Shown here: one piece after another, positions 1-64,000 of the stretch
How positions within the stretch are numbered: the stretch's first letter is position 1
Layout of the letters: every line of letters starts with the position of its first letter
Sequence record: NC_047713.1
DNA length: 64,000 bases
Direction: 5' to 3' (one strand)
The notes under the pieces: model-generated
Told to the model about the DNA's origin: nothing
Seen by the model: the letters and a program-made list of their open reading frames with translations, nothing else
Database searches by the model: none
Translations under genes and position numbers: made by a program

Positions 1-2
1 TT

Positions 3-977
3 GGTGGCGACTTCACTCAGATTGCCTCAGAGATTGAAGAAAACGAAACATACGTGGACACTGGTTCGTTCATCTTTAATGCTCTTGTATCTGGGTCTAT
101 CTATGGTGGTGTATCTGGTAACAAGATTACTGCAATTGCTGGGGAAAGTTCTACTGGAAAGACTTTCTTCTCACTCGCCGTGGTCAAGAACTTCTTGGAT
201 ACTAATCCCGATGCATATTGCCTTTATTTTGATACTGAAGCTGCAATCAATAGAAGCCTTCTTGAGTCACGAGGTATTGACCTTAAGCGGTTGGTTGTCG
301 TCAATGTCGTTACAGTAGAAGAGTTTAGGATGAAGGCACTTAAGTGTGTCGATATCTACCAGAAGAAACCAGAAGACGAACGCAAACCTTGTATGTTTGT
401 CCTAGATTCTCTGGGTATGTTGTCTACAGAGAAAGAGATCAATGATGCTCTGAATGACAAGAACGTTCGTGATATGACTAAATCACAACTCATCAAAGGG
501 GCTTTCAGGATGTTGACCTTGAAACTAGGTCAGGCTAAGATCCCAATGATTGTTACTAACCACACCTATGATGTGATTGGTGCCTATGTTCCTACTAAGG
601 AAATGGGTGGTGGTTCAGGTCTTAAGTATGCCGCTTCTACTATTATTCACCTCACTAAGAAGAAAGAGAAAGATGGTAAGGATGTTATTGGTAACATTAT
701 CAAGTGTAAGACCGCTAAGTCCAGACTCTCCAAAGAGAATACAGACGTAGGTGTTAGACTATTCTATGATGAACGGGGTTTGGATAAGTACTATGGTCTC
801 CTAGAACTTGGTGAGCTTGGTGGTATGTGGAAGAATGTAGCTGGTCGTTATGACTTGGGTGATGGTAAGAAGATCTACGCTAAAGAGATACTAAAGGATC
901 CAGAGAAGTACTTCACCGAAGAAGTTATGGAGAAACTAGATGTTGTTGCTAGGGGAACATTCTCATATGGGTCATAA
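3..977 (+). CDS. uvsX: UvsX RecA-like recombinase (5' end runs off the window)
   Basis: Walker [30 protein letters not shown]. The frame is open back to position 3. Sits upstream of gp41 as in T4-like phages. Confidence 0.93.
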
Positions 978-982
978 ACAAT

Positions 983-1513
983 ATGAGTGAGTATATCAAA
1001 CACTATAGGGGAGTTCTAACAGATACATCTTGTGATGTTCTGATAGATGCTCTTCTGAGTGTAGATAGAAAGCATATAAAGGAACATCGAACAGATCGTA
1101 AAACATTTGATCAGGTGTTTCTTAATGCTGCAAATATGGATCTGATTCCAGGTATTACTAAAATAGTTGGTAATGTAATCAAACAATACAAGATGGATGT
1201 TCCATACTTCACACAGTTCTTTCCCAAGGGACTGGAGATTGAAACACCAAAGGTCAAAGGTTACAGTCCTGGAGGACAATTCAAACCACATTGTGATGTG
1301 GATGCTACTTCCTGTCCAAGGTATCTTGCCTTTCTATTTTATCTTAATGATAATTTTACAGGTGGACAAACAGAGTTCTTACCTGGTATAATGGTGGAAC
1401 CTGTGAAAGGTTCAGTGGTGGTATTTCCACCCAACTGGCAACACCCTCATTGTGGATTACCAGTGGAGACTGGTAACAAATATATTATGTCAACTTATCT
1501 AAGATACGTTTAA
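983..1513 (+). CDS. 2OG-Fe(II) oxygenase (prolyl-hydroxylase-like)
   Basis: HxD (PHCD), FYLND..FTGGQTEF, distal His (HPH) and Lys/Arg strand. Confidence 0.85.
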   Translation: MSEYIKHYRGVLTDTSCDVLIDALLSVDRKHIKEHRTDRKTFDQVFLNAANMDLIPGITKIVGNVIKQYKMDVPYFTQFFPKGLEIETPKVKGYSPGGQFKPHCDVDATSCPRYLAFLFYLNDNFTGGQTEFLPGIMVEPVKGSVVVFPPNWQHPHCGLPVETGNKYIMSTYLRYV

Positions 1514-2880
1514 TGGATCGAATTGAGAATTTAATACTAAGATCACTCTCACATAGTGAAGGGTTTTCTAGGAAGGTTATCCCCTTCATCAAACCAGATT
1601 ATTTCCATGATAATGCTGAGAAAGTTCTCTTCGAAGAAATCGCACAATACATTGTCAAGTACAACTCCAATGTTACTGTACAGGCTCTAAGTATTGAGGT
1701 GGAACAGAGAACCGATTTATCTGATAGTGATGTCAAAACTATTAGAACCATCCTAGATGACTTTGATGCAGTCACAGGAACTGATGAGTGGATGATTGAT
1801 TCCACTGAGAAGTGGTGTAAGAAACAAGCAATCTACAACGCTCTTATGGAGTCTGTGAGTATTGCTAATGGAGATAGTCAGACTAAGGCTGAAGACGCTA
1901 TTCCTAGTATCCTCTCAGAGGCTCTGGGTGTATCCTTTGATAGTAATGTAGGTCACGACTATATCGAGAATGCAGAGGATAGGTGGGAGTACTATCACCA
2001 GAAGGAAGATAAGATTCCCTTCGATATTGATCTACTCAATGCGATTACTAAAGGTGGATTACCTAACAAGACACTGAATATCGCACTCGCTGGTACTGGT
2101 GTTGGTAAGTCACTCTTTATGTGTCACGTAGCAGCCTCTAGTTTAATGCAGGGTAAGAATGTTCTATACATCACTGCTGAGATGGCAGAAGAGAAGATCG
2201 CAGAACGTATTGACTCCAACCTACTCAACGTTAATATTAAGGATCTATCTGAACTACCCAAACAGATGTTTGAGAAGAAGATAGATGCGGTATCTAAGAA
2301 GACACAAGGTTCCTTGGTTATCAAGGAGTATCCTACAGCTTCTGCACACTCAGGACACTTCAAGTCTCTACTTAACGAACTAAAACTCAAGAAGAACTTC
2401 ACACCAGATATTATCTTTATTGATTATCTCAATATCTGTGCTTCCTCTCGTATCAGAGCTGGTGCTAACGCTAACTCCTACACACTAGTGAAGAGTATCG
2501 CAGAAGAGATTCGTGGTCTAGCGGTAGAGTTCAACGTTCCTATCGTGAGTGCTACTCAGACGACTCGTAGTGGGTATGGAAACAGTGACGTGGGTATCAC
2601 AGATACCTCTGAGTCTTTCGGTCTTCCTGCAACCGCTGACCTTATGATCGCTCTTATCTCCACAGAGGAGCTAGAAGGTCTAGGTCAAATTATGGTTAAA
2701 CAACTCAAGAACAGATACAATGATCCCACCATCCACAAGCGTTTTGTTGTCGGTATTGACAGAGCTAAGATGCGGTTGTATGACTGTGAGCAGGCGGCTC
2801 AGGATGATATTCTGGATAGTGGTGACGACTCTGAGGAAAAGACTTCACTCAAGGACAAGTTGGCAAAACTGAGTTTCTAG
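1513..2880 (+). CDS. gp41: gp41 replicative DNA helicase (DnaB-like)
   Basis: Walker A AGTGVGKS, IFIDYLNI, SATQTTRSG, QLKNRY. Confidence 0.95.
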   Translation: MDRIENLILRSLSHSEGFSRKVIPFIKPDYFHDNAEKVLFEEIAQYIVKYNSNVTVQALSIEVEQRTDLSDSDVKTIRTILDDFDAVTGTDEWMIDSTEKWCKKQAIYNALMESVSIANGDSQTKAEDAIPSILSEALGVSFDSNVGHDYIENAEDRWEYYHQKEDKIPFDIDLLNAITKGGLPNKTLNIALAGTGVGKSLFMCHVAASSLMQGKNVLYITAEMAEEKIAERIDSNLLNVNIKDLSELPKQMFEKKIDAVSKKTQGSLVIKEYPTASAHSGHFKSLLNELKLKKNFTPDIIFIDYLNICASSRIRAGANANSYTLVKSIAEEIRGLAVEFNVPIVSATQTTRSGYGNSDVGITDTSESFGLPATADLMIALISTEELEGLGQIMVKQLKNRYNDPTIHKRFVVGIDRAKMRLYDCEQAAQDDILDSGDDSEEKTSLKDKLAKLSF

Positions 2881-2888
2881 TGTATAAT
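2860..2888 (+). promoter_or_regulatory. Sigma70-like early promoter
   Basis: TTGGCA (2860-2865), 17 nt, TATAAT (2883-2888). Confidence 0.7.
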
Positions 2889-2894
2889 GGTTAT

Positions 2895-2966
2895 GTTGGG
2901 AAGAAACCCCAACCTCCTTTGTGATGTGGTGTTTGTTGGGGAAGGGGTGGTTCCCTTCCCTTTTTT
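2895..2966 (+). ncRNA. Candidate ~72-nt small RNA between gp41 and mazG
   Basis: Starts 6 nt after a TATAAT with a GTTGGG/CCCAAC hairpin, has a single-stranded ACCTCCTTT, and ends in a terminator hairpin plus T-run. Confidence 0.45.
2939..2966 (+). terminator. Rho-independent terminator
   Basis: GGGAAGGG-gtggtt-CCCTTCCC followed by T6. Confidence 0.8.
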
Positions 2967-2990
2967 ATTGTTTATTGGTATTCAATTATT

Positions 2991-3395
2991 ATGAGCGTAG
3001 ATTTTTCTAAGTACGGTGAGTTTGTAGATACAGTAACTAGTGCTCCCTCCAAGGGAACTGGTGAGATGATCGCAGTACTCAAGGACCTTAAGGTTCGTGG
3101 AGCACAACCTGAGAGACTGCTCACTGGTGCAGTTGGTATCTGTGCTGAGGGTGGTGAGTTTATGGAAGTCGTCAAGAAGATGGTATTCCAAGGCAAACCT
3201 TATGACCACGATAACATCTGGCATATGAAACGTGAGTTGGGTGATATTATGTTCTATGTACAAACAGCGTGTATCGCTCTAGGTACCTCTGTTGATGAGA
3301 TTGTAGAGATGAATGTAGAGAAACTAGAAGCACGGTATCCTGGTGGTAAGTTCAGTGTAGAGAATAGTGAGAACCGAGTGGAGGGTGACTTATGA
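2991..3395 (+). CDS. mazG: MazG-like nucleotide pyrophosphohydrolase
   Basis: AEGGEFMEVVKK...KRELGDIMFY...NVEKLEARYP motif. Confidence 0.92.
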   Translation: MSVDFSKYGEFVDTVTSAPSKGTGEMIAVLKDLKVRGAQPERLLTGAVGICAEGGEFMEVVKKMVFQGKPYDHDNIWHMKRELGDIMFYVQTACIALGTSVDEIVEMNVEKLEARYPGGKFSVENSENRVEGDL

Positions 3396-3514
3396 TTGCA
3401 TCTGATACACATAATGAACCCACTGAGTTAATCAGACAAATCAATGATTCAGTGGAACGTGCTAGAATGAAGGAACAAGACGATCAACTAAACTACGACA
3501 CAGGAGGTAAATGA
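3392..3514 (+). CDS. Small hypothetical protein (40 aa)
   Basis: Hand-translated ORF with ATGA overlaps on both sides. Confidence 0.5.
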   Translation: MIASDTHNEPTELIRQINDSVERARMKEQDDQLNYDTGGK

Positions 3515-3819
3515 TGGACAAGCCAATTACAGTTGAGGAATATCAAGAGGCTGGTAAAGAGTTCTGGCCTAAGTATTGGTATGTTGCTAAAGAACTTGGT
3601 GAAAACGCTAAGACTGAAGATGTCCTACACGTTATGGAGTCTCTTGCTGGTGTTGTTATGGTCAACAGAAGCAATGAAAAGAAAGAATATTCTGGTATGA
3701 TTGGGTTCAATAAGTCCCTAGAAGACAACCCATTGGCTTCTGCTACATACCACGGACAACCAGTTACAGAGTGTCCCCCAGGGACTATCTACTGTAACGG
3801 TGAATGTTGTGACCTATGA
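3511..3819 (+). CDS. Hypothetical protein
   Basis: ORF track; GGAGG RBS upstream. Confidence 0.7.
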   Translation: MMDKPITVEEYQEAGKEFWPKYWYVAKELGENAKTEDVLHVMESLAGVVMVNRSNEKKEYSGMIGFNKSLEDNPLASATYHGQPVTECPPGTIYCNGECCDL

Positions 3820-3827
3820 GGTAAATT

Positions 3828-3962
3828 ATGGCTAAAAGAACTTATACTACAAAGTCTGGAGATGTGTTTGAGTGGGAAGAGACCCCTGAAACTACTGCAG
3901 CACTCAAAGCTCTCCACAGACAAGTGGCAGAGACAAAACAGAAGCTTGACAGCACCAAGTGA
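3828..3962 (+). CDS. Small hypothetical protein (44 aa, MAKRTYTTKSG...)
   Basis: Hand-translated ORF with GAGG RBS. Confidence 0.6.
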   Translation: MAKRTYTTKSGDVFEWEETPETTAALKALHRQVAETKQKLDSTK

Positions 3963-3974
3963 GTCTGTTATAAT
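3946..3974 (+). promoter_or_regulatory. Consensus sigma70 promoter for the tRNA/ncRNA cluster
   Basis: TTGACA (3946-3951), 17 nt, TATAAT (3969-3974). Confidence 0.85.
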
Positions 3975-3980
3975 ATGAGA

Positions 3981-4050
3981 GTTGGGAAGGAAACCCCCCA
4001 ACTGCGGTGATCCCCTTGGTAGTTCAGGGTTAGCGGCGATAGGAACTACC
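3981..4050 (+). ncRNA. Structured leader or small RNA upstream of tRNA-Arg
   Basis: GTTGGG/CCCAAC hairpin 3981-4002 and GGTAGTTC/GAACTACC stem 4018-4050. Confidence 0.4.
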
Positions 4051-4054
4051 ACAA

Positions 4055-4128
4055 GGGTTAATAGCTCAGCTGGACAGAGCAACGCTCTTCTAAAGCGTCG
4101 GTCGTTGGTTCGAATCCAACTTAACCCG
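4055..4128 (+). tRNA. tRNA-Arg (UCU)
   Basis: Full cloverleaf: GGGTTAA/TTAACCC acceptor stem, ACGCT-CT-TCT-AA-AGCGT anticodon arm, TTCGAAT T-loop. Confidence 0.97.
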
Positions 4129-4129
4129 T

Positions 4130-4338
4130 TGGGGTCTAATTAACCCCATAGGATGTGACAGAATGAACCGTTTGGTTAATACCGGTCATTGTATAGTAGG
4201 GAAGGCTGTGGTGGCCGCCAGAAAGACTAGGAGACTAGAGTTCTGAGAACCCATACCAGGGTCCCGAAAGTTCAGAGGTATTACTATTCTTAGTATGACC
4301 CCTCTGTTGGAGGTAAAAAGATAATCCTCCCATCCACC
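4130..4338 (+). ncRNA. ~210-nt structured intergenic RNA between the two tRNAs (manA-like motif suspected)
   Basis: No ORF. Several stems: TGGGGT/ACCCCA, CTAG-gaga-CTAG, CAGAGG/CCTCTG, GGAGG/CCTCC. The family is recalled from memory, not searched. Confidence 0.5.
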
Positions 4339-4341
4339 CAA

Positions 4342-4413
4342 TCCACAATAGCTCAGCGGTAGAGTCGGCGACTGTTAATCGCCTTGTCCCTGGTTCGAAT
4401 CCAGGTTGTGGAG
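4342..4413 (+). tRNA. tRNA-Asn (GUU)
   Basis: TCCACAA/TTGTGGA acceptor stem, GGCGA-CT-GTT-AA-TCGCC anticodon arm, TTCGAAT T-loop. Confidence 0.97.
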
Positions 4414-4431
4414 TTCTTTATTATCTTTGAT

Positions 4432-5148
4432 ATGGATGTATCCAATCCTGATAACTGGTATATTGGTAGATTTTGTGAATCTAACTTCCTAGATCAAACA
4501 GCACTCTCCTCAGTGAGGTCATGGATTGATACTCAATCATGGGTAGATGGAGTTTTAACTTTGGACTACCCTAAAGATAAGGATCCATATCAACTGAAAA
4601 GAAATCAGGCAACGAGAAATATAATCCCATCCAGACTATTTTGGCCACATGTTGATAAGAATGAAAAGTTCGCTCGGTTCACCTGTCCCCGATCAAGCAC
4701 CGATCCAAACTGCACAAAAACATCTAAGGGTGAATACTACAAACCACACTTTGATGATGTAGTTAATGGGCACTTCTCAACTACGATCTTTATCAGTGAT
4801 CCTGATGAATATGATGGTGGTGAGTTAGTTCTGTATATTGACGGGAAGGAAGTATTCTTCAAACCAAAAGCAGGTGAAGGTGTAACTTATGAGACTGGTA
4901 TTGGTCATAGAGTCAATACAGTCACAAGGGGTGAGAGATTGGCATTTGTATTCTGGACAGATTGTCGATGGGATGATATTGATGATTATCGTGATTGGCG
5001 TTATTATAACTATATGAAAGACTACCTAATGACAACTCCTTATGTTGATACCTTATATGAGTTTTGTAACGAACCCCATACTATATTCAAAGGGAAATCA
5101 TATGATATTATGAGAAAGGTTATGAGGAAAGTTATTCCTAATGGTTGA
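4432..5148 (+). CDS. PKHD-type (PiuC/YbiX-like) 2OG-Fe(II) hydroxylase
   Basis: YKPHFD, FISDPDEYDGGELV, GHRVNTVTRGER. Start moved to ATG 4432 because the track start overlaps tRNA-Asn. Confidence 0.85.
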   Translation: MDVSNPDNWYIGRFCESNFLDQTALSSVRSWIDTQSWVDGVLTLDYPKDKDPYQLKRNQATRNIIPSRLFWPHVDKNEKFARFTCPRSSTDPNCTKTSKGEYYKPHFDDVVNGHFSTTIFISDPDEYDGGELVLYIDGKEVFFKPKAGEGVTYETGIGHRVNTVTRGERLAFVFWTDCRWDDIDDYRDWRYYNYMKDYLMTTPYVDTLYEFCNEPHTIFKGKSYDIMRKVMRKVIPNG

Positions 5149-5674
5149 ATCATTTTACGGAGAAATACTCAACTCGGATGCTACTGGGCATCTGTATTCG
5201 TATGCCCAAAGTATTCAAGACTGGCAAACCATAAACCAAGACTACATGGGTAAGAAATACCAGTCTGTTATGGCTCATAAAGTCCCTAGGGGAAATGAGA
5301 TTGAGAAGTATGTTGTCAGAACTTTTCTCACATTCAATAAGTTATATTTCAACTACGATTTAGTAGGAACATTTGAAACACAGATTCTGAAATACAATGT
5401 GCATGATGGGTATGATTGGCACTGTGACTATGGTGTGAGTGAGAATCCCAATGCAGTTAGGAAACTGAGTATGATTATTCAACTCAGTGATATGTGGGAC
5501 TACAACGGTGCAAATGTATTCCTAAGGGACTGGCACAACCGAGAACACATCCTAAGTAAGGAGTCTGGGTATGTTACCGTATTTGACTCTAGGTCCCCTC
5601 ACAGGGTCTCTCCTCTAGCTATCGGAGAACGATACTCACTGGTAGCCTGGGCTCACGGTCCAGAGTGGAGATAA
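5141..5674 (+). CDS. 2OG-Fe(II) oxygenase
   Basis: YDWHCD, RKLSMIIQLSD, PHRVSP...RYSLVAW. Confidence 0.85.
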   Translation: MVESFYGEILNSDATGHLYSYAQSIQDWQTINQDYMGKKYQSVMAHKVPRGNEIEKYVVRTFLTFNKLYFNYDLVGTFETQILKYNVHDGYDWHCDYGVSENPNAVRKLSMIIQLSDMWDYNGANVFLRDWHNREHILSKESGYVTVFDSRSPHRVSPLAIGERYSLVAWAHGPEWR

Positions 5675-5699
5675 ATAAAATACAAAGAAATGGAAACAT

Positions 5700-6014
5700 A
5701 TGCTTTCTACACAATATCGTCTTCGCCTTGAGGCTATCTGCCGAAAGATTGCGAATAGTGAATCTGTGGATTTGAGTGACATGATCTGGGCAGACAAATT
5801 GGCAAAGAGTCATACTACTGCTAGAGACTGGTTACAGCAGGCAAGAAGACAATCAGCCCATCAAATTGAAGAAGGTACCATAGATGATTTTATGAATAGG
5901 ATGGGTTTAGGTGATCCCGATCCGTCCAATCATAAGAAGGGATTTGATAGTGCCGATGATATTAAGGACTGGTTTCAACAGGATAAGCCCAAAGACTGGA
6001 GACAAAGAGACTAA
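5700..6014 (+). CDS. Conserved cyanophage hypothetical protein
   Basis: ORF track; late-promoter-like ATAAATA just upstream. Confidence 0.75.
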   Translation: MLSTQYRLRLEAICRKIANSESVDLSDMIWADKLAKSHTTARDWLQQARRQSAHQIEEGTIDDFMNRMGLGDPDPSNHKKGFDSADDIKDWFQQDKPKDWRQRD

Positions 6015-6016
6015 CT

Positions 6017-6196
6017 ATGGCTAATAAAAACGACAAAGGCAATCACCCAAGAGAAGAGGGTTGGTTCACCGAAAAGTTGAAGAGAAGACTCAGGAATGAT
6101 CTCATACATCCTGAACATCTAGTTCCCATTCTTATTGAAGAGAATGAGGCACTTAGAGCAGAGATTGCAACACTAAAAGCAATGCATAAATGGTAA
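6017..6196 (+). CDS. Small hypothetical protein (59 aa)
   Basis: Hand-translated ORF that fills the gap exactly. Confidence 0.55.
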   Translation: MANKNDKGNHPREEGWFTEKLKRRLRNDLIHPEHLVPILIEENEALRAEIATLKAMHKW

Positions 6197-6197
6197 A

Positions 6198-7499
6198 ATG
6201 GCAGCATTAAGTTCCACTTCCCCAGGACAACTAGGTAAGTATGTCATCCCCACAGTCCAGAAACTAAATGATGCGATGAAACGCAGAACTAGTCTTGGTA
6301 GGGGGAGTGGTAAGTCTTATACCATTAAGAATACCCCTGCGAATGTGGCAGCTATCAAGGAGTTCTCTCGTATTGGTAGCTCCCCCAAGTCACAGAAAGA
6401 AGCACTTGCTATTAGTCTGCAGACCACTGATACTAAAGTTCCTACTATTACTATCGGCAGTATTGATAAACCTAATATCAAATACAACCTTGGAGATATG
6501 TCCGAGGCTGTAGTTGGTGCTGCTATTGCTGCCAGGTTTATCTACAAGAATAGAAGTATTACGACTTCAAATGTTTATGGTGTTCTATATGGAATGCCAC
6601 CATCATCTAACTACCCAGGGAAGAAGGGAAAATATACAGAGAAGACATTCCAGTCAGTTAATGAAAATAAGAAGGTTACAGATCAAGTTAAGGTGTATAT
6701 CTCCTTAGCTGAGGTTAATATGGCTGCTGTGATGGATAGATCCAATAAGGATCTTATTCTTCCTTATGTTCGTTCTGCAGTCAGATATGCCAATAGTACT
6801 ACTGTTAAGAAGTGGTCCAAACTACTTTATGAGAACAATAGATCAGACAAGATTGATGTAATGTCTGATGGTCTGGGAGGACAAACCACAACTAAAGTGG
6901 ATGTATATGTAAAAGTTAATGATCAGAAAGTAAATATCAATGTATCACTGAAGGCTGGTGATGTCAAACAGTTTGGTCAGGTCTCTGGTATTGAGTTTGA
7001 GAAACAAACTAAACTATGGGAAACCTCCTTTGGTTTTGGTAGTGAGATTAAGAGTCTAGAGTCAAAGTATAACCAGTTGATCTCAGATAAATCAACAGTC
7101 CCACAGGCTGTAACTATGGTGTATCAAGAGGTGGCTAACCTTTTTAATCAAGGTATTAAGAGAGGTGATGCTAGTATGATAAGAAAGTTCGCCAACTCTA
7201 TTAAGTATTTTGCTACACTAAACGAAGATAATGTAACCCTACTACAGGTGGGTAATGACGCGGCAAAGCTCTATTCGTTTGATGATATATACCAAGGAAT
7301 AGAAAACATGCAACTGAACGCCACTGTTACTATGGGTAAAAGTGGTCTCCCAACTTTACTAATAAACGAGACTGCTAGTGGACAACCTCTCATTCAGTAT
7401 CGTGTAAAGCAGGAGTTCAAACCCGATGGGTCTCCATACATCAGAAACTATGTGGAAAAGCAAACTGTTCTAGGAAAACTTATTGGTGAAAACCTCTAG
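6198..7499 (+). CDS. Hypothetical protein, possible PD-(D/E)xK nuclease fold
   Basis: 433 aa; GDMSE..., TTTKVDV...INVSLK pattern. Confidence 0.55.
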   Translation: MAALSSTSPGQLGKYVIPTVQKLNDAMKRRTSLGRGSGKSYTIKNTPANVAAIKEFSRIGSSPKSQKEALAISLQTTDTKVPTITIGSIDKPNIKYNLGDMSEAVVGAAIAARFIYKNRSITTSNVYGVLYGMPPSSNYPGKKGKYTEKTFQSVNENKKVTDQVKVYISLAEVNMAAVMDRSNKDLILPYVRSAVRYANSTTVKKWSKLLYENNRSDKIDVMSDGLGGQTTTKVDVYVKVNDQKVNINVSLKAGDVKQFGQVSGIEFEKQTKLWETSFGFGSEIKSLESKYNQLISDKSTVPQAVTMVYQEVANLFNQGIKRGDASMIRKFANSIKYFATLNEDNVTLLQVGNDAAKLYSFDDIYQGIENMQLNATVTMGKSGLPTLLINETASGQPLIQYRVKQEFKPDGSPYIRNYVEKQTVLGKLIGENL

Positions 7500-7534
7500 G
7501 TGTGTTATAATACCATTGTAGAGATTGCTATTTC

Positions 7535-8434
7535 ATGAAGGAACGCAGAAAGTATCCAACCGTATTGAGGTATCCAGGCGGTAAGTCTAGGATTATCTAC
7601 TATTTGTTTAGGGAAAATATGATCCCTAAGAATGTCAAGGAATACCGTGAGGGTTTCCTAGGTGGGGGTTCTTGTGCTCTTGCGTTCTCTGTGATGTACC
7701 CAAACACCCCAGTTTGGGTCAATGATCTTTACTATAATCTGTTTATCTTCTGGACACAACTCCAGAAGAATCCAGATCCACTTATCAATAGACTCCTAGA
7801 ATTAAAGGACGAAGCCTGTGATGCATCAGGTACAGAAGAACTAGAGAAAAAGCATAGAAAACTCTACACAGATATGCGTGATCTCATTAACACCTCTAGT
7901 GATCACCTTGATATTGCAACCTCCTTCTACATTCTAAACCGATCTAGTTTCGGTGGATTCACTGAACAAAACAAGAATGCCTTCATCCGAGACTCATACA
8001 AGAATACTATTTTCTCTCAGAGTAAAATCCGTAAGTTGGCTAATATCTCTGAGATTATCCAACCCTGGAGAATTACCAATACACACTACAAGGAACTAAT
8101 GAGAGCTCCTGGTGATGATGTATTTGTGTTCCTAGACCCTCCATATCTAATCAAGGATATGTTGTATGGTAAGGACAAGGAGATGCACACTGGGTTCTCT
8201 CATGAAGAGTTTGTGAGTGAGTGTAAAGGTTCTACACATGACTGGATGATTACCTACAATGAACACGAATGGTTGAGATCCCAGTTCGCTGACTATCATA
8301 TGGAGTCTTTCGAGTTCCGTTATAGTCTCGCCCACAGGGAAGAGAATGGCAACAAGAAAGAAGAACTCCTCATAATGAACTATGAGATTCCTCGTGATAT
8401 CCCAAACCCACTAGAGGTAGTTTTGTATGGATGA
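7535..8434 (+). CDS. dam: DNA adenine methyltransferase (Dam/D12 class)
   Basis: LRYPGGKSR, EGFLGGGS motif I, FLDPPY motif IV. Confidence 0.9.
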   Translation: MKERRKYPTVLRYPGGKSRIIYYLFRENMIPKNVKEYREGFLGGGSCALAFSVMYPNTPVWVNDLYYNLFIFWTQLQKNPDPLINRLLELKDEACDASGTEELEKKHRKLYTDMRDLINTSSDHLDIATSFYILNRSSFGGFTEQNKNAFIRDSYKNTIFSQSKIRKLANISEIIQPWRITNTHYKELMRAPGDDVFVFLDPPYLIKDMLYGKDKEMHTGFSHEEFVSECKGSTHDWMITYNEHEWLRSQFADYHMESFEFRYSLAHREENGNKKEELLIMNYEIPRDIPNPLEVVLYG

Positions 8435-8882
8435 TCTAGAGCTAGAGTATCATCTTTATCTGGATGGAAACCCTATTCAGACACTGAAGGATGACGCTAG
8501 TACAATGACTTTAGCCAAGAAGAGAGTTATCGGTCCTTACATTCGTAGAGCTGAATCTTTTATTAAAATATCAGAACCATTTAGGGAACTACTTCGTCTT
8601 GATGATGGTAAGGATAAACTTCTAGATGCAATAGGTGTTGTCTGGGCACACTACTTTGAACATAAGATTAACAAGAAGTATATGGTTATCCCTAAGGATG
8701 CATCTCTTGATTTTATGGAATACTTTGGTACTATGGCACAGAAGGATAAGTTTCCAGATGATAAATATATTAAGAAAGCTCAGCGTATCATTCTCTCTCA
8801 CGAAAAGAGTATTGATGCTTTCATTAAGGCTTTTCATAGTATCCGTTTAGCCAACGACAAATATCTCTCCCTGAAGAAATGA
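8427..8882 (+). CDS. Hypothetical protein
   Basis: ORF track; overlaps both neighbours. Confidence 0.7.
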   Translation: MDDLELEYHLYLDGNPIQTLKDDASTMTLAKKRVIGPYIRRAESFIKISEPFRELLRLDDGKDKLLDAIGVVWAHYFEHKINKKYMVIPKDASLDFMEYFGTMAQKDKFPDDKYIKKAQRIILSHEKSIDAFIKAFHSIRLANDKYLSLKK

Positions 8883-11764
8883 TCACACCGAAGTCCCTAC
8901 TATCATTCCTATCTGAAGCCGCTGATTCTGAGGCTGCACAACAGGCTAAGGAGATGGGTTTAACCTCTGCCGGTTATGGTAACTGGAGAGATAGGACGGG
9001 CAATGTTGTTGCCAAAACTGTAGATGGTCAGTTGGTAATGATTGATGCCAAGGCAGATCCTATGGCTAGACCAGAGGCGCCTGGGGAGGAAATGCCACCT
9101 GAAGAGGAGGAGGAGCCCCAGTTTGTAGAACCAGATCCAGATATGGTTGAGAAAGTAGCTAAGGGTCTTTCTGGTGGTAGATATAATATTGCATCAGCAC
9201 AGAGGAAGAAAGAGTTACTGGCTTCTGCTAGACAGATATTAATCAATAAACAGATCCAAGACGCTCAGATGCAGGCTGACGCTGATGCTCAGGCAGCGGC
9301 ACAAAACCCACCAGAACCCACTCCAGAGGAGTTGGAACAACAACAGGCAGATATGGAACTACAGCAACAGAATGCTGTAATGGATACCGAACTTAAGGCA
9401 CAGAGTGTTGAGAATGGGAAACTGGACCTTCAGATGAAGAAGGACCAGATGAAGCAACAGAAGGAGGCAGAGAAAGAAGCCAAGGCTATGGATAAGTTAG
9501 CCAAGAAGGCAGAAGCACAGAAACAAGCAGAAGCCGATGCACAGGCTCAAGCAGAAGCCGATGCACAGGCTCAAGCGGAAGTTGAAGCAGCCCAACCAAC
9601 TCCAGAGGAGATGGAACAGGAGAAGAGAGATGTTGAAGCAAAGACTGCCGGTGACGCTCTTATCAAGGCATTGCAATCTGGTGATACTAAGGCAGAGAAG
9701 AAGGTAGTTGAGAAGTTCAGAAAGAGAAATGCTCCTAAACCAGAACCTAAGAAGGAGGCATCAGTTCCTGGTGGTGAAGGAACGGCATTTAGTGACCTAA
9801 GAGATTCATTCAGTCAGTTACTAGAGTCTGGTGAGCTCAATAATAAGAAGGGTGAGATTAGTAACCAACAGTATGCTAAACTCAAGGAGAGGTTGGAGAA
9901 CCCAACAGTGGCTCAGATGGCTTCTGAGTTTATGGATGAGCACCGTAAGTTATACTCTAAAGAGAATATTCGTAACTTTGAAAAGACAGGAACTTTCAAG
10001 GATGTTGATGGTGCTATGTCCTTTATGGAAAATACCCTAGGTATGGTTAGGAACAAGAAGGGTAGATTGGTATTTGGTGATTTGACTCCAGCACAGAGAA
10101 TTGCTATGGGGGATAGTCCTGGTGAGGGTGTGGGTTTCCGTGAGTTCCGTGGAATGGATTTCTATCAACAACAGGCACTTCAAGACCCCAAAGTTAGAGG
10201 TATTCTTGACAATGTTATTGGTGGCACAGCACAACCAGAGATTACCTACAATGACAGAAGAAACTTCCAACAGGGTTATTTAAAGAATAATATCAGTACT
10301 GAAGATGCTAGATCCATCTATGACCAGTTAGATCCTAAGATTCAGAGAGCTATTGATAATATGGGACAACCTGAGAGAGCTCAGGGTATCTTTGCTCCTG
10401 ATGCTGGATCCACACTTGAGTACTTTCAAGATGGTGGTAAGATGTCCGGTGATACTGATCTCGATATGATGATGAATGACCCAGAATCAAGAGAGGAATT
10501 CCTATCAAACTTCACCACAACTAGAGCTCCTGACCAAGAACGGGGTGTTATGGTCCTTCAGAGACTCCTAAACACGGGGTTTAAGGACCAAGCTACTGGT
10601 CTTCCTCTGTTTGGTGGTCTAAGAGCTGTAACTGCTGATCATGTTGTTGGTAGAAGGCAGGCATCTAATGACCCCCTCGACTATCCTCTAAACTTGGCAT
10701 TTGTTGCCAGAAACCTAAACCAGTTCAAGAGTGGAAACTCCGCTCAGTATGGTGATGATAGTTTCAACAAACTAGTCAATAGTGACAATACAAACATATT
10801 TGAGAGAAACTTCGACCCAGAAACTGCTTGGTATGCCAAGAGACTCCTAGATAGTCACTTTGAATCTGATAGACTAGAGAAAATGATGGGTATTGAACCA
10901 GCTGATTCTGGTCCAGAAGCTGTCTTCCCTGACACAGTACAGGCTCTAGAGACTGTAGATAGTAAATTCGTTGAGAACTTAGCTAAGAGGGGTGGTGCAA
11001 CTAACCCACTAGGACTAAACATCGCAAACCTAACCAAAGCTCCACCAAGACCTCAAGGTAAAGGTGAGCAACAACTAGGTAAGAACACCTGGAGAGGTAC
11101 ATCTGGTAACGGATATGGTGGAACTCAACAATATCTTGATGGATATCGTAAATCTGCTATCTACAATGTGATGCAGAGTCCTGACCTTAATACTGAAATT
11201 GATCTCCTCAAACAGAAGATGCAAGGTAAGCCACCAGCTAAGATTGAAGAGGAGATCAGGAAGGCTAGAACCAAGTATGCTGAAAAGTATATTAAGATTC
11301 CACAACAGGGTATCAGTTCTATCTACGGACTTGGTAGAATATCCAATAAGGAGTATGTAGATTGGTTCAGAAACCAGGGTATGAAGGGTCTAGAGGGTAT
11401 GAAAGAGACCAATCCTGATATGTATAATAAGATGGTCCTGGACCTTAACAACGGTCTTGACAAGTGGGAGAAGAAGTTAGGTTCTATGGTTAATGGTGAC
11501 AGACCCTATGAGTTCCCACAGGGGGATCCAAAGGTCCTAAAGTCAATGAACGATGAGTGGGGTAGGCAGGCTATGAAGTCCGCTGAGGCTAGGAAGTACC
11601 TATCCGAAGAGGAGATCAACCGTTTCTACGAAACCATTAAGAATCCTGAAGATTGGGCAGAGCCTATGGGTGAGGGGTTGACAAACGACTCCGGGTCTGT
11701 TATACTAGAGAGGTTAAAGCGACTGAGGAAACCTCTAAATGCCACAGAAGACAGACAGTCTTAA
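8879..11764 (+). CDS. 961-aa protein: N-terminal module shared with the nucleotidyltransferase, Q/E/A coiled coil, and internal HNH-like segment
   Basis: N-terminus SFLSEA..AKEMGLTSAGYGNW; internal DQATGLP..TADHVVG..NLAFVARNLNQFK. Confidence 0.7.
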   Translation: MITPKSLLSFLSEAADSEAAQQAKEMGLTSAGYGNWRDRTGNVVAKTVDGQLVMIDAKADPMARPEAPGEEMPPEEEEEPQFVEPDPDMVEKVAKGLSGGRYNIASAQRKKELLASARQILINKQIQDAQMQADADAQAAAQNPPEPTPEELEQQQADMELQQQNAVMDTELKAQSVENGKLDLQMKKDQMKQQKEAEKEAKAMDKLAKKAEAQKQAEADAQAQAEADAQAQAEVEAAQPTPEEMEQEKRDVEAKTAGDALIKALQSGDTKAEKKVVEKFRKRNAPKPEPKKEASVPGGEGTAFSDLRDSFSQLLESGELNNKKGEISNQQYAKLKERLENPTVAQMASEFMDEHRKLYSKENIRNFEKTGTFKDVDGAMSFMENTLGMVRNKKGRLVFGDLTPAQRIAMGDSPGEGVGFREFRGMDFYQQQALQDPKVRGILDNVIGGTAQPEITYNDRRNFQQGYLKNNISTEDARSIYDQLDPKIQRAIDNMGQPERAQGIFAPDAGSTLEYFQDGGKMSGDTDLDMMMNDPESREEFLSNFTTTRAPDQERGVMVLQRLLNTGFKDQATGLPLFGGLRAVTADHVVGRRQASNDPLDYPLNLAFVARNLNQFKSGNSAQYGDDSFNKLVNSDNTNIFERNFDPETAWYAKRLLDSHFESDRLEKMMGIEPADSGPEAVFPDTVQALETVDSKFVENLAKRGGATNPLGLNIANLTKAPPRPQGKGEQQLGKNTWRGTSGNGYGGTQQYLDGYRKSAIYNVMQSPDLNTEIDLLKQKMQGKPPAKIEEEIRKARTKYAEKYIKIPQQGISSIYGLGRISNKEYVDWFRNQGMKGLEGMKETNPDMYNKMVLDLNNGLDKWEKKLGSMVNGDRPYEFPQGDPKVLKSMNDEWGRQAMKSAEARKYLSEEEINRFYETIKNPEDWAEPMGEGLTNDSGSVILERLKRLRKPLNATEDRQS
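9524..9576 (+). repeat. 24-bp coding tandem repeat (x2.2)
   Basis: CAAGCAGAAGCCGATGCACAGGCT repeated exactly; encodes QAEADAQA. Confidence 0.9.
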
Positions 11765-12248
11765 TGCCAGCAAAAGTGGACAAAGGTTTGAGGTTAGGGG
11801 GAGAGAACTATTCGAAAGACTAGGTTATCCTGTCTTACATCTTAAGAAACAGTTTGTTGAAAGAGATTTGGACTATTATAAGTTATTCAGAATCTCAAAC
11901 CATCCTTTTTTAGAACTTGGATATAAAAACAGCTTTAATGTTGATGGTTATTCTCCAGATTTAAAATGTATTTTGGAACTAAAAGGAACAAAACAAGAAG
12001 CAGGAACAGCTCAAGAGAAAATTGGATGGGACTATTGGAAAATAATTGAAGGTGTGTATGCAACAACAGGATGTCATCTTCTTTATATCTTTCAGGGATG
12101 TATGGAAAAACATCCTTGTGCAATTGCTTTTGAGAACCAATTAAAGAAAAGTGGCGTCAAGGGTGTTACTATACTCAAAGAGTCTGAAATTACAAAGGAA
12201 GTACTTGACAACCTCAAAAAAGTGTGTTATAATAATAGATCAGTATAG
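11739..12248 (+). CDS. PD-(D/E)xK nuclease-like protein (restriction-endonuclease-like)
   Basis: NASKSGQRFE, VDGY...ILELKG..AGTAQEK; directly upstream of a methyltransferase. Confidence 0.65.
   Translation: MPQKTDSLNASKSGQRFEVRGRELFERLGYPVLHLKKQFVERDLDYYKLFRISNHPFLELGYKNSFNVDGYSPDLKCILELKGTKQEAGTAQEKIGWDYWKIIEGVYATTGCHLLYIFQGCMEKHPCAIAFENQLKKSGVKGVTILKESEITKEVLDNLKKVCYNNRSV
12205..12233 (+). promoter_or_regulatory. Consensus sigma70 promoter inside the nuclease 3' end, positioned for the MTase
   Basis: TTGACA (12205-12210), 17 nt, TATAAT (12228-12233). Confidence 0.8.
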
Positions 12249-13136
12249 GTGATTATGGTAAAACCTTTGTTTAAATGGACAGGCGGCAAGAACCGCCTAC
12301 TTGAGAAATATACCAACCTAAACTTCTTCCCAGACCCATCATCATTTGACACTTTCATCGACCTCTTCACGGGGGGATCGGCAGTGTCACTTTGGGTTGC
12401 TGAGAGATATCCAGATAAGAAACTTATTATCAATGATCTGAATACCGAACTGGTTACGATGTATCTTCACATTCGTAATGAGTGGGATAAGTTTCTACCA
12501 TACTATGAGAAGTATGTTGCTGAGTTTATGGTGGGTGACCCCATAGAGAGGAAAGAGAGATACGATAGTTATAAACCAGTATATGCTTTTCAGTATGAGA
12601 AGTATGACCCCATTGAGATTTCAGCACTTCTACTTGTGATGTTGAAGACAAACTTCAATGGTATCTGGAAAAACTATATTAAGTGGAATACAAGATACTC
12701 CACACCAGCAGGGACTATGACATATAAATCACGCCTGTTTGATGTCGGTCATCTCATGCAGTTTCGTGATATTCTCCGAAGGGCTGAAGTTCTAAACCTT
12801 TCATATGAGAAAGTAGATATCCCCAGTAAGTCCTGGGTATTTGCTGATCCACCATATCGAGATAGTGGGAAGATGTATTCTGACCAGTTCGATGATGATG
12901 ACCAAAAGAAACTAGCAGAGTTCCTTAAAAGTAAAGACTGTTTATACGCTGAGTCCAATAAAGAGATAGGTGATGAGTTCTGGAACAAACTATATCCAGA
13001 AGACAACATCAACTATCTTGATCACAAATACACTTGTGGTCAAGGTGACTCAACTAAACATGTAACTGAAGTTCTTATAAAGAACTATGGGAATAATATC
13101 CCACAACCTACAAACCTTGATTCCTTTTTTAACTGA
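12249..13136 (+). CDS. Second DNA adenine methyltransferase (Dam-like)
   Basis: KPLFKWTGGK, DLFTGGSAV, FADPPY; GTG start. Confidence 0.88.
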   Translation: MIMVKPLFKWTGGKNRLLEKYTNLNFFPDPSSFDTFIDLFTGGSAVSLWVAERYPDKKLIINDLNTELVTMYLHIRNEWDKFLPYYEKYVAEFMVGDPIERKERYDSYKPVYAFQYEKYDPIEISALLLVMLKTNFNGIWKNYIKWNTRYSTPAGTMTYKSRLFDVGHLMQFRDILRRAEVLNLSYEKVDIPSKSWVFADPPYRDSGKMYSDQFDDDDQKKLAEFLKSKDCLYAESNKEIGDEFWNKLYPEDNINYLDHKYTCGQGDSTKHVTEVLIKNYGNNIPQPTNLDSFFN

Positions 13137-13138
13137 TT

Positions 13139-13831
13139 ATGCAAAAGAAAAACCGTATCTCCCACGAAGAAGAAATCAAACTATGTCGTCAGGCACAACT
13201 ACATGATCATACATCCAAGTATGCTATGACCAAAATGGTCAACGCTAATATTGGGTTGGTTGAGAAGATTGCTAACAAACTTTACATCAAGAATGACCAA
13301 TACTCTTTTGACGATCTATACCAGGAGGGTGTATTTGGTCTTATAAGAGGCGTGAATAAGTTTGATCCTTCTGTTGGTTGTAGGTTCTCCACATATTCTT
13401 ACTACTGGATCTATAGTTATATCATGAGGTATTGTGAGAATAACCTAGGTAAGATCCGTATTCCCACTCACCTCCGTGAGAAAATGAGGAAACAGAAAGA
13501 TAATAAGGTAGAGTTGGATAGACTAAAGTCCAAAGTCCCGTCAGTAGTATCACTGAATACTCTTGTGGGTGAATCACTATCCTTGGATAATGTAGTTACA
13601 TACACCGAGAATATCTCATTTGATGATGAGATGGAACATGTTTTGGTTGTTATGAATGAGGTTTTGGATGAAAGAGAACATCAGGTTCTCTGTAGTAGGT
13701 TTGGTATTGGCGGTGAGAAACCTCTATCACAAAGAGAATGTGCCAAACTACACAATGTTACCCATGGTGCTATCTATTTGATTGAGAAGAAATCAATCAA
13801 GAAAATCAAACACCATATGGGGTATAAATAA
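13139..13831 (+). CDS. Sigma70-family RNA polymerase sigma factor
   Basis: Region 2 (ANIGLVEKIA..DDLYQEGVFGLIRGVNKFDP..RFSTYSYYWI) and region-4 HTH (LDEREHQVL..RFG..LSQRECA). Confidence 0.9.
   Translation: MQKKNRISHEEEIKLCRQAQLHDHTSKYAMTKMVNANIGLVEKIANKLYIKNDQYSFDDLYQEGVFGLIRGVNKFDPSVGCRFSTYSYYWIYSYIMRYCENNLGKIRIPTHLREKMRKQKDNKVELDRLKSKVPSVVSLNTLVGESLSLDNVVTYTENISFDDEMEHVLVVMNEVLDEREHQVLCSRFGIGGEKPLSQRECAKLHNVTHGAIYLIEKKSIKKIKHHMGYK
13823..13830 (+). promoter_or_regulatory. T4-type late promoter
   Basis: TATAAATA 17 nt upstream of ATG 13848. Confidence 0.75.
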
Positions 13832-13847
13832 TACTATAGTAGATTCT

Positions 13848-15065
13848 ATGGCGATGAGATCGTTTCTAACATTCCTAACCGAAGCTCGTTCTCGTGCATC
13901 CAAGAGAGCCAAAGAGTTGGGACTCACTGGCAATGGTCACGGTGGATGGGAAGATAACGAAGGTAACCTAGTCGCTATGACTGTGAAGGGTGATCTGGAG
14001 TTTGTGAAGGGAAGAGAACCCAAAGAGGAAGAAGAACCCGATGAAAAGACTTCTGCCCCTGAAGAGGAACCAACATCCAAATCACCAGCACCTGGAGAAG
14101 ATCCAGAGAATGTAGATACCCCACAGCAGGAAGAACCAGCACCAGTTCCCAAAGATAAGGGTATTCTAACTGTTGCTTTCGGTAGGTTTAATCCCCCCAC
14201 TATTGGGCATGAGAAGTTAATTAATACGGTAGCATCATATTCCGAGGATGGAGATTATATTATTGTTCCTTCCCGTAGTGAAGATAAGAAGAAGAATCCT
14301 CTAGATGTTGATACAAAAGTCAGCATCATGAGGCAGATGTATCCACAACATGCCGAGAAGATTGTTAACGATCCACATAACAGAACCATCTTTGATGTTA
14401 TGCGTAAGGCGCATAATGATGGTTACGCTGGTATTAGGATTGTTGGTGGTGGAGATAGAGTTAAGGAATATGAGAAGTTAGCCAACGCATATAACGGATC
14501 TACCTATCAGTTTGATGAAATTGATATAGTAAACGCTGGTGACAGGGATCCAGATGCGGAAGGTGCGGAAGGTATGTCTGCCTCCAAGATGAGAAAGGCG
14601 GCAGCTGATAATGACTTTGCTTCTTTTAGAAAGGGAATGCCAAAGACTCTCAGTAACGACCAGATGGTTTCTATCTACACTCAGGTTCAGAAGTCTATGG
14701 GTGTAACACCTAAGGAAGCTGTAATTGAAAACTGGAAAGTTGCTCCTAGACTGTATCCACAGGAACTGAGAGAGGCTTATATCCAAAACGAAATCTATAA
14801 TATTGGTGATACTGTCAGTCATGACACCACTGGTATGGTAGGTAAGATCGTAAGAAAGGGAACCAATCACCTCATTTGTGTAACAGAAAGTGAAGAGATG
14901 TTTAAGACCTGGACACAGGATGTGAGTCCTGCCGACCTAAAACCACAACCAGCAATCTCTACTCCAAAGGAGAGGGAAGTTGGAACAGATTCCCTCAGAT
15001 CTTTCCTTCAGAGAATCACTCCAGGGGAGAAAGAGCAATCCTTTATAAATAAACATAAGAAATAA
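13848..15065 (+). CDS. Cytidyltransferase-like (HxGH nucleotidyltransferase)
   Basis: AFGRFNPPTIGHEKL, GMSASKMR; start set at ATG 13848 after the late promoter. Confidence 0.85.
   Translation: MAMRSFLTFLTEARSRASKRAKELGLTGNGHGGWEDNEGNLVAMTVKGDLEFVKGREPKEEEEPDEKTSAPEEEPTSKSPAPGEDPENVDTPQQEEPAPVPKDKGILTVAFGRFNPPTIGHEKLINTVASYSEDGDYIIVPSRSEDKKKNPLDVDTKVSIMRQMYPQHAEKIVNDPHNRTIFDVMRKAHNDGYAGIRIVGGGDRVKEYEKLANAYNGSTYQFDEIDIVNAGDRDPDAEGAEGMSASKMRKAAADNDFASFRKGMPKTLSNDQMVSIYTQVQKSMGVTPKEAVIENWKVAPRLYPQELREAYIQNEIYNIGDTVSHDTTGMVGKIVRKGTNHLICVTESEEMFKTWTQDVSPADLKPQPAISTPKEREVGTDSLRSFLQRITPGEKEQSFINKHKK
15044..15051 (+). promoter_or_regulatory. T4-type late promoter
   Basis: TATAAATA upstream of 15085. 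Confidence 0.7.
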
Positions 15066-15084
15066 GACAGTTCCTTTTTAGAAG

Positions 15085-16581
15085 ATGGATTTCAACGTAA
15101 CCGAAGCTGTCGAGCTAATCGTATTGTTAGCCGAGACAGAACAGCTAACACTACAAGATGCTCTACAGGAGTTCCTATCAGAGACCGAATTGGACTCTGA
15201 AACGGCATCCCATCTAAAGGGTGCCCTCTTTGAGAAATATTCACTCAGAGAGATGGCTACTGACGCCGTAACAAACGCTATGATGAAAGTGTTTGTTAGT
15301 CGTCCAGTAGTAGAAGAGGAAGTGGAGACTCCTGATGGTAATCTCTATTTTGTAGAGGTTGAACTAGAGGAGGAAGTTCTAGAAGGTTATCTAACCCTAG
15401 AAGAAATCCAGAATATGAGAGTGGATGCTGATGTTCTATCCGTTAAGTTAGTTGATGAAGGTGTTCGTGACACTGACGCCGAGAAAGGAACAGAGGAAAG
15501 AAAGAAACGCCTTGAGAAGAAGCGTGGAATGAAGTTGGACGACCATCCTCAGTATCTGGAAACAGATATGAAGAAGCGTCAGGAGAATAACGAGAAGGCT
15601 CGTAAGGATATGGATAAAGTGAAGGGTCAGAAGAACCCCCACTTCGAAGAGTATGATATTTCTGAAGGTCGCAAAGAAGGTGAGTCTTCTAAAGATTACG
15701 CCGATAGAATGACTAAGAAGTATTCTGGTGGTAAGTCTAAGTCCTATGATCCCATGAAGGATAAGAACTTCGACCATGACAAGGCAGAAAGAACCCGTGG
15801 TTCTATGGAAGAAGGTCTAGATGCCGTAGGTGGCGAAGACGCTGACATTAATAACGATAATAAGGTTGATAAGACTGATAAGTATCTACACAATCGTCGT
15901 AAGGCTATCGGAAAGGCGATGAAGAAGGAATCAGCTTGGGCTGAGTATCTAAATCGTAGAGGAATCTCTGAGGAAGTATTCTCTGAAGGTGACCTAATTG
16001 ATGCAGGTCGTAAGAATGAGGGAGAAAGAAGGGGAAAAAAGATTACCGGGGAGGGTGTTGATAACTCCTCCTCTGTGAAGTTGATGCCTCGTATCGCTGA
16101 AGCTGCTATTATCACTGAGAAGTCAGAGAGTAAGTCACAACAGCGTCTCTTTGGTATGGTAAGAGCAGCTCAGAAGGGTGAGAAACCCGCCTCTGGTAAG
16201 GTTGCTGAACTAGCTTCTAAGGTTGGTAAGAAAGACGTTCTAGACTTCGCTAAGACAAAACACAAGGGTTTGAAAGAGAACTGTTGTGATAAGTGTGGCA
16301 CTCCTGATTGTACTTGTGATGAGAAGCCCAAGGCTAAGAAAAAGAAAGCTAAACTAGATGAAGCAGGGATGCCTATTCTAGAGTATTCTAGAAACAACGC
16401 TGAAGGTCCTACACCTGAAATGATTGATCCTCCAAAGGATGAAGAAGGTAAGAAGGGTGTAAAGAACCCTAAAGGTAAGGCTAAGAGACCTGGTGCAGGT
16501 GACAGAAGACCTAACGACGGTGGTTCCGAACTACCATTCGATATGGGAACCGTACCTGGTGGCGGCGGTTGTGGTTGCTAA
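15085..16581 (+). CDS. Charged late protein, probable virion/internal head protein
   Basis: Late promoter; very D/E/K-rich; recurrent xxE-G/A/S motifs. Confidence 0.55.
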   Translation: MDFNVTEAVELIVLLAETEQLTLQDALQEFLSETELDSETASHLKGALFEKYSLREMATDAVTNAMMKVFVSRPVVEEEVETPDGNLYFVEVELEEEVLEGYLTLEEIQNMRVDADVLSVKLVDEGVRDTDAEKGTEERKKRLEKKRGMKLDDHPQYLETDMKKRQENNEKARKDMDKVKGQKNPHFEEYDISEGRKEGESSKDYADRMTKKYSGGKSKSYDPMKDKNFDHDKAERTRGSMEEGLDAVGGEDADINNDNKVDKTDKYLHNRRKAIGKAMKKESAWAEYLNRRGISEEVFSEGDLIDAGRKNEGERRGKKITGEGVDNSSSVKLMPRIAEAAIITEKSESKSQQRLFGMVRAAQKGEKPASGKVAELASKVGKKDVLDFAKTKHKGLKENCCDKCGTPDCTCDEKPKAKKKKAKLDEAGMPILEYSRNNAEGPTPEMIDPPKDEEGKKGVKNPKGKAKRPGAGDRRPNDGGSELPFDMGTVPGGGGCGC

Positions 16582-16607
16582 ATAGTGATGTAGTTTTTAG
16601 GTATTAC

Positions 16608-16784
16608 ATGTCAAAAGTAGTGAGTCTACTCAAGCCAGCACTTCTCTGGTTACGTGATTCTACCGAAGTGAAGAAGTTAGTAATTGAACTCCTCCAGCGT
16701 TACGCTGAGAGTACGAAGACTGATGTTGATGATTTACTCGTCGCCACAGTCAGTAAAGCACTCCTCCCCGAAGGAGTTGAGTGA
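16608..16784 (+). CDS. Small conserved cyanophage hypothetical protein
   Basis: ATG 16608 in frame with the track ORF; CTAAATA upstream. Confidence 0.65.
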   Translation: MSKVVSLLKPALLWLRDSTEVKKLVIELLQRYAESTKTDVDDLLVATVSKALLPEGVE

Positions 16785-16957
16785 TGGAGTGTTTGTTAGT
16801 ATCCCATACTACGTTTTGGGTACTAACAGGCGCGTTACTTCTTTCTGAAGCTATCGGTGAAACCAAATGGATTAAATCCAATGGAATTTTGTCATTCATC
16901 TTTGAACTTTTAGAGCAACTAGCTCGTATAGTCCGAAAGGCACTATATCAACGTTAA
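16784..16957 (+). CDS. Small membrane protein (57 aa), holin-like candidate
   Basis: Hand-translated MECLLVSHTTFWVLTGALLLSEAIGETKWIKSNGILSFIF...; start overlaps the upstream stop. Confidence 0.5.
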   Translation: MECLLVSHTTFWVLTGALLLSEAIGETKWIKSNGILSFIFELLEQLARIVRKALYQR

Positions 16958-16990
16958 CCTAGGGGGTATTCAAAACCTTCTAGGTTTTTT
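16956..16990 (+). terminator. Rho-independent terminator
   Basis: AACCTAGGGGG...CCTTCTAGGTT plus T-run. Confidence 0.7.
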
Positions 16991-17036
16991 CTATATAAAT
17001 AAAACTACCGGATATTCACACTAAAGGAATCAACAA

Positions 17037-17843
17037 ATGGCACTCTGGGGAAACAAAGACAATTTATCAGGTCCAACTCCAGTTACTATTGTCGGCACAG
17101 CAACCTCCGAGTTTTGGACTGCTGCCGCAACTGGAATTGGCACTATCGCAACAGGAACAACCATCGTATTAGGTGATGGTGGTTCAGCAGGTTTTGCAGT
17201 CATCGAAGCAAGTTTGGGGGCAGACCTAGTAAAGGTTAACCACCTATCAGCACTTGCTGGATCTAACTCGGCTGTATATTCACTACAACCTATTTCACTT
17301 AAGAACGATCCTGGATACGCACCTACTTCAGCCGATGGCTCACTAGGACGTACTCAGAGACCAGTTGGTTTGAGTTCTGCAAACATGACAGCATCAGCTG
17401 GAACTGTGTGGGAAGCTGATCACAGTGGTTGGGTTGGAGTTACAACCTACATGGACAACTCAGCAACACCTCCAGTGATGCGTGTTAAGAAGGAAGTTCT
17501 AGTCGCTATGTCTGGTATTCAGACTGGTGGACGTGAGTATCCTGGTATGTTCAGTAACGCAGCTGCCGCAGTTGTTATTGGTGCAGCATCCGTAAGTGGT
17601 TCTGCCACACCTGTAGCACTCACACCATCAGCATATACAGTATCTACTGCTTCAGCAACCGCTGGTGACCTAACCTATGTTTGGTCTACTAACGATGGTT
17701 CTGCTACAATTACTGGTGGCACTACAACTACCGCTAACATTGGATTCAGTACAGCTGGTAGCTACAACGTTACTTGTACAGTTTCTTCTGGAACTGCCTC
17801 TGATTCACCATCAGCAGATACACTTGCAGTAGTCGCTAGCTGA
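17037..17843 (+). CDS. Virion structural protein with C-terminal PKD/Ig-like domain
   Basis: MALWGNKD start; late promoter TATAAATA 16994-17001; C-terminal LTYVWS...GSYNVTCTVS. Confidence 0.65.
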   Translation: MALWGNKDNLSGPTPVTIVGTATSEFWTAAATGIGTIATGTTIVLGDGGSAGFAVIEASLGADLVKVNHLSALAGSNSAVYSLQPISLKNDPGYAPTSADGSLGRTQRPVGLSSANMTASAGTVWEADHSGWVGVTTYMDNSATPPVMRVKKEVLVAMSGIQTGGREYPGMFSNAAAAVVIGAASVSGSATPVALTPSAYTVSTASATAGDLTYVWSTNDGSATITGGTTTTANIGFSTAGSYNVTCTVSSGTASDSPSADTLAVVAS

Positions 17844-17859
17844 TAACCAAGAGTAAGAG

Positions 17860-18243
17860 ATGAGATTTGACGAACTAAATGATGATAATTATCTCTTGTT
17901 TGCTATCAAGTTTTACGAGAACCCTCACGCGGTAACCCGTGATGATTTTGAGGATGATCTGAAGAAGATTAAGTATGTTAAACGTCTACTAAGACGTTAT
18001 AGAAATATGGGTGTGTTAAAAACGCACCTCATACTTAATCACTTGATAGTATTATTCAATGTATTTGGGGATGCTGCCGTTCCCCTCCTGTTCTATAACA
18101 TAGAAAAGGACCTATGGCCAGCACTGAAGGGGTTCCTTGTGTTTATGCACAAACTTCCTGAGTTTCCTAGGACACTTATGGATGAGGTTCCCTTAGACGA
18201 ATATTGCCTAGAACAACTGGAGAACATAGATGAGTCATCCTAA
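17860..18243 (+). CDS. Conserved T4-like hypothetical protein
   Basis: ORF track; FAIKFYENP...DDLKKIKYVKRLL. Confidence 0.75.
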   Translation: MRFDELNDDNYLLFAIKFYENPHAVTRDDFEDDLKKIKYVKRLLRRYRNMGVLKTHLILNHLIVLFNVFGDAAVPLLFYNIEKDLWPALKGFLVFMHKLPEFPRTLMDEVPLDEYCLEQLENIDESS

Positions 18244-18415
18244 ACTAGATATTCTAATAGAAGCCTTCAGGAAACTGAGGGAAGACGCAGGGATGACTGT
18301 AGGTGGTGGTAACATTGCCGGTATGCCTCCAGAAGATACTGATCCCCCTGTGGATCTAAAGAAGAAAAAGAAGAAGGTATTATCTACCTTCCGTAGAAGT
18401 TTACCCAACCAGTAG
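18230..18415 (+). CDS. Hypothetical protein
   Basis: ORF track. Confidence 0.6.
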   Translation: MSHPKLDILIEAFRKLREDAGMTVGGGNIAGMPPEDTDPPVDLKKKKKKVLSTFRRSLPNQ

Positions 18416-18422
18416 GAAATTT

Positions 18423-18809
18423 ATGTTCCAGAGGAATGACAATGTGAAATTGGCAGTCCTTGAGGAGAAACTAAGTACAACATCTGAAGTTATCTCCAAG
18501 CTTGATGAAAATATCGAGCAACTTAGTCATCTGAGTGTCAATGTCAGCAAAATGTTAGCTGTCCACGAAGAAAAGATAGAGGTTTCCAGAGAAGCCCACC
18601 TAGAAACTGAAAAGGAAATAGGGGAACTATCAGACAGATTAGAAGAAAAGTATAAATGTTTAGCTAAAAGACTCACTGCTTTGGAGTTTAGAGTCTGGAT
18701 GGCTGCGGGCGCCTTTGCTATTATAGGTATCTGCCTCCAAATTGGTATTATAGAGGGCGTCACATTATCCCAAAAGTCTGTTATAATGGAGGTGTCCCAG
18801 ACTGAGTGA
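18423..18809 (+). CDS. Coiled-coil protein with C-terminal transmembrane helix
   Basis: Heptad-like body; VWMAAGAFAIIGICLQIG. Confidence 0.7.
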   Translation: MFQRNDNVKLAVLEEKLSTTSEVISKLDENIEQLSHLSVNVSKMLAVHEEKIEVSREAHLETEKEIGELSDRLEEKYKCLAKRLTALEFRVWMAAGAFAIIGICLQIGIIEGVTLSQKSVIMEVSQTE

Positions 18810-18816
18810 ATACTGA

Positions 18817-19797
18817 ATGGATTTTGTTGATTCCAAGTTCATAAGTCTAGTATCCTCTCGCTTAGAGAAGTTCAAACAGAAGAAGTCTGACCTGTATAAC
18901 TGCAGGTGTCCCATTTGTGGAGACTCTTCTAGGAACCGAACTAAAGCGAGGGGATATATTTATGCAGTGAAACAAAATACAAACTACAAATGTCACAACT
19001 GTGGTGTGAGTATGTCATTCTCTAACTTCCTGAAGGAGATAGATCCAGTATTACATAAGCAATATGTCTTTGAGAAGTTCAAGGGAAAGAACTCTACGCC
19101 CATCAAGAACGTTAAGTCAGTTCTGGATAAGTTTTCCTACGAACCCAAGTTCAAGAAGAAGACAAAGATTGATTTGCCCTCCGCCTTTGATGTAAAACTA
19201 TCTAAGGAGTATCTGGATAACAGAAAGATTACCTCCGGGGAGTTTTATTACACAGATAACTTCAAAGAGTTTGTGAATGTAATCAAACCAAGAACGTTTG
19301 ATGACGAACGTGGGGGACCTAGAATTGTAATTCCCCTGTATGACAGGGATGGTGTATTGTTTGGGTTACAGGGAAGATCTCTTCTCCCCAGTAAGGTTAA
19401 ATACATCACAATCATCCTTGATGAAGACCAACCAAAAGTGTATGGTTTGGAGAAGATAGACCCCACACAGAGGGTTTATCTAGTGGAGGGTCCTTTCGAT
19501 TCCACATTCATAAATAACTCACTCGCTATGTGTGGTGCTGATGTAGTATTAGATACACTGGGACTACAAGAACTAGTATATGTGTACGATAACGAACCTC
19601 GTAATAGAGAGATCTGCAATAGGATTAATAAAGTTATCGATCAGGGTAAGAAAGTTGTTATTTTCCCCACAAATATAGAACAAAAGGACATCAATGATAT
19701 GATTCTAGCAGGGCATGATATAATGACTGTATTGGGATCCAATGTCTACCAAGGACTAACTGCCAAAATTAAGTATAACGAATGGAAAAGATTATGA
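18817..19797 (+). CDS. gp61: gp61 DNA primase
   Basis: Zn finger CRCPICGD...CHNCG; TOPRIM VEGPFDS and YDNEPRN. Confidence 0.95.
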   Translation: MDFVDSKFISLVSSRLEKFKQKKSDLYNCRCPICGDSSRNRTKARGYIYAVKQNTNYKCHNCGVSMSFSNFLKEIDPVLHKQYVFEKFKGKNSTPIKNVKSVLDKFSYEPKFKKKTKIDLPSAFDVKLSKEYLDNRKITSGEFYYTDNFKEFVNVIKPRTFDDERGGPRIVIPLYDRDGVLFGLQGRSLLPSKVKYITIILDEDQPKVYGLEKIDPTQRVYLVEGPFDSTFINNSLAMCGADVVLDTLGLQELVYVYDNEPRNREICNRINKVIDQGKKVVIFPTNIEQKDINDMILAGHDIMTVLGSNVYQGLTAKIKYNEWKRL

Positions 19798-22094
19798 ATT
19801 CTGTGATCAGTGTTGTTAAGAGGTCTGGTGACAAGGAAGTACTTGACATTAACAAACTTCACGTAATGGTCGAAGCTGCTTGTGAAGATCTATCTGGGGT
19901 CTCTGCTTCACAGGTAGAGATGAACTCAAATATTCAGTTCTATGATGGAATTACAACTGATGCTATTCAGGAAATTCTTATCAAGAGTGCTTCTGATTTG
20001 ATTGATCTCGATCACCCAAACTATCAGTTTGTTGCTGCTAGATTGTTATTGTTTGCTGTACGCAAACAGGTTTATGATCGTATGCATGAACTACCTGATG
20101 TTAAGTCGCACGTCAGAAAGTGTGTAGACGCAGGTGTTTATGATGCCGAAATCTTTGATCTCTATAGTGACGAAGAGTTTGCTGAGTTTGATAGTATTAT
20201 CAACCACGACAGGGACTATATCTTCACTTTTGCTGGTCTCCGTCAGGTGGTGGATAAGTATTTGGTTCAGGATAGAACCAACAATAAGGTATATGAAACA
20301 CCCCAGTTCATGTATCTCCTTATCGCCGCTACTATCTTCTCTCAGTATTCTAGAGAGACACGAATGTCCTATGTGAAACGTTACTATGACGCAATCTCAA
20401 AGCACCGCATCAATATTCCAACGCCTATTATGGCAGGCGTTAGAACGCCCCTTAGGCAGTTCGCTAGCTGCGTTCTTATTGATTCCGACGACAGTCTCGA
20501 TTCTATCTTTAGTTCTGATATGGCTATTGGCAGATATGTTGCGCAAAGAGCTGGAATCGGGATCAACGCTGGTAGAATCCGTGGACTCAACAGTAAGATC
20601 CGTGGTGGAGAGGTCAGTCATACAGGGGTAATTCCTTTCCTTAAGAAGTTTGAAACTACCGTTAGGTGTTGTACCCAGAACGGTATCAGGGGAGGTTCGG
20701 CAACAGTTCACTTCCCTATCTGGCACCAAGAGATCGAAGATATCATGGTGTTGAAGAATAACAAGGGTACAGAAGACAACCGAGTGAGGAAACTTGACTA
20801 CTCCATCCAACTATCAAAGATTTTCTACGAGCGTTTCATCCAGAATGGAGAGATTAGCTTGTTCTCACCGCACGATACGCCGGGGCTCTATGATGCTTTT
20901 GGCACTGATCGATTTGATGAGCTTTATGTTCATTACGAACGAACTCACGATGTACCAAGAACGACACACAAAGCACAAGACTTAATCATGGATCTCTTGA
21001 AGGAGAGATCTGAGACTGGTCGTATCTACTTAATGAATATCGACCATTGTAACTCCCACTCTTCCTTCTTGGATAAGGTGGAGATGTCCAACCTCTGCCA
21101 GGAGATTACACTACCTACAAGACCCCTAAACCATATCGATGATACTGAAGGTGAGATCGCTCTCTGTATCCTCTCTGCGTTGAACGTAGGTAAGTTACGC
21201 AACCTGGAAGAGATGGAAGAGCTATGTGACTTGGCAATTCGTGGTTTGGATGAACTCATTGACTTCCAAAACTATCCTATCAAGGCAGCTGAAATTGCCA
21301 CTAAGAATCGTAGGTCTCTAGGTGTTGGTTACATTGGGTTGGCACACTACCTAGCGAAACATAGAGTTGGGTATAATGATCAGGAAGCATTCCAATTGGT
21401 TCATGATCTAACTGAACACTTCCAGTACTATCTAATCAAGGCAACAACTAATCTCGCCAAAGAGAAAGGAGCTTGTGGTTGGTCTGATCGTACTAAGTAT
21501 AGTCAGGGCATTCTACCCATTGATACATACAAGAGTGATGTGGATGAGATTGTTCCTAACGTTCTCACACTAGACTGGGAAGCTCTACGAGCCGATTGTC
21601 TGAAGTATGGAGTCCGTAACTCCACTCTATCCGCACAGATGCCCTCTGAGTCCTCCTCAGTCGTCTGTAACGCCACTAACGGTATCGAACCACCCAGAGG
21701 GTTCCTATCGGTGAAGAAGTCCAAGAAGGGAACCCTGAAACAGATTGTTCCTTCCTATCCATACCTCAAGCAGTTCTACACTCTCCTATGGGAAATGGGT
21801 AGTAACGAGGGATACATCAAGATTGTGGCTGTGATGCAGAAGTTCTTTGACCAGGCTATCTCTGGGAACTGGTCTTACAACCCTAAGGACTACCCAAATA
21901 ATGAGGTTCCAATGAGTGAGATGGTCAAAGATTGGCTCACTACATATAAGTACGGTTGGAAGACTTCTTACTACCAAAACACATATGATATGTCCACCGA
22001 TACTGGGGAATCTGACACTAAAGAAGAACTAGAAACATTACTGTCACAGATCGAACTCCTCGAAGACGACGACTGTGACAGTTGTAAAATCTAA
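19794..22094 (+). CDS. nrdA: Ribonucleotide reductase class Ia alpha subunit
   Basis: ATP cone, QFASCV, SNLCQE, C-terminal CDSCKI; no intein. Confidence 0.97.
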   Translation: MNSVISVVKRSGDKEVLDINKLHVMVEAACEDLSGVSASQVEMNSNIQFYDGITTDAIQEILIKSASDLIDLDHPNYQFVAARLLLFAVRKQVYDRMHELPDVKSHVRKCVDAGVYDAEIFDLYSDEEFAEFDSIINHDRDYIFTFAGLRQVVDKYLVQDRTNNKVYETPQFMYLLIAATIFSQYSRETRMSYVKRYYDAISKHRINIPTPIMAGVRTPLRQFASCVLIDSDDSLDSIFSSDMAIGRYVAQRAGIGINAGRIRGLNSKIRGGEVSHTGVIPFLKKFETTVRCCTQNGIRGGSATVHFPIWHQEIEDIMVLKNNKGTEDNRVRKLDYSIQLSKIFYERFIQNGEISLFSPHDTPGLYDAFGTDRFDELYVHYERTHDVPRTTHKAQDLIMDLLKERSETGRIYLMNIDHCNSHSSFLDKVEMSNLCQEITLPTRPLNHIDDTEGEIALCILSALNVGKLRNLEEMEELCDLAIRGLDELIDFQNYPIKAAEIATKNRRSLGVGYIGLAHYLAKHRVGYNDQEAFQLVHDLTEHFQYYLIKATTNLAKEKGACGWSDRTKYSQGILPIDTYKSDVDEIVPNVLTLDWEALRADCLKYGVRNSTLSAQMPSESSSVVCNATNGIEPPRGFLSVKKSKKGTLKQIVPSYPYLKQFYTLLWEMGSNEGYIKIVAVMQKFFDQAISGNWSYNPKDYPNNEVPMSEMVKDWLTTYKYGWKTSYYQNTYDMSTDTGESDTKEELETLLSQIELLEDDDCDSCKI

Positions 22095-22151
22095 TCCATA
22101 ACGTGATATAATAGGATCACTACTTAAACCATAAACTAACTCTCACCAACT

Positions 22152-23318
22152 ATGAAGTTTCTAACAAATACAGGAAATATTGAAGGAATGACCGTGTTTA
22201 ATCAGAATGAAGTTGATGCTAAGACCCAACCAATGTTTTTTGGTAAGCCTCTGGGGATACAACGTTATGATACCTTCAAGTATCCTATCTTTGAGAAGCT
22301 AACTCAACAACAACTAGGATACTTCTGGAAGCCAGAGGAGATCTCTCTTCAGAAAGATAGGTCTGACTATCAGAAGTTGCGTCCAGAACAGAAACACATC
22401 TTTACTTCTAACTTAAAGTATCAGATTCTTCTAGATTCTGTACAAGGTCGTGGTCCTGGTATGGCTTTTGCTCCCTATTGTTCTCTCCCAGAACTAGAAG
22501 GATGTCTTAAGGCTTGGGAGTTTATGGAGATGATTCATAGCAGATCTTATACTCATATTATCAAGAACCTATACCCAGATCCTTCTGAAGTATTTGATAC
22601 TATTCTGACAGATGAAAAGATCCTTGAGCGAGCAAAGACGGTTACAGCGGCTTATAACGAATTCATTAATGCCGCTCACGAATACGACAACGGTAACACA
22701 TGGCAACACGCAAATGAAGACGTACCTACGGCTCTTGTCAACCGTTATGACCTTAAGCGTAAGCTTTACCGTGCTATGGCTAACGTTAATATCCTAGAGG
22801 GTATTCGTTTCTATGTTTCCTTTGCATGTTCTTTCGCCTTTGGTGAGTTGAAGCAGATGGAGGCATCAGCCAAGATCATTTCACTCATTGCCCGTGACGA
22901 ATCACAACACCTAGTTATCAGTCAGAACATTCTGAAGAACTGGAGGAATGGTGATGATCCTGATATGATCAAGATTGCTGAGGAACAGAAGCCTTGGTTG
23001 ATTGAAACCTTTAAGTTGGCAGTGGATCAGGAGAAAGCCTGGGCTGAATACCTCTTCAAAGATGGTTCTATGATTGGTTTGAATGAGAAACTACTAGGAA
23101 ACTATGTTGAGTGGATTGCTAACCGCCGTATGAAGGCTGTTGGTCTAGATCCTATCTACGATATTGCAGCTAAGAACAACCCCCTCCCCTGGACAGAACA
23201 CTGGTTGAACTCCAAGAGTGTTCAGGTTGCCCCTCAAGAGACTGAGATTACCTCCTATATCGTTGGTAATGTGAACCAGGATGTGAAGTCTGATCAGTTT
23301 GCTAACTTCTCCCTATAA
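22152..23318 (+). CDS. nrdB: Ribonucleotide reductase class Ia beta subunit
   Basis: FWKPEE, EMIHSRSY, LEGIRFY, RDESQH. Confidence 0.97.
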   Translation: MKFLTNTGNIEGMTVFNQNEVDAKTQPMFFGKPLGIQRYDTFKYPIFEKLTQQQLGYFWKPEEISLQKDRSDYQKLRPEQKHIFTSNLKYQILLDSVQGRGPGMAFAPYCSLPELEGCLKAWEFMEMIHSRSYTHIIKNLYPDPSEVFDTILTDEKILERAKTVTAAYNEFINAAHEYDNGNTWQHANEDVPTALVNRYDLKRKLYRAMANVNILEGIRFYVSFACSFAFGELKQMEASAKIISLIARDESQHLVISQNILKNWRNGDDPDMIKIAEEQKPWLIETFKLAVDQEKAWAEYLFKDGSMIGLNEKLLGNYVEWIANRRMKAVGLDPIYDIAAKNNPLPWTEHWLNSKSVQVAPQETEITSYIVGNVNQDVKSDQFANFSL

Positions 23319-23323
23319 TTTGA

Positions 23324-23965
23324 ATGGAACTATATTATGAAAAGTTAGATAAGAATCTCTATGTATTAGATGATTTCTTTACTATGGATGAATTCATGCC
23401 GTTACATGATGAACTACACGGCATGTACCATACTTTTTTGAGAAAGAGGGAGAGATATACGGGTGGTGAAAACCCATATTGGTTTGCACTCAGTAAGAAT
23501 GATACTCCAAATTCATCACCAAATAACGGACTCGGGGAAAATATGGTTTTCCTCGATAGAGCCACAAAGATAAGATGGGCAATAAACAAAATACTGAGAC
23601 CTGATTTCTCCTTTTACCTGAAGAGAATCAATACTAACCTGCAATGGAAGTTTCAGGATTCATCTTTCCATTTAGATTCGTATAGTAATGAACTAGACGA
23701 GAAATACTGGGGTTGGACTTTCCTCGCCTGCACCCAAACGGATTGGGATTATGAGTGGGGAGGTGAGTTTGTGTGTCAGGTTGCAGACAGAACCTACAAA
23801 AACATCTCATATTCACCAAATAGGTGTATACTATTCAATGGGGATTGTTCCCATAGGGGAGCTGCCCCCAATATCTTTGCACGGGATGTTAGAACTACCG
23901 TAGCTTGGACATTTGTATCTGTGGACGCACATATAACCCCCGATGCAACTAGCCATATTTCCTAG
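23324..23965 (+). CDS. 2OG-Fe(II) oxygenase
   Basis: FHLD, WGGEF, PNRCILFNGDCSHRG. Confidence 0.8.
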   Translation: MELYYEKLDKNLYVLDDFFTMDEFMPLHDELHGMYHTFLRKRERYTGGENPYWFALSKNDTPNSSPNNGLGENMVFLDRATKIRWAINKILRPDFSFYLKRINTNLQWKFQDSSFHLDSYSNELDEKYWGWTFLACTQTDWDYEWGGEFVCQVADRTYKNISYSPNRCILFNGDCSHRGAAPNIFARDVRTTVAWTFVSVDAHITPDATSHIS

Positions 23966-24012
23966 ATAGTCACGTCACATGATAGAATGACGTATATCAC
24001 TAGGAGGATGTC

Positions 24013-24228
24013 ATGTCGAGTGAACCATTTCTTGAATGGATGGTGAAGCCGCCCATTTCAGATGAAGAGTTGATGTTGATTTGCCTAAAGAATGCCCCGT
24101 GTGGTACGAATAGGAAGCAAGCAATGAAATTGATCAGAGTATTGGAAGTAAAGTTGGCGGAACCTACGGGATTTGCTAATATATTTCCACAACCCAAACC
24201 AGGTGGGGAGTCTGATTATGCTGGGTAA
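24013..24228 (+). CDS. Hypothetical protein
   Basis: ORF track; GGAGG RBS. Confidence 0.7.
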   Translation: MSSEPFLEWMVKPPISDEELMLICLKNAPCGTNRKQAMKLIRVLEVKLAEPTGFANIFPQPKPGGESDYAG

Positions 24229-24346
24229 TGTTTTACTTTGGATATCAATTCCCTTTGTAGTTTCTACCATATTCTTTGGTATCTACAGAGGTGAAAATTA
24301 TTATTATGAGAGTAGTGACTATGATGGAAATGGAACATCGCATTAA
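24218..24346 (+). CDS. ndhP: NdhP-like small subunit of cyanobacterial NDH-1 (42 aa)
   Basis: Hand-translated MLGNVLLWISIPFVVSTIFFGIYRGENYYYESSDYDGNGTSH: one TM helix, FFG, and C-terminal YxxxxYxGNGxxH as in NdhP. Confidence 0.65.
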   Translation: MLGNVLLWISIPFVVSTIFFGIYRGENYYYESSDYDGNGTSH

Positions 24347-24539
24347 GATGCGTTACGAATTCGCTATGAGTTCGTTCGCTAGAATGTACGGAGTGAGAGC
24401 TGTTTCTGGATCAGGGCACCATGTCAAATTCTGCAAAAGGTGGGCAGATACTAGTGTTGAGGAAGCTCCTAATGGAACTCTAACTGAAGTTGATTTCTAC
24501 TTCAGGGATTTGTGGGACATTTGGGGGGAGTATATATAA
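24321..24539 (+). CDS. Conserved cyanophage hypothetical protein
   Basis: Track ORF trimmed to ATG 24321. Confidence 0.65.
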   Translation: MMEMEHRIKMRYEFAMSSFARMYGVRAVSGSGHHVKFCKRWADTSVEEAPNGTLTEVDFYFRDLWDIWGEYI

Positions 24540-24622
24540 TGAGAACATATATTCCAGCGTTTTTCATACTAACCTTTGTGATAGTATTTGTTACTTGGGG
24601 ATTGAATAACGCCTACCCATAA
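24539..24622 (+). CDS. 27-aa single-TM peptide
   Basis: MRTYIPAFFILTFVIVFVTWGLNNAYP; TAATG overlap with the upstream stop. Confidence 0.5.
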   Translation: MRTYIPAFFILTFVIVFVTWGLNNAYP

Positions 24623-24630
24623 AATTACAT

Positions 24631-24774
24631 ATGATTGCTTCGTATAAGAAACTCGAAACGGAAAACTTCATGTTGCGTTTGGAAGTCGAGAGACTACGAA
24701 TGGCACTAAAAGAGACCCAAAACGAGTGGTCACACCCAGAGTCTTGTGTTAGAAAACAAAGTCTCTGGAAATAG
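24631..24774 (+). CDS. Small hypothetical protein (47 aa)
   Basis: Hand-translated ORF ending just before a terminator. Confidence 0.45.
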   Translation: MIASYKKLETENFMLRLEVERLRMALKETQNEWSHPESCVRKQSLWK

Positions 24775-24777
24775 GTT

Positions 24778-24806
24778 AGGGGGGTGGTTGCCACCTCCCT
24801 TTTTTT
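24778..24806 (+). terminator. Rho-independent terminator
   Basis: AGGGGGGTGG-ttg-CCACCTCCCT plus T-run. Confidence 0.75.
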
Positions 24807-24883
24807 GTGCTATAATACCTTTGTGAAGGGAAACAGGGGCTGCTTAGCATCTAAATACTTAATGAGAGGAGTTATCATTTAAT

Positions 24884-25018
24884 ATGGCATACAGAGTTTG
24901 GCATTCACCAATAAAGAGTATTATCCTACAAACCTATGAGGAGGTAGTTGTATACTATGCAATGCAAAGAGCAGCACATAACACTACTCCAGAAGGTTGG
25001 GAAGAAGTTGCTGCATAG
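24884..25018 (+). CDS. Small hypothetical protein (44 aa)
   Basis: AGGAG upstream; CTAAATA near 24851. Confidence 0.45.
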   Translation: MAYRVWHSPIKSIILQTYEEVVVYYAMQRAAHNTTPEGWEEVAA

Positions 25019-25041
25019 ATATGGTAGAATGATTATGTTAT

Positions 25042-25482
25042 GTGAAAGAAGTAAATTATGAGAACCCATGGATATATCTGGAGAGACCTTTCACTGATGA
25101 TGATATTCTGGACTACTTTGGTTTTGTTTATCGTATTACCAATAAGACAACAGGGAGGAAGTACCTGGGAAGAAAGGTATTTTGGTTCCACAGAAAGCCT
25201 CCTGGTAAGAAACGAAGGGTAAAGAAACCATCAGACTGGAAGAAGTACTATGGATCCAGTGATGAACTTAAAGCAGATATTCAACTCTTAGGGAAAGATA
25301 TCTTCACCAGGGAGATTATATCATTGCATAAGACCCTAGGAAAGACAAACTTTGCAGAGACAGAAGCACTCTTCCAATACAAAGTATTGACAGAGAAACT
25401 TGACGATGGGTCTCCAATGTATTATAATGCGAATATACTTTCGAGATACTACAGGAAAGACTACTTTGATTATGAGGACTAA
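25042..25482 (+). CDS. GIY-YIG endonuclease (Seg-like, catalytic domain only)
   Basis: GFVYRITN...RKYLGRK, YYGSS, YYNANI. Confidence 0.85.
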   Translation: MKEVNYENPWIYLERPFTDDDILDYFGFVYRITNKTTGRKYLGRKVFWFHRKPPGKKRRVKKPSDWKKYYGSSDELKADIQLLGKDIFTREIISLHKTLGKTNFAETEALFQYKVLTEKLDDGSPMYYNANILSRYYRKDYFDYED

Positions 25483-26570
25483 TGAGTTATTTTACTGATC
25501 GTTTTGGTGATACCTATAAGGTTATCCGTAACTATATCTCTAGTGAAGAAGCAAATACTTTAGGAGAGAACTATAAAGAGTTTGTATCTACTGATGGGGT
25601 GCCTACAGAGGCAACCATGATTACTTCGAATGCATATGATTTCTACAACCGACCTGAACAGGTAGCACTTCTATCAGAGAAAGTATCACATATCAATGAA
25701 CTATTAGGTAAGAAAGTTCTTCCTGCCTATTCCTTTGTTAGACAATACGGAGTTGGATCCTTTCTAGGCAAACATACGGACAGAAAGTCCTGTGAGGTAT
25801 CTCTGAGTATCCACCTATGTGGTGATAAGGAATGGGGGTTCTGTATAGAGGATAAGGAAGGAAACCCCGTAGAACTCATCCTACACCCTGGAGATGCAGT
25901 CCTATATGATGCACCTAATGCAACTCACTGGAGAGAAGAATATGATGGTGAGTTCTATATTCAAACCTTTCATCACTATGTAACTTTAGGTGGTGAGTAT
26001 GAGAATCTATTCTTTGATAATAATGATAAAGAATTCTCACTAACCAATTATATTAAACAATATAAGGAATCAGTACCTCCTGATATCTGTGATATGATTG
26101 TTAAATACGCAGAACAATTCCCCAATAGGTGGGAAAATGCTACTACTATACAATCTATAAAAGATAATACTATTGATACTAGGATATGTGAGAGTTGGAA
26201 TGTTTTACCAACTGATAGTATTGATGATGTTGTTTATAAGTATATAACTGAAGCATCTTCTAAGTTCTGTAATACCTTCCCACACTTTAATCTTACTCAG
26301 GACACTGGATATCAGATTTTAAGATACAAACCAGGTGGTAAGTATGACTACCATACAGATCAACATGCCACTTATAACAGGGAAGTCACTATTATTCTAA
26401 ACCTTAATGATGAATATGAAGGTGGTAACCTATGTCACATTAAAGACAACCATATGATAAAGATGGGTAAGGGTGATATCATTATTTTCCCTGCTAACTT
26501 TATGTACCCACATCGTATTACTCCCATAACATCTGGTGTTAGGTATTCTATTGTGACTTGGGCAGTCTAA
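25482..26570 (+). CDS. Tandem two-domain 2OG-Fe(II) oxygenase
   Basis: Domain 1: KHTDRKSCEVS..GDAVLY..HWR. Domain 2: DYHTD..LNDEYEGG..YPHRITP..RYSIVTW. Confidence 0.85.
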   Translation: MSYFTDRFGDTYKVIRNYISSEEANTLGENYKEFVSTDGVPTEATMITSNAYDFYNRPEQVALLSEKVSHINELLGKKVLPAYSFVRQYGVGSFLGKHTDRKSCEVSLSIHLCGDKEWGFCIEDKEGNPVELILHPGDAVLYDAPNATHWREEYDGEFYIQTFHHYVTLGGEYENLFFDNNDKEFSLTNYIKQYKESVPPDICDMIVKYAEQFPNRWENATTIQSIKDNTIDTRICESWNVLPTDSIDDVVYKYITEASSKFCNTFPHFNLTQDTGYQILRYKPGGKYDYHTDQHATYNREVTIILNLNDEYEGGNLCHIKDNHMIKMGKGDIIIFPANFMYPHRITPITSGVRYSIVTWAV

Positions 26571-26592
26571 ATACTCTGTTATTTCGGTTACA

Positions 26593-27813
26593 GTGATGAG
26601 AATTGATTTCAGTAACTTTTTCCAATACTATGATGGTGATCTAAAGAACCATGTAGAATCAATTGCTCTACTAGAGCGTGAGATTGAAAAGGTTGCTCCC
26701 CATCTCCTCCAGGACGAAGCAGAATGGGTTAAGGTATATCGTAATACTGCTGAGGTTGAGAAACCAGATAAGGTTATTGCCCTACCCGTACCCTACTTCC
26801 CCCAGACAGATAACTACACACAACCAGAGAGGACTTGTAACTCCTCCTCCTGTGCTATGTGTCTAGAATACTTTAGACCTGGAACTCTAGTTGGTTCTAA
26901 AGGTGATGACGCGTATATCAGAAAGGTATTTGCTGTAGGTGATACTACAGATCACTCAGTTCAAACTAAAGTTCTAGCAGACTATGGTGTAGATTCTGAG
27001 TTCAACTATTCACTCAGTTTTGATAACCTAGATCACGAACTTGAGAACAAGAGACCTGTTGTGATTGGTATCCTCCACAGAGGAACCCTAGCACACCCCA
27101 CAGGGGGTCATATGGTGGTTGTGATAGGTAAGACGGCAGAAGGTGATTACATCTGTCACGACCCCTACGGAGACCTTAACGACGGATATACAACCAATGT
27201 ATATAACGGTCAGTCTGTTGTGTATAAGAGAAACGTTCTAGAGGCTAGATGGACTCCTGACGGTCCTACGAGTGGTTGGGGGCGTACTTTCCAGGCGAAA
27301 GTAACCGCAAAAAAGTCTGAGGAGGGTAAGTTGCCCTCCGCTGGTGTTGAACTCATTAAAGAGTTTGAAGGACTTCATGTTCTAAAATCCGATGGAATGA
27401 TCCATGCTTATCCTGACCCTCTATCTGGTGGTGAACCCTGGACTATTGGTTGGGGTTCTACTAGGGATCTTGATGGATCAGCATTCCATCCTGGGGATAA
27501 AATCACCAGAGAGAAAGCAGACATCCTCCTAGAGGAACAACTTAGAAGAGATTATCTTTCTAAGTTAGAGCAAACCATTCCCTATTGGGATGAGATGAAT
27601 GACAACCAGCATGGTGCTTTACTCAGTTTTGGGTATAACCTAGGAGCCAGTTTCTACGGAAGTCCTGATTTTAACACAATAACCCGTGTTTTGCGAGACA
27701 AAGAGTGGAATAAAGTCCCCGACGCGTTATACTTGTATCGTAACCCCGGAACTCCTGTAGAGGAGGGTCTTTCTAGACGACGGATTGCAGAAGGAGAACT
27801 TTGGGAGAACTAA
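26593..27813 (+). CDS. Peptidase C39-like plus GH24 lysozyme fusion (endolysin)
   Basis: YFPQTD..RTCNSSSCAM..GGHMVVV..HDPYG; then IKEFEG..YPDP..PWTIGWGST..GLSRRRIAE. Confidence 0.85.
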   Translation: MMRIDFSNFFQYYDGDLKNHVESIALLEREIEKVAPHLLQDEAEWVKVYRNTAEVEKPDKVIALPVPYFPQTDNYTQPERTCNSSSCAMCLEYFRPGTLVGSKGDDAYIRKVFAVGDTTDHSVQTKVLADYGVDSEFNYSLSFDNLDHELENKRPVVIGILHRGTLAHPTGGHMVVVIGKTAEGDYICHDPYGDLNDGYTTNVYNGQSVVYKRNVLEARWTPDGPTSGWGRTFQAKVTAKKSEEGKLPSAGVELIKEFEGLHVLKSDGMIHAYPDPLSGGEPWTIGWGSTRDLDGSAFHPGDKITREKADILLEEQLRRDYLSKLEQTIPYWDEMNDNQHGALLSFGYNLGASFYGSPDFNTITRVLRDKEWNKVPDALYLYRNPGTPVEEGLSRRRIAEGELWEN

Positions 27814-28233
27814 ATGATTGCACTTGATATATTCTGTGACTGGTTCACTGGGAGATGGAACAACCGTGCTCAGGCACATTCCAACCCCAGAGGTCAGGCA
27901 TATGTGATGGCTAGACACGATAGGATATCAGACACAGAGTTTCGATGTGTTTATCACTACCATAGGGATAAGACCCCTTATAGGGACTTTACCCTGAATA
28001 TCAACGGACATGATAGTGATATTATTCTGTCTGATAAGGAAACTAGGTTAGTTTATTCTTTATATAACGGCGCGTATACCTGTCACTTTGATAAGATAAT
28101 CAAAGGAAAGAGATATGTATTTGATTCTGTATTAGCGAATACTTTCTATAAACTTAATGATCAGTGTTTTGATGGAACCCGACTAGTTCGGGGTCTAGAA
28201 ACCGGTGAGTTCTATGACTTTAGAAAGGAATAA
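27814..28233 (+). CDS. cpeT: CpeT/CpcT-like phycobilin lyase
   Basis: WFTGRWNNRAQA..NP..AYV..PYR pattern; C-terminal D..FDG..RG..G.FYDFRK. Confidence 0.7.
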   Translation: MIALDIFCDWFTGRWNNRAQAHSNPRGQAYVMARHDRISDTEFRCVYHYHRDKTPYRDFTLNINGHDSDIILSDKETRLVYSLYNGAYTCHFDKIIKGKRYVFDSVLANTFYKLNDQCFDGTRLVRGLETGEFYDFRKE

Positions 28234-28235
28234 TA

Positions 28236-28400
28236 TTATCTAATCCCCACCCACCATTCGCGAGCACAGTTTGCGATTTGTTCTGCGGTGGGGTTTTCTA
28301 CGCGGATAATCTCAGAGCACTCATCTATCATTTCCTCTAGATGTTTATTGCAGGTAGCGAGATCGTTCATTTGCTTGTGCCTTGATATTTTCGCGGTCAT
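28236..28400 (-). CDS. Small minus-strand hypothetical protein
   Basis: ORF track (GTG 28421 or ATG 28400); CTAAATA late-type promoter on the minus strand at about 28431-28437. Confidence 0.55.
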   Translation of the reverse strand: MTAKISRHKQMNDLATCNKHLEEMIDECSEIIRVENPTAEQIANCAREWWVGIR

Positions 28401-28561
28401 GAGAATACTAACAATGATCACATATAGAGTTATTTAGTTCTCAGAGAACTCTCAGTTGTGGGAAATGTGTAATGTGATATAATGTAAATATCTTTATATT
28501 TTCTTCATATACATAATGAAGAAACTATTAAGTTTCACATTGTCGTTTGTAAATTAAAGTT

Positions 28562-29206
28562 TTGGATTCCAATAAGAGATCGATTATTAGAAAACTAGCA
28601 GCTATTGCTGCGATTGGCTTCGTGGGTATTCCCGCTGGAGCTGGTCTAATCCCTACTCTAGAACAGTTTCAAGAAGAAAATGGATATGGTACTGAGGAAG
28701 TAGTAGAGGATACAACTGAAGAGGTAGTAGAAGAAGTAGCAATGACAAGGCGTTGGGTTCTCCCCAATGGAACACATAATGAGAAGATAGTACTCAGTGC
28801 CCTACAGGATAGGGGTATTACTGATAAAGTTGCCCTAGCAGTTGTTTTAGGTAACATCAAACAGGAGTCACGATTCCATTCCAATATCTGTGAGGGTGGT
28901 GCAAGAGTTAACTATCATGGTTGTAGATATGGTGGTTATGGTCTTATCCAATGGACTACTTCAGATAGATATAGAGGACTTGGACACTACGCTTCTAGGA
29001 TTGGTGGTGATCCTTCCAGTGTAGAAACTCAGGTTGGATATATCTTCAGAGAGAGGCAGTGGTTAGATATTGAATCATCCCTCAAAAGGAATGGTCATAG
29101 TGTTGGTTACTACATGAATAAGGCATATTATTGGTTAGGATGGGGTCACCATGGAGCCAGAACCCACTACTCACATGACTATGCTGCTCGTCTCATCTTT
29201 AAATAA
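28562..29206 (+). CDS. Phage tail-lysozyme-like protein with signal peptide
   Basis: LAVVLGNIKQES..GYGLIQWT..R; hydrophobic N-terminus; no ATG start (TTG or ATT). Confidence 0.7.
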   Translation: MDSNKRSIIRKLAAIAAIGFVGIPAGAGLIPTLEQFQEENGYGTEEVVEDTTEEVVEEVAMTRRWVLPNGTHNEKIVLSALQDRGITDKVALAVVLGNIKQESRFHSNICEGGARVNYHGCRYGGYGLIQWTTSDRYRGLGHYASRIGGDPSSVETQVGYIFRERQWLDIESSLKRNGHSVGYYMNKAYYWLGWGHHGARTHYSHDYAARLIFK

Positions 29207-29220
29207 ATAGATGAAACCCA

Positions 29221-29619
29221 ATGAAAGTCCCAGAGTTTAAGGTTAGTTTTCAGTTTGGTAAGAAGAAGAAACACCCTCTCCGTTTGTATGTTATAGGGGC
29301 AGTGTTGAGCTTCATTATCGACATGTTGCACACCTTTATGAGGATTCCCTCAAAAGACCTCTGGGCTTTGGTTGACGAATTGGGAAAAGAGTTTAGAATA
29401 GAGGACATCAATGAGCTCGTTTTGAATAGTCCCGAACTACTACAGGCTAGAATCGAACGAGAAGTTGATGGGGCGATTGATGATCATCTCAAAGAAACAG
29501 GTCATAAAGACCCAGAGATTGAATCAGTATTCACCGAAACACTAGAGGGAGAAACACCCTTGGGTGGTGAAATGAGAATCCGCGGTAAGTGGGTTCCTGA
29601 AAATATGGAGGACCAATGA
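29221..29619 (+). CDS. Hypothetical protein
   Basis: ORF track; ATAAATA upstream. Confidence 0.7.
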   Translation: MKVPEFKVSFQFGKKKKHPLRLYVIGAVLSFIIDMLHTFMRIPSKDLWALVDELGKEFRIEDINELVLNSPELLQARIEREVDGAIDDHLKETGHKDPEIESVFTETLEGETPLGGEMRIRGKWVPENMEDQ

Positions 29620-29777
29620 AACGCTACAATAAAGTATTGAAACTCATCCGCGAGTCTCTTCGCAACCCAGGAGCATATTCTGAGGAAGAAATCACATACA
29701 TGAGAGAGCAACTCAAACTACTGGAAGGTGAGAAGGAGACCGTCAAGAAGGAGAAGAATCGTGGATTTGGATCTTAA
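29616..29777 (+). CDS. Small hypothetical protein (53 aa, ends KNRGFGS)
   Basis: Hand-translated; ATGA overlap and GGAGG RBS. Confidence 0.6.
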   Translation: MKRYNKVLKLIRESLRNPGAYSEEEITYMREQLKLLEGEKETVKKEKNRGFGS

Positions 29778-30207
29778 ATTCATTGGAGATGAGTGTCTTA
29801 GGAAACCATCAGTAAATGTTGAAGATATCACAGAGGATGTGGTAACTTTATCCAAGGCAATGAAACAGAAGATGGTTGAGTGTAATGGTATTGGTCTAGC
29901 AGCCCCACAGGTTGGTAGGAATATCAGACTTATAGTTGTGCGACTAATGTGTGGTATGACTGTGGAGATGATTAATCCACGCATCAGTTGGACTTCTGAT
30001 GACAGATGCATACTTGATGAAGGTTGTCTTAGTATCCCTGGAAAAACACACCCTGTTGAGAGGTATAAATCCATCAGAGTTAAATTTCAGGACATTACAG
30101 GACAACATAAATATTGGAAATTATCTAAGATGGACGCACGAGTGGTTCTACATGAGTATGATCATTTGGAAGGTTTATTGATGGTTGATTACCAGAAGAC
30201 TGGTTAA
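29761..30207 (+). CDS. def: Peptide deformylase
   Basis: All three motifs: GIGLAAPQVG, EGCLS, HEYDH; likely GTG start at 29761. Confidence 0.93.
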   Translation: MDLDLKFIGDECLRKPSVNVEDITEDVVTLSKAMKQKMVECNGIGLAAPQVGRNIRLIVVRLMCGMTVEMINPRISWTSDDRCILDEGCLSIPGKTHPVERYKSIRVKFQDITGQHKYWKLSKMDARVVLHEYDHLEGLLMVDYQKTG

Positions 30208-30223
30208 CTTTATAGTATTAACA

Positions 30224-30415
30224 ATGATTATGAAAACGAAGAGAGAGCGTCTTGAAGATGTCATTATGGAATATCTAGATGAAGAATACTCGTCTCGACG
30301 TATCTACGAAGAATTCTTATCAGTAATGATGAATGAATGTCAAGGTAGGGAGGAGGCATCTAAGAAAGCCTTAGAACTTAGAGACTTGATGTTAGGTGAT
30401 AGACCTGTATTTTAA
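30224..30415 (+). CDS. Hypothetical protein
   Basis: Track ORF trimmed to the first ATG. Confidence 0.6.
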   Translation: MIMKTKRERLEDVIMEYLDEEYSSRRIYEEFLSVMMNECQGREEASKKALELRDLMLGDRPVF

Positions 30416-30433
30416 CAAAGGAGATTATCAATT

Positions 30434-30745
30434 ATGACTAAAGAAGTTAGCGATTTGAAACTCACACGACTTGAGTGTGTGAAGTGTGGCGCCACTTGGA
30501 TCAATGGTAATCATGTATGGAAGACTGGTAATACTGGAAGTGAAACCGATCTAGCTGGGTTAGTTTGCAATAAACTAGGTGATGACGATTGCATCAACCC
30601 CCTAAGGGGTGCTGAGACAGGTGACACTTGGGAACAACGCCTTGGTGACCTGGATACTGGATTCAATGCAAGGAGAGAGCGTCTAGAAGACCAGAGAGCA
30701 AGGTTCAAAGAACAATATGGGGAAGACCCTCACTTTGACGATTGA
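30434..30745 (+). CDS. Conserved cyanophage hypothetical protein (Cys-rich)
   Basis: ECVKCGATW..LAGLVCN..CINP; AGGAG RBS. Confidence 0.75.
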   Translation: MTKEVSDLKLTRLECVKCGATWINGNHVWKTGNTGSETDLAGLVCNKLGDDDCINPLRGAETGDTWEQRLGDLDTGFNARRERLEDQRARFKEQYGEDPHFDD

Positions 30746-30791
30746 GGAAGTGGCACACCCCCTAGGCAAACCTATGGGGATGCGTTATAAT
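30735..30791 (+). promoter_or_regulatory. Sigma70-like promoter with a 23-bp upstream element
   Basis: TTGACGATTGAGGAAGTGGCACA, 5 nt, TAGGCA, 17 nt, TATAAT. Confidence 0.6.
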
Positions 30792-30813
30792 ATGAAGGTA
30801 ATCAACCAGAGAG

Positions 30814-31029
30814 ATGACACAGCTTAAAACAAAGTTCCGCAGGTATATCGGTGTTCTCACTGAAGCCGTATCTCGTTCCATCGAGTTAGACTACTCACAA
30901 CCCAAACTCTATAAGAAGGTCCGAAGGTTCTATGAGGAACAGGGAGTCTCCTTCACTGGAGACGAGGTAGATGACTACCAAATTGTTATGGATTGTTTAA
31001 CTGAAGATCTAGTAAAGGAGCCAGTATGA
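30814..31029 (+). CDS. Hypothetical protein
   Basis: ORF track. Confidence 0.7.
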   Translation: MTQLKTKFRRYIGVLTEAVSRSIELDYSQPKLYKKVRRFYEEQGVSFTGDEVDDYQIVMDCLTEDLVKEPV

Positions 31030-31262
31030 AGACTATTCTTGAGAGAGAAGGTTTCCGTTTTATTGAGAAAGGTATTATCGAACTCAATGGAATGCCAGAC
31101 TACCGACTACAGAAACAAGATCACTATTCCCAAAGATGGAATGATGTATATCTCTTCGATAACAAGATGCAGTGTCTAACTGCTATGGAAGATATTGAAT
31201 ATTGCAAGTGGTTGTGTGGTGAGCCATGTTATGTTCGTGATGTTGTTGGTTCTTATTCGTAG
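31026..31262 (+). CDS. Conserved cyanophage hypothetical protein
   Basis: ORF track; ATGA overlap. Confidence 0.7.
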   Translation: MKTILEREGFRFIEKGIIELNGMPDYRLQKQDHYSQRWNDVYLFDNKMQCLTAMEDIEYCKWLCGEPCYVRDVVGSYS

Positions 31263-31496
31263 ATGAAAACCACATCCTTCCTAAGGTATCTTGGAAATAC
31301 CTTACTAGTGTTGGGTCATTTCACACTCCTTTGGGGAGATACACAGACCGCCTTGACTATCAAAATCATAGGTGGTCTTTCTTTGTTACCCTTTGCCATC
31401 TCCTGGAAGTTGTGGGATGTTGTGGCACTTGAGTTAATATTTGGAGGTATGGATGTAACCAAGTTCATCCAACTCTTGTTTCTCTCTTCAAGATAA
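31263..31496 (+). CDS. Small membrane protein
   Basis: Hydrophobic ORF. Confidence 0.65.
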   Translation: MKTTSFLRYLGNTLLVLGHFTLLWGDTQTALTIKIIGGLSLLPFAISWKLWDVVALELIFGGMDVTKFIQLLFLSSR

Positions 31497-31521
31497 AAAG
31501 AGAGTGGTGCGCCGGCTCCTT

Positions 31522-31548
31522 ACCACCTCCTCATGGGGGTGGTTTTTT
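31522..31548 (+). terminator. Rho-independent terminator
   Basis: ACCACCTCC-tcat-GGGGGTGGT plus T-run. Confidence 0.75.
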
Positions 31549-31581
31549 ATTGCTTATAACTAGTGTAACTTGGGTTACATT

Positions 31582-31878
31582 ATGAAAGCCGACGCACAAC
31601 TAGAACACCACGCCAATTGTTGGAATGCTATTCGAAACAATGATAAGGAATACTTTAAGATAGGAGTTGGTGTTTATAAAACCATCAACGCTGACAGGGA
31701 ATACTATATCAATAGTCGTATTGAAACTGATAAGAAGAGTGATATATCAGAAATGGATCAAGTGAAAGAAGCCCACTCTAAACACTTAAGTTACTTCATT
31801 GGATACAAATCAGAAGTAACAGTTGAAGCTATCAGTAGTGATTGGAAATCTACATTATACCGGGTTACTACCTGCTAG
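31582..31878 (+). CDS. Hypothetical protein
   Basis: Track ORF trimmed to ATG. Confidence 0.6.
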
Positions 31879-31910
31879 GGTGTGTTATAATAGATGAAAT
31901 GCATGTTGTG

Positions 31911-32909
31911 ATGAAAGCTTTAATCTCTGGAATTACAGGTCAAGATGGATCCTATCTTGCTGAACTTCTACTTAAGAAGGGGTATGAAGTCCATGGTATT
32001 ATTCGTAGAACCTCCTCGTTTAATACAGGAAGAATTGATCATATCTTTGACCGAATACACCTCCACTACGGGGATTTGACTGACTCCCTGAACATAGTCT
32101 CTATCATTAAGGAAGTAGAACCTGATGAGATCTACAACCTAGGGGCACAGAGTCATGTGAAGGTATCATTCGAGATCCCTGAATACACTGCACAAACAGA
32201 CGCTCTGGGAACTCTACGAGTATTGGAAGCAGTCCGTCTCCTAGGTATGGAGAATAGAGTTCGTATCTATCAGGCTTCCACTAGTGAGTTGTATGGATTA
32301 GTTCAGGCAGTTCCACAGAAAGAAGATACCCCATTCTATCCACGATCCCCATATGGTGTAGCGAAACTCTATGGTTACTGGATTATAAAGAACTACAGAG
32401 AGAGTTATGGGATGCACGCTAGTAGTGGTATCCTATTCAATCATGAGTCGCCACGACGGGGTGAGACCTTTGTAACTCGTAAGATTACTAGGGCACTCTC
32501 TCGTATCAGTACAGGACTACAAGATGTTCTCTACCTAGGTAACCTAAACGCCAAGAGGGACTGGGGACACGCAGAGGACTTTGTAGAGGCTATGTGGTTG
32601 ATGCTCCAACAGGATAAACCTGATGACTATGTGATTGCCACCGGGGAACAATACTCAGTTCGTGAATTTGTAGAGGCATCTGCTGAATACTTTGGTATGA
32701 AGATTGAGTGGCAGGGTGAGGGATTAGATGAAGTGGGTATAGATAGATTCACTAAGAAAGTCGTTGTTCGTGTCAGCGATAAGTATTTCCGTCCAGCAGA
32801 AGTTGAGTCTCTCTGGGGAGATCCTACCAAGGCTAAAGAGGTATTAGGTTGGGAACCTAAGCATACCTTTAGTTCTTTGGTTGAAGATATGTGTATTTAC
32901 GGTCAGTGA
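31911..32909 (+). CDS. gmd: GDP-mannose 4,6-dehydratase
   Basis: [43 protein letters not shown]. Confidence 0.95.
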
Positions 32910-32911
32910 TT

Positions 32912-33838
32912 ATGAAAAAGGGTTCAACGGTAGCAGTATTTGGTTCGGGTGGATTGGCTGGAAGTGCCATCACCAGGGCACTCAGGTGTTCCTTTATGGC
33001 ACATAAGATTCTTACCCCTAGGAGTAAGGAACTAGACCTAAGAGAACAGGCAGATGTTCGTAGTTGGTTTAAGGAGAACAAAGTTGATTATGTATTCTTA
33101 GCCGCCGCCCTAGTTGGTGGTATTATGGCTAACAAGACTAGAAAGGCAGAGTTCTTACACGACAACCTAATGATGCAGTGTAATGTAATTGACTCTGCAT
33201 ACTATAGTGGAGTAAAGAAACTCCTATTCTTAGGTACCTCTTGTATCTATCCAGCAGGAAGACACCATCCACTAGTGGAACATGAACTACTCACAGGACT
33301 ATTAGAACCAACCAATGACGCATACGCAATCGCAAAGATCGCAGGGATCAAACAATGTGACTTCTACCGAGAACAATATGGATTTGATGCTATCTCTATC
33401 ATGCCTCCTAATCTATATGGTCCTGGAGATAATTTCAATGAGGGATCAGGACATGTCCTCGCCTCATTGATGAATAGGTTTCACCTAGCGAAGGAAGCAG
33501 GTGCATCTAGAGTTGAATGTTGGGGTGATGGATCACCTATGAGGGAGTTTCTATATGTGGATGACTTAGCAGATGCTTCCTTATACTTTATGAATAGTTA
33601 TAGTGAGTCTGGGCACATTAATACTGGGACTGGTAGGGATGTAACTATCAAACAACTAGCGGAGACTATTGCTGATGTAGTTGGATACAAAGGTGAGATA
33701 GGTTGGGATACAACTAAACCCAACGGAAACCCAAGGAAACTACTTGACAGCAGTAGGGCAAACCTGTTAGGATGGGAACCCAAGGTTAAATTTGAAGACG
33801 GAATCAAACTCACATACAACTGGTATCTAGCACAATGA
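32912..33838 (+). CDS. fcl: GDP-4-keto-6-deoxy-sugar epimerase/reductase (Fcl/WcaG or ColC type)
   Basis: GSGGLAG, LGTSCIYP, YAIAK, PPNLYGPGDNF, GHVL. Confidence 0.88.
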   Translation: MKKGSTVAVFGSGGLAGSAITRALRCSFMAHKILTPRSKELDLREQADVRSWFKENKVDYVFLAAALVGGIMANKTRKAEFLHDNLMMQCNVIDSAYYSGVKKLLFLGTSCIYPAGRHHPLVEHELLTGLLEPTNDAYAIAKIAGIKQCDFYREQYGFDAISIMPPNLYGPGDNFNEGSGHVLASLMNRFHLAKEAGASRVECWGDGSPMREFLYVDDLADASLYFMNSYSESGHINTGTGRDVTIKQLAETIADVVGYKGEIGWDTTKPNGNPRKLLDSSRANLLGWEPKVKFEDGIKLTYNWYLAQ

Positions 33839-35028
33839 CAAAGATTACAAATGGATATACGTGGCCTCTTATGAAGGACACTGTGACCAAGAGAGATAGG
33901 TTGAGGATGGCAAAGTTTATCCTCACCAGTGATAGACTAACACAAGGTAAAGAAGTTCGTAAGTTTGAGGAGCAGTGGAGTGAGTGGCTTGGAGTTAAAC
34001 ATTCTCTTTTTGTTAGCAGTGGCAGTACCGTTAACCTACTTCTTGTGTCTGCTTGGAAGGAATTATACGAGATCCCAGACCAGTCGAAAGTAATTGTACC
34101 TGCTTGTACTTGGGTAACTAATGTTGCTCCTATCATCCAGTGTGGTTTGACTCCAATCTTTTGTGACATCAACTTAGAAGACTACTCCTTTGATCTGGAT
34201 AAACTACAGGATATTCGTGATGAATATCAAGATGACATTAGAGGTATCTTTGTTACTCACCTCCTAGGATTTCCTGCTAATGTGGAAAAGTTTCGTGATG
34301 TTTTCCCCGACGCTCATATTCTAGAAGATGTATGTGAGAGTCACGGAGCAGTCCTCCCTAGTGGTGATAAGGCGGGAACCTTTGATGTTGGTGGCACATT
34401 TAGTTTCTACTTTGGGCACCACATGACTACCATTGAAGGTGGTATGGTGAGTACTAATGATCCAGAACTCTATGATCTAATGAGAATGAAGCGTTCTCAT
34501 GGGTTAGCGAGAGAATCACTATACTTTGAAACATACAAAGAGAAGTATCCTGATGTAAATCCACAGTTTCTCTTCGTTACTGAGGGATATAACTTCCGTA
34601 ATACTGATCTAGCTGCTGTATTAGGACAGTCTCAACTGAAGAGACTAGACAGTATGATTGGGATTCGTAACAGGAACTATGAGTTATACCAACAATTACT
34701 AAAGAAACACGAACATGACCTTACACATGAGTATGGTGGTTCTTTCTATATCCCCTCCACACAGGGGGATGTAAGTAGTTTCTGTTTTCCATTTGTAGTT
34801 GATAATATGCACTGTTATCTTAAGTTAAAAGAACTTCTAGAAGAATACTATGTTGAGTATCGACCTATTGTGAGTGGTAACCTCCTACGACAACCATTCT
34901 TGAGAGAATATTCTGCTGAGTGTCCCAAGGCAGATATAGCCCATGAAAAGGGACTATATATTGGGAATAATCACTTTGTAGATGAGTCTAACTTTCACAT
35001 GTTAGATGAGATTTTGAGCCAACTTTGA
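33835..35028 (+). CDS. PLP-dependent DegT-family enzyme, ColD-type GDP-4-keto-6-deoxymannose 3-dehydratase
   Basis: VSSGSTVNLL, EDVCESHG, GTFSFYFGHHMTTIEGG (His where aminotransferases have the PLP Lys); no E1-type Fe-S Cys cluster. Confidence 0.75.
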   Translation: MTKITNGYTWPLMKDTVTKRDRLRMAKFILTSDRLTQGKEVRKFEEQWSEWLGVKHSLFVSSGSTVNLLLVSAWKELYEIPDQSKVIVPACTWVTNVAPIIQCGLTPIFCDINLEDYSFDLDKLQDIRDEYQDDIRGIFVTHLLGFPANVEKFRDVFPDAHILEDVCESHGAVLPSGDKAGTFDVGGTFSFYFGHHMTTIEGGMVSTNDPELYDLMRMKRSHGLARESLYFETYKEKYPDVNPQFLFVTEGYNFRNTDLAAVLGQSQLKRLDSMIGIRNRNYELYQQLLKKHEHDLTHEYGGSFYIPSTQGDVSSFCFPFVVDNMHCYLKLKELLEEYYVEYRPIVSGNLLRQPFLREYSAECPKADIAHEKGLYIGNNHFVDESNFHMLDEILSQL

Positions 35029-35029
35029 T

Positions 35030-35824
35030 ATGACATTTTCATTTAATCATATGGGCAACTTGGGGCATCTGGGAAACCAGATGTTTCAGTATGCCGCACT
35101 CATTGGTATGGGGGCTAAGCATGGGAGGAGTATTTGTATCCCCCATAAACAAAGTTTTGGGCAATCATACTACCAAGAACTTCGTAGTAATATCTACGAT
35201 GCCTTCAACCTCTCACCTAATGGTGTAGGTATCAGTAGGTTCCCCACAGTTCAGGAAGGTAGTTTCCACTTTGATGAGAACTTATTTGAGAACCCACCAG
35301 ATGAGAACTGTAACCTCTATGGATTCTTCCAGAGTGAAAAGTGGTTCTCACATATCAAAGAAGGTATTAAGAAAGAGTTCACTCTAAAGGATGAATACCG
35401 GGAAGTGGCACAACTGATGAGAGAACAACTCTCTGGTCAGGTTGTTGCTATTCATGTTCGTAGAACTGACTACCTATCCAATCCAAACCACGGAGCATTG
35501 GGTTTAGATTACTATGAGAAGGCACTGGAGTTGGTTCCTAATAACCTTACAGTAGTTGTATTCACTGATGATCCAGAGTGGGCTAAAGAACAACCACTCT
35601 TTCCAGATGATAGGTTCTTTGTATCAGAGACAGACTGTCCCTATACAGACCTTGCTCTTATGAGTATGTGTGATTATCATATTATTGCCAACAGTTCATA
35701 CTCTTGGTGGGGTGCATACTTATCTGATAGTAAGAAAGTAATTGCTCCTAAACAGTGGTTTGGGGAACCACTTAAAACAAATAACCTGAAAGATCTTTAT
35801 TGTGATGGGTGGGTGAAACTATGA
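35030..35824 (+). CDS. GT11 alpha-1,2-fucosyltransferase-like glycosyltransferase
   Basis: GHLGNQMFQYA, FFQSEKWF, AIHVRRTDY, IIANSSYSWWGAYL. Confidence 0.9.
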   Translation: MTFSFNHMGNLGHLGNQMFQYAALIGMGAKHGRSICIPHKQSFGQSYYQELRSNIYDAFNLSPNGVGISRFPTVQEGSFHFDENLFENPPDENCNLYGFFQSEKWFSHIKEGIKKEFTLKDEYREVAQLMREQLSGQVVAIHVRRTDYLSNPNHGALGLDYYEKALELVPNNLTVVVFTDDPEWAKEQPLFPDDRFFVSETDCPYTDLALMSMCDYHIIANSSYSWWGAYLSDSKKVIAPKQWFGEPLKTNNLKDLYCDGWVKL

Positions 35825-36444
35825 GTAACTTTGCAAGTGCTAAACAGTTTATCAAGAATGGTATTGATACACAACAGGAGTCTATCTCTGGTGGTGGCAG
35901 CACTATGGCTTCCACAGTTGCCTTCAGATACTTCCTACCAAAGTATATCAAACAGTATGGTATTGAGAGTATCTTAGACATTGGGTGTGGTGACTGGCAT
36001 TGGATGTCTACTATCAGAGAAGAGTTTCCTGATGTAGACTATGAGGGATGGGATGCCTCTGAGGATATGATTAATCCCATGACTGAGAAGTATGGAACAG
36101 AGAATACCAGGTTTGAGGTAAAGGATATCATTGATAACAAGTATCCCAAAGTGGATTTGGTTATCGCTCGTGATGTTCTATTCCACCTCAAAGAGGATTA
36201 CCTACAGAAGGTTCTCAAGAATATCAGTAAGGCGGGTGTGAAGTATCTACTAGCAACTACCTTTCCAGGTTTACCTAAGAACGAAGAACTCACTCCTAAG
36301 AAATATGACGGTTGGGGATTCAGACCAATCAATCTGGATATCGAGCCTTATAATATGAAAGATTATTGTATTAATGATTTCAAGGAAACCACAGCTCCCA
36401 ACAGAGGGTATCATCGTCATGTGTATTTGTATGAGGTAAAATGA
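35821..36444 (+). CDS. Class I SAM-dependent methyltransferase
   Basis: ILDIGCGDW, YEGWD, DLVIARDVLFHL. Confidence 0.85.
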   Translation: MSNFASAKQFIKNGIDTQQESISGGGSTMASTVAFRYFLPKYIKQYGIESILDIGCGDWHWMSTIREEFPDVDYEGWDASEDMINPMTEKYGTENTRFEVKDIIDNKYPKVDLVIARDVLFHLKEDYLQKVLKNISKAGVKYLLATTFPGLPKNEELTPKKYDGWGFRPINLDIEPYNMKDYCINDFKETTAPNRGYHRHVYLYEVK

Positions 36445-36593
36445 AGATCGAAATTGAACTCTCTAAAGATGTAGAATACAAAGGAGAGAAACTAGGTGAG
36501 TATATCTGGAACCTAGAAGAGGGAATTAATCATGTTACTGGTTTTGGTGATTCACTTGAGGAATGTTTTAAGGAAATTGTGAGGTTTAGATGA
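36441..36593 (+). CDS. Small hypothetical protein (50 aa)
   Basis: Hand-translated; ATGA overlaps on both sides. Confidence 0.55.
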   Translation: MKIEIELSKDVEYKGEKLGEYIWNLEEGINHVTGFGDSLEECFKEIVRFR

Positions 36594-37321
36594 AGAAAGT
36601 AGCTATTATCTTTATTGGAACTGGTAGATACCTAGAGTTTCTACCAAAGTATTATGAACAGGCAGAAGCAAACCTCTTCCCCGACAGACCCAAACACTAC
36701 TATGTGTTTACTGATGGTGACTTAGGTAATGAACTACCTGATAATGTAACTGTATACGAACAGGAACACCTTCAATGGCCATACATCACCCTCTATCGTT
36801 TCGGTATTATCCAGAAACACCTAGAGGAGATTGAGAAGGAGTGTGGTTTCCTACTCTTTATGGATGCTGATACACAGGTAGTATCCCCTGTATCGTTTGA
36901 TGAAGTATTCAGGAAGGGAAAACCCTATACAGGTGTTCATCACCCCTGCCACGCCCTGAATATGCCACCACACAATGAGTTTCCTGGTAGTCTAGAAACT
37001 AATACAGCATCCAAGGCAGCATGTAAACCTGGTGATGACTTCTCTGTATATTGGCAAGGTTGTGTATGGGGTGGAAACATAAAGGGTGCTCGTAAGATTA
37101 TTGATACTCTCCACCACAGAACTAAACAAGATGAGGAGAATGGAATCATTGCCAAGTGGCATGATGAAAGTCATATCAATAGATACTTCCTTGATAACAA
37201 AGATAAGGTGAATACCCTATCACCTAGTTTCGCATACCCAGAGTCCTTCACTGAGTATATGGAAGACTACGAACCTAAGATTGTACACCTAGCAAAAGAG
37301 AATTCTAAGTATCAGGTATGA
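36590..37321 (+). CDS. GT6 (ABO-like alpha-1,3-Gal/GalNAc transferase) family glycosyltransferase
   Basis: FIGTGRY, YYVFTD, WPYITLYRF, FMDAD (DXD), YWQGCVWGG, WHDESHINRYF. Confidence 0.88.
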   Translation: MKKVAIIFIGTGRYLEFLPKYYEQAEANLFPDRPKHYYVFTDGDLGNELPDNVTVYEQEHLQWPYITLYRFGIIQKHLEEIEKECGFLLFMDADTQVVSPVSFDEVFRKGKPYTGVHHPCHALNMPPHNEFPGSLETNTASKAACKPGDDFSVYWQGCVWGGNIKGARKIIDTLHHRTKQDEENGIIAKWHDESHINRYFLDNKDKVNTLSPSFAYPESFTEYMEDYEPKIVHLAKENSKYQV

Positions 37322-37941
37322 GTTACTTCACAGATTATGACAACGAATTCACAGTATTTGAGGCACCAAAGAACGGGGGAACTACTCTCCGTCTTTGGAT
37401 ATACTACGCAGGAACAGGGGAGTTGGTGAAGTCAGCGGAGTCTGAATACTACGCTGGAACTGGTGAAACATACAAACAACTCCAAGAGTGGGGTTATGTG
37501 AATGGGGAATATGAGAACCCTAAGACTCAGATGGTATGTATCAAGAGGGACCCTGTAGATAGGTTTGTAAGTGCCTTCTATGATAAGGTAATCAAAGAGG
37601 GGAGAATCAAAGTAACCATCGATGAGTTTCTCTCAAACTATGAAGAGATACTTGATAAGTCTACCCTCAAGATGAATGATGGTAAGACTAACTTCATGAA
37701 GTTTCACTTTGAGTCACAGACATATCACTTTGGTAAAGATAGAGATCTATATCATAAGGTCTTTGATATCTCAGAGGTCGGTACTGGTTTGAAGAAGTAT
37801 CTGGAGGGTAAGTGGAATATAGAACTACCTGATGTCCATGCTAGAAATAGTGGTGGTGGTCGGAAGTTTGATCTCTCCAGGGGACAACTGAATAAGGTGA
37901 AGGAAATCTACACACAGGACTATTATAATGGCTGGTACTGA
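37318..37941 (+). CDS. Sulfotransferase family 2 protein
   Basis: PKNGGTT 5'-PSB-like and RDPVDRFVSAF 3'-PB motifs. Confidence 0.75.
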   Translation: MSYFTDYDNEFTVFEAPKNGGTTLRLWIYYAGTGELVKSAESEYYAGTGETYKQLQEWGYVNGEYENPKTQMVCIKRDPVDRFVSAFYDKVIKEGRIKVTIDEFLSNYEEILDKSTLKMNDGKTNFMKFHFESQTYHFGKDRDLYHKVFDISEVGTGLKKYLEGKWNIELPDVHARNSGGGRKFDLSRGQLNKVKEIYTQDYYNGWY

Positions 37942-38713
37942 AGGATATATCCTGATAGGTATTGGTGATAGGTATCTACAGATGACAGAGAACCTCACTA
38001 AAACTCTAAAGAAACATGGAGATAATAGAGGATCCCTAACTATCACAAGATCGGATAATAGGGAACTCTATAGTGAGTGCAACACTGAGTTTGAGAGGAA
38101 TGGAACTCTACCTAAGATTACCTTAGATAGATACTTACCTTTTGATCACAATATATTCCTAGATGCTGATATGTTATGTGTAGGTGATACACAACATGTA
38201 TGGGATCTATTCAGGAGTAGTGATCAGTTTGTTCAACAGGTAGGATGTTTGGGAAGAGATCCTAACTTCCACGCTCACCAGTATGAGAGTGAGTTGGGTT
38301 TTGAGATTCCTAGAGTCCATGGTGGTTGTATCTACATCAATAGAGAGAAACTAGACCCAGAGTTCTTTCCCTATATGAGAGAGTGTTTCCTAAACTATAA
38401 ACAAATATTTCATAATAGTGGTCTAACCTATAAGAATAGTAGACCAGACCAACCACTATACGCTCTAGCAAATGGTATGTGGGGATTCAAACCTGTGGAT
38501 CTATACACTAACCCTATCATGACTATTGTGAATGATAGCACCCCACCCCCACTAGATAGTGTGTTCTTCAATAAGAAGAGGGGTCCTAAGTTAGATACTC
38601 CTGTTCCTTTTGTTCATGTATTCCGTGGAGAAGAGGGTATGTCTAAGGGTTATACTAGAGGTGACCAGAAGATGTTGTTGTCCCATTATGATTACTACCT
38701 GAACTATGAATAA
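37928..38713 (+). CDS. GT-A glycosyltransferase (GT8-like)
   Basis: IFLDADML, HGGCIYI, DQP. Confidence 0.65.
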   Translation: MAGTEGYILIGIGDRYLQMTENLTKTLKKHGDNRGSLTITRSDNRELYSECNTEFERNGTLPKITLDRYLPFDHNIFLDADMLCVGDTQHVWDLFRSSDQFVQQVGCLGRDPNFHAHQYESELGFEIPRVHGGCIYINREKLDPEFFPYMRECFLNYKQIFHNSGLTYKNSRPDQPLYALANGMWGFKPVDLYTNPIMTIVNDSTPPPLDSVFFNKKRGPKLDTPVPFVHVFRGEEGMSKGYTRGDQKMLLSHYDYYLNYE

Positions 38714-39494
38714 AACTATATGGATGTGTTGGTTCCAGGGTTGGGATAAGGCACCAGAGATTACAGAGAAGTGTTTAGAGTCCTGGAAACACTACAATAG
38801 TGATTGGGATATTGTTCTACTAGATGAATCCAACTACAAGGATTACATCTCCATTGATAAAGAACTACCAGGACTGAAGACAAACTATATCTCACTGGGT
38901 GATATCCTCCGTCTCTTTCTACTAAAAGAGCATGGTGGAGTATGGGCAGATGCAACTATCTTCTGTAACAAACCAGTGGATTGGGTTTTGGATTATGAGG
39001 ATTCTTTCATCTTCACCAGGAAGGATAAGATGATTGCCTCTTGGTTTGTTGCTGCTCAGAAAGATTCCCATGTTGTAGATGTATGGTATAATAAGATGTT
39101 AGAGTTCTGGAAGTATCGTATGGAAAATACAGATACTTTCGAGCAACAATATGGTTGGATACACGCTTTGTTCCGTCAGTCCTACGCTCAGGATAAGGGG
39201 TTCAGGGATATTGTAGATAGTATGGATAAGATTGATTGCATGAGTGATGGTCAATCTAGAGGTAAGGGTCCGCACTTCTTTGCACCCTACAGTAAATACT
39301 TCTACAACCCTATCAGTGACACGATAAAGAATCGTATAGACTCTAAAGTTGATCCACTATATAAGTTGTCTTACAAGGCAAACACAGACTGGAGAAGTCC
39401 AGAGAACAGGGGTATCCACCCAGCAGACCAAAAGATTATGTTGGAATATCCAACTAACAGTGAACTACATTATCTACTCAACACATTAAAATGA
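38706..39494 (+). CDS. Capsular polysaccharide synthesis / GT32-like glycosyltransferase
   Basis: KTIWMCWFQG..P..CLESWK, DILRLFLLKEHGGVWADAT. Confidence 0.85.
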   Translation: MNKTIWMCWFQGWDKAPEITEKCLESWKHYNSDWDIVLLDESNYKDYISIDKELPGLKTNYISLGDILRLFLLKEHGGVWADATIFCNKPVDWVLDYEDSFIFTRKDKMIASWFVAAQKDSHVVDVWYNKMLEFWKYRMENTDTFEQQYGWIHALFRQSYAQDKGFRDIVDSMDKIDCMSDGQSRGKGPHFFAPYSKYFYNPISDTIKNRIDSKVDPLYKLSYKANTDWRSPENRGIHPADQKIMLEYPTNSELHYLLNTLK

Positions 39495-40396
39495 CAAATA
39501 AATCATTGGTTACCGGTGGCGCGGGTTTCATCGGGTCACATATTGTGGACCGACTTATTACACTAGGACATCAAGTCGTAGTGATTGACAATGAATCCTC
39601 TGATGGTCATGATGAATACCATTGGAACAGAAGCGGACAAGTACAAAACCATAAGGCAGACATTCGTGACTACGATGCAATCAAACACTTGTTTGGTGGA
39701 GTCAATAATGTTTTTCACCTTGCCGCTAAAGCATCAGTACAGGCGTCAGTAGATAACCCCCTACCAACTATTGCCACACAGGTAATGGGAACCGCCAATG
39801 TATTGGAGGCAGCACGACAATCTGGTGTGAGTAAGTTTGTATATTCCTCTACGAGTGCCTGTTACGGCAACAACAACCCCATTCCTAATGTAGAAACGAT
39901 GAGAGAAGACCCTCTCAACGCCTACGCTATTGGTAAGTTATCTGGGGAACAACTAGTTCGTGCCTATCACTACCTCTATGGTATGAAGACGGTGGCATTC
40001 CGTTATACCAATGTATATGGGGAGAGGGCAAGACATGTAGGACACTATGCTCCTGCTGTTAGTAAGTTCCTAAAGATGAGAGCACAGGGAGAACCCCTAA
40101 CTATCTTTGGTGATGGTGCCCAACGCCGGGACTTTATTCATGTATCTGATGTAGTCAACGCTAACTGCTGTATTACCTATGAGGAACTAGAGCAGTGGGG
40201 TGAGACCTATAACATTGGTTATGGTAAGAACTGGAGTATCCAAGAGATCGCAGACTCTATCAGTCAGGAACAGATTCACCTATCTGCTCGTACTGGTGAG
40301 ATGCGTGAGACGCTTGCTGATATTGGGAAGGCAAAGGCAGAGTTGATGTGGAAACCAAAGACTGACATCATGGATTGGATTAGGGTACAACTCTGA
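39491..40396 (+). CDS. NAD-dependent nucleotide-sugar epimerase/dehydratase
   Basis: VTGGAGFIGSH, HLAA, YSSTSACYG, YAIGK, RRDFIHV. Confidence 0.9.
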   Translation: MTNKSLVTGGAGFIGSHIVDRLITLGHQVVVIDNESSDGHDEYHWNRSGQVQNHKADIRDYDAIKHLFGGVNNVFHLAAKASVQASVDNPLPTIATQVMGTANVLEAARQSGVSKFVYSSTSACYGNNNPIPNVETMREDPLNAYAIGKLSGEQLVRAYHYLYGMKTVAFRYTNVYGERARHVGHYAPAVSKFLKMRAQGEPLTIFGDGAQRRDFIHVSDVVNANCCITYEELEQWGETYNIGYGKNWSIQEIADSISQEQIHLSARTGEMRETLADIGKAKAELMWKPKTDIMDWIRVQL

Positions 40397-41013
40397 TGCC
40401 AGTATTTCAGAAGGACAACAAGAAAGTTCTATTCATCCATGTTCCCAAGACTGCAGGAAGTTCTGTGAATAAACTCTTTGTGAATAATGGATATGAAATG
40501 TCCTACTATTCTGAGAGTTCTAAAGATCTATACAATGGATTATGTGGACCACAACATCTGGACTCACTTCTATTGGAAGATGAGTTCCAAGATTTCTCTC
40601 AGTTTGATTATATCTTCTCTATCTTCAGAGACCCAGTAGACAGACATCTATCTGAGTTCACCTGGGCACCCTGGGGACTAATGGGTAGAAACATCTACAC
40701 ACCAGAAAGATTTGATGAGTGGTGTCCTAAGATATTCAGAGCGTATCAGGACTCACCATATAGGATGGATAATCACATTAGACCTCAACATGAGTTCTAT
40801 GTCAATGGATGTGATGTGTATGACTATGAAAATATCAATACACTCACAGAGAAACTATGTGATAAAATAGGTCTAGATAATAAAGAGATGCCATATGAAA
40901 GGTCTTCACGATATGATAGTGAGGATTATGTCATCTATGAAGATACTTACAATTGTATTACTGAATTTTACAAAGGAGACTATCAATGGCAAAAGGATTC
41001 AGTCCTGTTGTGA
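40396..41013 (+). CDS. Sulfotransferase family 2 protein
   Basis: FIHVPKTAGSS and FRDPVDRHLSEF. Confidence 0.82.
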   Translation: MPVFQKDNKKVLFIHVPKTAGSSVNKLFVNNGYEMSYYSESSKDLYNGLCGPQHLDSLLLEDEFQDFSQFDYIFSIFRDPVDRHLSEFTWAPWGLMGRNIYTPERFDEWCPKIFRAYQDSPYRMDNHIRPQHEFYVNGCDVYDYENINTLTEKLCDKIGLDNKEMPYERSSRYDSEDYVIYEDTYNCITEFYKGDYQWQKDSVLL

Positions 41014-41864
41014 CTAAGGATAAGAACAAGTCCCAGTTCAAACTACAGGGTGTTCCTAGGATTTACTACATCAGTTTAGATGATCATGCTCATCGTCAAG
41101 ACTATATGGAGTCCCAGTTTGAAGACTGGGGCATCACTAACTTCGAAAGAATCTCTGCTCATGATGGTAGAGGTGATAATGATCTGAGTGATATTCTCAA
41201 AGGATCTTATCCAAAGATGATGAGTTCTGGTGAGGTTGGTTGTGTAACCTCTCACCTAAAGGCACTAAAACACTGGTTAGATACTACAGAGGGTGAAGAG
41301 TTTCTCCTTATGATGGAGGATGATTGTGATATCTCCACTGCTTCCCACTGGGGGTTCTCCTGGAGAGAGTTTGTTGGGAATATTCCATCCCATGTAGATT
41401 GTGTTCAGTTGGCAGTTATCAACCCGGCAGAACTACATATCAAACTCCATATCAGGTTTGTGAATGATTTCTCCACTGCCTCATACCTAATCCGTAGATC
41501 ACACGCAGAGAAGTTAGTTAGACTCTATTGTAGGGGTGATAAGTATAAACTTGATAGTGATATCAAACCCAGAGCAGTTGCTGATGATCTTATCTACAAC
41601 TCTGGTGTGACTCTTGCTATGCCTCTATTTGCCTTCAAGATTGCACTAGGTTCCAGTATCCATGATGTCCATATCAATACCTTCCACAAGAGTAGTCATG
41701 ATGGTATCTGGGAGTTTTGGAAGAAAACAGCACCAACTATTGAGAACTGGAAACCATTCTTCAACTATGATGCCTATCTGGGAACCCTACCACCCAATGT
41801 TGTGGTTCAACAATGGCAGCAAAAACAGGAATCCAAAGCAAAAGATTCAGGGGCTTCGCAATAG
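40986..41864 (+). CDS. GT25 glycosyltransferase
   Basis: IYYISLD..RQDYM, FERISAHDG, GEVGCVTSHLKAL, MMEDD. Confidence 0.85.
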   Translation: MAKGFSPVVTKDKNKSQFKLQGVPRIYYISLDDHAHRQDYMESQFEDWGITNFERISAHDGRGDNDLSDILKGSYPKMMSSGEVGCVTSHLKALKHWLDTTEGEEFLLMMEDDCDISTASHWGFSWREFVGNIPSHVDCVQLAVINPAELHIKLHIRFVNDFSTASYLIRRSHAEKLVRLYCRGDKYKLDSDIKPRAVADDLIYNSGVTLAMPLFAFKIALGSSIHDVHINTFHKSSHDGIWEFWKKTAPTIENWKPFFNYDAYLGTLPPNVVVQQWQQKQESKAKDSGASQ

Positions 41865-41908
41865 AACATATATATGTTATAATATTTACATTCACCCATG
41901 AGGTTATT

Positions 41909-42028
41909 ATGAAATTTGGTTTTACCCCCGAAGCAGAAATCCTAAACGCTCGTTTGGCAATGTTGGGATTCGTTATCGCCGTAGGCACTTACTTGACCAC
42001 AGGTCAGATTATTCCAGGAGTTCTTTGA
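41909..42028 (+). CDS. hli: High-light-inducible protein
   Basis: [13 protein letters not shown]...TGQIIPG; GAGG RBS. Confidence 0.92.
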
Positions 42029-42321
42029 TGGCGTTTTCTGTAACACTTAGATCACCTACTGGTGAAGATAAAGTTGTAACAGTGGAGGGAGATCAATACA
42101 TCCTAGATGCCGCAGAGGAAGCGGGTGTAGATCTCCCATATTCATGTAGAGCTGGTGCTTGTTCATCCTGTGCAGGTAAGATTGTATCTGGAAAGGTGAA
42201 TCAAGAAGACCAGTCATTCTTAGATGATGATCAGATCGAAGCAGGTTTCGCACTCTTATGTGTAGCTTATGCCGAATCTGATTGTGTGATTGAGACGGAA
42301 AAAGAGGAAACCCTTTACTGA
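42028..42321 (+). CDS. petF: Plant-type [2Fe-2S] ferredoxin
   Basis: [17 protein letters not shown]...LLCVAY. Confidence 0.95.
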
Positions 42322-42326
42322 GACTG

Positions 42327-42476
42327 ATGTCTAATCCAAACGCTCTATATGAAGATATGGAGAAACTGAATGCCCTCTACGAAGAACTTTGTTGGGGGCA
42401 TAACGATGAACTACAATTTTCCCATGACGGGGAGAGCATTATTATTACCAATAAAACCCAGGAGAAACAAAAATGA
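42327..42476 (+). CDS. Small conserved cyanophage hypothetical protein (49 aa)
   Basis: MSNPNALYEDMEKLNALYEELCW...; ATGA overlap with hli. Confidence 0.65.
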   Translation: MSNPNALYEDMEKLNALYEELCWGHNDELQFSHDGESIIITNKTQEKQK

Positions 42477-42682
42477 CAGTAACAACTGAAGACGGCGGAC
42501 GCACAAACATGTACGCCACTGAACCCACTATGTTTATTGATCCTTCTTACACTGAGAAGTATGGTTTAGAAACACACGCTGAACGAGCTGAAACAGCAAA
42601 CGGGCGTTGGGCAATGATTGGATTTGTTTCTGGTATTGTATCCTATGTTATTACTGGTAACTTCTTCTTTGGTGTTATCTAA
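42473..42682 (+). CDS. hli: High-light-inducible protein
   Basis: AETANGRWAMIGF. Confidence 0.92.
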   Translation: MTVTTEDGGRTNMYATEPTMFIDPSYTEKYGLETHAERAETANGRWAMIGFVSGIVSYVITGNFFFGVI

Positions 42683-42688
42683 TATTAG

Positions 42689-42716
42689 AAGGAGGGTTTG
42701 ATACCCTCCTTTTTTT
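42689..42716 (+). terminator. Rho-independent terminator
   Basis: AAGGAGGG-tttgata-CCCTCCTT plus T-run. Confidence 0.8.
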
Positions 42717-42763
42717 GTGCTCCTATAAATACCTTCTAGGCACCCACACACCTTCGTATCAAA

Positions 42764-45172
42764 ATGGCATTTAAGATTAATGGCGTAGTACGCATTGATA
42801 ATAGTGGCAACGGTTTTCTGGGAATTGTAACCGCTACCGACGCTAATATCACAGGAGTTCTCACTGCCACTGAGGTGGATGCGAAAGTATCATCTAAGGC
42901 AATAACTGAACAAACAGATGGAACCGTAGATGATGTAACTGGTGCAGATGAACTATTACTATTAGATGCCGAGACTGGTGGATTACTAAGAGTATCAATA
43001 GATGAGTTCGTGCAGGGTTCAGGCATTGGAACTCTAGTAACGGACTTTGATAACTTAACTGTTACTGGTATCACAACCGTTGCCACCCTCAAAGGTATTG
43101 GATCTAGTAATATCAGTGTAGGAAGTTCACTTTCCTTTGCTGATGGTACAGAGATCATCATGGGTGACTCTGGTGACTTCAGTATTCATCATGATGGTGA
43201 TCATACTTACCTAGATGAGACGGGGCAGGGTAATCTAAAACTCCGTACAAATAACTTTAGAGTAACAAATATAGCAGAAACAAAACCAGCTATTACAGCA
43301 CAGGTTACTTCTGGTGTTGAGTTGTATTTTGATGGTAATAAGAAGATAGAAACTACAAATACTGGTGTTCTTGTGAGTGGTATGCTCACTGCTGATAGAT
43401 TAAGATCAGGTGATATTGCTGCTAGAAATGTAATCACACTGGGCATTACCACTATTCAAGATCACCTAGAGGTGAATGATAGTACTGGTTCTGGTACCGA
43501 ATACAATCTCAATGTTAAGACCAATGGTAGTTCTACCTTTGGTGTCTTAGGTAATGGAAATATTCTACTTGGAAACAGTTCCGGTGCTCCATTCATGGCG
43601 ACGAATGATCACCACGCAACTTCCAAGAAGTATGTGGATGATGCTATTGATGATTCCGTCAGCTACATCGGCGCTAGTGCTTGGGGTAGTGTTGCTGCTG
43701 ATGGATCACTTCGGAATGGACTAAACTGCACAACTTCACAAACAAGTGGAGGGGTTTATCAAGTCACGTTCACAACTCCTCTTCCTAATGCAAACTATGC
43801 TATCACTGGAGCATCTAGTGATAGTGCTTTCTGGGTAAAAGATGGTTCAGAAACAGTCAATGGATTTACAGTTTATATAGTTGATGTAGATGGAAATTCA
43901 ATAAATAGAGATTTATCCTTCGCCGTCTTCAGTGCCAACGCCATCGTGCCGCCGTCAGGCGTAGGCGCTGACGCCTGGGGAACATTCTCTGGAACGACTG
44001 GCGACCTGCAAGCTGGGATGAATATCAGCTCAACTACACGTACTGCCCTAGGAGAATATGACGTAGAATTTATAACCGAGATGCCTTCGGACTCAGAATA
44101 TGCCGTAACCGCAGTATCTAATGCAAGTCAAGCAAAGTTTATTAATATACGCAATAAGTCTACAAGTGGTTTTAAGGTTGTAACTAGAGATGGTTCTGGA
44201 AATATTTCTGACGGAGCCGTATCCTTTGCCGTCCACGCATCATCAACAGTCACGCCAACCTATACCTGGACACGCGACGGCACAACGCTGAAGACTGCTA
44301 ATGATGGTGATGATGTAGAGGTGAACGGTCGGGGCCTTTTCGAAAGCAGCGAGCCGGCTGACTATGTTGTGAGAGTAAAAAACACCGACACAGGTACTAT
44401 CAATCCCGCATGTTTGCTGCTGGACATGCGAGATGTCGATGCTTCTAATAATTATTCAGCCTTAAGGGTAGTAGGTTACAACACTACAACAGGTCTTGAT
44501 ATAAATTCAGACGGCGCTCTCACGACTCAGGGACAGATAACCGCAAACGTCAGTAACCAAGGCGGAGAGAATAGTGCAATCAAGGCAATTCAAACCAACT
44601 CCAACGGGTATGCGGTATGGGTTGGTGATGGACCTAACTCTACAGATAGAACCGCTTCTATAGGCCCTGATGGAAGAGCCACGTTTTCCTCCGGCAAAAT
44701 TTCGCTGGGTCCGACCGGCTCGGGGACGTTTGCAGACAATAACATCTTCCTGCAGTCGGACGGACAAGTCAGATGCACGAACGTAATTACATCTTCAGCT
44801 TTGGCAGGCTCAGGCACCAGACCATTATATGCCGACTCATCTGGTGGTTTAACTATCAGCTCTTCTGATCGTAGTTTGAAGACGAACATCACTACTCTTC
44901 CTGATCAGATACAAGTAGTCAAAGCATTAAATCCCGTTTCGTTTAATTGGATAGAGAAAGAAAGACTAGGTGCAGGTCTTGAAATTGGATTTATTGCTCA
45001 AGAAGTAGAAGAAATCGTTCCTGAGGTTGTTCGTAGCACTGCCGGAATACTTTCAGTAGATTATGCAAAATTAACCGCAACTTTAACGTCTGCCCTACAG
45101 ATAGCACTCACCCGCATCGAAGCCCTCGAAGCGAAAGTCCAATCACTCGAAGAAGGTGTGACACCTGACTAA
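42764..45172 (+). CDS. Tail fibre-like protein with C-terminal peptidase S74 intramolecular chaperone
   Basis: Late promoter TATAAATA near 42724; two AWG..G.Y.V.F..P..Y repeats; SSDRSLKTNI..PVSFNW..GFIAQEV..VDYAKL. Confidence 0.85.
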   Translation: MAFKINGVVRIDNSGNGFLGIVTATDANITGVLTATEVDAKVSSKAITEQTDGTVDDVTGADELLLLDAETGGLLRVSIDEFVQGSGIGTLVTDFDNLTVTGITTVATLKGIGSSNISVGSSLSFADGTEIIMGDSGDFSIHHDGDHTYLDETGQGNLKLRTNNFRVTNIAETKPAITAQVTSGVELYFDGNKKIETTNTGVLVSGMLTADRLRSGDIAARNVITLGITTIQDHLEVNDSTGSGTEYNLNVKTNGSSTFGVLGNGNILLGNSSGAPFMATNDHHATSKKYVDDAIDDSVSYIGASAWGSVAADGSLRNGLNCTTSQTSGGVYQVTFTTPLPNANYAITGASSDSAFWVKDGSETVNGFTVYIVDVDGNSINRDLSFAVFSANAIVPPSGVGADAWGTFSGTTGDLQAGMNISSTTRTALGEYDVEFITEMPSDSEYAVTAVSNASQAKFINIRNKSTSGFKVVTRDGSGNISDGAVSFAVHASSTVTPTYTWTRDGTTLKTANDGDDVEVNGRGLFESSEPADYVVRVKNTDTGTINPACLLLDMRDVDASNNYSALRVVGYNTTTGLDINSDGALTTQGQITANVSNQGGENSAIKAIQTNSNGYAVWVGDGPNSTDRTASIGPDGRATFSSGKISLGPTGSGTFADNNIFLQSDGQVRCTNVITSSALAGSGTRPLYADSSGGLTISSSDRSLKTNITTLPDQIQVVKALNPVSFNWIEKERLGAGLEIGFIAQEVEEIVPEVVRSTAGILSVDYAKLTATLTSALQIALTRIEALEAKVQSLEEGVTPD

Positions 45173-45227
45173 CTGGCACAGGGGGTTGGCACCCTGGGGA
45201 ATCTGTGTTATAATAAACACATAAATA
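45158..45227 (+). promoter_or_regulatory. psbA promoter region: upstream element, sigma70 promoter and late promoter
   Basis: GTGACACCTGACTAACTGGCACA (45158-45180), TTGGCA (45186), 17 nt, TATAAT (45209), CATAAATA (45220-45227). Confidence 0.75.
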
Positions 45228-45254
45228 AGAAATGTAACGTTCTTATTACAACAC

Positions 45255-45360
45255 TTCCATCTAACCGAGACCTATGGGGAAGTAAAATACGTCTCTAATA
45301 CCTACACCGGAGGGTGGTGTAGGAATAATACTATCGTCAGCTCCCCCTGGCACTACTTAC
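45255..45360 (+). ncRNA. Structured psbA 5' leader (PhotoRC-II-type motif)
   Basis: GAGAC/GTCTC stem and CCTACACC/GGTGTAGG hairpin upstream of psbA; family assigned from memory. Confidence 0.6.
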
Positions 45361-45372
45361 CCTTTTTACACA

Positions 45373-46452
45373 ATGGCTTCAACACTTACACGCCGTCAAG
45401 GCGCATCTATCTGGGATCAGTTTTGTTCCTGGGTCACATCAACCAACAATCGTCTTTACGTCGGTTGGTTCGGTGTTCTAATGATTCCTACATTGTTAGC
45501 CGCAACTGTATGTTTCATTATCGCTTTCGTGGGTGCTCCCCCAGTGGACATCGACGGAATCCGTGAACCAGTAGCTGGTTCACTCATGTATGGAAACAAC
45601 ATCATCTCTGGTGCAGTTGTTCCTAGTTCAAACGCAATCGGTCTACACTTCTACCCAATCTGGGAAGCAGCCACACTCGACGAATGGCTCTACAACGGTG
45701 GTCCTTTCCAACTAGTTGTCTTCCACTTCCTTATTGGTATCTACGCCTATATGGGACGTGAGTGGGAACTCTCTTATCGTTTAGGTATGAGACCTTGGAT
45801 CTGTGTAGCATACTCTGCACCAGTTGCAGCAGCTTCAGCAGTATTCCTAGTCTATCCTTTCGGTCAAGGTTCATTCTCAGACGCGATGCCCTTGGGTATC
45901 TCTGGAACATTCAACTACATGTTGGTCTTCCAAGCAGAACATAACATCTTGATGCACCCCTTCCACATGTTGGGAGTCGCAGGTGTCTTCGGTGGTTCAT
46001 TGTTCTCAGCGATGCATGGTTCACTTGTTACCTCTTCACTTGTCCGTGAGACAACTGAAACTGAGTCACAGAACTATGGTTACAAGTTCGGCCAAGAAGA
46101 AGAGACCTATAACATCGTGGCAGCCCATGGCTACTTCGGTCGTTTGATCTTCCAATACGCTTCATTCAACAACTCACGCTCACTCCACTTCTTCTTAGCC
46201 GCATGGCCAGTTGTGGGTATCTGGTTCACCGCACTTGGTGTTTCCACAATGGCATTCAACCTCAATGGTTTCAACTTCAACCAGTCTGTTATCGACGGAC
46301 AAGGTAGAGTATTGAACACCTGGGCGGATGTTCTTAACAGAGCTGGTCTTGGGATGGAAGTAATGCATGAGAGAAATGCACACAACTTCCCACTAGATTT
46401 GGCAGCAGCTGAGTCCACACCAGTGGCTCTAATTGCACCATCTGTTGGTTGA
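45373..46452 (+). CDS. psbA: Photosystem II D1 protein
   Basis: [33 protein letters not shown]; uninterrupted 359 aa. Confidence 0.99.
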
Positions 46453-46473
46453 TCACTCAACCTGTGGTATGAT

Positions 46474-46506
46474 AAAGGGGGACTTCGGTCCCCTTTCTTT
46501 TTCTTT
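46474..46506 (+). terminator. Terminator with UUCG tetraloop
   Basis: GGGGAC-TTCG-GTCCCC plus T-run. Confidence 0.85.
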
Positions 46507-46522
46507 TGTAATGTAAAGTTTT

Positions 46523-46753
46523 ATGTCTCACGATCTAATCGAATTGCTCACTTACTATGTGATCGGTGGTGCCCTTATCATAGGACCACCCGCTATCTTT
46601 CTCATCATTGCTATGATGGCAGCACTCCAAAATACGAAAGGTCGCATGGTTGGATACAAAGATCACAAAACTTATGGTGATTCATCCATCTACGATCCGG
46701 CACCAAAATTGCCAGTAGATCAAACAAAATTCTTCCTGGAACTTAACAACTGA
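46523..46753 (+). CDS. Small membrane protein between psbA and psbD
   Basis: ORF track; one TM helix. Confidence 0.7.
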   Translation: MSHDLIELLTYYVIGGALIIGPPAIFLIIAMMAALQNTKGRMVGYKDHKTYGDSSIYDPAPKLPVDQTKFFLELNN

Positions 46754-46764
46754 GGTAAACAAAA

Positions 46765-47820
46765 ATGACGACAAGTACACTTACAACACCACAAAGGGGG
46801 TGGTTCGATGTCCTGGATGACTGGGTTAAACGCGATAGGTTTGTCTTTATTGGCTGGTCTGGATTACTACTTCTTCCCACTGCTTATCTTGCCATTGGCG
46901 GCTGGCTTACTGGCACAACTTTTGTCACGAGTTGGTACACCCATGGTCTTGCTTCTTCCTATCTTGAGGGTGCTAACTTTCTCACGGCGGCTGTCTCGAC
47001 TCCTGCTGATGCTATGGGTCATTCTCTTCTTCTACTTTGGGGTCCTGAATCTCAGGGCGACTTCCAGCGGTGGCTCCAACTTGGAGGGCTTTGGTCCTTT
47101 GTTGCTCTCCACGGTGCCTTCGCTTTAATTGGATTCATGCTTCGTCAGTTTGAACTATCACGACTCATTGGTATCCGTCCCTACAACGCTATTGCATTCA
47201 GTGGTCCTATCGCTGTATTTGTCAGTGTGTTTCTTCTATACCCACTAGGTCAATCTTCCTGGTTCTTTGCCCCCTCCTTTGGTGTGGCAGCAATCTTTAG
47301 ATTCCTATTGTTTCTTCAGGGTTTCCACAACTGGACACTGAACCCCTTCCATATGATGGGAGTTGCTGGTATACTAGGTGGAGCACTACTATCTGCAATC
47401 CATGGCGTTACTGTTGAAAATACCCTATATGAAGATGGAGAACAGAATAACACCTTCACTGCGTTCGATTCCACCCAGGAGGAAGAGACCTATTCGATGG
47501 TTACTGCGAACCGCTTCTGGTCGCAAATCTTCGGGGTTGCGTTTAGTAATAAGCGTTGGCTTCACTTCTTTATGTTGTTTGTTCCTGTCATGGGTCTTTG
47601 GGTCTCAAGTATTGGGATCATTGGGCTTGCTCTTAATCTTCGTGCTTATGATTTTGTGAGCCAAGAGATTAGAGCAGCAGAAGATCCTGAGTTTGAAACT
47701 TTCTACACAAAGAACATCCTTCTTAACGAAGGACTAAGAGCATGGATGGCACCTGTGGATCAACCACATGAGTCATTTGTATTCCCAGAAGAAGTTCTAC
47801 CTAGAGGTAACGCATTGTGA
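46765..47820 (+). CDS. psbD: Photosystem II D2 protein
   Basis: [30 protein letters not shown]. Confidence 0.99.
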
Positions 47821-48062
47821 TTAACGCACTCTTCACTTTTATATTTGCTGCGGTGATGTGGGTGCAAGTCCCACAGTGGCAGGATGATTGGTCTAAGTGC
47901 GCAGTAGATGTACCTGATGTTCAATGTCATTGGTATATCACAGCACCCGATAGCACCATGGGTGAAGGATTTAGTTGGGCGAATGCCCCTTGGTTCAGTG
48001 CTGAAGGTCTCCTTGATATTGGAGAACTTCACAACACAGTTCAATCACTTCAGGAGGCATGA
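47817..48062 (+). CDS. Conserved cyanophage hypothetical protein
   Basis: ORF track; GTG start overlapping the psbD stop. Confidence 0.65.
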
Positions 48063-48274
48063 TGAATATATTATTTTTAGTATTATACTTCGTCTGTTTC
48101 TGTCTCATTGCAGGTGGTGCCGCAGCTATGATGTATGCAAACATACAATCTATCTGGAACACACCACCCGCTCCACCTAAACCAATTCATCCTGAGGCAC
48201 CTGTAGCAGGTGAAGAGGTTATGTATGTCGATCTAACAAGAGAAAAACTGGAAGATTTGTACCATGAACATTGA
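48059..48274 (+). CDS. Small membrane protein
   Basis: ORF track; N-terminal TM. Confidence 0.65.
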   Translation: MMNILFLVLYFVCFCLIAGGAAAMMYANIQSIWNTPPAPPKPIHPEAPVAGEEVMYVDLTREKLEDLYHEH

Positions 48275-48386
48275 ATACCTTTTAGGTTGGGTTGCTATTC
48301 TTGTTTTGTTTATAGCAACACAGAATACTGATGATGACGATGATCCAGAAGGTGGTATGATGGTTCCTTCCACTCAATCTACATAA
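48264..48386 (+). CDS. 40-aa TM peptide with DDDDDPEGGMM tail
   Basis: Hand-translated; followed by a terminator-like hairpin. Confidence 0.6.
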   Translation: MNIEYLLGWVAILVLFIATQNTDDDDDPEGGMMVPSTQST

Positions 48387-48508
48387 CAAAACTACAAGGG
48401 GATTGCTAACAATCCTCTTTTTTTGTATCGTTATTTTGTTTGATTGTTATATATTGTGTGTATTCTCACACAAACCATATACATAGAGTGTAGAACAAGA
48501 GGAGTATT

Positions 48509-48709
48509 ATGTTATCGCATAATCTTATTTCGCATAACCAATTAGAAGGTTGGCGAGAATCTTTTCAGAAGATAGATAAATCTACCAATAGAACAACAGA
48601 CGAACTAAACCTAATTAATGATTACTATGATTGCTTAATAGAGTGTGATGATAACCAATCAGCATGTAAGCGTATCTGTAAACATGTATTGACATCTCCA
48701 CCAATTTAA
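48509..48709 (+). CDS. Cyanobacteria-like small Cys-rich hypothetical protein
   Basis: NDYYDCLIECDD..SACKRIC; GAGGAG RBS. Confidence 0.7.
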   Translation: MLSHNLISHNQLEGWRESFQKIDKSTNRTTDELNLINDYYDCLIECDDNQSACKRICKHVLTSPPI

Positions 48710-48720
48710 ATATGTTAGAA

Positions 48721-48748
48721 TGGAGGGTATAACAACCCTCCTTTTTTT
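48721..48748 (+). terminator. Rho-independent terminator
   Basis: GGAGGG...CCCTCC plus T-run. Confidence 0.75.
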
Positions 48749-48916
48749 ATGCGCTTTGACTTATCCTTGGAAGACTACACTATTATCCTCAACGCCTTAC
48801 ACTACTGGAAGAAAGTAGAGAAGCGTGGCAACTTCAAGCAGTATAATGAGGAGCGAGTCAACGATCTTAGGGACCGAATGGCCCACCAAATCGTCTGGGA
48901 ACAGGGTGAAGAGTAG
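48749..48916 (+). CDS. Small hypothetical protein (55 aa)
   Basis: Hand-translated MRFDLSLEDYTIILNALHYWKK... Confidence 0.55.
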   Translation: MRFDLSLEDYTIILNALHYWKKVEKRGNFKQYNEERVNDLRDRMAHQIVWEQGEE

Positions 48917-49031
48917 CAAATACCACCATTTTCAGGAACCTCTCACCAAACCTTTGGGATACACTATGGAAAAACGGGTTGTTGATCGCCTATAATAAGG
49001 GGGTAGAACACAACTGGAGAGAAAATCCACT

Positions 49032-49415
49032 ATGAAAATCCAACAATCAATGCTTCGTCGTCTCGCCGCTAAGAAGGGGAAGAAGCAGAACGGATTCACA
49101 CTAATTGAACTGATGGTGGTTGTTGCTATCGTTGGTGTATTGTCGGCTGTTGGTCTCCCTCAGTTATTGAAAGCACAAGACCGAGCAAAGATCTCAGTAG
49201 CACAACAGGAAGCAGTCAACTACGCTAAAGAGTGTTCTATCTCCATCCTTACAGGTGGTGATGGTCCTGTCGTTGCTAACTTTTCAACAGTTCCTGCCGA
49301 CCAAACCTGTGCCGCTGGTACTGATGTAACCGCTTTATCTGATACTGAGACAGTAGTAACCTGGACAGTAGAAATGGAAGGCGGCATCCCTGGCGTTCCT
49401 TCTTCCGATGAGTGA
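49032..49415 (+). CDS. Type IV pilin-like protein
   Basis: Basic leader, G|FTLIELMVVVAIVGVLSAVGLP class III signal with Glu at +5, two Cys in the globular part. Confidence 0.9.
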   Translation: MKIQQSMLRRLAAKKGKKQNGFTLIELMVVVAIVGVLSAVGLPQLLKAQDRAKISVAQQEAVNYAKECSISILTGGDGPVVANFSTVPADQTCAAGTDVTALSDTETVVTWTVEMEGGIPGVPSSDE

Positions 49416-49421
49416 TCTATT

Positions 49422-49985
49422 ATGAACCTAATGTCCACCATGGTGGGACTTAGCATCATGGGGGCTTCTGCCCCCGCTATGATGAAAATGTCCATGGCAC
49501 CATATGAAGCACAACTAAGAGCACAAAACCTAGGTGTAGCCGAAACTGCTGCTGTAGTATTCGCCGCTACTTACGAAGGTAAGCTCGAACTCCCAGAAGA
49601 TACAGACACCTGTGTATCAAAACTACGTGAAGGTACTGCAAACGCTTTTAGCGTTACCTGTACTGAAGGTGATGGTAGGTATGTTCAGTCTGTAACTCGT
49701 GCATTCCGTCTAGCTGTTCCCGATGAAGGACTAGACGGTGGTAATGCAACTGATACAAGCAGAGAGTTTGCATTTGAAACTCCTACTCGTTTCTCAGGAC
49801 ACCAATGTCCTGGTTATGATTCCTGGGGAGTCAACGGTTACAATGACAAAAACTACTCTGCCTTAGGTGGAGCTTGTATTCCTAACGATGGATGGAATCA
49901 AACTAATTATCAGTTCTCTGATCCAGACGCTTGGCTTTATGACATCAACAACCGTAATGGTTGGGGAGCACATCCTGACTACTAA
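49422..49985 (+). CDS. Pilin-like/secreted Cys-containing protein
   Basis: N-terminal hydrophobic helix without a G|F site; Cys pairs; adjacent to the pilin. Confidence 0.6.
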   Translation: MNLMSTMVGLSIMGASAPAMMKMSMAPYEAQLRAQNLGVAETAAVVFAATYEGKLELPEDTDTCVSKLREGTANAFSVTCTEGDGRYVQSVTRAFRLAVPDEGLDGGNATDTSREFAFETPTRFSGHQCPGYDSWGVNGYNDKNYSALGGACIPNDGWNQTNYQFSDPDAWLYDINNRNGWGAHPDY

Positions 49986-50167
49986 TGATTGAGTTACTCG
50001 CATCTAGCATTATCATTTACGGTAATGCCAACGGGGTGTGGTCTCCCTCACATCCCGATATTTATCCTTATTCAGAACCACCTACACGAGTAGAAAAACC
50101 TGAAACTCCAAAAACATCTACGACTAGCGGAAATGGAGATATCATTTTCCCTCAACTATTAGAATAA
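49985..50167 (+). CDS. Small hypothetical protein
   Basis: ORF track; TAATG overlap. Confidence 0.55.
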   Translation: MIELLASSIIIYGNANGVWSPSHPDIYPYSEPPTRVEKPETPKTSTTSGNGDIIFPQLLE

Positions 50168-50188
50168 CTAAAACTAGGAAACACACAC

Positions 50189-50211
50189 AGGAGGGCAACC
50201 CTCCTTTTTTT
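50189..50211 (+). terminator. Terminator closing the pilin operon
   Basis: AGGAGGG-caa-CCCTCCT plus T-run. Confidence 0.8.
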
Positions 50212-50226
50212 GTGCTATAATTACTA

Positions 50227-50526
50227 GTGAGTTGTGAGACTACTATGGATGAAAGAATAAGAACTTTATATGTCTTTCAGTCAGAAGAGCGTCTCATAAC
50301 TCATGACGGGCATGTTCAACTAGGTTGTCACAACATGACTATGGAAGAGTTTATGTCTTTCGATAGGGAGAATATCCGATACATCGAAACCTACTGGTTG
50401 CCTGATGTATTTGGAAATAGGTATAAGCGTTCTAACTTCCAAGCACACCAGAGGGTATCTGGGGAGAAGGGTGTATTAGAACTATCTAATAACCAACCAG
50501 GAAACAGACTTGATAGGTCTGTATAA
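50227..50526 (+). CDS. Conserved cyanophage hypothetical protein
   Basis: ORF track. Confidence 0.65.
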   Translation: MSCETTMDERIRTLYVFQSEERLITHDGHVQLGCHNMTMEEFMSFDRENIRYIETYWLPDVFGNRYKRSNFQAHQRVSGEKGVLELSNNQPGNRLDRSV

Positions 50527-50554
50527 GGCACCTATATACACAAAAAGGATTCCT

Positions 50555-50764
50555 ATGGGACCTATAATTGTATTTGCTTGTTTTCTACCTATAGTTGCTA
50601 TATTCATTGTAATAAAACTAGCTGTTTGGGTAGAAGCTGTTAACTCCGAAACAAACTATGTCAGAGAAGAACCTTCAAGACAACGAGGACCTTGGGTGGA
50701 AAACCCATATGAGGATATTGATGTTGAGGAAGAGGAGTATGGAGATCGCACAGACTATCGATGA
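50555..50764 (+). CDS. Small membrane protein
   Basis: Track ORF trimmed to ATG 50555. Confidence 0.6.
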   Translation: MGPIIVFACFLPIVAIFIVIKLAVWVEAVNSETNYVREEPSRQRGPWVENPYEDIDVEEEEYGDRTDYR

Positions 50765-50891
50765 AGCGATTAACGACTATTATTCGCTTCATGGACTCCC
50801 TGTTCCCGATTGGAAACTGAAAAAGAATCCAGACTGGTGGATTGAATACTTACTTTCTCTTGGATTAACTGATAACAATGAACCCCTTTAA
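50739..50891 (+). CDS. Small conserved hypothetical protein
   Basis: Track ORF trimmed to ATG 50739; GAGGAG RBS. Confidence 0.6.
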   Translation: MEIAQTIDEAINDYYSLHGLPVPDWKLKKNPDWWIEYLLSLGLTDNNEPL

Positions 50892-51048
50892 GATACTCGG
50901 ACCTTTCCTGAACCTATTGGTGGTGTATAGTCTATGGTATTCTGACTTATACAGTAGGAATCGATACTACGCATATGGTATTGTACTACTACACATTCTC
51001 GTACTGGCATCAATTCCAACCATACCCGCAATTCTATATTGGTATTAA
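50878..51048 (+). CDS. Small membrane protein (56 aa)
   Basis: Hand-translated; two hydrophobic stretches. Confidence 0.5.
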   Translation: MNPFKILGPFLNLLVVYSLWYSDLYSRNRYYAYGIVLLHILVLASIPTIPAILYWY

Positions 51049-51050
51049 TT

Positions 51051-51701
51051 ATGAAGATCTTTTTAGACACTGCTGACTTGAATGAGATCAGAGAAGCATC
51101 ATCCACTGGTTTGATTGATGGGGTGACTACCAACCCAACACTCATTCTAAAGAGTGGTAATGACCTATACTCCACTGCAAAACTATTACAACTAGAATAC
51201 CCCACATTTGAGAGTATCTCCACTGAGGTGGTTGCAGACACCGCAGAGGAGATGGTAGAACAGGCACGTCAGTATCTTAATATTGGATCTGCAATCACTG
51301 TTAAGGTTCCTTGTACTGTAGAGGGTCTTAAGGCGTGTAGAACACTCTCAGAGGAGGGTGTGAAGACCAATGTGACCCTTGTGTTCTCTGTATCCCAGGC
51401 TATCCTGGCAGCTAAGTCAGGAGCCACCTACGTGTCTCCCTTTGTTGGTAGGGTGAATGATAACTCCTTCAGTGGAGTTGCACTTATCCAAGCTATCTCA
51501 GAGACCTTCTCCCTACACAGGGTGAAGACAGAGGTATTGGCAGCTTCAGTTCGTGAAGCAAACCAAGTAGGACGTTGTTTTGCAGCTGGTGCTGACATTT
51601 GCACCATCCCAACTAAAGTATTCTGGAAGATGTACGAGCACATTCTCACAGAGAAAGGTTTAGAACTCTTCCAAAAGGACTGGGAGAACTCAGTACGATA
51701 A
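51051..51701 (+). CDS. talC: Transaldolase (TalC/Fsa family)
   Basis: MKIFLDTAD, GVTTNPTLI, VKVP, TNVTLVFS, YVSPFVGR. Confidence 0.95.
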   Translation: MKIFLDTADLNEIREASSTGLIDGVTTNPTLILKSGNDLYSTAKLLQLEYPTFESISTEVVADTAEEMVEQARQYLNIGSAITVKVPCTVEGLKACRTLSEEGVKTNVTLVFSVSQAILAAKSGATYVSPFVGRVNDNSFSGVALIQAISETFSLHRVKTEVLAASVREANQVGRCFAAGADICTIPTKVFWKMYEHILTEKGLELFQKDWENSVR

Positions 51702-51764
51702 AGTGTGAATATCCACACTTTAAGTATTATATAAATATTAAAGAATACATATTTCTTTGCATAA

Positions 51765-51971
51765 ATGAAACGTCCAGCCTTTTATTTGGTTGCGAGTGTT
51801 GTTATTGTTCAGATGTTAATGGCGGCGGGGGTATTATTTGGTTGTTTTGCACGACCGGATCCCCGTTGTACCGGAGATAAGGCATCTGATTTACTGAATA
51901 ATATTATTGTACAAACTTTCGCACTCTATGCGGCTGAGAAAGTTTCCCATAAAGATGATAAACAAGTATAG
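51765..51971 (+). CDS. Small membrane hypothetical protein
   Basis: ORF track; TATAAATA upstream. Confidence 0.6.
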   Translation: MKRPAFYLVASVVIVQMLMAAGVLFGCFARPDPRCTGDKASDLLNNIIVQTFALYAAEKVSHKDDKQV

Positions 51972-52010
51972 TGTGGTAGAATAGGGGAGAACACCTCCAC
52001 CTATTTTTTT

Positions 52011-52499
52011 ATGCCTATCAATAAAGAGTATTATGATAAATGGTATGGGATATGGAGTTCCCAGTCAGAAGATGTATTGGAAGTTACTGCCTTAGTTAGA
52101 GCTATTGAATGTACTAATGGGTGTATTCAGTGGGCGTTTAGGGACGATGATGACAGGTCACTACCCATTGAGAAGACCAGAGAGGCTATGAAACTCTCCA
52201 TGGGTGTGATGAAGAATAAGGTTTTACCATTCCCTGATGGTGGGAAGTTTGTTATCCCAGAGGATGTAGTTCCCCTCATGGATAAGTCCAGAGATATTTA
52301 CATTAGAGGATTCAAACAAGGTGATGAGGATGCCTACCAAGAGTTTATGGCACTATCCAAGTCACACTTTGTTGTAATGGGTAGAGAGAGGATGGATAGA
52401 AACTTCCAGAAGGTGAAGGATCATTTCATAGATGTGTTTAGTGACTACTGGATTGAGATGGGTAGGGGATATGTTTATGCCCTTGGGGAGTATGTATAA
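52011..52499 (+). CDS. Hypothetical protein
   Basis: ORF track. Confidence 0.75.
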   Translation: MPINKEYYDKWYGIWSSQSEDVLEVTALVRAIECTNGCIQWAFRDDDDRSLPIEKTREAMKLSMGVMKNKVLPFPDGGKFVIPEDVVPLMDKSRDIYIRGFKQGDEDAYQEFMALSKSHFVVMGRERMDRNFQKVKDHFIDVFSDYWIEMGRGYVYALGEYV

Positions 52500-52523
52500 A
52501 TATCTGGTATCGCTTCTCCTCCA

Positions 52524-52715
52524 ATGGACGAAAATAGTGCATCACGTATTTTAGATTCAGCAGGAAAAGGTGGGCATGTTAATCCTACCGCCCTGGCTGT
52601 TACCATACGTGCCGCAGTGAAGGAATGTCTAGACCATAATGGTATGGTTAGTATGTCATCCCTCTACGAACTCAGTTGTCAGTTGGAAAAGAAGGGAAAA
52701 GAGTGGTATGATTAG
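52524..52715 (+). CDS. Hypothetical protein
   Basis: ORF track. Confidence 0.6.
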   Translation: MDENSASRILDSAGKGGHVNPTALAVTIRAAVKECLDHNGMVSMSSLYELSCQLEKKGKEWYD

Positions 52716-52735
52716 TAAACTTATTTGGTGATGTC

Positions 52736-52936
52736 ATGAGTGAAAAACTTTGGGTGAAGATGGCGGAAGTATTCTACAATAAGGATGCCGAGACCGCAGA
52801 GCGAATGGGAGTTGAGAACTTCTTCAATAAAGCAGCATCTAGAATGATTGCAGTTGTTGCTGAGAGTATTGATGGGGAGGAGAGACTATACCTAGAAGAG
52901 CAATCCAAAATAGCAGAGGCTGAGCAACGAGTATGA
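52736..52936 (+). CDS. Hypothetical protein
   Basis: ORF track. Confidence 0.6.
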   Translation: MSEKLWVKMAEVFYNKDAETAERMGVENFFNKAASRMIAVVAESIDGEERLYLEEQSKIAEAEQRV

Positions 52937-53160
52937 ACACTTACTATGTGATAGTATACACACTAGTATTCTTTGTTGGTGTGTGTATTATTGAACCCAA
53001 CCTACTCAAGTGGATAGAACTCCAGTTTAAGTGGGCAGGTATAAACGTTAGAAGAGCTATACTTATCGTTCAATTTCATCCACGTAACTTTGTTACCAAC
53101 TGGATAATTCGTAGGAAGTTTCAGAAGATTATCAGAGAACATAGTCAACCTAAAGAGTAG
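52933..53160 (+). CDS. Small membrane hypothetical protein
   Basis: ORF track; ATGA overlap. Confidence 0.65.
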   Translation: MNTYYVIVYTLVFFVGVCIIEPNLLKWIELQFKWAGINVRRAILIVQFHPRNFVTNWIIRRKFQKIIREHSQPKE

Positions 53161-53169
53161 GAGTTAGTT

Positions 53170-53346
53170 GTGATTGAGACTTTGGCATTTGTTTTCCTTT
53201 CATGCCAAGATGCACGTCAGGTTGCAGATCGTGCAATGAATACTGAGAGTATTACCAAAGAAGTAGCCATAGAAGTTATTATTGAACTTGATATAGCTTC
53301 TGGCGGCAAATGTAACTTACCTGGAATAACTGATGGGCATGTTTGA
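53170..53346 (+). CDS. Small hypothetical protein (58 aa, GTG start)
   Basis: Hand-translated; AGGAG RBS. Confidence 0.5.
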   Translation: MIETLAFVFLSCQDARQVADRAMNTESITKEVAIEVIIELDIASGGKCNLPGITDGHV

Positions 53347-53722
53347 TACTATAAGATGCTCCTATGATATTGGAGAACTCACTGATGTAGAATGTCAGTC
53401 TAAGAATATAGATGATTGGGGAGGCACTATGTCTTTCTATTGGGTAGATCCTAATGGGAGGTTGTGGTCTCCCAGTTATGCTGGAACCTATGACTTTGTT
53501 CCTGAAGAAGGACCCTTCCCTGAGCTTGGAAAGGGGAAGCTTAGTCATGTACAATATTTGGGTACTAAACCTAATGGAACTCATGGGAAGTATCAGTTCA
53601 TACCTATGACACGATGTATAGAAATATATGATACAAAAACACATGCGGATGGGTATGTAGAGTTTGTGACATGTTACTTGTCATTCTACCAAGGACTACT
53701 GAGAGATTACTTTTATAAATAA
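53333..53722 (+). CDS. Hypothetical protein
   Basis: ORF track; MGMFDTIRC. Confidence 0.75.
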   Translation: MGMFDTIRCSYDIGELTDVECQSKNIDDWGGTMSFYWVDPNGRLWSPSYAGTYDFVPEEGPFPELGKGKLSHVQYLGTKPNGTHGKYQFIPMTRCIEIYDTKTHADGYVEFVTCYLSFYQGLLRDYFYK

Positions 53723-53747
53723 GTCCATACAGAGTTGTTTTTAACCA

Positions 53748-55220
53748 ATGGATCTCCAATCATATATCCAACTTAAAGAGGCGTACACCAACGTCCACTC
53801 CCCAAAGGTAGAAGTCACTAGAGAAGAAGTTGATTCTTTCATTGATGCCTTATTGGAAGAAGGATACGATCTAAGTGAGTTTACTTGGGAAGAAGTCCGT
53901 GATGCTTACCTAGAAGAGGGTATTGCTAATAATCCTCGTTATGGAGTTATTGGTCAAGGTGCAAGACTTCTTCAGAAAGGTTTTGGTAACAAACAACAGG
54001 GAGATGCTGCTAGGGATTATGAGACATCTGTAAATAATATTAATAGTCGTAGAAATCAAAATTCTAGTACATCAACTGCAACTGCTAACGAGATTGCAGC
54101 AGAAACCAAAGGTAGGAAAGCTCAGACAGGTGGTGGATCTAGTTCTAGTGGATCAGGTGGATCAGGTGGATCAAGTCTCTCTGATTCTGTTGCTAGAAAA
54201 CAGAAAGAGGCTGATGCCAAACGCGCAAGACAAAGGGAGACTGGTGGAACTGGAGCCACCGACAATAAGCCCGCTGGTGGTTCTGGCGGTTCTGGTGGCT
54301 CCGGTGGCTCCGGTGGTTCTGGTGGATCCGGTGGCGGCAGTAATAGACCAGTAGCAAAGGCTAAGCCAGTACAGACAGCACAACAGAAGGCAGACTCTTC
54401 TACTAACGCACAGTATGACAAGTTGAGGAAGTCTGATCCAGCTGCCGCTAAGAAGTTTGGTATGGCTGCATCACAGAAGAAGTTTGGTAATCAACTAAAG
54501 CCAAAGACTCCAAATCCATTGATGAGGGGTATGAATACTGCTTCTACTAAGCCAGCAACTACTCCCAAACCAGCAACTACTCCTAAGCCAACAACTCCAG
54601 TAGCAGACTCATCTCCTGTTAGGGCAATGAGTAAGACTACCCCCACACCAGCTGCCTCCAAGCCAAAGGCAACACCCATCAAGTCAAGTCGCCTAAACAA
54701 GGCACTATCCAGTGTTGGTGAAGCAGTGGAATTTGATTCCTTTGATATCATCCTAGAATACCTAGTTGATTCTGGTTTCCCACAACAGGAAGCTCTCGTC
54801 ATCATGGCGGAAATGCCTGAAGAGAAACGCGAAGAGATTCTCGAAGCTATGAAGCATCGTGACGCCAAGACTGGTGAAGTCACAGACAAGCCTGAAATTG
54901 GCAAGACATACTACCCCCATGGTGAGCGTCAGAAGTCTTCTGTAGCTCTTCGCAAAGAGAAGGAGAGGGCAGATGCTAAAAAGAAATCAGTGAAGGAGGA
55001 TAGAGCTTCCCTCGCAGATGCCTATCGGGCAGTTTATTCTGAGGAAGCTTCCGATACTAAAAAGGATAAGCACCTAGAGCGTGGTGGTCACTCTGCTAAG
55101 ACTGACTATAGTAAGCCACCTTCTACTGGTAACACCTTCGGTAAGAAGCCATCTATGAGTGAGGAAGATCGTAGTGAGGCTATGGCTAAGATTGTGGCTA
55201 GAATGAAAGGTAAGAAATAA
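53748..55220 (+). CDS. Late low-complexity protein, probable internal head protein
   Basis: TATAAATA near 53714; LKEAY/LADAY repeats; G/S and PATTPK linkers. Confidence 0.65.
   Translation: MDLQSYIQLKEAYTNVHSPKVEVTREEVDSFIDALLEEGYDLSEFTWEEVRDAYLEEGIANNPRYGVIGQGARLLQKGFGNKQQGDAARDYETSVNNINSRRNQNSSTSTATANEIAAETKGRKAQTGGGSSSSGSGGSGGSSLSDSVARKQKEADAKRARQRETGGTGATDNKPAGGSGGSGGSGGSGGSGGSGGGSNRPVAKAKPVQTAQQKADSSTNAQYDKLRKSDPAAAKKFGMAASQKKFGNQLKPKTPNPLMRGMNTASTKPATTPKPATTPKPTTPVADSSPVRAMSKTTPTPAASKPKATPIKSSRLNKALSSVGEAVEFDSFDIILEYLVDSGFPQQEALVIMAEMPEEKREEILEAMKHRDAKTGEVTDKPEIGKTYYPHGERQKSSVALRKEKERADAKKKSVKEDRASLADAYRAVYSEEASDTKKDKHLERGGHSAKTDYSKPPSTGNTFGKKPSMSEEDRSEAMAKIVARMKGKK
54276..54340 (+). 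repeat. 9-bp coding repeat encoding (GGS)n
   Basis: GGTGGTTCTGGCGGTTCTGGTGGCTCCGGTGGCTCC... Confidence 0.85.
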
Positions 55221-55232
55221 TAGTGTTATAAT

Positions 55233-55264
55233 AACCCCATAGGTCCATTCCCATGGGGTTTTTT
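55233..55264 (+). terminator. Rho-independent terminator
   Basis: AACCCCAT...ATGGGGTT plus T-run. Confidence 0.75.
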
Positions 55265-55298
55265 GTTATGAATACATAAAACTAAATGGACTTACTCC

Positions 55299-55673
55299 AT
55301 GAATACATATGGTTCTCCCGAAGGTTATCTCTTTAACCTTCATACCTGCTCAGCATCAGAAGCGAAGCGAATGTGGAAAGAATCTATAAAGAATGATTGG
55401 AAACATAAATGTGCTTATTGTGGATCAGAACATGAAATTACTTTAGATCATATAGTACCCAAAGCAAAAGGGGGCACTAGTCACACAACCAATATCGTAG
55501 CCTGCTGTCGTTCTTGTAACGCCAGTAAGGCATATGAGGATTGGATTATCTGGTATATTCAACAGCCATTCTTCACTGAAGAGAGGAGGGAGGCTATTGA
55601 AAAGTGGATGGAGAAGGGTCTCCTCAACAATAACTTAGTTGCATATCCACCCAGAAGAAATGTCGTTTATTGA
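55299..55673 (+). CDS. HNH endonuclease
   Basis: CAYCG..TLDHIVPKAKGG..NIVACCRSCNASK. Confidence 0.92.
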   Translation: MNTYGSPEGYLFNLHTCSASEAKRMWKESIKNDWKHKCAYCGSEHEITLDHIVPKAKGGTSHTTNIVACCRSCNASKAYEDWIIWYIQQPFFTEERREAIEKWMEKGLLNNNLVAYPPRRNVVY

Positions 55674-55679
55674 GTCTTT

Positions 55680-55808
55680 ATGGATTCCTATCACCCGTCT
55701 AGGGCAGATCAAGAACTAGAACTAGAACAGCAAGAACTAAAAACAATCATAGGAGGATCTATACTATCCTTCTTCACTGTACTTATACCTTTTATTATAC
55801 TTCTCTAA
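55680..55808 (+). CDS. 42-aa peptide with C-terminal TM
   Basis: Hand-translated. Confidence 0.45.
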   Translation: MDSYHPSRADQELELEQQELKTIIGGSILSFFTVLIPFIILL

Positions 55809-55827
55809 AACCTTTCAGTTCAGGCGA

Positions 55828-55835
55828 TATAAATA
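55828..55835 (+). promoter_or_regulatory. T4-type late promoter for the giant ORF
   Basis: TATAAATA about 55 nt upstream of ATG 55890. Confidence 0.75.
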
Positions 55836-55889
55836 AACCTAAGAAGAGTATATGCGTTCTTCGTCGGATAGCCTGAATCGACAAAAGAG

Positions 55890-58800
55890 ATGATCTCAAC
55901 AGCGACTAAGATTAAATTTAAAAGGTCTGGTGTAGCCGGACGTAGACCCTCCTTAGCTGATCTTCAGTTAGGTGAATTGGGGATCAATTATAACGATGGT
56001 AAACTATTTTTCCGACAGGAAAATGAAGTAGTTGGCTCTCGTATCATTGAACCTGGACAGGGTGATGTAATCGGTAAGACTATTTTCGTATCCACAAAGG
56101 GTAACGATAACAATAGTGGTCTTAACGAAAGGGATGCCAAGAGAACTGTTAAAGCGGCCGCCGCAGTAGCAGAACCTGGTGACTCCATCAAACTGTATCC
56201 AGGTCAGTACATCGAAGATAACCCTATCGTATTTAAGGATAGGGTATCTGTAGAGGGTATGGAGCTTCGTAACGTTCTCGTTACTCCAGCCAACCCCAGT
56301 AAAGACTTGTATCAAGTTGGTGAGGCGTTCCACGCTACCAACCATTCCTTTGTGTCCAATAGGGATTCAACAGATGGTGCCTCTATTATCACCTATCGTC
56401 CTCTAGAGGGAACTGCGTCTGACAGGTATTTTGACGCGGCTAGACTCATCAGGGACAATCTTAGCTTCATTGCTAACGAGACAGTAGGTTTCCTAACCAG
56501 TGGATATTCAGGCTTTGCCGCTGGTCAGAGATCACAGGACGCTGCTCGTGCTCTAGAACTAAACAAGAACTTCATAGTAGAAGAAGCATTTCAATATATC
56601 AACTCTCCTGATTATACAGGAGCCACATACTTCAACCCAGACCCAGCACAGTGTAAGAGAGACCTAGGAAATATCATTGATGGTTGGAGATATGATCTCA
56701 TCTCTGATGGTAACACCAGATCTACTGGTCTTGGTCTAACCTACTACGCACCTATTCCCTTTGTGAATAGTGCTAATGTTGCTGACCTTGTATACAACAG
56801 AAATAACGGTGATGTTCTAATTGAAACCGACGTAGATACACAGGTTTCAGTTGGTGAGAAGATCAAACTACAGGATATCAGACTAGAGTGTGGTTCCTAC
56901 AACAACGATTTCCTCATCACTGGTTTCAAGTATGATAATACCAGTGGTATTGGAACAGTCAATCTACCATTCATTCATAACGTCAAGGTTGGAGACCTTG
57001 TTAAGTTTGATGGTTTAGAGTTTGATTGTCCTGCCTATGGTGCCATTGAATATGGTATCCAAGACTTCAAGTATAATGAAACTACTGGTGGAAGTGTTGT
57101 CACACTCACCGAAGATCACGATCTAAAGATTGGTGACACCATTGAACTAAGAGACCTTCAGTTCGATTGTCCCGCCTATGGTGGTGACTTCACTAACATC
57201 ATCAACCTAGAATACAATAAGACCAGTGGTCAGGGTGTTATCACATATGACAAACCCGCCGATCTCAAGTCTGGTGACGTTGTTATCCTCTATGACCTCA
57301 CACTAACTTGTGATGCTTATGGTAACGCTATCTCAGTTACTGATTTCTCTTATGATAACTTCACTGGTATCACTGAAGTAGAAGTAAATAGACCCCACAA
57401 CCTCCGTCCCGGAGACCTAATCAAACTAGAGAACCTTAAGTTCTCTTGTGATTCCTACCTTAATGAAACATACAAGGTCTCTAACTTTGTATATAATGAG
57501 AGCACTGGTGATAGTGTCCTCACCCTAACTGAACCACATAGTTTAGTTGCTGGTAAGAACGTCAGACTTGCTGACCTAGTTTTCTCCTGTAACTCCTATG
57601 TTCCAACCGCCAAAGCAATCTCTGATTTCCAGTATGATGAAGTAGTTGGTATCTCTACTATTACTCTAGCATCTCCACACAACTTATCAGTTGGTGAGCA
57701 GTTCAGACTAGAGGACCTAGTATTCTCCTGTAACTCATACTCCTTCACTGATATTCCTATCATTGATGCACCATATGATAATGTAACTGGTTATGTAACC
57801 CTATCGTTCTCTGGTGACCACGGACAACAGGTTGGTGAGAGAGTAAGACTCAGAGATATTGAGTACTCCTGCCCTGGTGGTTCAGGTATCACTACAACCT
57901 TGTTCCCTGATGGAACCTTTGGTTATGAGTTTGAAATCCTAAGTGTTCCAAACACTAAGAAGATGATTCTTAATGTTGGCACCTCCACTATTGAACACTC
58001 CTATGTGAGTGGTGGTACTGCTACCGTTGGTATTACAACTACTATCTTCCCTGATGGAACACAAGGTTTCGACTTCAATGTATCCAGTGTTAATAGTTCC
58101 ACTGTTATCGAAGCAAGTGTTGGTATTTCTACCATCGCTCACAACTATGTTTCTGGTGGATCATTATTCGTTGGTTTCACTACCACAGTATTCCCCGATG
58201 GAACACAAGGTGATACCTTCAGAGTTAATTCTATCCCTTCTAGCACTCAAATCAGTGTTAATGTTGGTGTATCTTCTATCGCCCATACTTTCGTATCTGG
58301 TGGTACAGCAACTGACCTAGACTCTTTCATCCCTGTATCTGGTTTCACCTACAATGAAGGTGACGGAACTGGACTAGTATCCCTAGACAAGGCACACAAC
58401 CTAGTGGTTGGTGACTCTTTTGTTCTAGAGGATCTTAAGTTCAACTGTAACTCCTACAGAACAGGTGGTACTTCTACTATTGATATCACTAACTTTGAGT
58501 ATGATAAGGTAACCGGACTATCTACAGTCACACTATCTTCTTCACACAACCTACATGTTAATGATACCGTAGCACTATATGATATCAAGTTCTCTTGTCC
58601 TGGTGGTTCAGGTATTACAACTAATATCTTCCCCGATGGAACCAGAGACAACTTCTATGATGTAGTTGCTGACCTAAACCCCAACCAGATTATTGTTCGT
58701 GTTGGTAAGTCTGACATTACTCACACATACGCTAGTGGTGGTAGTCTATCCGTTGGTATCACTACTAACATCTTCCCTGATGGAACTAGACCTTCTGGTG

Positions 58801-61800
58801 ACTTCTTCCAGGTTATCTCTGTTCCTTCTACCAAGTCTGTTCTAACTCAGGTTGGTCTATCCTCTATCGCCCACTCATACGCAAGTGGTGGTAAGTTCTA
58901 CACTGGTATCACTACTAATGTATTCCCACAGGTATTCACCGACCCCAACATCAAGGTAACCAACGCTGTATATGACGAAGTATCTGGTGTTATCACCATT
59001 ACTACTAACAAGGCACACGGACTCACTGCTACCGCACCTGTTCTACTACAGGACCTAAACTTCTCTTGCCTCTCTGGTGGTGTAGGAAACACCCCAGGCA
59101 ACCTTGTGTTCCCCAGGAACCAGGAAGTTTATGATGTTGTATCCGTTCTATCCCCCACCCAATATACGATCAATGTAGGTCCTTCTGACTTCGCTCACAC
59201 TTATGTTGATGGTGGTACTTCTACTACACAGAACATCACTAAGGCATCCTACAACAAAGGAACTGGTGATCTAACAGTAACCCTAGACAAGCAACACGGT
59301 TATTCAGTTGGTGATCGTGCTAGTGTGGTTGATCTCCTCTTCTCCTGTCAGTCTGGTGGTCCTAACAACCAACCTGGAACACTTCTATTCCCCAGACCTA
59401 CTGATGAGTATGAAGTTCTATCTGCAAGTGGTAAGACACTCACAGTTAATGTTGGAGCGTTCCCATCACTAGTTCATACCTATAAGAATGGTGGATCACT
59501 AACCTATAGTTCTACTGTACTTCCTGTAAGTAACGCAGTTTATGATCAATCAACTGGAGTTCTAACACTTACCACATCAGTTGCACTAGGGGCACCAGTT
59601 GGTTCTACCATTAAGATGCAGGGTCTAAACTTCTCCTGTGCTTCTGGTGGTCCTGGTAATGACGCTGGTGCTATTGTATTCCCAAGACTAGACACCCCTA
59701 CCTTCAAGGTTAAGGAAGTCAAGAGTGGTGTATCCTATGTTATTAATGTAGGGACCTCTACACTCTCACACACATATACATCTGGTGGTTTCTCCTCACT
59801 CAAGAAGTTGAAGAACGACCCCAATATTTTCAAAGTTATCGACACCCCATCACCTAGTAAGGTTATTACTAATGTAGGTGTCTCATCTATCGCTCATGAC
59901 TATGTGAGTGGTGGTAATATGTTTGTGGGTATCACCACTAATGTATTCCCTGATGGAACTCGCCCTGATGGAAGTAGGTTCGAAGTTATCTCCGCCCTAT
60001 CACCCAACCAGGCACTCATCAACATCGGTGTTTCTACTATCACCCACAACTACGATAGTGGTGGTAGGATGCAGTATGGTACTACCAATGAGAGACCTGT
60101 TCTAGACTTCCTATACGATGGTCAGACTGGTATCTCCACTGTAACTATTAGAGGAACTCATGGTTTGAACCAGGGTGACCTAGTGAAACTCAGAGGTCTT
60201 GAGTTCGCTTGTACTAACTCACCTGGTATTACAACTACTATCTTCCCAGATGGAACTGCCGCTGGTCTCAATATCTACAAGGTTACTGAGATTATTAGTA
60301 ACAGTACCTTCAAGACAAATGTAGGTAGAGTTGGATTCGATCATACTTACATCCAAGGTGGTTCCGCTTTCGTTGGTATCACTACTAACATCTTCCCAGA
60401 TGGAACACAAGGTTACAACTATACAGTTGCCGCCATTCCTAATAAGAATCAGGTAACAGTTGATGTGGGTATCTCCAGTATCCAACATGATTATATTCGT
60501 GGTGGATCACTATTCTCTGGTAAGACTAACGAGAGAGATATCGCAGACTTCAAGTATGATCACATCTCTGGTGATGCGGTTCTTACCTTCAGAAAGGCAC
60601 AGAACTTATTCACACAAGATCTAGTAAAACTTAAGAACCTTCAGTTTGATTGTCCAAACTCTACTGGTATCACTACTACTCTCTTCCCAGACGGAACCAG
60701 AAGTAACCTCTTCCTAATCAAGGAGAGACTAAACCCAACACAGTTCAAACTCAATGTTGGCACTTCACCATTCGGTCATGACTATGTGAGAGGAACAGGT
60801 CAGGCATTCGTTGGTATCACTACTAACATCTTCCCTGATACCAAGACACAACCAAGTAAGTTATTCAAGGTTGTTGATGTCCCAACTCCTACTACTATCT
60901 CCGCCAAGATTGGTGTATCCACTATCTCCCACTCATATGTTAAGGGTGGTAAGGTATTCGTTGGTATTAACACTGATATCTTCCCTGGAGATGAGCAAGT
61001 ATCACCACTAGGTGACACATATACAGTTCAGAGTATCACCAAAGATGGTGAGTTGGTTATCAATGTTGGACTATCTTCTATCAGTCACTCTTATGGTGGC
61101 GGTGGTAAGGTTCTATATGGACAGAGTTCTGGTAACAACCTACAACATATCACTGGTCCTGGTGTCCTAGATGCAACCATCGCCGCTGTGGACTTCGAGA
61201 AACAGGTAGCAATCAACGCACTAAACAACAGACCTTGGGGTTCATTCGTTCCTGAAGAGACTGCTGTTGTGGAGGCGTTCGCCTATGATAACCAGACTGG
61301 TTTCGGAACAGTAACTGCTAGAGGAATCAACGTCAACACTGGTGACACCATCAGAATGAGTGACATTCAGTTTGTTTGTTCTGAGGAGTACGCCGGTGTA
61401 ACCACTACCTTCTTCCCTGATAATACTAGACCAGAGGGTCAGTACTTTAGAGTAGAAAGAAGAATCAACATCGATGAGTTTGAAGTTAATATTGGTGTTT
61501 CTACTATCAAACACGTATTCAACTACGAAACAGGTGGTAACGTATATCGTTACAGACAGTCTATTCTAGATGTTAACTACGATAGATCCAGTGGTATCAC
61601 TAGTATCCGAGCAACCAAGCATGGTTACAAGGCGAAAGATATCGTGGAACTAGGTGATATCGAGTTCGATTGCCCCGTATTCAAACCTCAATATGATATT
61701 GAGAACTTTGTTTATGATAACACAACTGGTCTATCCACAGTTACTACTACTGTAGATAACACCATCAAGGTAGGTGACAATGTAAAACTAGCAGACATCA

Positions 61801-64000
61801 AACTAGAGTGTCCTCCATATGGTAACCAGAGAGTTATTGATAACTTTGTTTATGATAATAAGAGTGGTCTTTCCACCATATCACTAACAGCAGCACACGG
61901 ACTCAACCTAAGACCTAGACCTTCTGTTTCTATCTCTACCGCCCTCTATGATAACCAGACTGGTATCCTAACCGTTACCACCAATGCTGACATCAACTTC
62001 ACCGATAGAAGTGGTCAGGGTGTTCAACTCAGTGGTCTAAGGTTCTCCTGTGACTCCGCTGGTTTCCCTGGAACTCTCACCTACCCTGAAGAGAATCTAG
62101 TTTATGATATCCTAGAGATTCAGTCTCCTAGTAAGTTTAAGATTAATGTTGGTCTCTCCACTATCGCTCACGAGTATGTGAATGGTGGTGCCGCTACTAA
62201 GGTTGATAGATTCGATGTGAAACTACAGGGTATCAAGTTTGATTGTCCCGCCTATGGAAACACAATCGATGTTACTAACTTCCTATACGATCAGAGAAGT
62301 GGTAACTCACTAGTTACCGTAGATAAGGCACACAAACTATCTGTTGGTGATAACATCAAACTAGCGGATCTCAAGTTCCAATGTGCTCCATATGGTAACG
62401 ATTACAATGTTCTAAACGCAGATTACGACAACACAACTGGTATTATTACAGTAACCACTAACCAAAACATCAACGGTGTTGGTGTTGGTGATACTATTCG
62501 CCTCTCCAGACTACAGTTTGATTGTGTAGGTAGTGGTCCTGAGTATAATATCACTAACGTATTCTTCAATACTGGTAACAGATCAGTTATTCTCACAGTT
62601 CCTGAAAGACCAATTGGTCTAAACCCAGGTGATGACATTAAACTAACCAATATGTCATACCTAGAAGGTGGTAGTGGTAATGTAGTTGCGTATCCAGATG
62701 GAAGAGATTCAAGTCTAAACATCTTCCGTATCAATGATGTTCAACCTAACTCCATTCTCCCTGGATACTTCGATGTAACCACAGCGTTCCCCAATGTTAA
62801 GGATCCTTTCGCGATCTTCAACAATACTGGTAGACTAACCACTGGTATTACTACTAACATCTACCCTGAGAATGTAGGTGCTGAAGGTGGTTTCTATGAA
62901 GTTATCCGTCTAAGACAAGATAACCAGTTTGAGATTCAGGTAGGAACCTCTACTATCACTCACAACTATGTGAGACAAGGACAGATGTTTACTGGTGTAA
63001 CCACCAACTTCTTCCCTGGTAACCTACAGAACTCACCTAGAGGAAACATCTTTGAGATTGTGGAAGTTCCCACAGCAACACAGGTGAGAATCAATGTAGG
63101 TGTATCTTCTATCTCTCATAGTTATGATAGTGGTGGTCAGATGTTTGTTGGTATTACTACTAACATCTTCCCTGATGGAACCAGAGGTAACCTATTCCCA
63201 GTTGTTGGAGTGGCAAATACTCTCACCCTAAGAATCGACGCTGGTGTATCCAGTATTCCTCACAACTATGTTTCTGGTGGAGAACTATTCGTAGGTATTA
63301 CAACTAATATCTTCCCTGGTAACTCACAGAACTCACCAAGAGGTAGTATCTTCAAGGTTCTATCTAAGGATAATGAGTGTGGTTCTGATAGATTCACTAT
63401 CAACGTTGGTGTATCTTCTATCACTCACGGTTATGTTGAGGGTGGAACAGTCACCACTGGTGTTACAACTAATAAGTTCCCTGATGGAACACACGGATTC
63501 AAGTTCCCTGTTATCGATGTTCTAGATGACAACTACTTCACCGTGAATGTTGGTACTTCTACCATCACTCACACTTACCTCTCTGGTGGTTTCACTAGAA
63601 GACTTGAAGTTCCTATCAATAGTTTCGTATATGATAGAGTTTCTGGTCTATCCACAGTGGGTATCCAAAGTCACAGAATGAATATCGGTGACCTTGTGAA
63701 ACTTCGTGATGTGAAGTTCAACTGTGATCCATATGGTGGAGAAAAGACTATCTCTGGTGTTGTTTATGATAATACCTCTGGTAGAATGACCGTTAACACC
63801 ACTGGTTCTCATAGTCTAAACATCAATGATGTTGTGAAACTCTCCAATATTCAGTTGGATTGTTCCCCATATGGTAACGAGAGAACTATTACCGCCGCCA
63901 CCTACAACAGAAACAATGGAAACCTAAGTGTTCAGGTATCTGAACCTCACAACCTCAAGATTAGTGAGAATGTGAAACTCAAAGGTTTGGAGTTCTCCTG
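55890..64000 (+). CDS. Giant virion structural/fibre protein (>2700 aa, 3' end beyond the window) built from nested FCCH-like repeats
   Basis: ATG 55890 (MISTATKIKFKRSGVAGRRPS...). No stop seen when hand-translating that frame to 64000, and the ORF track lists nothing in this frame. Repeated YDxxTG..H.L.VGD.V.L..L.F.C and GITTNIFPDG..NVG.S.I.H.YVSGG. Confidence 0.92.
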   Translation, partial: MISTATKIKFKRSGVAGRRPSLADLQLGELGINYNDGKLFFRQENEVVGSRIIEPGQGDVIGKTIFVSTKGNDNNSGLNERDAKRTVKAAAAVAEPGDSIKLYPGQYIEDNPIVFKDRVSVEGMELRNVLVTPANPSKDLYQVGEAFHATNHSFVSNRDSTDGASIITYRPLEGTASDRYFDAARLIRDNLSFIANETVGFLTSGYSGFAAGQRSQDAARALELNKNFIVEEAFQYINSPDYTGATYFNPDPAQCKRDLGNIIDGWRYDLISDGNTRSTGLGLTYYAPIPFVNSANVADLVYNRNNGDVLIETDVDTQVSVGEKIKLQDIRLECGSYNNDFLITGFKYDNTSGIGTVNLPFIHNVKVGDLVKFDGLEFDCPAYGAIEYGIQDFKYNETTGGSVVTLTEDHDLKIGDTIELRDLQFDCPAYGGDFTNIINLEYNKTSGQGVITYDKPADLKSGDVVILYDLTLTCDAYGNAISVTDFSYDNFTGITEVEVNRPHNLRPGDLIKLENLKFSCDSYLNETYKVSNFVYNESTGDSVLTLTEPHSLVAGKNVRLADLVFSCNSYVPTAKAISDFQYDEVVGISTITLASPHNLSVGEQFRLEDLVFSCNSYSFTDIPIIDAPYDNVTGYVTLSFSGDHGQQVGERVRLRDIEYSCPGGSGITTTLFPDGTFGYEFEILSVPNTKKMILNVGTSTIEHSYVSGGTATVGITTTIFPDGTQGFDFNVSSVNSSTVIEASVGISTIAHNYVSGGSLFVGFTTTVFPDGTQGDTFRVNSIPSSTQISVNVGVSSIAHTFVSGGTATDLDSFIPVSGFTYNEGDGTGLVSLDKAHNLVVGDSFVLEDLKFNCNSYRTGGTSTIDITNFEYDKVTGLSTVTLSSSHNLHVNDTVALYDIKFSCPGGSGITTNIFPDGTRDNFYDVVADLNPNQIIVRVGKSDITHTYASGGSLSVGITTNIFPDGTRPSGDFFQVISVPSTKSVLTQVGLSSIAHSYASGGKFYTGITTNVFPQVFTDPNIKVTNAVYDEVSGVITITTNKAHGLTATAPVLLQDLNFSCLSGGVGNTPGNLVFPRNQEVYDVVSVLSPTQYTINVGPSDFAHTYVDGGTSTTQNITKASYNKGTGDLTVTLDKQHGYSVGDRASVVDLLFSCQSGGPNNQPGTLLFPRPTDEYEVLSASGKTLTVNVGAFPSLVHTYKNGGSLTYSSTVLPVSNAVYDQSTGVLTLTTSVALGAPVGSTIKMQGLNFSCASGGPGNDAGAIVFPRLDTPTFKVKEVKSGVSYVINVGTSTLSHTYTSGGFSSLKKLKNDPNIFKVIDTPSPSKVITNVGVSSIAHDYVSGGNMFVGITTNVFPDGTRPDGSRFEVISALSPNQALINIGVSTITHNYDSGGRMQYGTTNERPVLDFLYDGQTGISTVTIRGTHGLNQGDLVKLRGLEFACTNSPGITTTIFPDGTAAGLNIYKVTEIISNSTFKTNVGRVGFDHTYIQGGSAFVGITTNIFPDGTQGYNYTVAAIPNKNQVTVDVGISSIQHDYIRGGSLFSGKTNERDIADFKYDHISGDAVLTFRKAQNLFTQDLVKLKNLQFDCPNSTGITTTLFPDGTRSNLFLIKERLNPTQFKLNVGTSPFGHDYVRGTGQAFVGITTNIFPDTKTQPSKLFKVVDVPTPTTISAKIGVSTISHSYVKGGKVFVGINTDIFPGDEQVSPLGDTYTVQSITKDGELVINVGLSSISHSYGGGGKVLYGQSSGNNLQHITGPGVLDATIAAVDFEKQVAINALNNRPWGSFVPEETAVVEAFAYDNQTGFGTVTARGINVNTGDTIRMSDIQFVCSEEYAGVTTTFFPDNTRPEGQYFRVERRINIDEFEVNIGVSTIKHVFNYETGGNVYRYRQSILDVNYDRSSGITSIRATKHGYKAKDIVELGDIEFDCPVFKPQYDIENFVYDNTTGLSTVTTTVDNTIKVGDNVKLADIKLECPPYGNQRVIDNFVYDNKSGLSTISLTAAHGLNLRPRPSVSISTALYDNQTGILTVTTNADINFTDRSGQGVQLSGLRFSCDSAGFPGTLTYPEENLVYDILEIQSPSKFKINVGLSTIAHEYVNGGAATKVDRFDVKLQGIKFDCPAYGNTIDVTNFLYDQRSGNSLVTVDKAHKLSVGDNIKLADLKFQCAPYGNDYNVLNADYDNTTGIITVTTNQNINGVGVGDTIRLSRLQFDCVGSGPEYNITNVFFNTGNRSVILTVPERPIGLNPGDDIKLTNMSYLEGGSGNVVAYPDGRDSSLNIFRINDVQPNSILPGYFDVTTAFPNVKDPFAIFNNTGRLTTGITTNIYPENVGAEGGFYEVIRLRQDNQFEIQVGTSTITHNYVRQGQMFTGVTTNFFPGNLQNSPRGNIFEIVEVPTATQVRINVGVSSISHSYDSGGQMFVGITTNIFPDGTRGNLFPVVGVANTLTLRIDAGVSSIPHNYVSGGELFVGITTNIFPGNSQNSPRGSIFKVLSKDNECGSDRFTINVGVSSITHGYVEGGTVTTGVTTNKFPDGTHGFKFPVIDVLDDNYFTVNVGTSTITHTYLSGGFTRRLEVPINSFVYDRVSGLSTVGIQSHRMNIGDLVKLRDVKFNCDPYGGEKTISGVVYDNTSGRMTVNTTGSHSLNINDVVKLSNIQLDCSPYGNERTITAATYNRNNGNLSVQVSEPHNLKISENVKLKGLEFS

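Follow-up and report, generated by a model that had tools for sequence, protein, structure and literature searches.

Positions 31911–35824 of the window, by which the whole analysed stretch of 64 000 nucleotides is meant, probably carry a GDP-L-colitose-type module, with GDP-colitose as its best-supported product (probability roughly 0.6). The source DNA is that of Synechococcus phage ACG-2014f_Syn7803C8, a T4-like cyanophage, with a 100% match to records KJ019058/NC_047713. If this assignment is true, a marine Synechococcus phage encodes a route from GDP-mannose to the rare 3,6-dideoxy sugar colitose together with a transferase that attaches it. A run of gmd, Fcl-type, DegT-family and GT11 genes had been described in a sequence-only reading, and all four genes lie there head to tail on the plus strand (Table 1), with successive intergenic spacings of +2, −4 and +1 nt. 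The second of these is a 4-nt ATGA overlap between the fcl-like gene and the colD-like gene that follows it, the same arrangement as that of colC and colD in E. coli O55. Packing stays tight downstream of the GT11 gene, where −4 overlaps prevail.

In the proposed pathway, the DegT-family protein would act as a ColD-like PMP-dependent 3-dehydratase, with His195 as the acid/base responsible for loss of the 3-OH. Since an Fe–S cluster is absent, the cofactor would be renewed by glutamate transamination as in ColD, as opposed to the reductase used in E1. Homology, active-site features and gene linkage suggest that the product is GDP-4-keto-3,6-dideoxy-D-mannose, which the translationally coupled Fcl-type SDR would epimerize at C5 and reduce at C4 to give GDP-L-colitose; the same SDR may also convert the Gmd product directly to GDP-L-fucose. 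To judge from its family, the GT11 enzyme would then move the L-sugar, most likely in α-1,2 linkage, onto a galactose-type acceptor.

Table 1. Features of the sugar island and its borders (window coordinates).
Feature	Coordinates	Strand	Basis
Candidate cis-regulatory wcaG RNA motif, 5′ of island	31443..31518	+	RF01761 32.4 bits (gathering score 42)
Terminator-like hairpin, upstream boundary of island	31522..31543	+	9-bp stem, 6 GC pairs, then TTTTTATT
Small ORF gp219 (RefSeq), 98 aa	31582..31878	+	Annotated hypothetical; no Pfam match
gmd	31911..32909	+	TIGR01472 557 bits (cut-off 415); PF16363 506 bits
Fcl-type epimerase/4-reductase (proposed step 3, ColC role)	32912..33838	+	PF01370; NF047922 420 bits (cut-off 500)
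Putative ColD-like PMP-dependent GDP-4-keto-6-deoxy-D-mannose 3-dehydratase (proposed step 2)	33835..35028	+	PF01041 198 bits
His195 codon, in place of Schiff-base lysine	34417..34419	+	Aligned to ColD His188 and PerA active-site Lys
GT11 glycosyltransferase (α-1,2-fucosyl/colitosyl-transferase type)	35030..35824	+	PF01531 99 bits; HVRRTDY motif
SAM-dependent methyltransferase	35821..36444	+	PF08242, PF13649
ORF gp225, 50 aa	36441..36593	+	Missing in near-identical contig L003
GT6 glycosyltransferase (histo-blood-group A/B synthase family)	36590..37321	+	PF03414 76 bits; NF041524 174 bits
Sulfotransferase-like protein 1	37318..37941	+	PF03567 29 bits
Conserved phage protein	37928..38713	+	No Pfam or NCBIfam match; PHROG 1903 (unknown function)
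Caps_synth/GT32-type glycosyltransferase	38706..39494	+	PF05704 141 bits; also PF04488
GalE-like NDP-sugar epimerase (SDR)	39491..40396	+	PF01370 211 bits; TIGR01179 176 bits (cut-off 262)
Sulfotransferase-like protein 2	40396..41013	+	PF03567 34 bits; RefSeq 'Galactose-3-O-sulfotransferase'
GT25 glycosyltransferase (LPS-type)	40986..41864	+	PF01755 44 bits
Strong terminator-like hairpin ending the co-oriented, overlapping gene run	42687..42713	+	11-bp stem, then T-run

As had been claimed, histidine replaces the Schiff-base lysine in the DegT-family enzyme: in the PLP-site loop GTFSFYFGHHMTTIEGG (residues 187–203, window 34393–34443), His195 aligns with His188 of ColD, a position located through the H188N and H188K mutants in the PDB, and with the lysine of E. 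coli O157 PerA. The reported absence of an E1-type Fe–S cysteine cluster was likewise borne out by alignment, in which the insert GRDCYCVG...SCGVCG of E1/RfbH-like relatives is a gap in the phage protein, in E. coli ColD and in the bacterial sister clade; residues 168–316 of the phage protein contain no cysteine. The best PDB sequence match is ColD (2gms; E = 2.4e-50, 175 bits), followed by NDP-4-keto-6-deoxyglucose 3-dehydratase (122 bits), E1 (106 bits) and perosamine synthase (93 bits), and with the AlphaFold model (pLDDT 90.6) Foldseek ranks 1–12 are all ColD (TM 0.83–0.87). Residues invariant in alignments of 9 to 34 relatives including E. coli ColD are (phage/ColD) G63/G56, W93/W88, D165/D159, E168/E162, S190/S183, H195/H188, R226/R219, N253/N248 and R343/R331; S64/S57 is invariant in the nine-sequence alignment and present in at least 90% of the 34. 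The conserved ColD residues are presumably cofactor and diphosphate contacts.

Phylogeny against ColD, E1 and PerA had been put forward as a check, and in a tree of 131 DegT proteins the phage enzyme groups with the His-type 3-dehydratases (99% support), away from the Lys-type enzymes including PerA. RfbH-like proteins form the first branch of the His-type clade, and E. coli ColD, a long branch outside the clade of the phage enzyme, is sister (95%) to a 118-row group containing that clade. The clade of the phage enzyme, 'GHH', is distinct and largely viral (46 of 53 non-redundant rows; at least 206 stretches in IMG/VR). Its sister is a bacterial 'AHH' clade, and E. coli ColD branches outside this pair. 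In 41 of the 46 'GHH' loci with enough upstream sequence gmd lies within 4 kb; an Fcl-type gene is a neighbour in 29 of 46 loci and a GT11 gene in 28 of 53. In the 'AHH' clade gmd is almost never adjacent, and GDP specificity is therefore insecure for the wider group. All 45 ACG-2014f-type records carry an intact DegT gene (98–100% amino-acid identity), as does S-CAM7 (65%); among phage isolates, it is confined to the ACG-2014f lineage and S-CAM7.

The reductase points less clearly to colitose. It matches E. coli Fcl (1bsv) with E = 2e-91 and is 49% identical to that enzyme, compared with 38% to E. coli ColC, which itself scores 304 bits against the NCBIfam Fcl equivalog NF047922. In the reductase tree the phage enzyme shares its clade with E. 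coli Fcl and with the P-SSM2 and S-SCSM1 Fcl proteins, both from phages without a ColD-like gene; ColD-linked and unlinked reductases are intermingled, with five changes on the tree, and no residue signature divides the two once phylogeny is considered. Alignments with Fcl and ColC show that the phage enzyme retains motifs equivalent to Ser/Cys, Tyr-x3-Lys and His of Fcl, and from these catalytic and epimerase residues the L-xylo (colitose) configuration is predicted. Because the enzyme is a genuine Fcl by phylogeny, GDP-fucose may, to judge from the sequences, be produced alongside GDP-colitose. Transfer of colitose by a GT11 enzyme in E. coli O55, which had also been cited, is confirmed by WbgN, a GT11 colitosyltransferase; however, both WbgN and FUT2 accept GDP-Col as well as GDP-Fuc (PMC11987014), so that the GT11 gene is uninformative on the sugar transferred, and the gain of a ColD-like gene would require no extra transferase. 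No solved-structure relative of the phage GT11 was found. The claim that the product is GDP-colitose rather than plain GDP-fucose therefore holds in part: the tree, fold and active site of the ColD-like enzyme and the gene order speak for it, whereas the Fcl-type reductase, the distance from ColD (32% identity, sister clade only) and the use of both donors by GT11 enzymes weaken it.

It is unlikely that the module functions as a GDP-L-fucose pathway like those of P-SSM2 and S-SCSM1, the Gmd product being consumed by the Fcl-type enzyme in preference to the DegT enzyme, GT11 transferring fucose and the DegT enzyme yielding just a minor or separate product. The Fcl affinity of the reductase described above fits such a pathway, as do the ready use of GDP-Fuc by GT11 enzymes and the 2′-fucosylated acceptor needed by the GT6 enzymes characterized so far (PMC3516806). 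However, the DegT gene sits between fcl and GT11 with translational coupling, its product shares a substrate pool with the Fcl-type enzyme, and its retention, intact and at the same position, in 45 genomes and at least 206 viral contig stretches would be unexpected without a role in flux.

The colitose-type module stands at the head of a 14-gene island of soluble sugar enzymes. Upstream, the match to RF01761 (E = 5.7e-4 in a 1.1-kb search) covers model positions 1–98 in full, and the boundary hairpin lies directly 3′ of it; full-scoring wcaG RNAs (56–95 bits) occur upstream of gmd in S-CAM7 and the related loci L004, L005, L007, L008 and L012. The gene run before the downstream hairpin ends with hli, ferredoxin (42028–42321) and hli. 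No flippase, polymerase or initiating transferase was found among the 14 island genes, and the island therefore presumably serves to modify a pre-existing host-cell or virion glycan during infection.

This neighbourhood also bears on the end product. A GDP-sugar 3-dehydratase could lead to another 3,6-dideoxyhexose stereoisomer, or to a methylated or otherwise modified derivative, through the second SDR (39491–40396) or the island methyltransferase. The methyltransferase gene directly follows GT11, and in several related viral contigs (L028, L037, L042 and others) gmd and the ColD-like gene are accompanied by a different SDR, only about 27% identical to Fcl, so that the clade feeds more than one type of reductase. 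Such an outcome is nevertheless improbable for this phage, whose DegT gene is coupled to that of a complete Fcl-type enzyme, with Cys/His for epimerization and Ser-Tyr-Lys for reduction both retained, and whose second SDR looks like the UDP-hexose 4-epimerase GalE.

Database labels give other functions. That automated annotation would call the DegT gene an aminotransferase had been predicted correctly: RefSeq and PHROG 3139 both do so, the GenBank name is 'hypothetical protein', and relatives in JGI, UniRef and the S-CAM7 GenBank record are labelled 'CDP-4-keto-6-deoxy-D-glucose-3-dehydrase'. No ColD-specific NCBIfam match was obtained even with genuine E. coli ColD, which makes the E1 label the default outcome. 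A literature search found no link between colitose and cyanophages. A true aminotransferase, as the RefSeq and PHROGs labels would have it, would give a GDP-4-amino-4,6-dideoxy sugar of the perosamine type; GDP-perosamine synthase comes second among the fold families matched, and SpnQ is capable of transamination without its reductase (PMC8987622). This is very unlikely, since every clade member has His for the Schiff-base Lys, the tree places the enzyme with dehydratases and apart from PerA, conversion of ColD to an aminotransferase takes H188K (plus S187N) according to PDB titles, and the island has no N-acyltransferase gene. An E1/SpnQ-type 3-dehydratase acting on CDP- or dTDP-4-keto-6-deoxyhexose and reduced via the phage ferredoxin, which is encoded in the same gene run, would agree with the labels on relatives and with RfbH as the top NCBIfam model, but it is extremely improbable given a score of only 180 bits (cut-off 423; genuine ColD just 263), the missing Cys-rich Fe–S insert, an island devoid of genes for a CDP- or dTDP-glucose pathway and the adjoining gmd across the clade.

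Among known systems, those closest to the GDP-L-colitose-type module include that of E. coli O55. The mechanism of ColD and its contrast with E1/SpnQ have been described (PMC8987622). ColD (WbdK, PDB 2GMS/3B8X; ColA in E. coli O-antigen review nomenclature) and the phage enzyme share the type-I aminotransferase fold, His for the Schiff-base Lys, the absence of an Fe–S motif and conserved cofactor and diphosphate contact residues; each gene lies downstream of, and overlaps, a reductase gene, and both enzymes need gmd. However, the two are only 32% identical, and Gly194 of the phage enzyme corresponds to Ser187 of ColD. E1 (CDP-6-deoxy-L-threo-D-glycero-4-hexulose 3-dehydrase; RfbH/AscC/DdhC) and SpnQ, from this superfamily too, are PMP-dependent 3-dehydratases of the His type, but they bear a [2Fe-2S] Cys motif and depend on a reductase partner (PMC8987622), whereas the phage protein has no such insert and is encoded with gmd and fcl instead of CDP- or dTDP-glucose genes. 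ColC (E. coli O55 WbdJ, GDP-L-colitose synthase) and Fcl/WcaG (GDP-L-fucose synthase) are, like the phage reductase, extended SDRs of the Fcl family, and both the colC gene and the phage gene lie immediately 5′ of the dehydratase gene; phylogeny makes the phage enzyme an Fcl and excludes orthology with ColC. The phage GT11 is 32% identical over 265 residues to E. coli O55 WbgN, an α-1,2-colitosyltransferase, and both have the HxRRxD motif, a closeness that is ordinary for two GT11 enzymes.

The 'LPS/cell-wall' islands (gmd–fcl–GT11–GT6) of cyanophages P-SSM2, S-SCSM1, S-SRM01 and S-SKS1 have the same neighbourhood and enzyme families, epimerases included, and in S-SCSM1 a wcaG RNA is annotated upstream. 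Identity to these islands is 76–77% for gmd, 51–56% for Fcl, 42–44% for GT11 (P-SSM2, S-SCSM1) and 30% for GT6 (P-SSM2). Published accounts of them name fucose only (PMC9602691), and all four lack the ColD-like gene, which looks like an insertion diverting the common cyanophage gmd–fcl–GT11 fucose module to a 3-deoxy analogue.

The module at the head of the sugar island, whose four genes encode Gmd, an Fcl-type SDR, a DegT-family enzyme and a GT11 (31911–35824), probably constitutes a route to GDP-L-colitose, with GDP-fucose possibly made as well; the probability of this reading is put at about 0.6. Positions 31911–35824 are a 100% match to Synechococcus phage ACG-2014f_Syn7803C8 (KJ019058/NC_047713, 223 kb, Kyanoviridae), window position 31911 corresponding to record position 155911, and the same four genes recur in 45 ACG-2014f-type records at 95–100% nucleotide identity and in four S-CAM7 records at 60–80%. 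The open reading frames and domains described in the sequence-only reading were borne out by the ORF coordinates and profile scores, the spacings along the run being +2, −4 and +1 nt. The ColD-like gene of one nearly identical phage contig (L003:10001-11173) has only 67–85% nucleotide identity to that of the window in its 3′ half (82% amino-acid identity overall), and the contig's gmd, fcl and GT11 genes are 99–100% nucleotide-identical to those of the window; this divergence is a recombinant patch restricted to the ColD-like gene alone.

Features of the sugar island and its surroundings, in window coordinates
Feature	Position	Strand	Evidence or remark
manA RNA motif	4055-4413	+	RF01745, 90 bits; between two tRNA genes
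Mechanical ORF	31263-31496		Overlaps wcaG-like motif; unannotated in RefSeq
wcaG RNA motif, sub-threshold	31443-31518	+	RF01761, 32.4 bits (gathering score 42), E 5.7e-4
Strong terminator-like hairpin	31522-31543	+	Directly after wcaG-like RNA
gmd	31911-32909	+	TIGR01472, 557 bits (cut-off 415; equivalog-level match)
Fcl-type SDR	32912-33838	+	NF047922, 420 bits (curated equivalog cut-off of 500 not reached)
Pro166 of Fcl-type SDR	33407-33409		Loop IMPPNLYG
DegT-family enzyme, ColD-like	33835-35028	+	PF01041, 198 bits
Active-site loop of DegT enzyme	34393-34443		Residues 187-203
GT11	35030-35824	+	PF01531, 99 bits (cut-off 23.9)
GT6	36590-37321
Sulfotransferase-like gene	37318-37941
Second sulfotransferase-like gene	40396-41013
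Strong terminator-like hairpin	42687-42713	+	Downstream end of run
PhotoRC-II RNA motif	45241-45336	+	RF01717, 69.5 bits; just upstream of psbA

In the active-site loop of the DegT-family enzyme, GTFSFYFGHHMTTIEGG, His195 aligns with His188 of ColD, and in PerA of E. coli O157 this column is occupied by the Schiff-base Lys; His195 is invariant throughout the clade alignments. The first His of the 'HH' motif was identified as the catalytic His188 because the ColD mutants in the PDB are H188N and H188K. The [2Fe–2S] cysteine motif is what distinguishes E1 and SpnQ from ColD. The Cys-rich insert (GRDCYCVG...SCGVCG, with the pattern CYC...C..C) is present in the E1/RfbH-like proteins of related contigs, and the alignment has a gap at this position in the phage protein, in E. 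coli ColD and in the bacterial sister clade; furthermore, residues 168–316 of the phage enzyme contain no Cys at all. Both the exchange of His for the Schiff-base Lys and the lack of an E1-type Fe–S cluster, as originally proposed, are thus confirmed.

In a search of all solved structures, the best sequence match was ColD (E 2.4e-50, 175 bits), followed by a putative NDP-4-keto-6-deoxyglucose 3-dehydratase (122 bits), E1 (106 bits) and perosamine synthase (93 bits); the identity to ColD of E. coli O55:H7 CB9615 is 32%. An AlphaFold model (pLDDT 90.6), built from an alignment of 33 sequences with E. coli ColD not among them, was compared with the PDB using Foldseek, where the best twelve matches were all ColD chains (TM 0.83–0.87), with GDP-perosamine synthase and then E1 following. 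In alignments including E. coli ColD, the columns G56, W88, D159, E162, S183, H188, R219, N248 and R331 (ColD numbering) are invariant, and S57 is invariant among nine aligned sequences and present in at least 90% of the larger set of 34; the conservation was computed here, and we take these columns to be cofactor and GDP-diphosphate contacts. Identity as the CDP-sugar 3-dehydrase E1/RfbH was rejected on the missing Fe–S Cys motif and on a score of 180 bits against NF011936 (cut-off 423), a cut-off that genuine ColD also misses (263 bits on the RfbH model). Since genuine ColC likewise falls short on the Fcl model (304 bits, cut-off 500), the NCBIfam cut-offs do not tell ColD from E1 or ColC from Fcl; no dedicated NCBIfam model matched either E. 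coli enzyme.

The phylogeny of the DegT family was determined for 131 proteins (quick IQ-TREE, LG+C20), comprising the window protein, E. coli ColD, PerA and the non-redundant homologues and paralogues of 80 viral and 80 bacterial loci. This comparison with ColD, E1 and PerA, which had been suggested as a check, placed the phage enzyme inside a His-type clade with 99% support, the Lys-type enzymes being basal. RfbH-like proteins form the first branch inside this clade. The long branch of E. coli ColD is the sister (95% SH-aLRT) of a 118-row group containing the window protein, in a quick search with one characterised ColD at 32% identity. The group consists of a mostly viral clade designated 'GHH' from the motif at the active-site His (53 rows, 46 from IMG/VR, including the window) and a bacterial 'AHH' clade (65 rows). 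On the basis of this placement, the enzyme is predicted to be a His-type, Fe–S-free dehydratase that is related to ColD and is not its close orthologue. The viral-contig scan found at least 206 stretches with relatives; close relatives are few in bacterial species genomes, numbering four at 50–54% identity, all from MAGs, and most bacterial relatives are at 36–42%.

The substrate is indicated by the neighbouring genes. Of the 46 'GHH' loci whose upstream sequence is long enough, 41 have gmd no more than 4 kb away and 29 have an Fcl-type gene close by; a GT11 accompanies 28 of the 53. The commonest order is gmd, fcl-type, ColD-like, GT11. Among the 66 'AHH' rows counted (the 65 of the bacterial clade and some RfbH-like rows that share its motif), a single one has gmd next to it. 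In the phage, as in colC–colD of E. coli O55, the reductase gene precedes the dehydratase gene and overlaps it by 4 nt. Together with the linkage to gmd and Fcl-type genes, this order strongly supports GDP-4-keto-6-deoxymannose as the predicted substrate, from which the ColD-like dehydratase would remove the 3-OH, with glutamate regenerating PMP.

Other arrangements were observed among the relatives. The 'AHH' loci (L087–L166, for example L145 of Prochlorococcus and L151 of Pelagibacteraceae) encode proteins with 36–42% identity to that of the phage; 27 of 66 have an Fcl-type gene in the vicinity, and some loci carry instead an SDR ∼30% identical to Gmd. A variant module without any Fcl-type gene, composed of gmd, a ColD-like gene and a 355-aa SDR ∼27% identical to Fcl, occurs in viral contigs L028, L037, L042, L043, L045, L048, L050, L052 and L054–L056, several of which additionally encode, in a gene of its own, a 435-aa RfbH/E1-like protein bearing the Fe–S Cys insert (e.g. 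L042:18821-20128). This variant may make a different 3,6-dideoxyhexose. In an uncultured 642-kb phage (LR756502.1, 436611-438707), an Fcl-type gene (47% identity) is directly followed by a ColD-like gene (33% identity), which may be an independent case of the same pairing.

The reductase is the weak point of the colitose assignment. Its identity is 49% with E. coli Fcl and 38% with ColC (ColC and Fcl share 39%), and E. coli Fcl structures match it at E 2e-91. An 81-protein tree of the Fcl family places it in a clade of 43 rows, together with four genuine Fcl proteins from E. coli and the Fcl of cyanophages P-SSM2 and S-SCSM1, which have no ColD-like gene. ColC forms a long branch elsewhere in this tree; by this position and the identities of 38% versus 49%, the phage reductase is not a ColC orthologue. 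Reductases linked and unlinked to ColD-like genes are mixed in the tree, with five changes; the unlinked comparators were taken from isolate genomes because the viral-contig scan with the Fcl-type protein gave close relatives alone, all ColD-linked. The residue equivalent to Thr164 of E. coli Fcl (PTNLYG loop) is Pro166 in the phage enzyme and Cys in ColC; Thr is found in 6 of 61 linked and 9 of 20 unlinked reductases, the linked ones having mostly Ala, Pro or Cys. As a signature of ColD linkage this column was dropped, with three independent supported pairs and p ∼1 once phylogeny is accounted for, and across the 81 enzymes no residue signature dividing linked from unlinked reductases withstands phylogenetic control.

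Fcl catalyses C3/C5 epimerisation and C4 reduction, and the same chemistry on a 3-deoxy substrate would give colitose, so that the pathway is chemically reasonable. Presumably, the phage enzyme can also convert the Gmd product straight to GDP-fucose. The proposal of GDP-colitose rather than plain GDP-fucose is supported in its first part by the ColD-type dehydratase and the gmd linkage, whereas the clustering of the reductase with genuine Fcl weakens its exclusive form, as GDP-fucose may be produced too.

The transferase is neutral in this respect. The HVRRTDY motif of the GT11 aligns with HIRRGDY of WbgN (HxRRxD), and a structure search returned no meaningful solved-structure relative. Because WbgN and human FUT2 accept GDP-Col and GDP-Fuc alike (PMC11987014), the GT11 gene cannot decide between colitose and fucose. 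The reading favoured here is that ColD-type 3-deoxygenation has been inserted in a cyanophage GDP-fucose module, which would then yield GDP-L-colitose, possibly with GDP-fucose alongside. It is a tentative proposal, held at slightly below even odds, that gain of a single gene, the mostly viral ColD-like dehydratase, in a common cyanophage gmd–fcl–GT11(–GT6) island switched a fucose-type glycan to a colitose-type one. Equally tentatively, the glycan concerned would be histo-blood-group-like, possibly sulfated, and served by an Fcl of the ordinary kind and a GT11 that is promiscuous for its donor.

Downstream of the GT11 gene, the island encodes a methyltransferase, a 50-aa ORF, a GT6, a sulfotransferase-like protein, an unknown protein, a Caps_synth/GT32 protein, a GalE-like SDR, a second sulfotransferase-like protein and a GT25, followed by hli, ferredoxin and hli; nearly every gene of the run overlaps its neighbour. 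No island enzyme has a transmembrane-grade hydrophobic segment. The island contains no flippase, polymerase or initiating transferase, so its enzymes must use a pre-existing acceptor. GT6 and GT11 form the combination that builds histo-blood-group-like Fuc-α-1,2-Gal(α-1,3-X) epitopes, and characterised bacterial GT6 enzymes require a 2′-fucosylated acceptor (PMC3516806). This pair, the two sulfotransferase-like genes and an adenylylsulfate kinase in the S-CAM7 island (L202:12639-13208) suggest that the island glycan is sulfated. The wcaG-like motif lies ∼390 nt upstream of gmd. As six related loci (L004, L005, L007, L008, L012 and S-CAM7, L202) have full-scoring wcaG RNAs upstream of gmd, at the same position, the sub-threshold match is taken to be a probable genuine, diverged copy. 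A scan for promoter-like sites gave no excess over shuffled controls.

As had been anticipated, the DegT gene is labelled 'aminotransferase' in RefSeq and PHROG 3139; it is a 'hypothetical protein' in GenBank, and its relatives are given as 'CDP-4-keto-6-deoxy-D-glucose-3-dehydrase' in UniRef, JGI and the S-CAM7 GenBank record. PGAP annotation of E. coli O55 itself (L086:8702-10788, 16228-17100) gives 'DegT/DnrJ/EryC1/StrS family aminotransferase' for ColD, 'GDP-L-fucose synthase family protein' for ColC and 'alpha-1,2-fucosyltransferase' for WbgN. The annotation gap is systematic, with PGAP, PHROGs and NCBIfam naming even E. coli ColD an aminotransferase and WbgN a fucosyltransferase, and such generic labels mean that a colitose pathway would be missed when viruses are surveyed for auxiliary metabolic genes. 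Among the papers of the library searched, none pairs 'colitose' with 'cyanophage' or a 3-dehydratase term with a cyanophage term, and published cyanophage descriptions mention GDP-fucose alone (PMC9602691).

If correct, the colitose reading would make this the first virus described with a 3,6-dideoxyhexose pathway, which would moreover be widespread in aquatic viromes. Antibodies, lectins and the receptor-binding proteins of phages recognise colitose, a rare sugar of bacterial O-antigens. By making it, a lytic cyanophage would redecorate its own virion or the surface of a main ocean primary producer, which bears on superinfection exclusion, grazing and adsorption specificity. The case would also illustrate that insertion of a single gene can divert a nucleotide-sugar module, with no new reductase or transferase being needed.

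With ColD-type 3-dehydratases, the phage enzyme shares the PLP/PMP-binding DegT/type-I aminotransferase fold, the replacement of Lys by His and the lack of a [2Fe–2S] motif. Like ColC, the phage reductase is an SDR of the Fcl family that has the residues for reduction and epimerisation, and its gene lies directly upstream of that for the 3-dehydratase. What would be new here is a viral, divergent member of the known colitose pathway.

Follow-up and report, generated by a model that had tools for sequence, protein, structure and literature searches.

A predicted GT11-GT6 assembly line for a blood-group-B-like glycan cap in the sugar-decorating operon of a Synechococcus phage

Introduction

In the known bacterial mimics of blood-group glycans, such as Escherichia coli O86 (an alpha-1,2-fucosyltransferase together with WbnI), Helicobacter mustelae (Hm2FT with BgtA) and Bacteroides ovatus (BoGT6a), a glycosyltransferase family 11 (GT11) alpha-1,2-fucosyltransferase makes the H-type acceptor and a family 6 enzyme (GT6) converts it to the B or A determinant (PMC12723683, PMC3516806). 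The prokaryotic GT6 enzymes reported as assayed, BoGT6a, PaGT6, BgtA and WbnI, all take a 2'-fucosylated acceptor (PMC3516806, PMC12723683). Vertebrate GT6 enzymes carry a DXD motif and use a metal ion, whereas BoGT6a carries NXN and is metal-independent (PMC3516806, PMC3961637). PaGT6 of Parachlamydia acanthamoebae requires Mn2+ or Mg2+ and is active on H trisaccharide/2'-fucosyllactose, not on LacNAc (PMC3516806). Colitose can take the place of fucose, as in the GT11-type WbgN of E. coli O55, which uses GDP-colitose and tolerates GDP-fucose well (PMC12723683). Among viruses, the DXD motif of cyanophage GT6 was described in 2012, and it has been suggested that the vertebrate ABO family derives from DXD-type phage GT6 enzymes (PMC3516806). 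More generally, "cell-wall modification" islands are widely annotated in cyanophages, none with a known product.

Here, we describe a GT11-GT6 pair in a window of 64,000 nucleotides that is 100% identical to Synechococcus phage ACG-2014f_Syn7803C8 (NC_047713/KJ019058). The original prediction proposed that the two enzymes act in sequence, GT11 and then GT6, to build a Gal/GalNAc-alpha1,3-(Fuc/Col-alpha1,2)-Gal structure; its background statements, that vertebrate and Bacteroides GT6 enzymes differ in motif and metal use and that GT6 genes in cyanophages are not new, agree with the literature (PMC3516806, PMC3961637). In the 2014 GenBank records of this phage population the two genes already carry the family names "glycosyltransferase family 11" and "glycosyltransferase family 6", so the pair itself, previously annotated and known from related phages, is not a surprise.

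A translationally coupled sugar-decorating unit

Both genes lie inside a 13-gene sugar-decorating cluster on the + strand (31911-41864). All adjoining genes of the cluster are spaced by -28 to +2 nt, seven ATGA overlaps included, and by this spacing the 13 genes are one translationally coupled unit. Strong terminator-like hairpins occur around the unit at two places only, both on the + strand. Upstream, a 9-pair stem with 6 GC pairs (31522..31543), followed by the T-run TTTTTATT, likely marks the end of the preceding transcript; the other, an 11-pair stem followed by a T-run (42687..42713), stands 3' of hli and ferredoxin genes. The cluster encodes a GDP-mannose 4,6-dehydratase (Gmd), a GDP-L-fucose synthase-like enzyme (Fcl-like), a ColD-like dehydratase and a UDP-hexose 4-epimerase, together with five glycosyltransferases, of which two carry the annotation "hypothetical", a methyltransferase and two sulfotransferases. 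It is set among host-like auxiliary genes (hli, ferredoxin, psbA), outside the structural module, and a tail-fibre gene follows about 1 kb downstream. Forty-five ACG-2014f genomes keep the cluster at 98-100% identity. Codon changes relative to another ACG-2014f genome comprise 157 synonymous and 39 non-synonymous, the respective counts being 8:0 for GT6 and 8:2 for GT11, a pattern indicating that both genes are under purifying selection.

As originally predicted, the pair lies downstream of donor-sugar genes, with Gmd, Fcl-like and ColD-like genes directly upstream of GT11, all on the + strand. Gmd (31911..32909, start from RefSeq gp220) matches the equivalog model TIGR01472 at 556.7 bits (cut-off 415) and PF16363 at E 6.5e-152. 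The Fcl-like epimerase/reductase (32912..33838) scores 420 bits against NF047922, under the cut-off of 500, and shares 50% identity (309 bits) with the E. coli colanic-acid Fcl and 38-39% (209 bits) with ColC of E. coli O55. The third gene (33835..35028) encodes a ColD-like PLP/PMP-dependent GDP-4-keto-6-deoxymannose 3-dehydratase whose best solved relative is E. coli O55 ColD (2gms; E 2.4e-50 over 359 residues), the match to perosamine synthase reaching only E 2e-25. Its GHH aligns with S-H188-H of ColD and thus holds the catalytic His rather than the aminotransferase Lys, a position confirmed by the H188N entry 3b8x. The Fcl-like enzyme may finish colitose too; because this reductase is nearer to true Fcl than to ColC, completion of colitose is an assumption here, and both fucose and colitose are kept as candidates. 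Farther downstream, the UDP-hexose/HexNAc 4-epimerase-like SDR (39491..40396, + strand) has its best matches among solved structures in UDP-glucose 4-epimerase 4zrm (E 5.7e-50) and the UDP-GlcNAc 4-epimerases WbpP/WbgU (E ~1e-43), and scores 176 bits against TIGR01179, under the cut-off of 262; it is the likely source of UDP-Gal or UDP-GalNAc.

The remaining genes, also on the + strand, point to further elaboration of a glycan. A SAM-dependent methyltransferase (35821..36444; PF08242, PF13649 and PF13847 at E 1e-10 to 1e-8; phrog_3382) and a 50-aa ORF (36441..36593, RefSeq gp225; phrog_3687, E 3.9e-39) each overlap both neighbours by ATGA. Sulfotransferase-like protein 1 (37318..37941; PF03567, E 1.3e-6) has both PAPS-binding motifs readable (APKNGGTT and KRDPVDRFVS), as has sulfotransferase 2 (40396..41013; PF03567, E 5.8e-8; phrog_3347; HVPKTAGSS and FRDPVDRHLS), which RefSeq names a galactose-3-O-sulfotransferase. 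One "hypothetical" gene (37928..38713) gave no match in a Pfam search. Its AF2 model, built from a 20-sequence alignment (pLDDT 93.4), has an invariant D79-A-D81 and finds LARGE1, LgtC, GlyE, glycogenin and XXYLT1 as top Foldseek matches, suggesting a GT8-like retaining GT-A glycosyltransferase. The other (38706..39494) is GT32-like, with a Caps_synth/DXD sugar-binding region (PF05704, E 6e-41; PF04488, E 1.6e-8), and the last gene (40986..41864) belongs to GT25, the LPS beta-glycosyltransferase family (PF01755, E 2.7e-11).

The GT11 and GT6 enzymes

GT11 (35030..35824, + strand, 264 aa) matches PF01531 Glyco_transf_11 at E 3.8e-28 and 99 bits (cut-off 23.9), and the H-type transferase motifs that had been read from it are borne out: the family motifs GNQMFQ, HxRRxDY and SxxSWWxAxL are intact as HLGNQMFQYA (residues 13-22), IHVRRTDY (141-148) and NSSYSWWGAYL (221-231). 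Across 24 relatives G15, N16, F19, R144, D147, N221, S222, W226, W227 and L231 are invariant. The AF2 model (pLDDT 92.8, pTM 0.92) has the GDP-fucose transferase fold of the FUT8/NodZ/POFUT superfamily, its top 50 Foldseek matches being fucosyltransferases throughout (FUT8 at E 6.5e-8, NodZ, POFUT1, AtFUT1, POFUT2). With the E. coli O55 alpha-1,2 transferase, the colitosyltransferase WbgN, GT11 shares 32% identity, and it is no nearer to this enzyme than to other members of GT11. That it attaches L-fucose or colitose to beta-Gal in alpha-1,2 linkage is a prediction at the level of the family.

GT6 (36590..37321, + strand, 243 aa) is a minimal catalytic domain, predicted to be a retaining alpha-1,3-Gal(NAc) transferase. 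Its assignment to the family holds: PF03414 Glyco_transf_6 matches residues 8-220 (E 3.5e-21, 75.7 bits, cut-off 25), the solved BoGT6a (4ayj) matches residues 3-232 (E 2e-27), and the human ABO transferase and alpha3GT follow at E 5.6e-17 and E 1e-11. Both motifs singled out by the original prediction are present. FMDAD occupies residues 90-94, where D92-A93-D94 is column-matched to N95-A96-N97 of BoGT6a, and DXD is found in all viral GT6 relatives except one; WHDESHINRYF occupies residues 190-200, with W190-H191-D192-E193 invariant in a 13-sequence alignment and the catalytic Glu equivalent to BoGT6a Glu192. K236 aligns with a Lys column (BoGT6a Lys231) kept in nearly all relatives, by an ungapped extension five residues beyond the HMMER alignment. 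The roles of these catalytic and metal residues have been described (PMC3516806, PMC3961637), and a requirement for Mn2+ or Mg2+ is predicted by analogy with PaGT6 and the vertebrate enzymes (PMC3516806).

The substrate-binding residues are more distinctive. The donor pocket is Q156-G157-C158, as compared with A-G-G in BoGT6a, the P-SSM2 GT6 and chlamydial DXD relatives, and with what we take, in part from alignment, to be L-G-G in GTA, M-G-A in GTB and H-A-A in alpha3GT. Gal rather than GalNAc is the predicted donor because the C2-discriminating positions are Gln156 and Cys158, where GalNAc users have a small residue and Gly. On the acceptor side, His at position A1, a small A2 and a non-Trp A7 define room for a 2'-fucose (PMC3516806). 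GT6 has His118 at A1 (BoGT6a His122, GTA His233; Gln in alpha3GT), the small Cys120 at A2 (Gly/Ser in fucosyl-acceptor enzymes, Trp in alpha3GT) and His233 at A7 (Ala/Ile in fucosyl-acceptor enzymes, Trp in alpha3GT), and the BoGT6a acceptor contacts Thr134 and Phe125 are replaced by Pro132 and His121. Neither the Gln/Cys donor pocket nor His at A7 occurs in any enzyme of known specificity. By its sequence, GT6 falls in a deep, mainly viral DXD clade marked by the Q-G-C pocket and His at A7, apart from the P-SSM2/chlamydial type (split support 99/96); its score of 174.2 bits against NCBIfam NF041524 (family 6 glucosyltransferase subfamily), below the cut-off of 250, places it outside that subfamily model, consistent with its separate clade. 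DXD-type GT6 enzymes thus divide into two deep clades, and the debate over the origin of vertebrate ABO has taken up only one of them. Because the clade of the phage enzyme has no characterised member, its donor and its acceptor are both predicted by extrapolation. The Q-G-C/His clade offers enzyme users a set of small, soluble GT6 candidates.

Linkage of GT11 and GT6

The two genes were said to lie 0.8 kb apart, and the coordinates agree, with the end of GT11 at 35824 and the start of GT6 at 36590; this space of 765 nt is not intergenic, being taken up by the SAM methyltransferase and the 50-aa ORF. Among the loci of this GT6 clade, those of the ACG-2014f lineage alone have this methyltransferase. 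A GT11 gene is found no more than 10 kb from GT6 in 29/36 viral and 28/39 cellular loci or, with loci collapsed at 80% GT6 identity, in 17/21 and 24/33. On the collapsed set, direct same-strand adjacency is seen in 11/21 viral and 15/33 cellular loci, and the next commonest neighbour, Gmd, reaches 7/21 and 6/33. GT11 is by far the commonest GT6 neighbour in viruses and cells, and it is the only cluster gene to accompany GT6 across viruses, bacteria and archaea, at 30-35% identity. A natural fusion also exists, in which a single 1114-aa ORF on a giant-virus MAG contig encodes GT6 and then GT11. Survey and fusion together provide comparative support for non-vertebrate GT6 enzymes acting on GT11 products.

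Sequential action of GT11 and then GT6, the central claim of the original prediction, is supported by these neighbourhood counts, by the fusion ORF and by His118 with the small A2 residue; the linkage, these two acceptor residues, the purifying selection and the placement of both genes in one translationally coupled string all favour it.

A proposed assembly line and its alternatives

At a probability of roughly 0.6, our preferred reading of the sequence is that both genes give functional enzymes belonging to a single sugar-decorating operon of the phage, which makes a B-like cap, probably on a host envelope glycan. Judging by the enzyme families and by comparison of genomes, Gmd and the Fcl-like enzyme would convert host GDP-mannose to GDP-L-fucose during infection, the ColD-like 3-dehydratase would probably yield GDP-colitose (3-deoxy-fucose) as well, and the 4-epimerase would supply UDP-Gal. 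GT11 would then place fucose or colitose alpha-1,2 onto a terminal beta-galactose, and GT6, binding its UDP-sugar via a divalent metal at D92-A-D94 with Glu193 as the catalytic residue, would add a galactose-type sugar alpha-1,3 to the same galactose of the GT11 product. The result would be a blood-group-B-like trisaccharide cap, Gal-alpha1,3-[Fuc/Col-alpha1,2]-Gal, probably modified further by the adjacent methyltransferase and the two sulfotransferases, on a chain probably built or branched by the GT25, GT8-like and GT32-like enzymes.

The identity of the donor and of the acceptor molecule are the points on which alternatives bear most directly. The same assembly line might end in an A-like cap if GT6 adds GalNAc, as do BoGT6a and the DXD-type PaGT6 (PMC3516806), and the epimerase is almost as near to WbpP/WbgU as to the UDP-Glc 4-epimerase; however, Cys158 stands where GalNAc users have Gly (GTA-268), and the polar Gln156 at the 266 position is like the bulkier or polar residues of Gal-using enzymes, and we consider addition of GalNAc rather unlikely. 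As for the acceptor, the whole 223,270-bp phage record holds no match to PF02397, PF00953, PF01943 or PF04932, for which 9-13 of 14 control genomes were positive. The phage has no complete O-antigen-type cluster: the priming (phosphoglyco)transferase, flippase, polymerase and ligase are absent, and the enzymes must therefore decorate a pre-existing cytoplasmic acceptor. The likeliest one would be a host lipid-linked envelope glycan, leading to an altered infected-cell surface, with phage structural proteins as the alternative. Glycosylation of the virion is tentatively suggested by the lack of a priming transferase, flippase and polymerase, by the soluble, minimal-domain appearance of all the phage transferases, by the nearby tail-fibre gene and by what is cited of a mycobacteriophage precedent with phage-encoded transferases (Freeman et al. 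2023, cited in PMC12801897); additionally, the C-terminal membrane-association domain of O-antigen GT6 enzymes is missing from the phage-type GT6 (PMC3516806), and this would suit a soluble or protein acceptor no less than a lipid-linked one. Yet a literature search yielded no evidence of glycosylated cyanomyovirus virions, the cluster keeps company with hli, ferredoxin and psbA rather than with the structural module, and the literature on such clusters favours, as a hypothesis, modification of the host surface (PMC9602691, PMC12801897); a virion target is possible, if on the unlikely side.

Other readings question the coupling or the chemistry of the pair. GT6 and GT11 might act independently on separate acceptors, their proximity reflecting co-inheritance in a glycan island: two genes intervene in ACG-2014f, 7/36 viral and 11/39 cellular GT6 loci have no GT11 within 10 kb, and His at A7 is foreign to the characterised fucosyl-acceptor enzymes. 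We judge such independence improbable, given that GT11 alone tracks GT6 across viruses, bacteria and archaea, that direct adjacency is frequent and a natural fusion exists, that His118 and the small A2 residue are of the fucosyl-acceptor type, and that the assayed prokaryotic enzymes accept 2'-fucosylated substrates (PMC3516806, PMC12723683), PaGT6 being inactive on LacNAc (PMC3516806). Modification of phage DNA, speculated upon for phage glycosyltransferases in a cyanophage paper that mentions glucosylation (PMC12801897), or decay of the genes as functionless cargo, seems extremely improbable: as glycan-on-glycan enzymes, GT11 and GT6 draw on GDP-6-deoxyhexose and UDP-Gal(NAc) donors, every catalytic motif is intact, most codon changes are synonymous and the cluster is kept at 98-100% identity in the 45 ACG-2014f genomes. 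It is also unlikely, though worth stating, that the specificity of this GT6 clade is unlike that of every characterised GT6, and that GT6 together with GT11, ColD, the methyltransferase and the two sulfotransferases builds a sulfated, methylated, colitose-bearing B-like glycan on the virion or infected cell; the enzyme might, for example, depend on a galactose that bears colitose or some other modification, or take a donor that is neither UDP-Gal nor UDP-GalNAc. If so, the second DXD clade would become a new candidate in the question of vertebrate ABO origin.

For the preferred reading, a B-like cap made by GT11 and then GT6, the prediction is unusually complete and testable: it specifies the trisaccharide, the donors, the need for a metal and the likely addition of methyl and sulfate groups. 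Were it borne out, it would reveal the way in which a surface glycan is rewritten by a lytic marine phage, and this would matter for superinfection, for adsorption to debris and for recognition by grazers.

Comparison with known systems

The closest described system is the syntenic "LPS" cluster of Prochlorococcus phage P-SSM2 (PSSM2_257-271), whose GT6 was discussed by Brew, Acharya and co-workers. It occupies the same position, upstream of hli, ferredoxin, a large fibre-like gene and psbA, and its genes are identical to those of the window at 76% (Gmd), 55% (Fcl), 50% (4-epimerase), 60% (GT25, in the same position), 42% (GT11, PSSM2_265) and 30% (GT6, PSSM2_268, also a DXD-type minimal domain; PMC3516806). 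A methyltransferase likewise stands directly upstream of its GT6, without detectable homology to that of the window. However, P-SSM2 lacks a ColD-like gene, sulfotransferase matches and a GT32-like match, has extra GT1/GT2 and 2OG-oxygenase genes, and carries a GT6 with the A-G-G/Ala signature, across the 99/96 split from the Q-G-C/His clade.

The bacterial mimics use the same pair of families, and many cellular GT6 loci have GDP-fucose genes nearby. Their GT6 enzymes are NXN-type and metal-independent with a C-terminal membrane-association domain, in contrast to the DXD minimal domain of the phage, and they act within full O-antigen clusters, of which the Wzx/Wzy type (e.g. E. coli O55) holds the flippase and polymerase genes that the phage lacks. 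PaGT6 is closer in form, as a minimal-domain, DXD-type prokaryotic GT6, but is a GalNAc transferase (PMC3516806); the chlamydial relatives in the data set, to which PaGT6 itself did not belong, have the A-G-G/Ala-type pocket and cluster apart from the clade of the phage enzyme. The colitose genes of E. coli O55:H7 offer a ColD homologue 33% identical to the phage enzyme (E 5e-51) with the same catalytic His, and a GT11-type transferase (WbgN) at 32% identity, whereas the phage reductase is nearer to true Fcl than to O55 ColC; E. coli O55 has no GT6, and its colitosylated galactose therefore receives no A/B-type extension. Finally, human FUT1/FUT2 and the ABO enzymes GTA/GTB are Golgi type II membrane proteins with stem regions, and ABO is only remotely similar to the phage GT6 (65 bits), with an L-G-G or M-G-A rather than a Q-G-C pocket; yet these enzymes represent the same two CAZy families in the same order of action, and the phage GT6 shares with ABO the DXD motif, the WHDE catalytic segment and the equivalents of His233/Tyr264.

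Identity and conservation of the GT11 and GT6 genes

The window matches Synechococcus phage ACG-2014f_Syn7803C8 (NC_047713/KJ019058) at 100% identity. This phage belongs to the Kyanoviridae, is a T4-like cyanomyovirus and has a 223-kb genome; window positions equal record positions minus 124000. The original prediction placed a GT11 and a GT6 glycosyltransferase within 35030-37321, and both were found at exactly these coordinates on the + strand, as a 264-aa GT11 (35030-35824; Pfam Glyco_transf_11, 99 bits, cut-off 23.9) and a 243-aa GT6 (36590-37321; Glyco_transf_6, 75.7 bits, cut-off 25). A PDB sequence search with GT11 returned only spurious repeat-protein matches; in a fold search, its structural model (pLDDT 92.8) matched solely GDP-fucose transferases, namely FUT8, NodZ, POFUT1, AtFUT1 and POFUT2. 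GT6 is related to the solved structures of BoGT6a, the Bacteroides ovatus enzyme (E 2e-27, residues 3-232), and the human ABO transferase (E 5.6e-17), and the DXD (FMDAD) and WHDESHINRYF motifs previously read from it are present at residues 90-94 and 190-200, with D92-A-D94 occupying the same alignment columns as N95-A-N97 of BoGT6a.

The pair is not new as annotation, as the 2014 GenBank records of the ACG-2014f population already name these genes 'glycosyltransferase family 11' and 'family 6'. Cyanophage GT6 has also been described before, from P-SSM2 and with PaGT6 standing in for it functionally; PaGT6 is a metal-dependent GalNAc transferase with an H antigen acceptor (PMC3516806). A DXD motif in a cyanophage GT6 is therefore already known. 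The catalytic motifs of both enzymes are all intact, 45 ACG-2014f population genomes carry the cluster at 98-100% identity, and the 13 genes of the surrounding unit differ from those of the ACG-2014f genome KJ019097 by 157 synonymous and 39 non-synonymous codon changes (8:0 in GT6 and 8:2 in GT11); on these grounds, the possibility that the genes are decaying was set aside.

Linkage of GT11 and GT6 across viral and cellular loci

To see whether the pairing exceeds chance, 36 viral (IMG/VR) and 39 cellular (GTDB genomes) loci carrying GT6 relatives were each searched with twelve cluster proteins. The cellular loci came from a scan with the single peptide pattern IIAKWHDE, such that their number is not a census and the lack of picocyanobacterial hosts among the matches carries no meaning. 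GT6 has a GT11 homologue no more than 10 kb away at 29 of the 36 viral and 28 of the 39 cellular loci; once GT6 sequences are collapsed at 80% identity, the counts are 17/21 and 24/33, respectively. In the collapsed set, the two genes are directly adjacent on the same strand at 11 of the 21 viral and 15 of the 33 cellular loci; Gmd, the second commonest companion, is found at 7/21 and 6/33, and the remaining cluster genes are rare or absent beyond cyanophages. Because GT6 identities among the surveyed loci are mostly 30-35%, the linkage has outlasted long divergence. A giant-virus MAG contig (IMGVR GVMAG-M-3300024261-33; L028:5932-9276) carries both domains in one 1114-aa ORF, in which an N-terminal part of ~590 aa without a Pfam match is followed by a GT6 domain (588-832, 102 bits) and then a GT11 domain (916-1087, 49 bits); this ORF is a natural GT6-GT11 fusion.

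Collectively, these observations lend strong comparative support to the prediction that GT11 and GT6 act on the same glycan, and the proposed assembly line, in which GT11 would act before GT6, holds up as far as computation reaches. While the pair itself would not surprise a specialist, something is added by the linkage of GT11 to GT6, by their fusion and by the second DXD clade described below, and the predicted glycan product is directly testable.

Acceptor and donor pockets of the GT6

GT6 residues were mapped in BoGT6a numbering from the printed alignment, with roles as assigned for that enzyme (PMC3516806). At acceptor position A1, the window has His118 for BoGT6a His122, which binds Gal O4 and is Gln in alpha3GT, the GT6 type without a fucosyl acceptor; at A2, it has Cys120 for Gly124 (Trp in alpha3GT). 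Tyr153, Trp189/His190/Asp191/Glu192 and Lys231 correspond to Tyr154, W190-H-D-E193 and Lys236, while Thr134 (window Pro132) and Phe125 (His121) are not conserved. Position A7, BoGT6a Ile228, is Ala in the human ABO transferases GTA and GTB and Trp in alpha3GT, where it blocks 2'-fucose; the window has His233. The residue profile thus predicts an enzyme for 2'-substituted acceptors, its A7 being unusual.

Two GT6 positions (266 and 268 in GTA numbering) discriminate the group at C2 of the donor sugar. These are occupied by Leu266/Gly268 in GTA, by Met266/Ala268 in GTB according to the alignment, by Ala155/Gly157 in BoGT6a and by Gln156 and Cys158 in the window GT6. Across 70-odd GT6 relatives, the donor triplet sorts into classes: x-G-G in BoGT6a, P-SSM2 and chlamydial relatives, x-G-A in many Firmicutes, A-A-A in one phage group, and Q-G-C in the window's class (residues 156-158 here), invariably with His at A7. 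In alpha3GT, His280 bonds the 2-OH, and a polar residue at the 266 position can do likewise. Because a residue larger than Ala at 268 excludes an N-acetyl group sterically and a polar 266 can bond the 2-OH, UDP-Gal is predicted as donor, at odds we put a little better than even.

In a maximum-likelihood tree of 57 distinct GT6 sequences, drawn from outside the vertebrates, a split with support 99/96 separates a 17-row clade, comprising all viral Q-G-C/His sequences including the window's (one being Q-A-C/His) and two DPANN-archaeal MAG sequences, from all remaining sequences, namely the P-SSM2 group, the DXD sequences of chlamydiae and others, and the bacteria with NXN. The window GT6 is therefore placed by this tree in a second DXD clade, distinct from the P-SSM2 group; no characterised member of this second clade was found. 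The two archaeal sequences, from Pacearchaeota and Nanoarchaeota MAGs (L039, L040), have DXD and His at A7 and are nested within the otherwise viral clade; their presence there could be due to gene transfer or to the binning of viral contigs into MAGs. Among the viral relatives found, the sole one without DXD is a 559-aa ORF (L037:9125-10804) in which a GT2 is fused to a GT6 with NSN in place of DXD.

The 13-gene unit

The 765 nt separating GT11 from GT6 are filled, with no spacer, by a SAM methyltransferase identified by profile match (35821-36444) and a 50-aa ORF (36441-36593); within its GT6 clade, this arrangement was seen only in the ACG-2014f lineage. All genes of the unit lie on the + strand. 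It opens with Gmd (31911-32909; TIGR01472, 557 bits, above the equivalog cut-off), an Fcl-like epimerase/reductase, and a ColD-like protein of the DegT family, followed by GT11. Downstream of GT6 are a sulfotransferase-like protein (37318-37941), a 261-aa 'hypothetical' protein (37928-38713), a Caps_synth/GT32-like protein (gene 10; E 6e-41), an SDR 4-epimerase (gene 11), nearest among solved structures to UDP-Glc and UDP-GlcNAc 4-epimerases, a second sulfotransferase (40396-41013) and, by profile match, a GT25 that ends the unit at 41864.

The 261-aa protein has no Pfam match, and none of its ~20 near relatives in metagenomes carries a function name. Its D79-A-D81 motif is invariant in a 20-sequence alignment, and its model (pLDDT 93.4) matches GT8-type retaining folds (LARGE1, LgtC, GlyE, glycogenin, XXYLT1), from which we confidently predict a GT8-like retaining glycosyltransferase; by this fold result, the unit would therefore encode five glycosyltransferases, two beyond those named in RefSeq. 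Both sulfotransferase candidates have two PAPS-binding motifs readable in the sequence, and because two such genes lie in a glycan unit, the glycan of this lytic phage may carry sulfate. A further phage glycosyltransferase, a GT2 (71 bits), is encoded far from the unit and outside the window (record positions 215692-216024).

Distances between successive genes of the unit run from -28 to +2 nt, with ATGA overlaps at seven junctions, and strong terminator-like hairpins occur only at 31522, before the unit, and 42687, well past it. A promoter scan gave no conspicuous signal, with 30 sigma-70-like sites where 36 were expected. The gene overlaps and terminator positions are indirect indications of co-expression, which we predict for all 13 genes. 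Between two ACG-2014f genomes, Gmd differs from its counterpart in locus L086 (212-1210) at 130/999 nt, but over the eleven genes that follow the difference is ~1% or less; this divergence at the operon head resembles a patch of recombination or gene replacement. Similarly, in IMG/VR locus L003, ColD is 82% identical and its neighbours 98-99%.

Donor sugar for GT11

The DegT-family protein is nearest to E. coli O55 ColD (E 2.4e-50) and, at the site of ColD His188, has a His in place of the Lys found in aminotransferases; it is therefore a putative 3-dehydratase, whose substrate Gmd is predicted to provide. The neighbouring reductase was expected to be ColC-like, but it matches the genuine Fcl from the colanic-acid cluster of E. 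coli (50% identity, 309 bits) more closely than ColC of the O55 colitose cluster (38-39%, 209 bits). For this reason, we dropped the reading of colitose instead of fucose. GDP-fucose synthesis by the unit is well supported by these sequence matches, and fucose is certainly possible as the GT11 sugar; GDP-colitose is probably also made, provided that the Fcl-like enzyme accepts the 3-deoxy intermediate. Among related phage loci, some carry this Fcl family together with ColD and others carry it alone.

In a comparison made to see whether GT11 may be a dedicated colitosyltransferase, it proved 32% identical to the O55 alpha-1,2 transferase and no closer to that enzyme than to GT11s encoded beside plain Gmd/Fcl, which favours neither sugar. 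The O55 enzyme takes GDP-colitose as its donor, with good tolerance of GDP-fucose (PMC12723683). The earlier wording of fucose or colitose was pitched at the right level.

Candidate acceptors and relationship to known systems

The whole phage genome has no match to priming phosphoglycosyltransferases (PF02397/PF00953), a Wzx-type flippase (PF01943) or a Wzy polymerase/ligase (PF04932), in searches that matched 9-13 of 14 control genomes. By this account, the phage cannot start, export or polymerise a glycan and must therefore cap some acceptor that the cytoplasm already contains. By family, GT25 enzymes are beta-glycosyltransferases of LPS, and GT25 together with the 4-epimerase is a plausible source of the beta-Gal for GT11. 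For cyanophage clusters of this kind, the conventional guess is that a lipid-linked glycan of the host envelope is decorated (PMC9602691, PMC12801897). In view of the soluble, minimal nature of the transferases and of precedent in mycobacteriophages, virion proteins must be taken seriously as the alternative.

Of the known systems, the P-SSM2 'LPS' cluster comes closest; it occupies the same genomic position and likewise encodes Gmd, Fcl, GT11, a methyltransferase beside GT6, an epimerase and GT25. Its methyltransferase lies at the corresponding site, directly upstream of GT6, and has no detectable homology to that of the window, and the cluster holds no close homologue of either sulfotransferase (E <= 1e-4, at least half of the query). 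Functional models from bacteria are the E. coli O86 and H. mustelae pairings of GT11 with GT6, and also the B. ovatus GT6. In contrast to these known systems, the window unit combines a ColD-like gene, two sulfotransferases, and GT8-like and GT32-like transferases with a GT6 of a separate clade and a different donor pocket, in a phage that operates without full O-antigen machinery.
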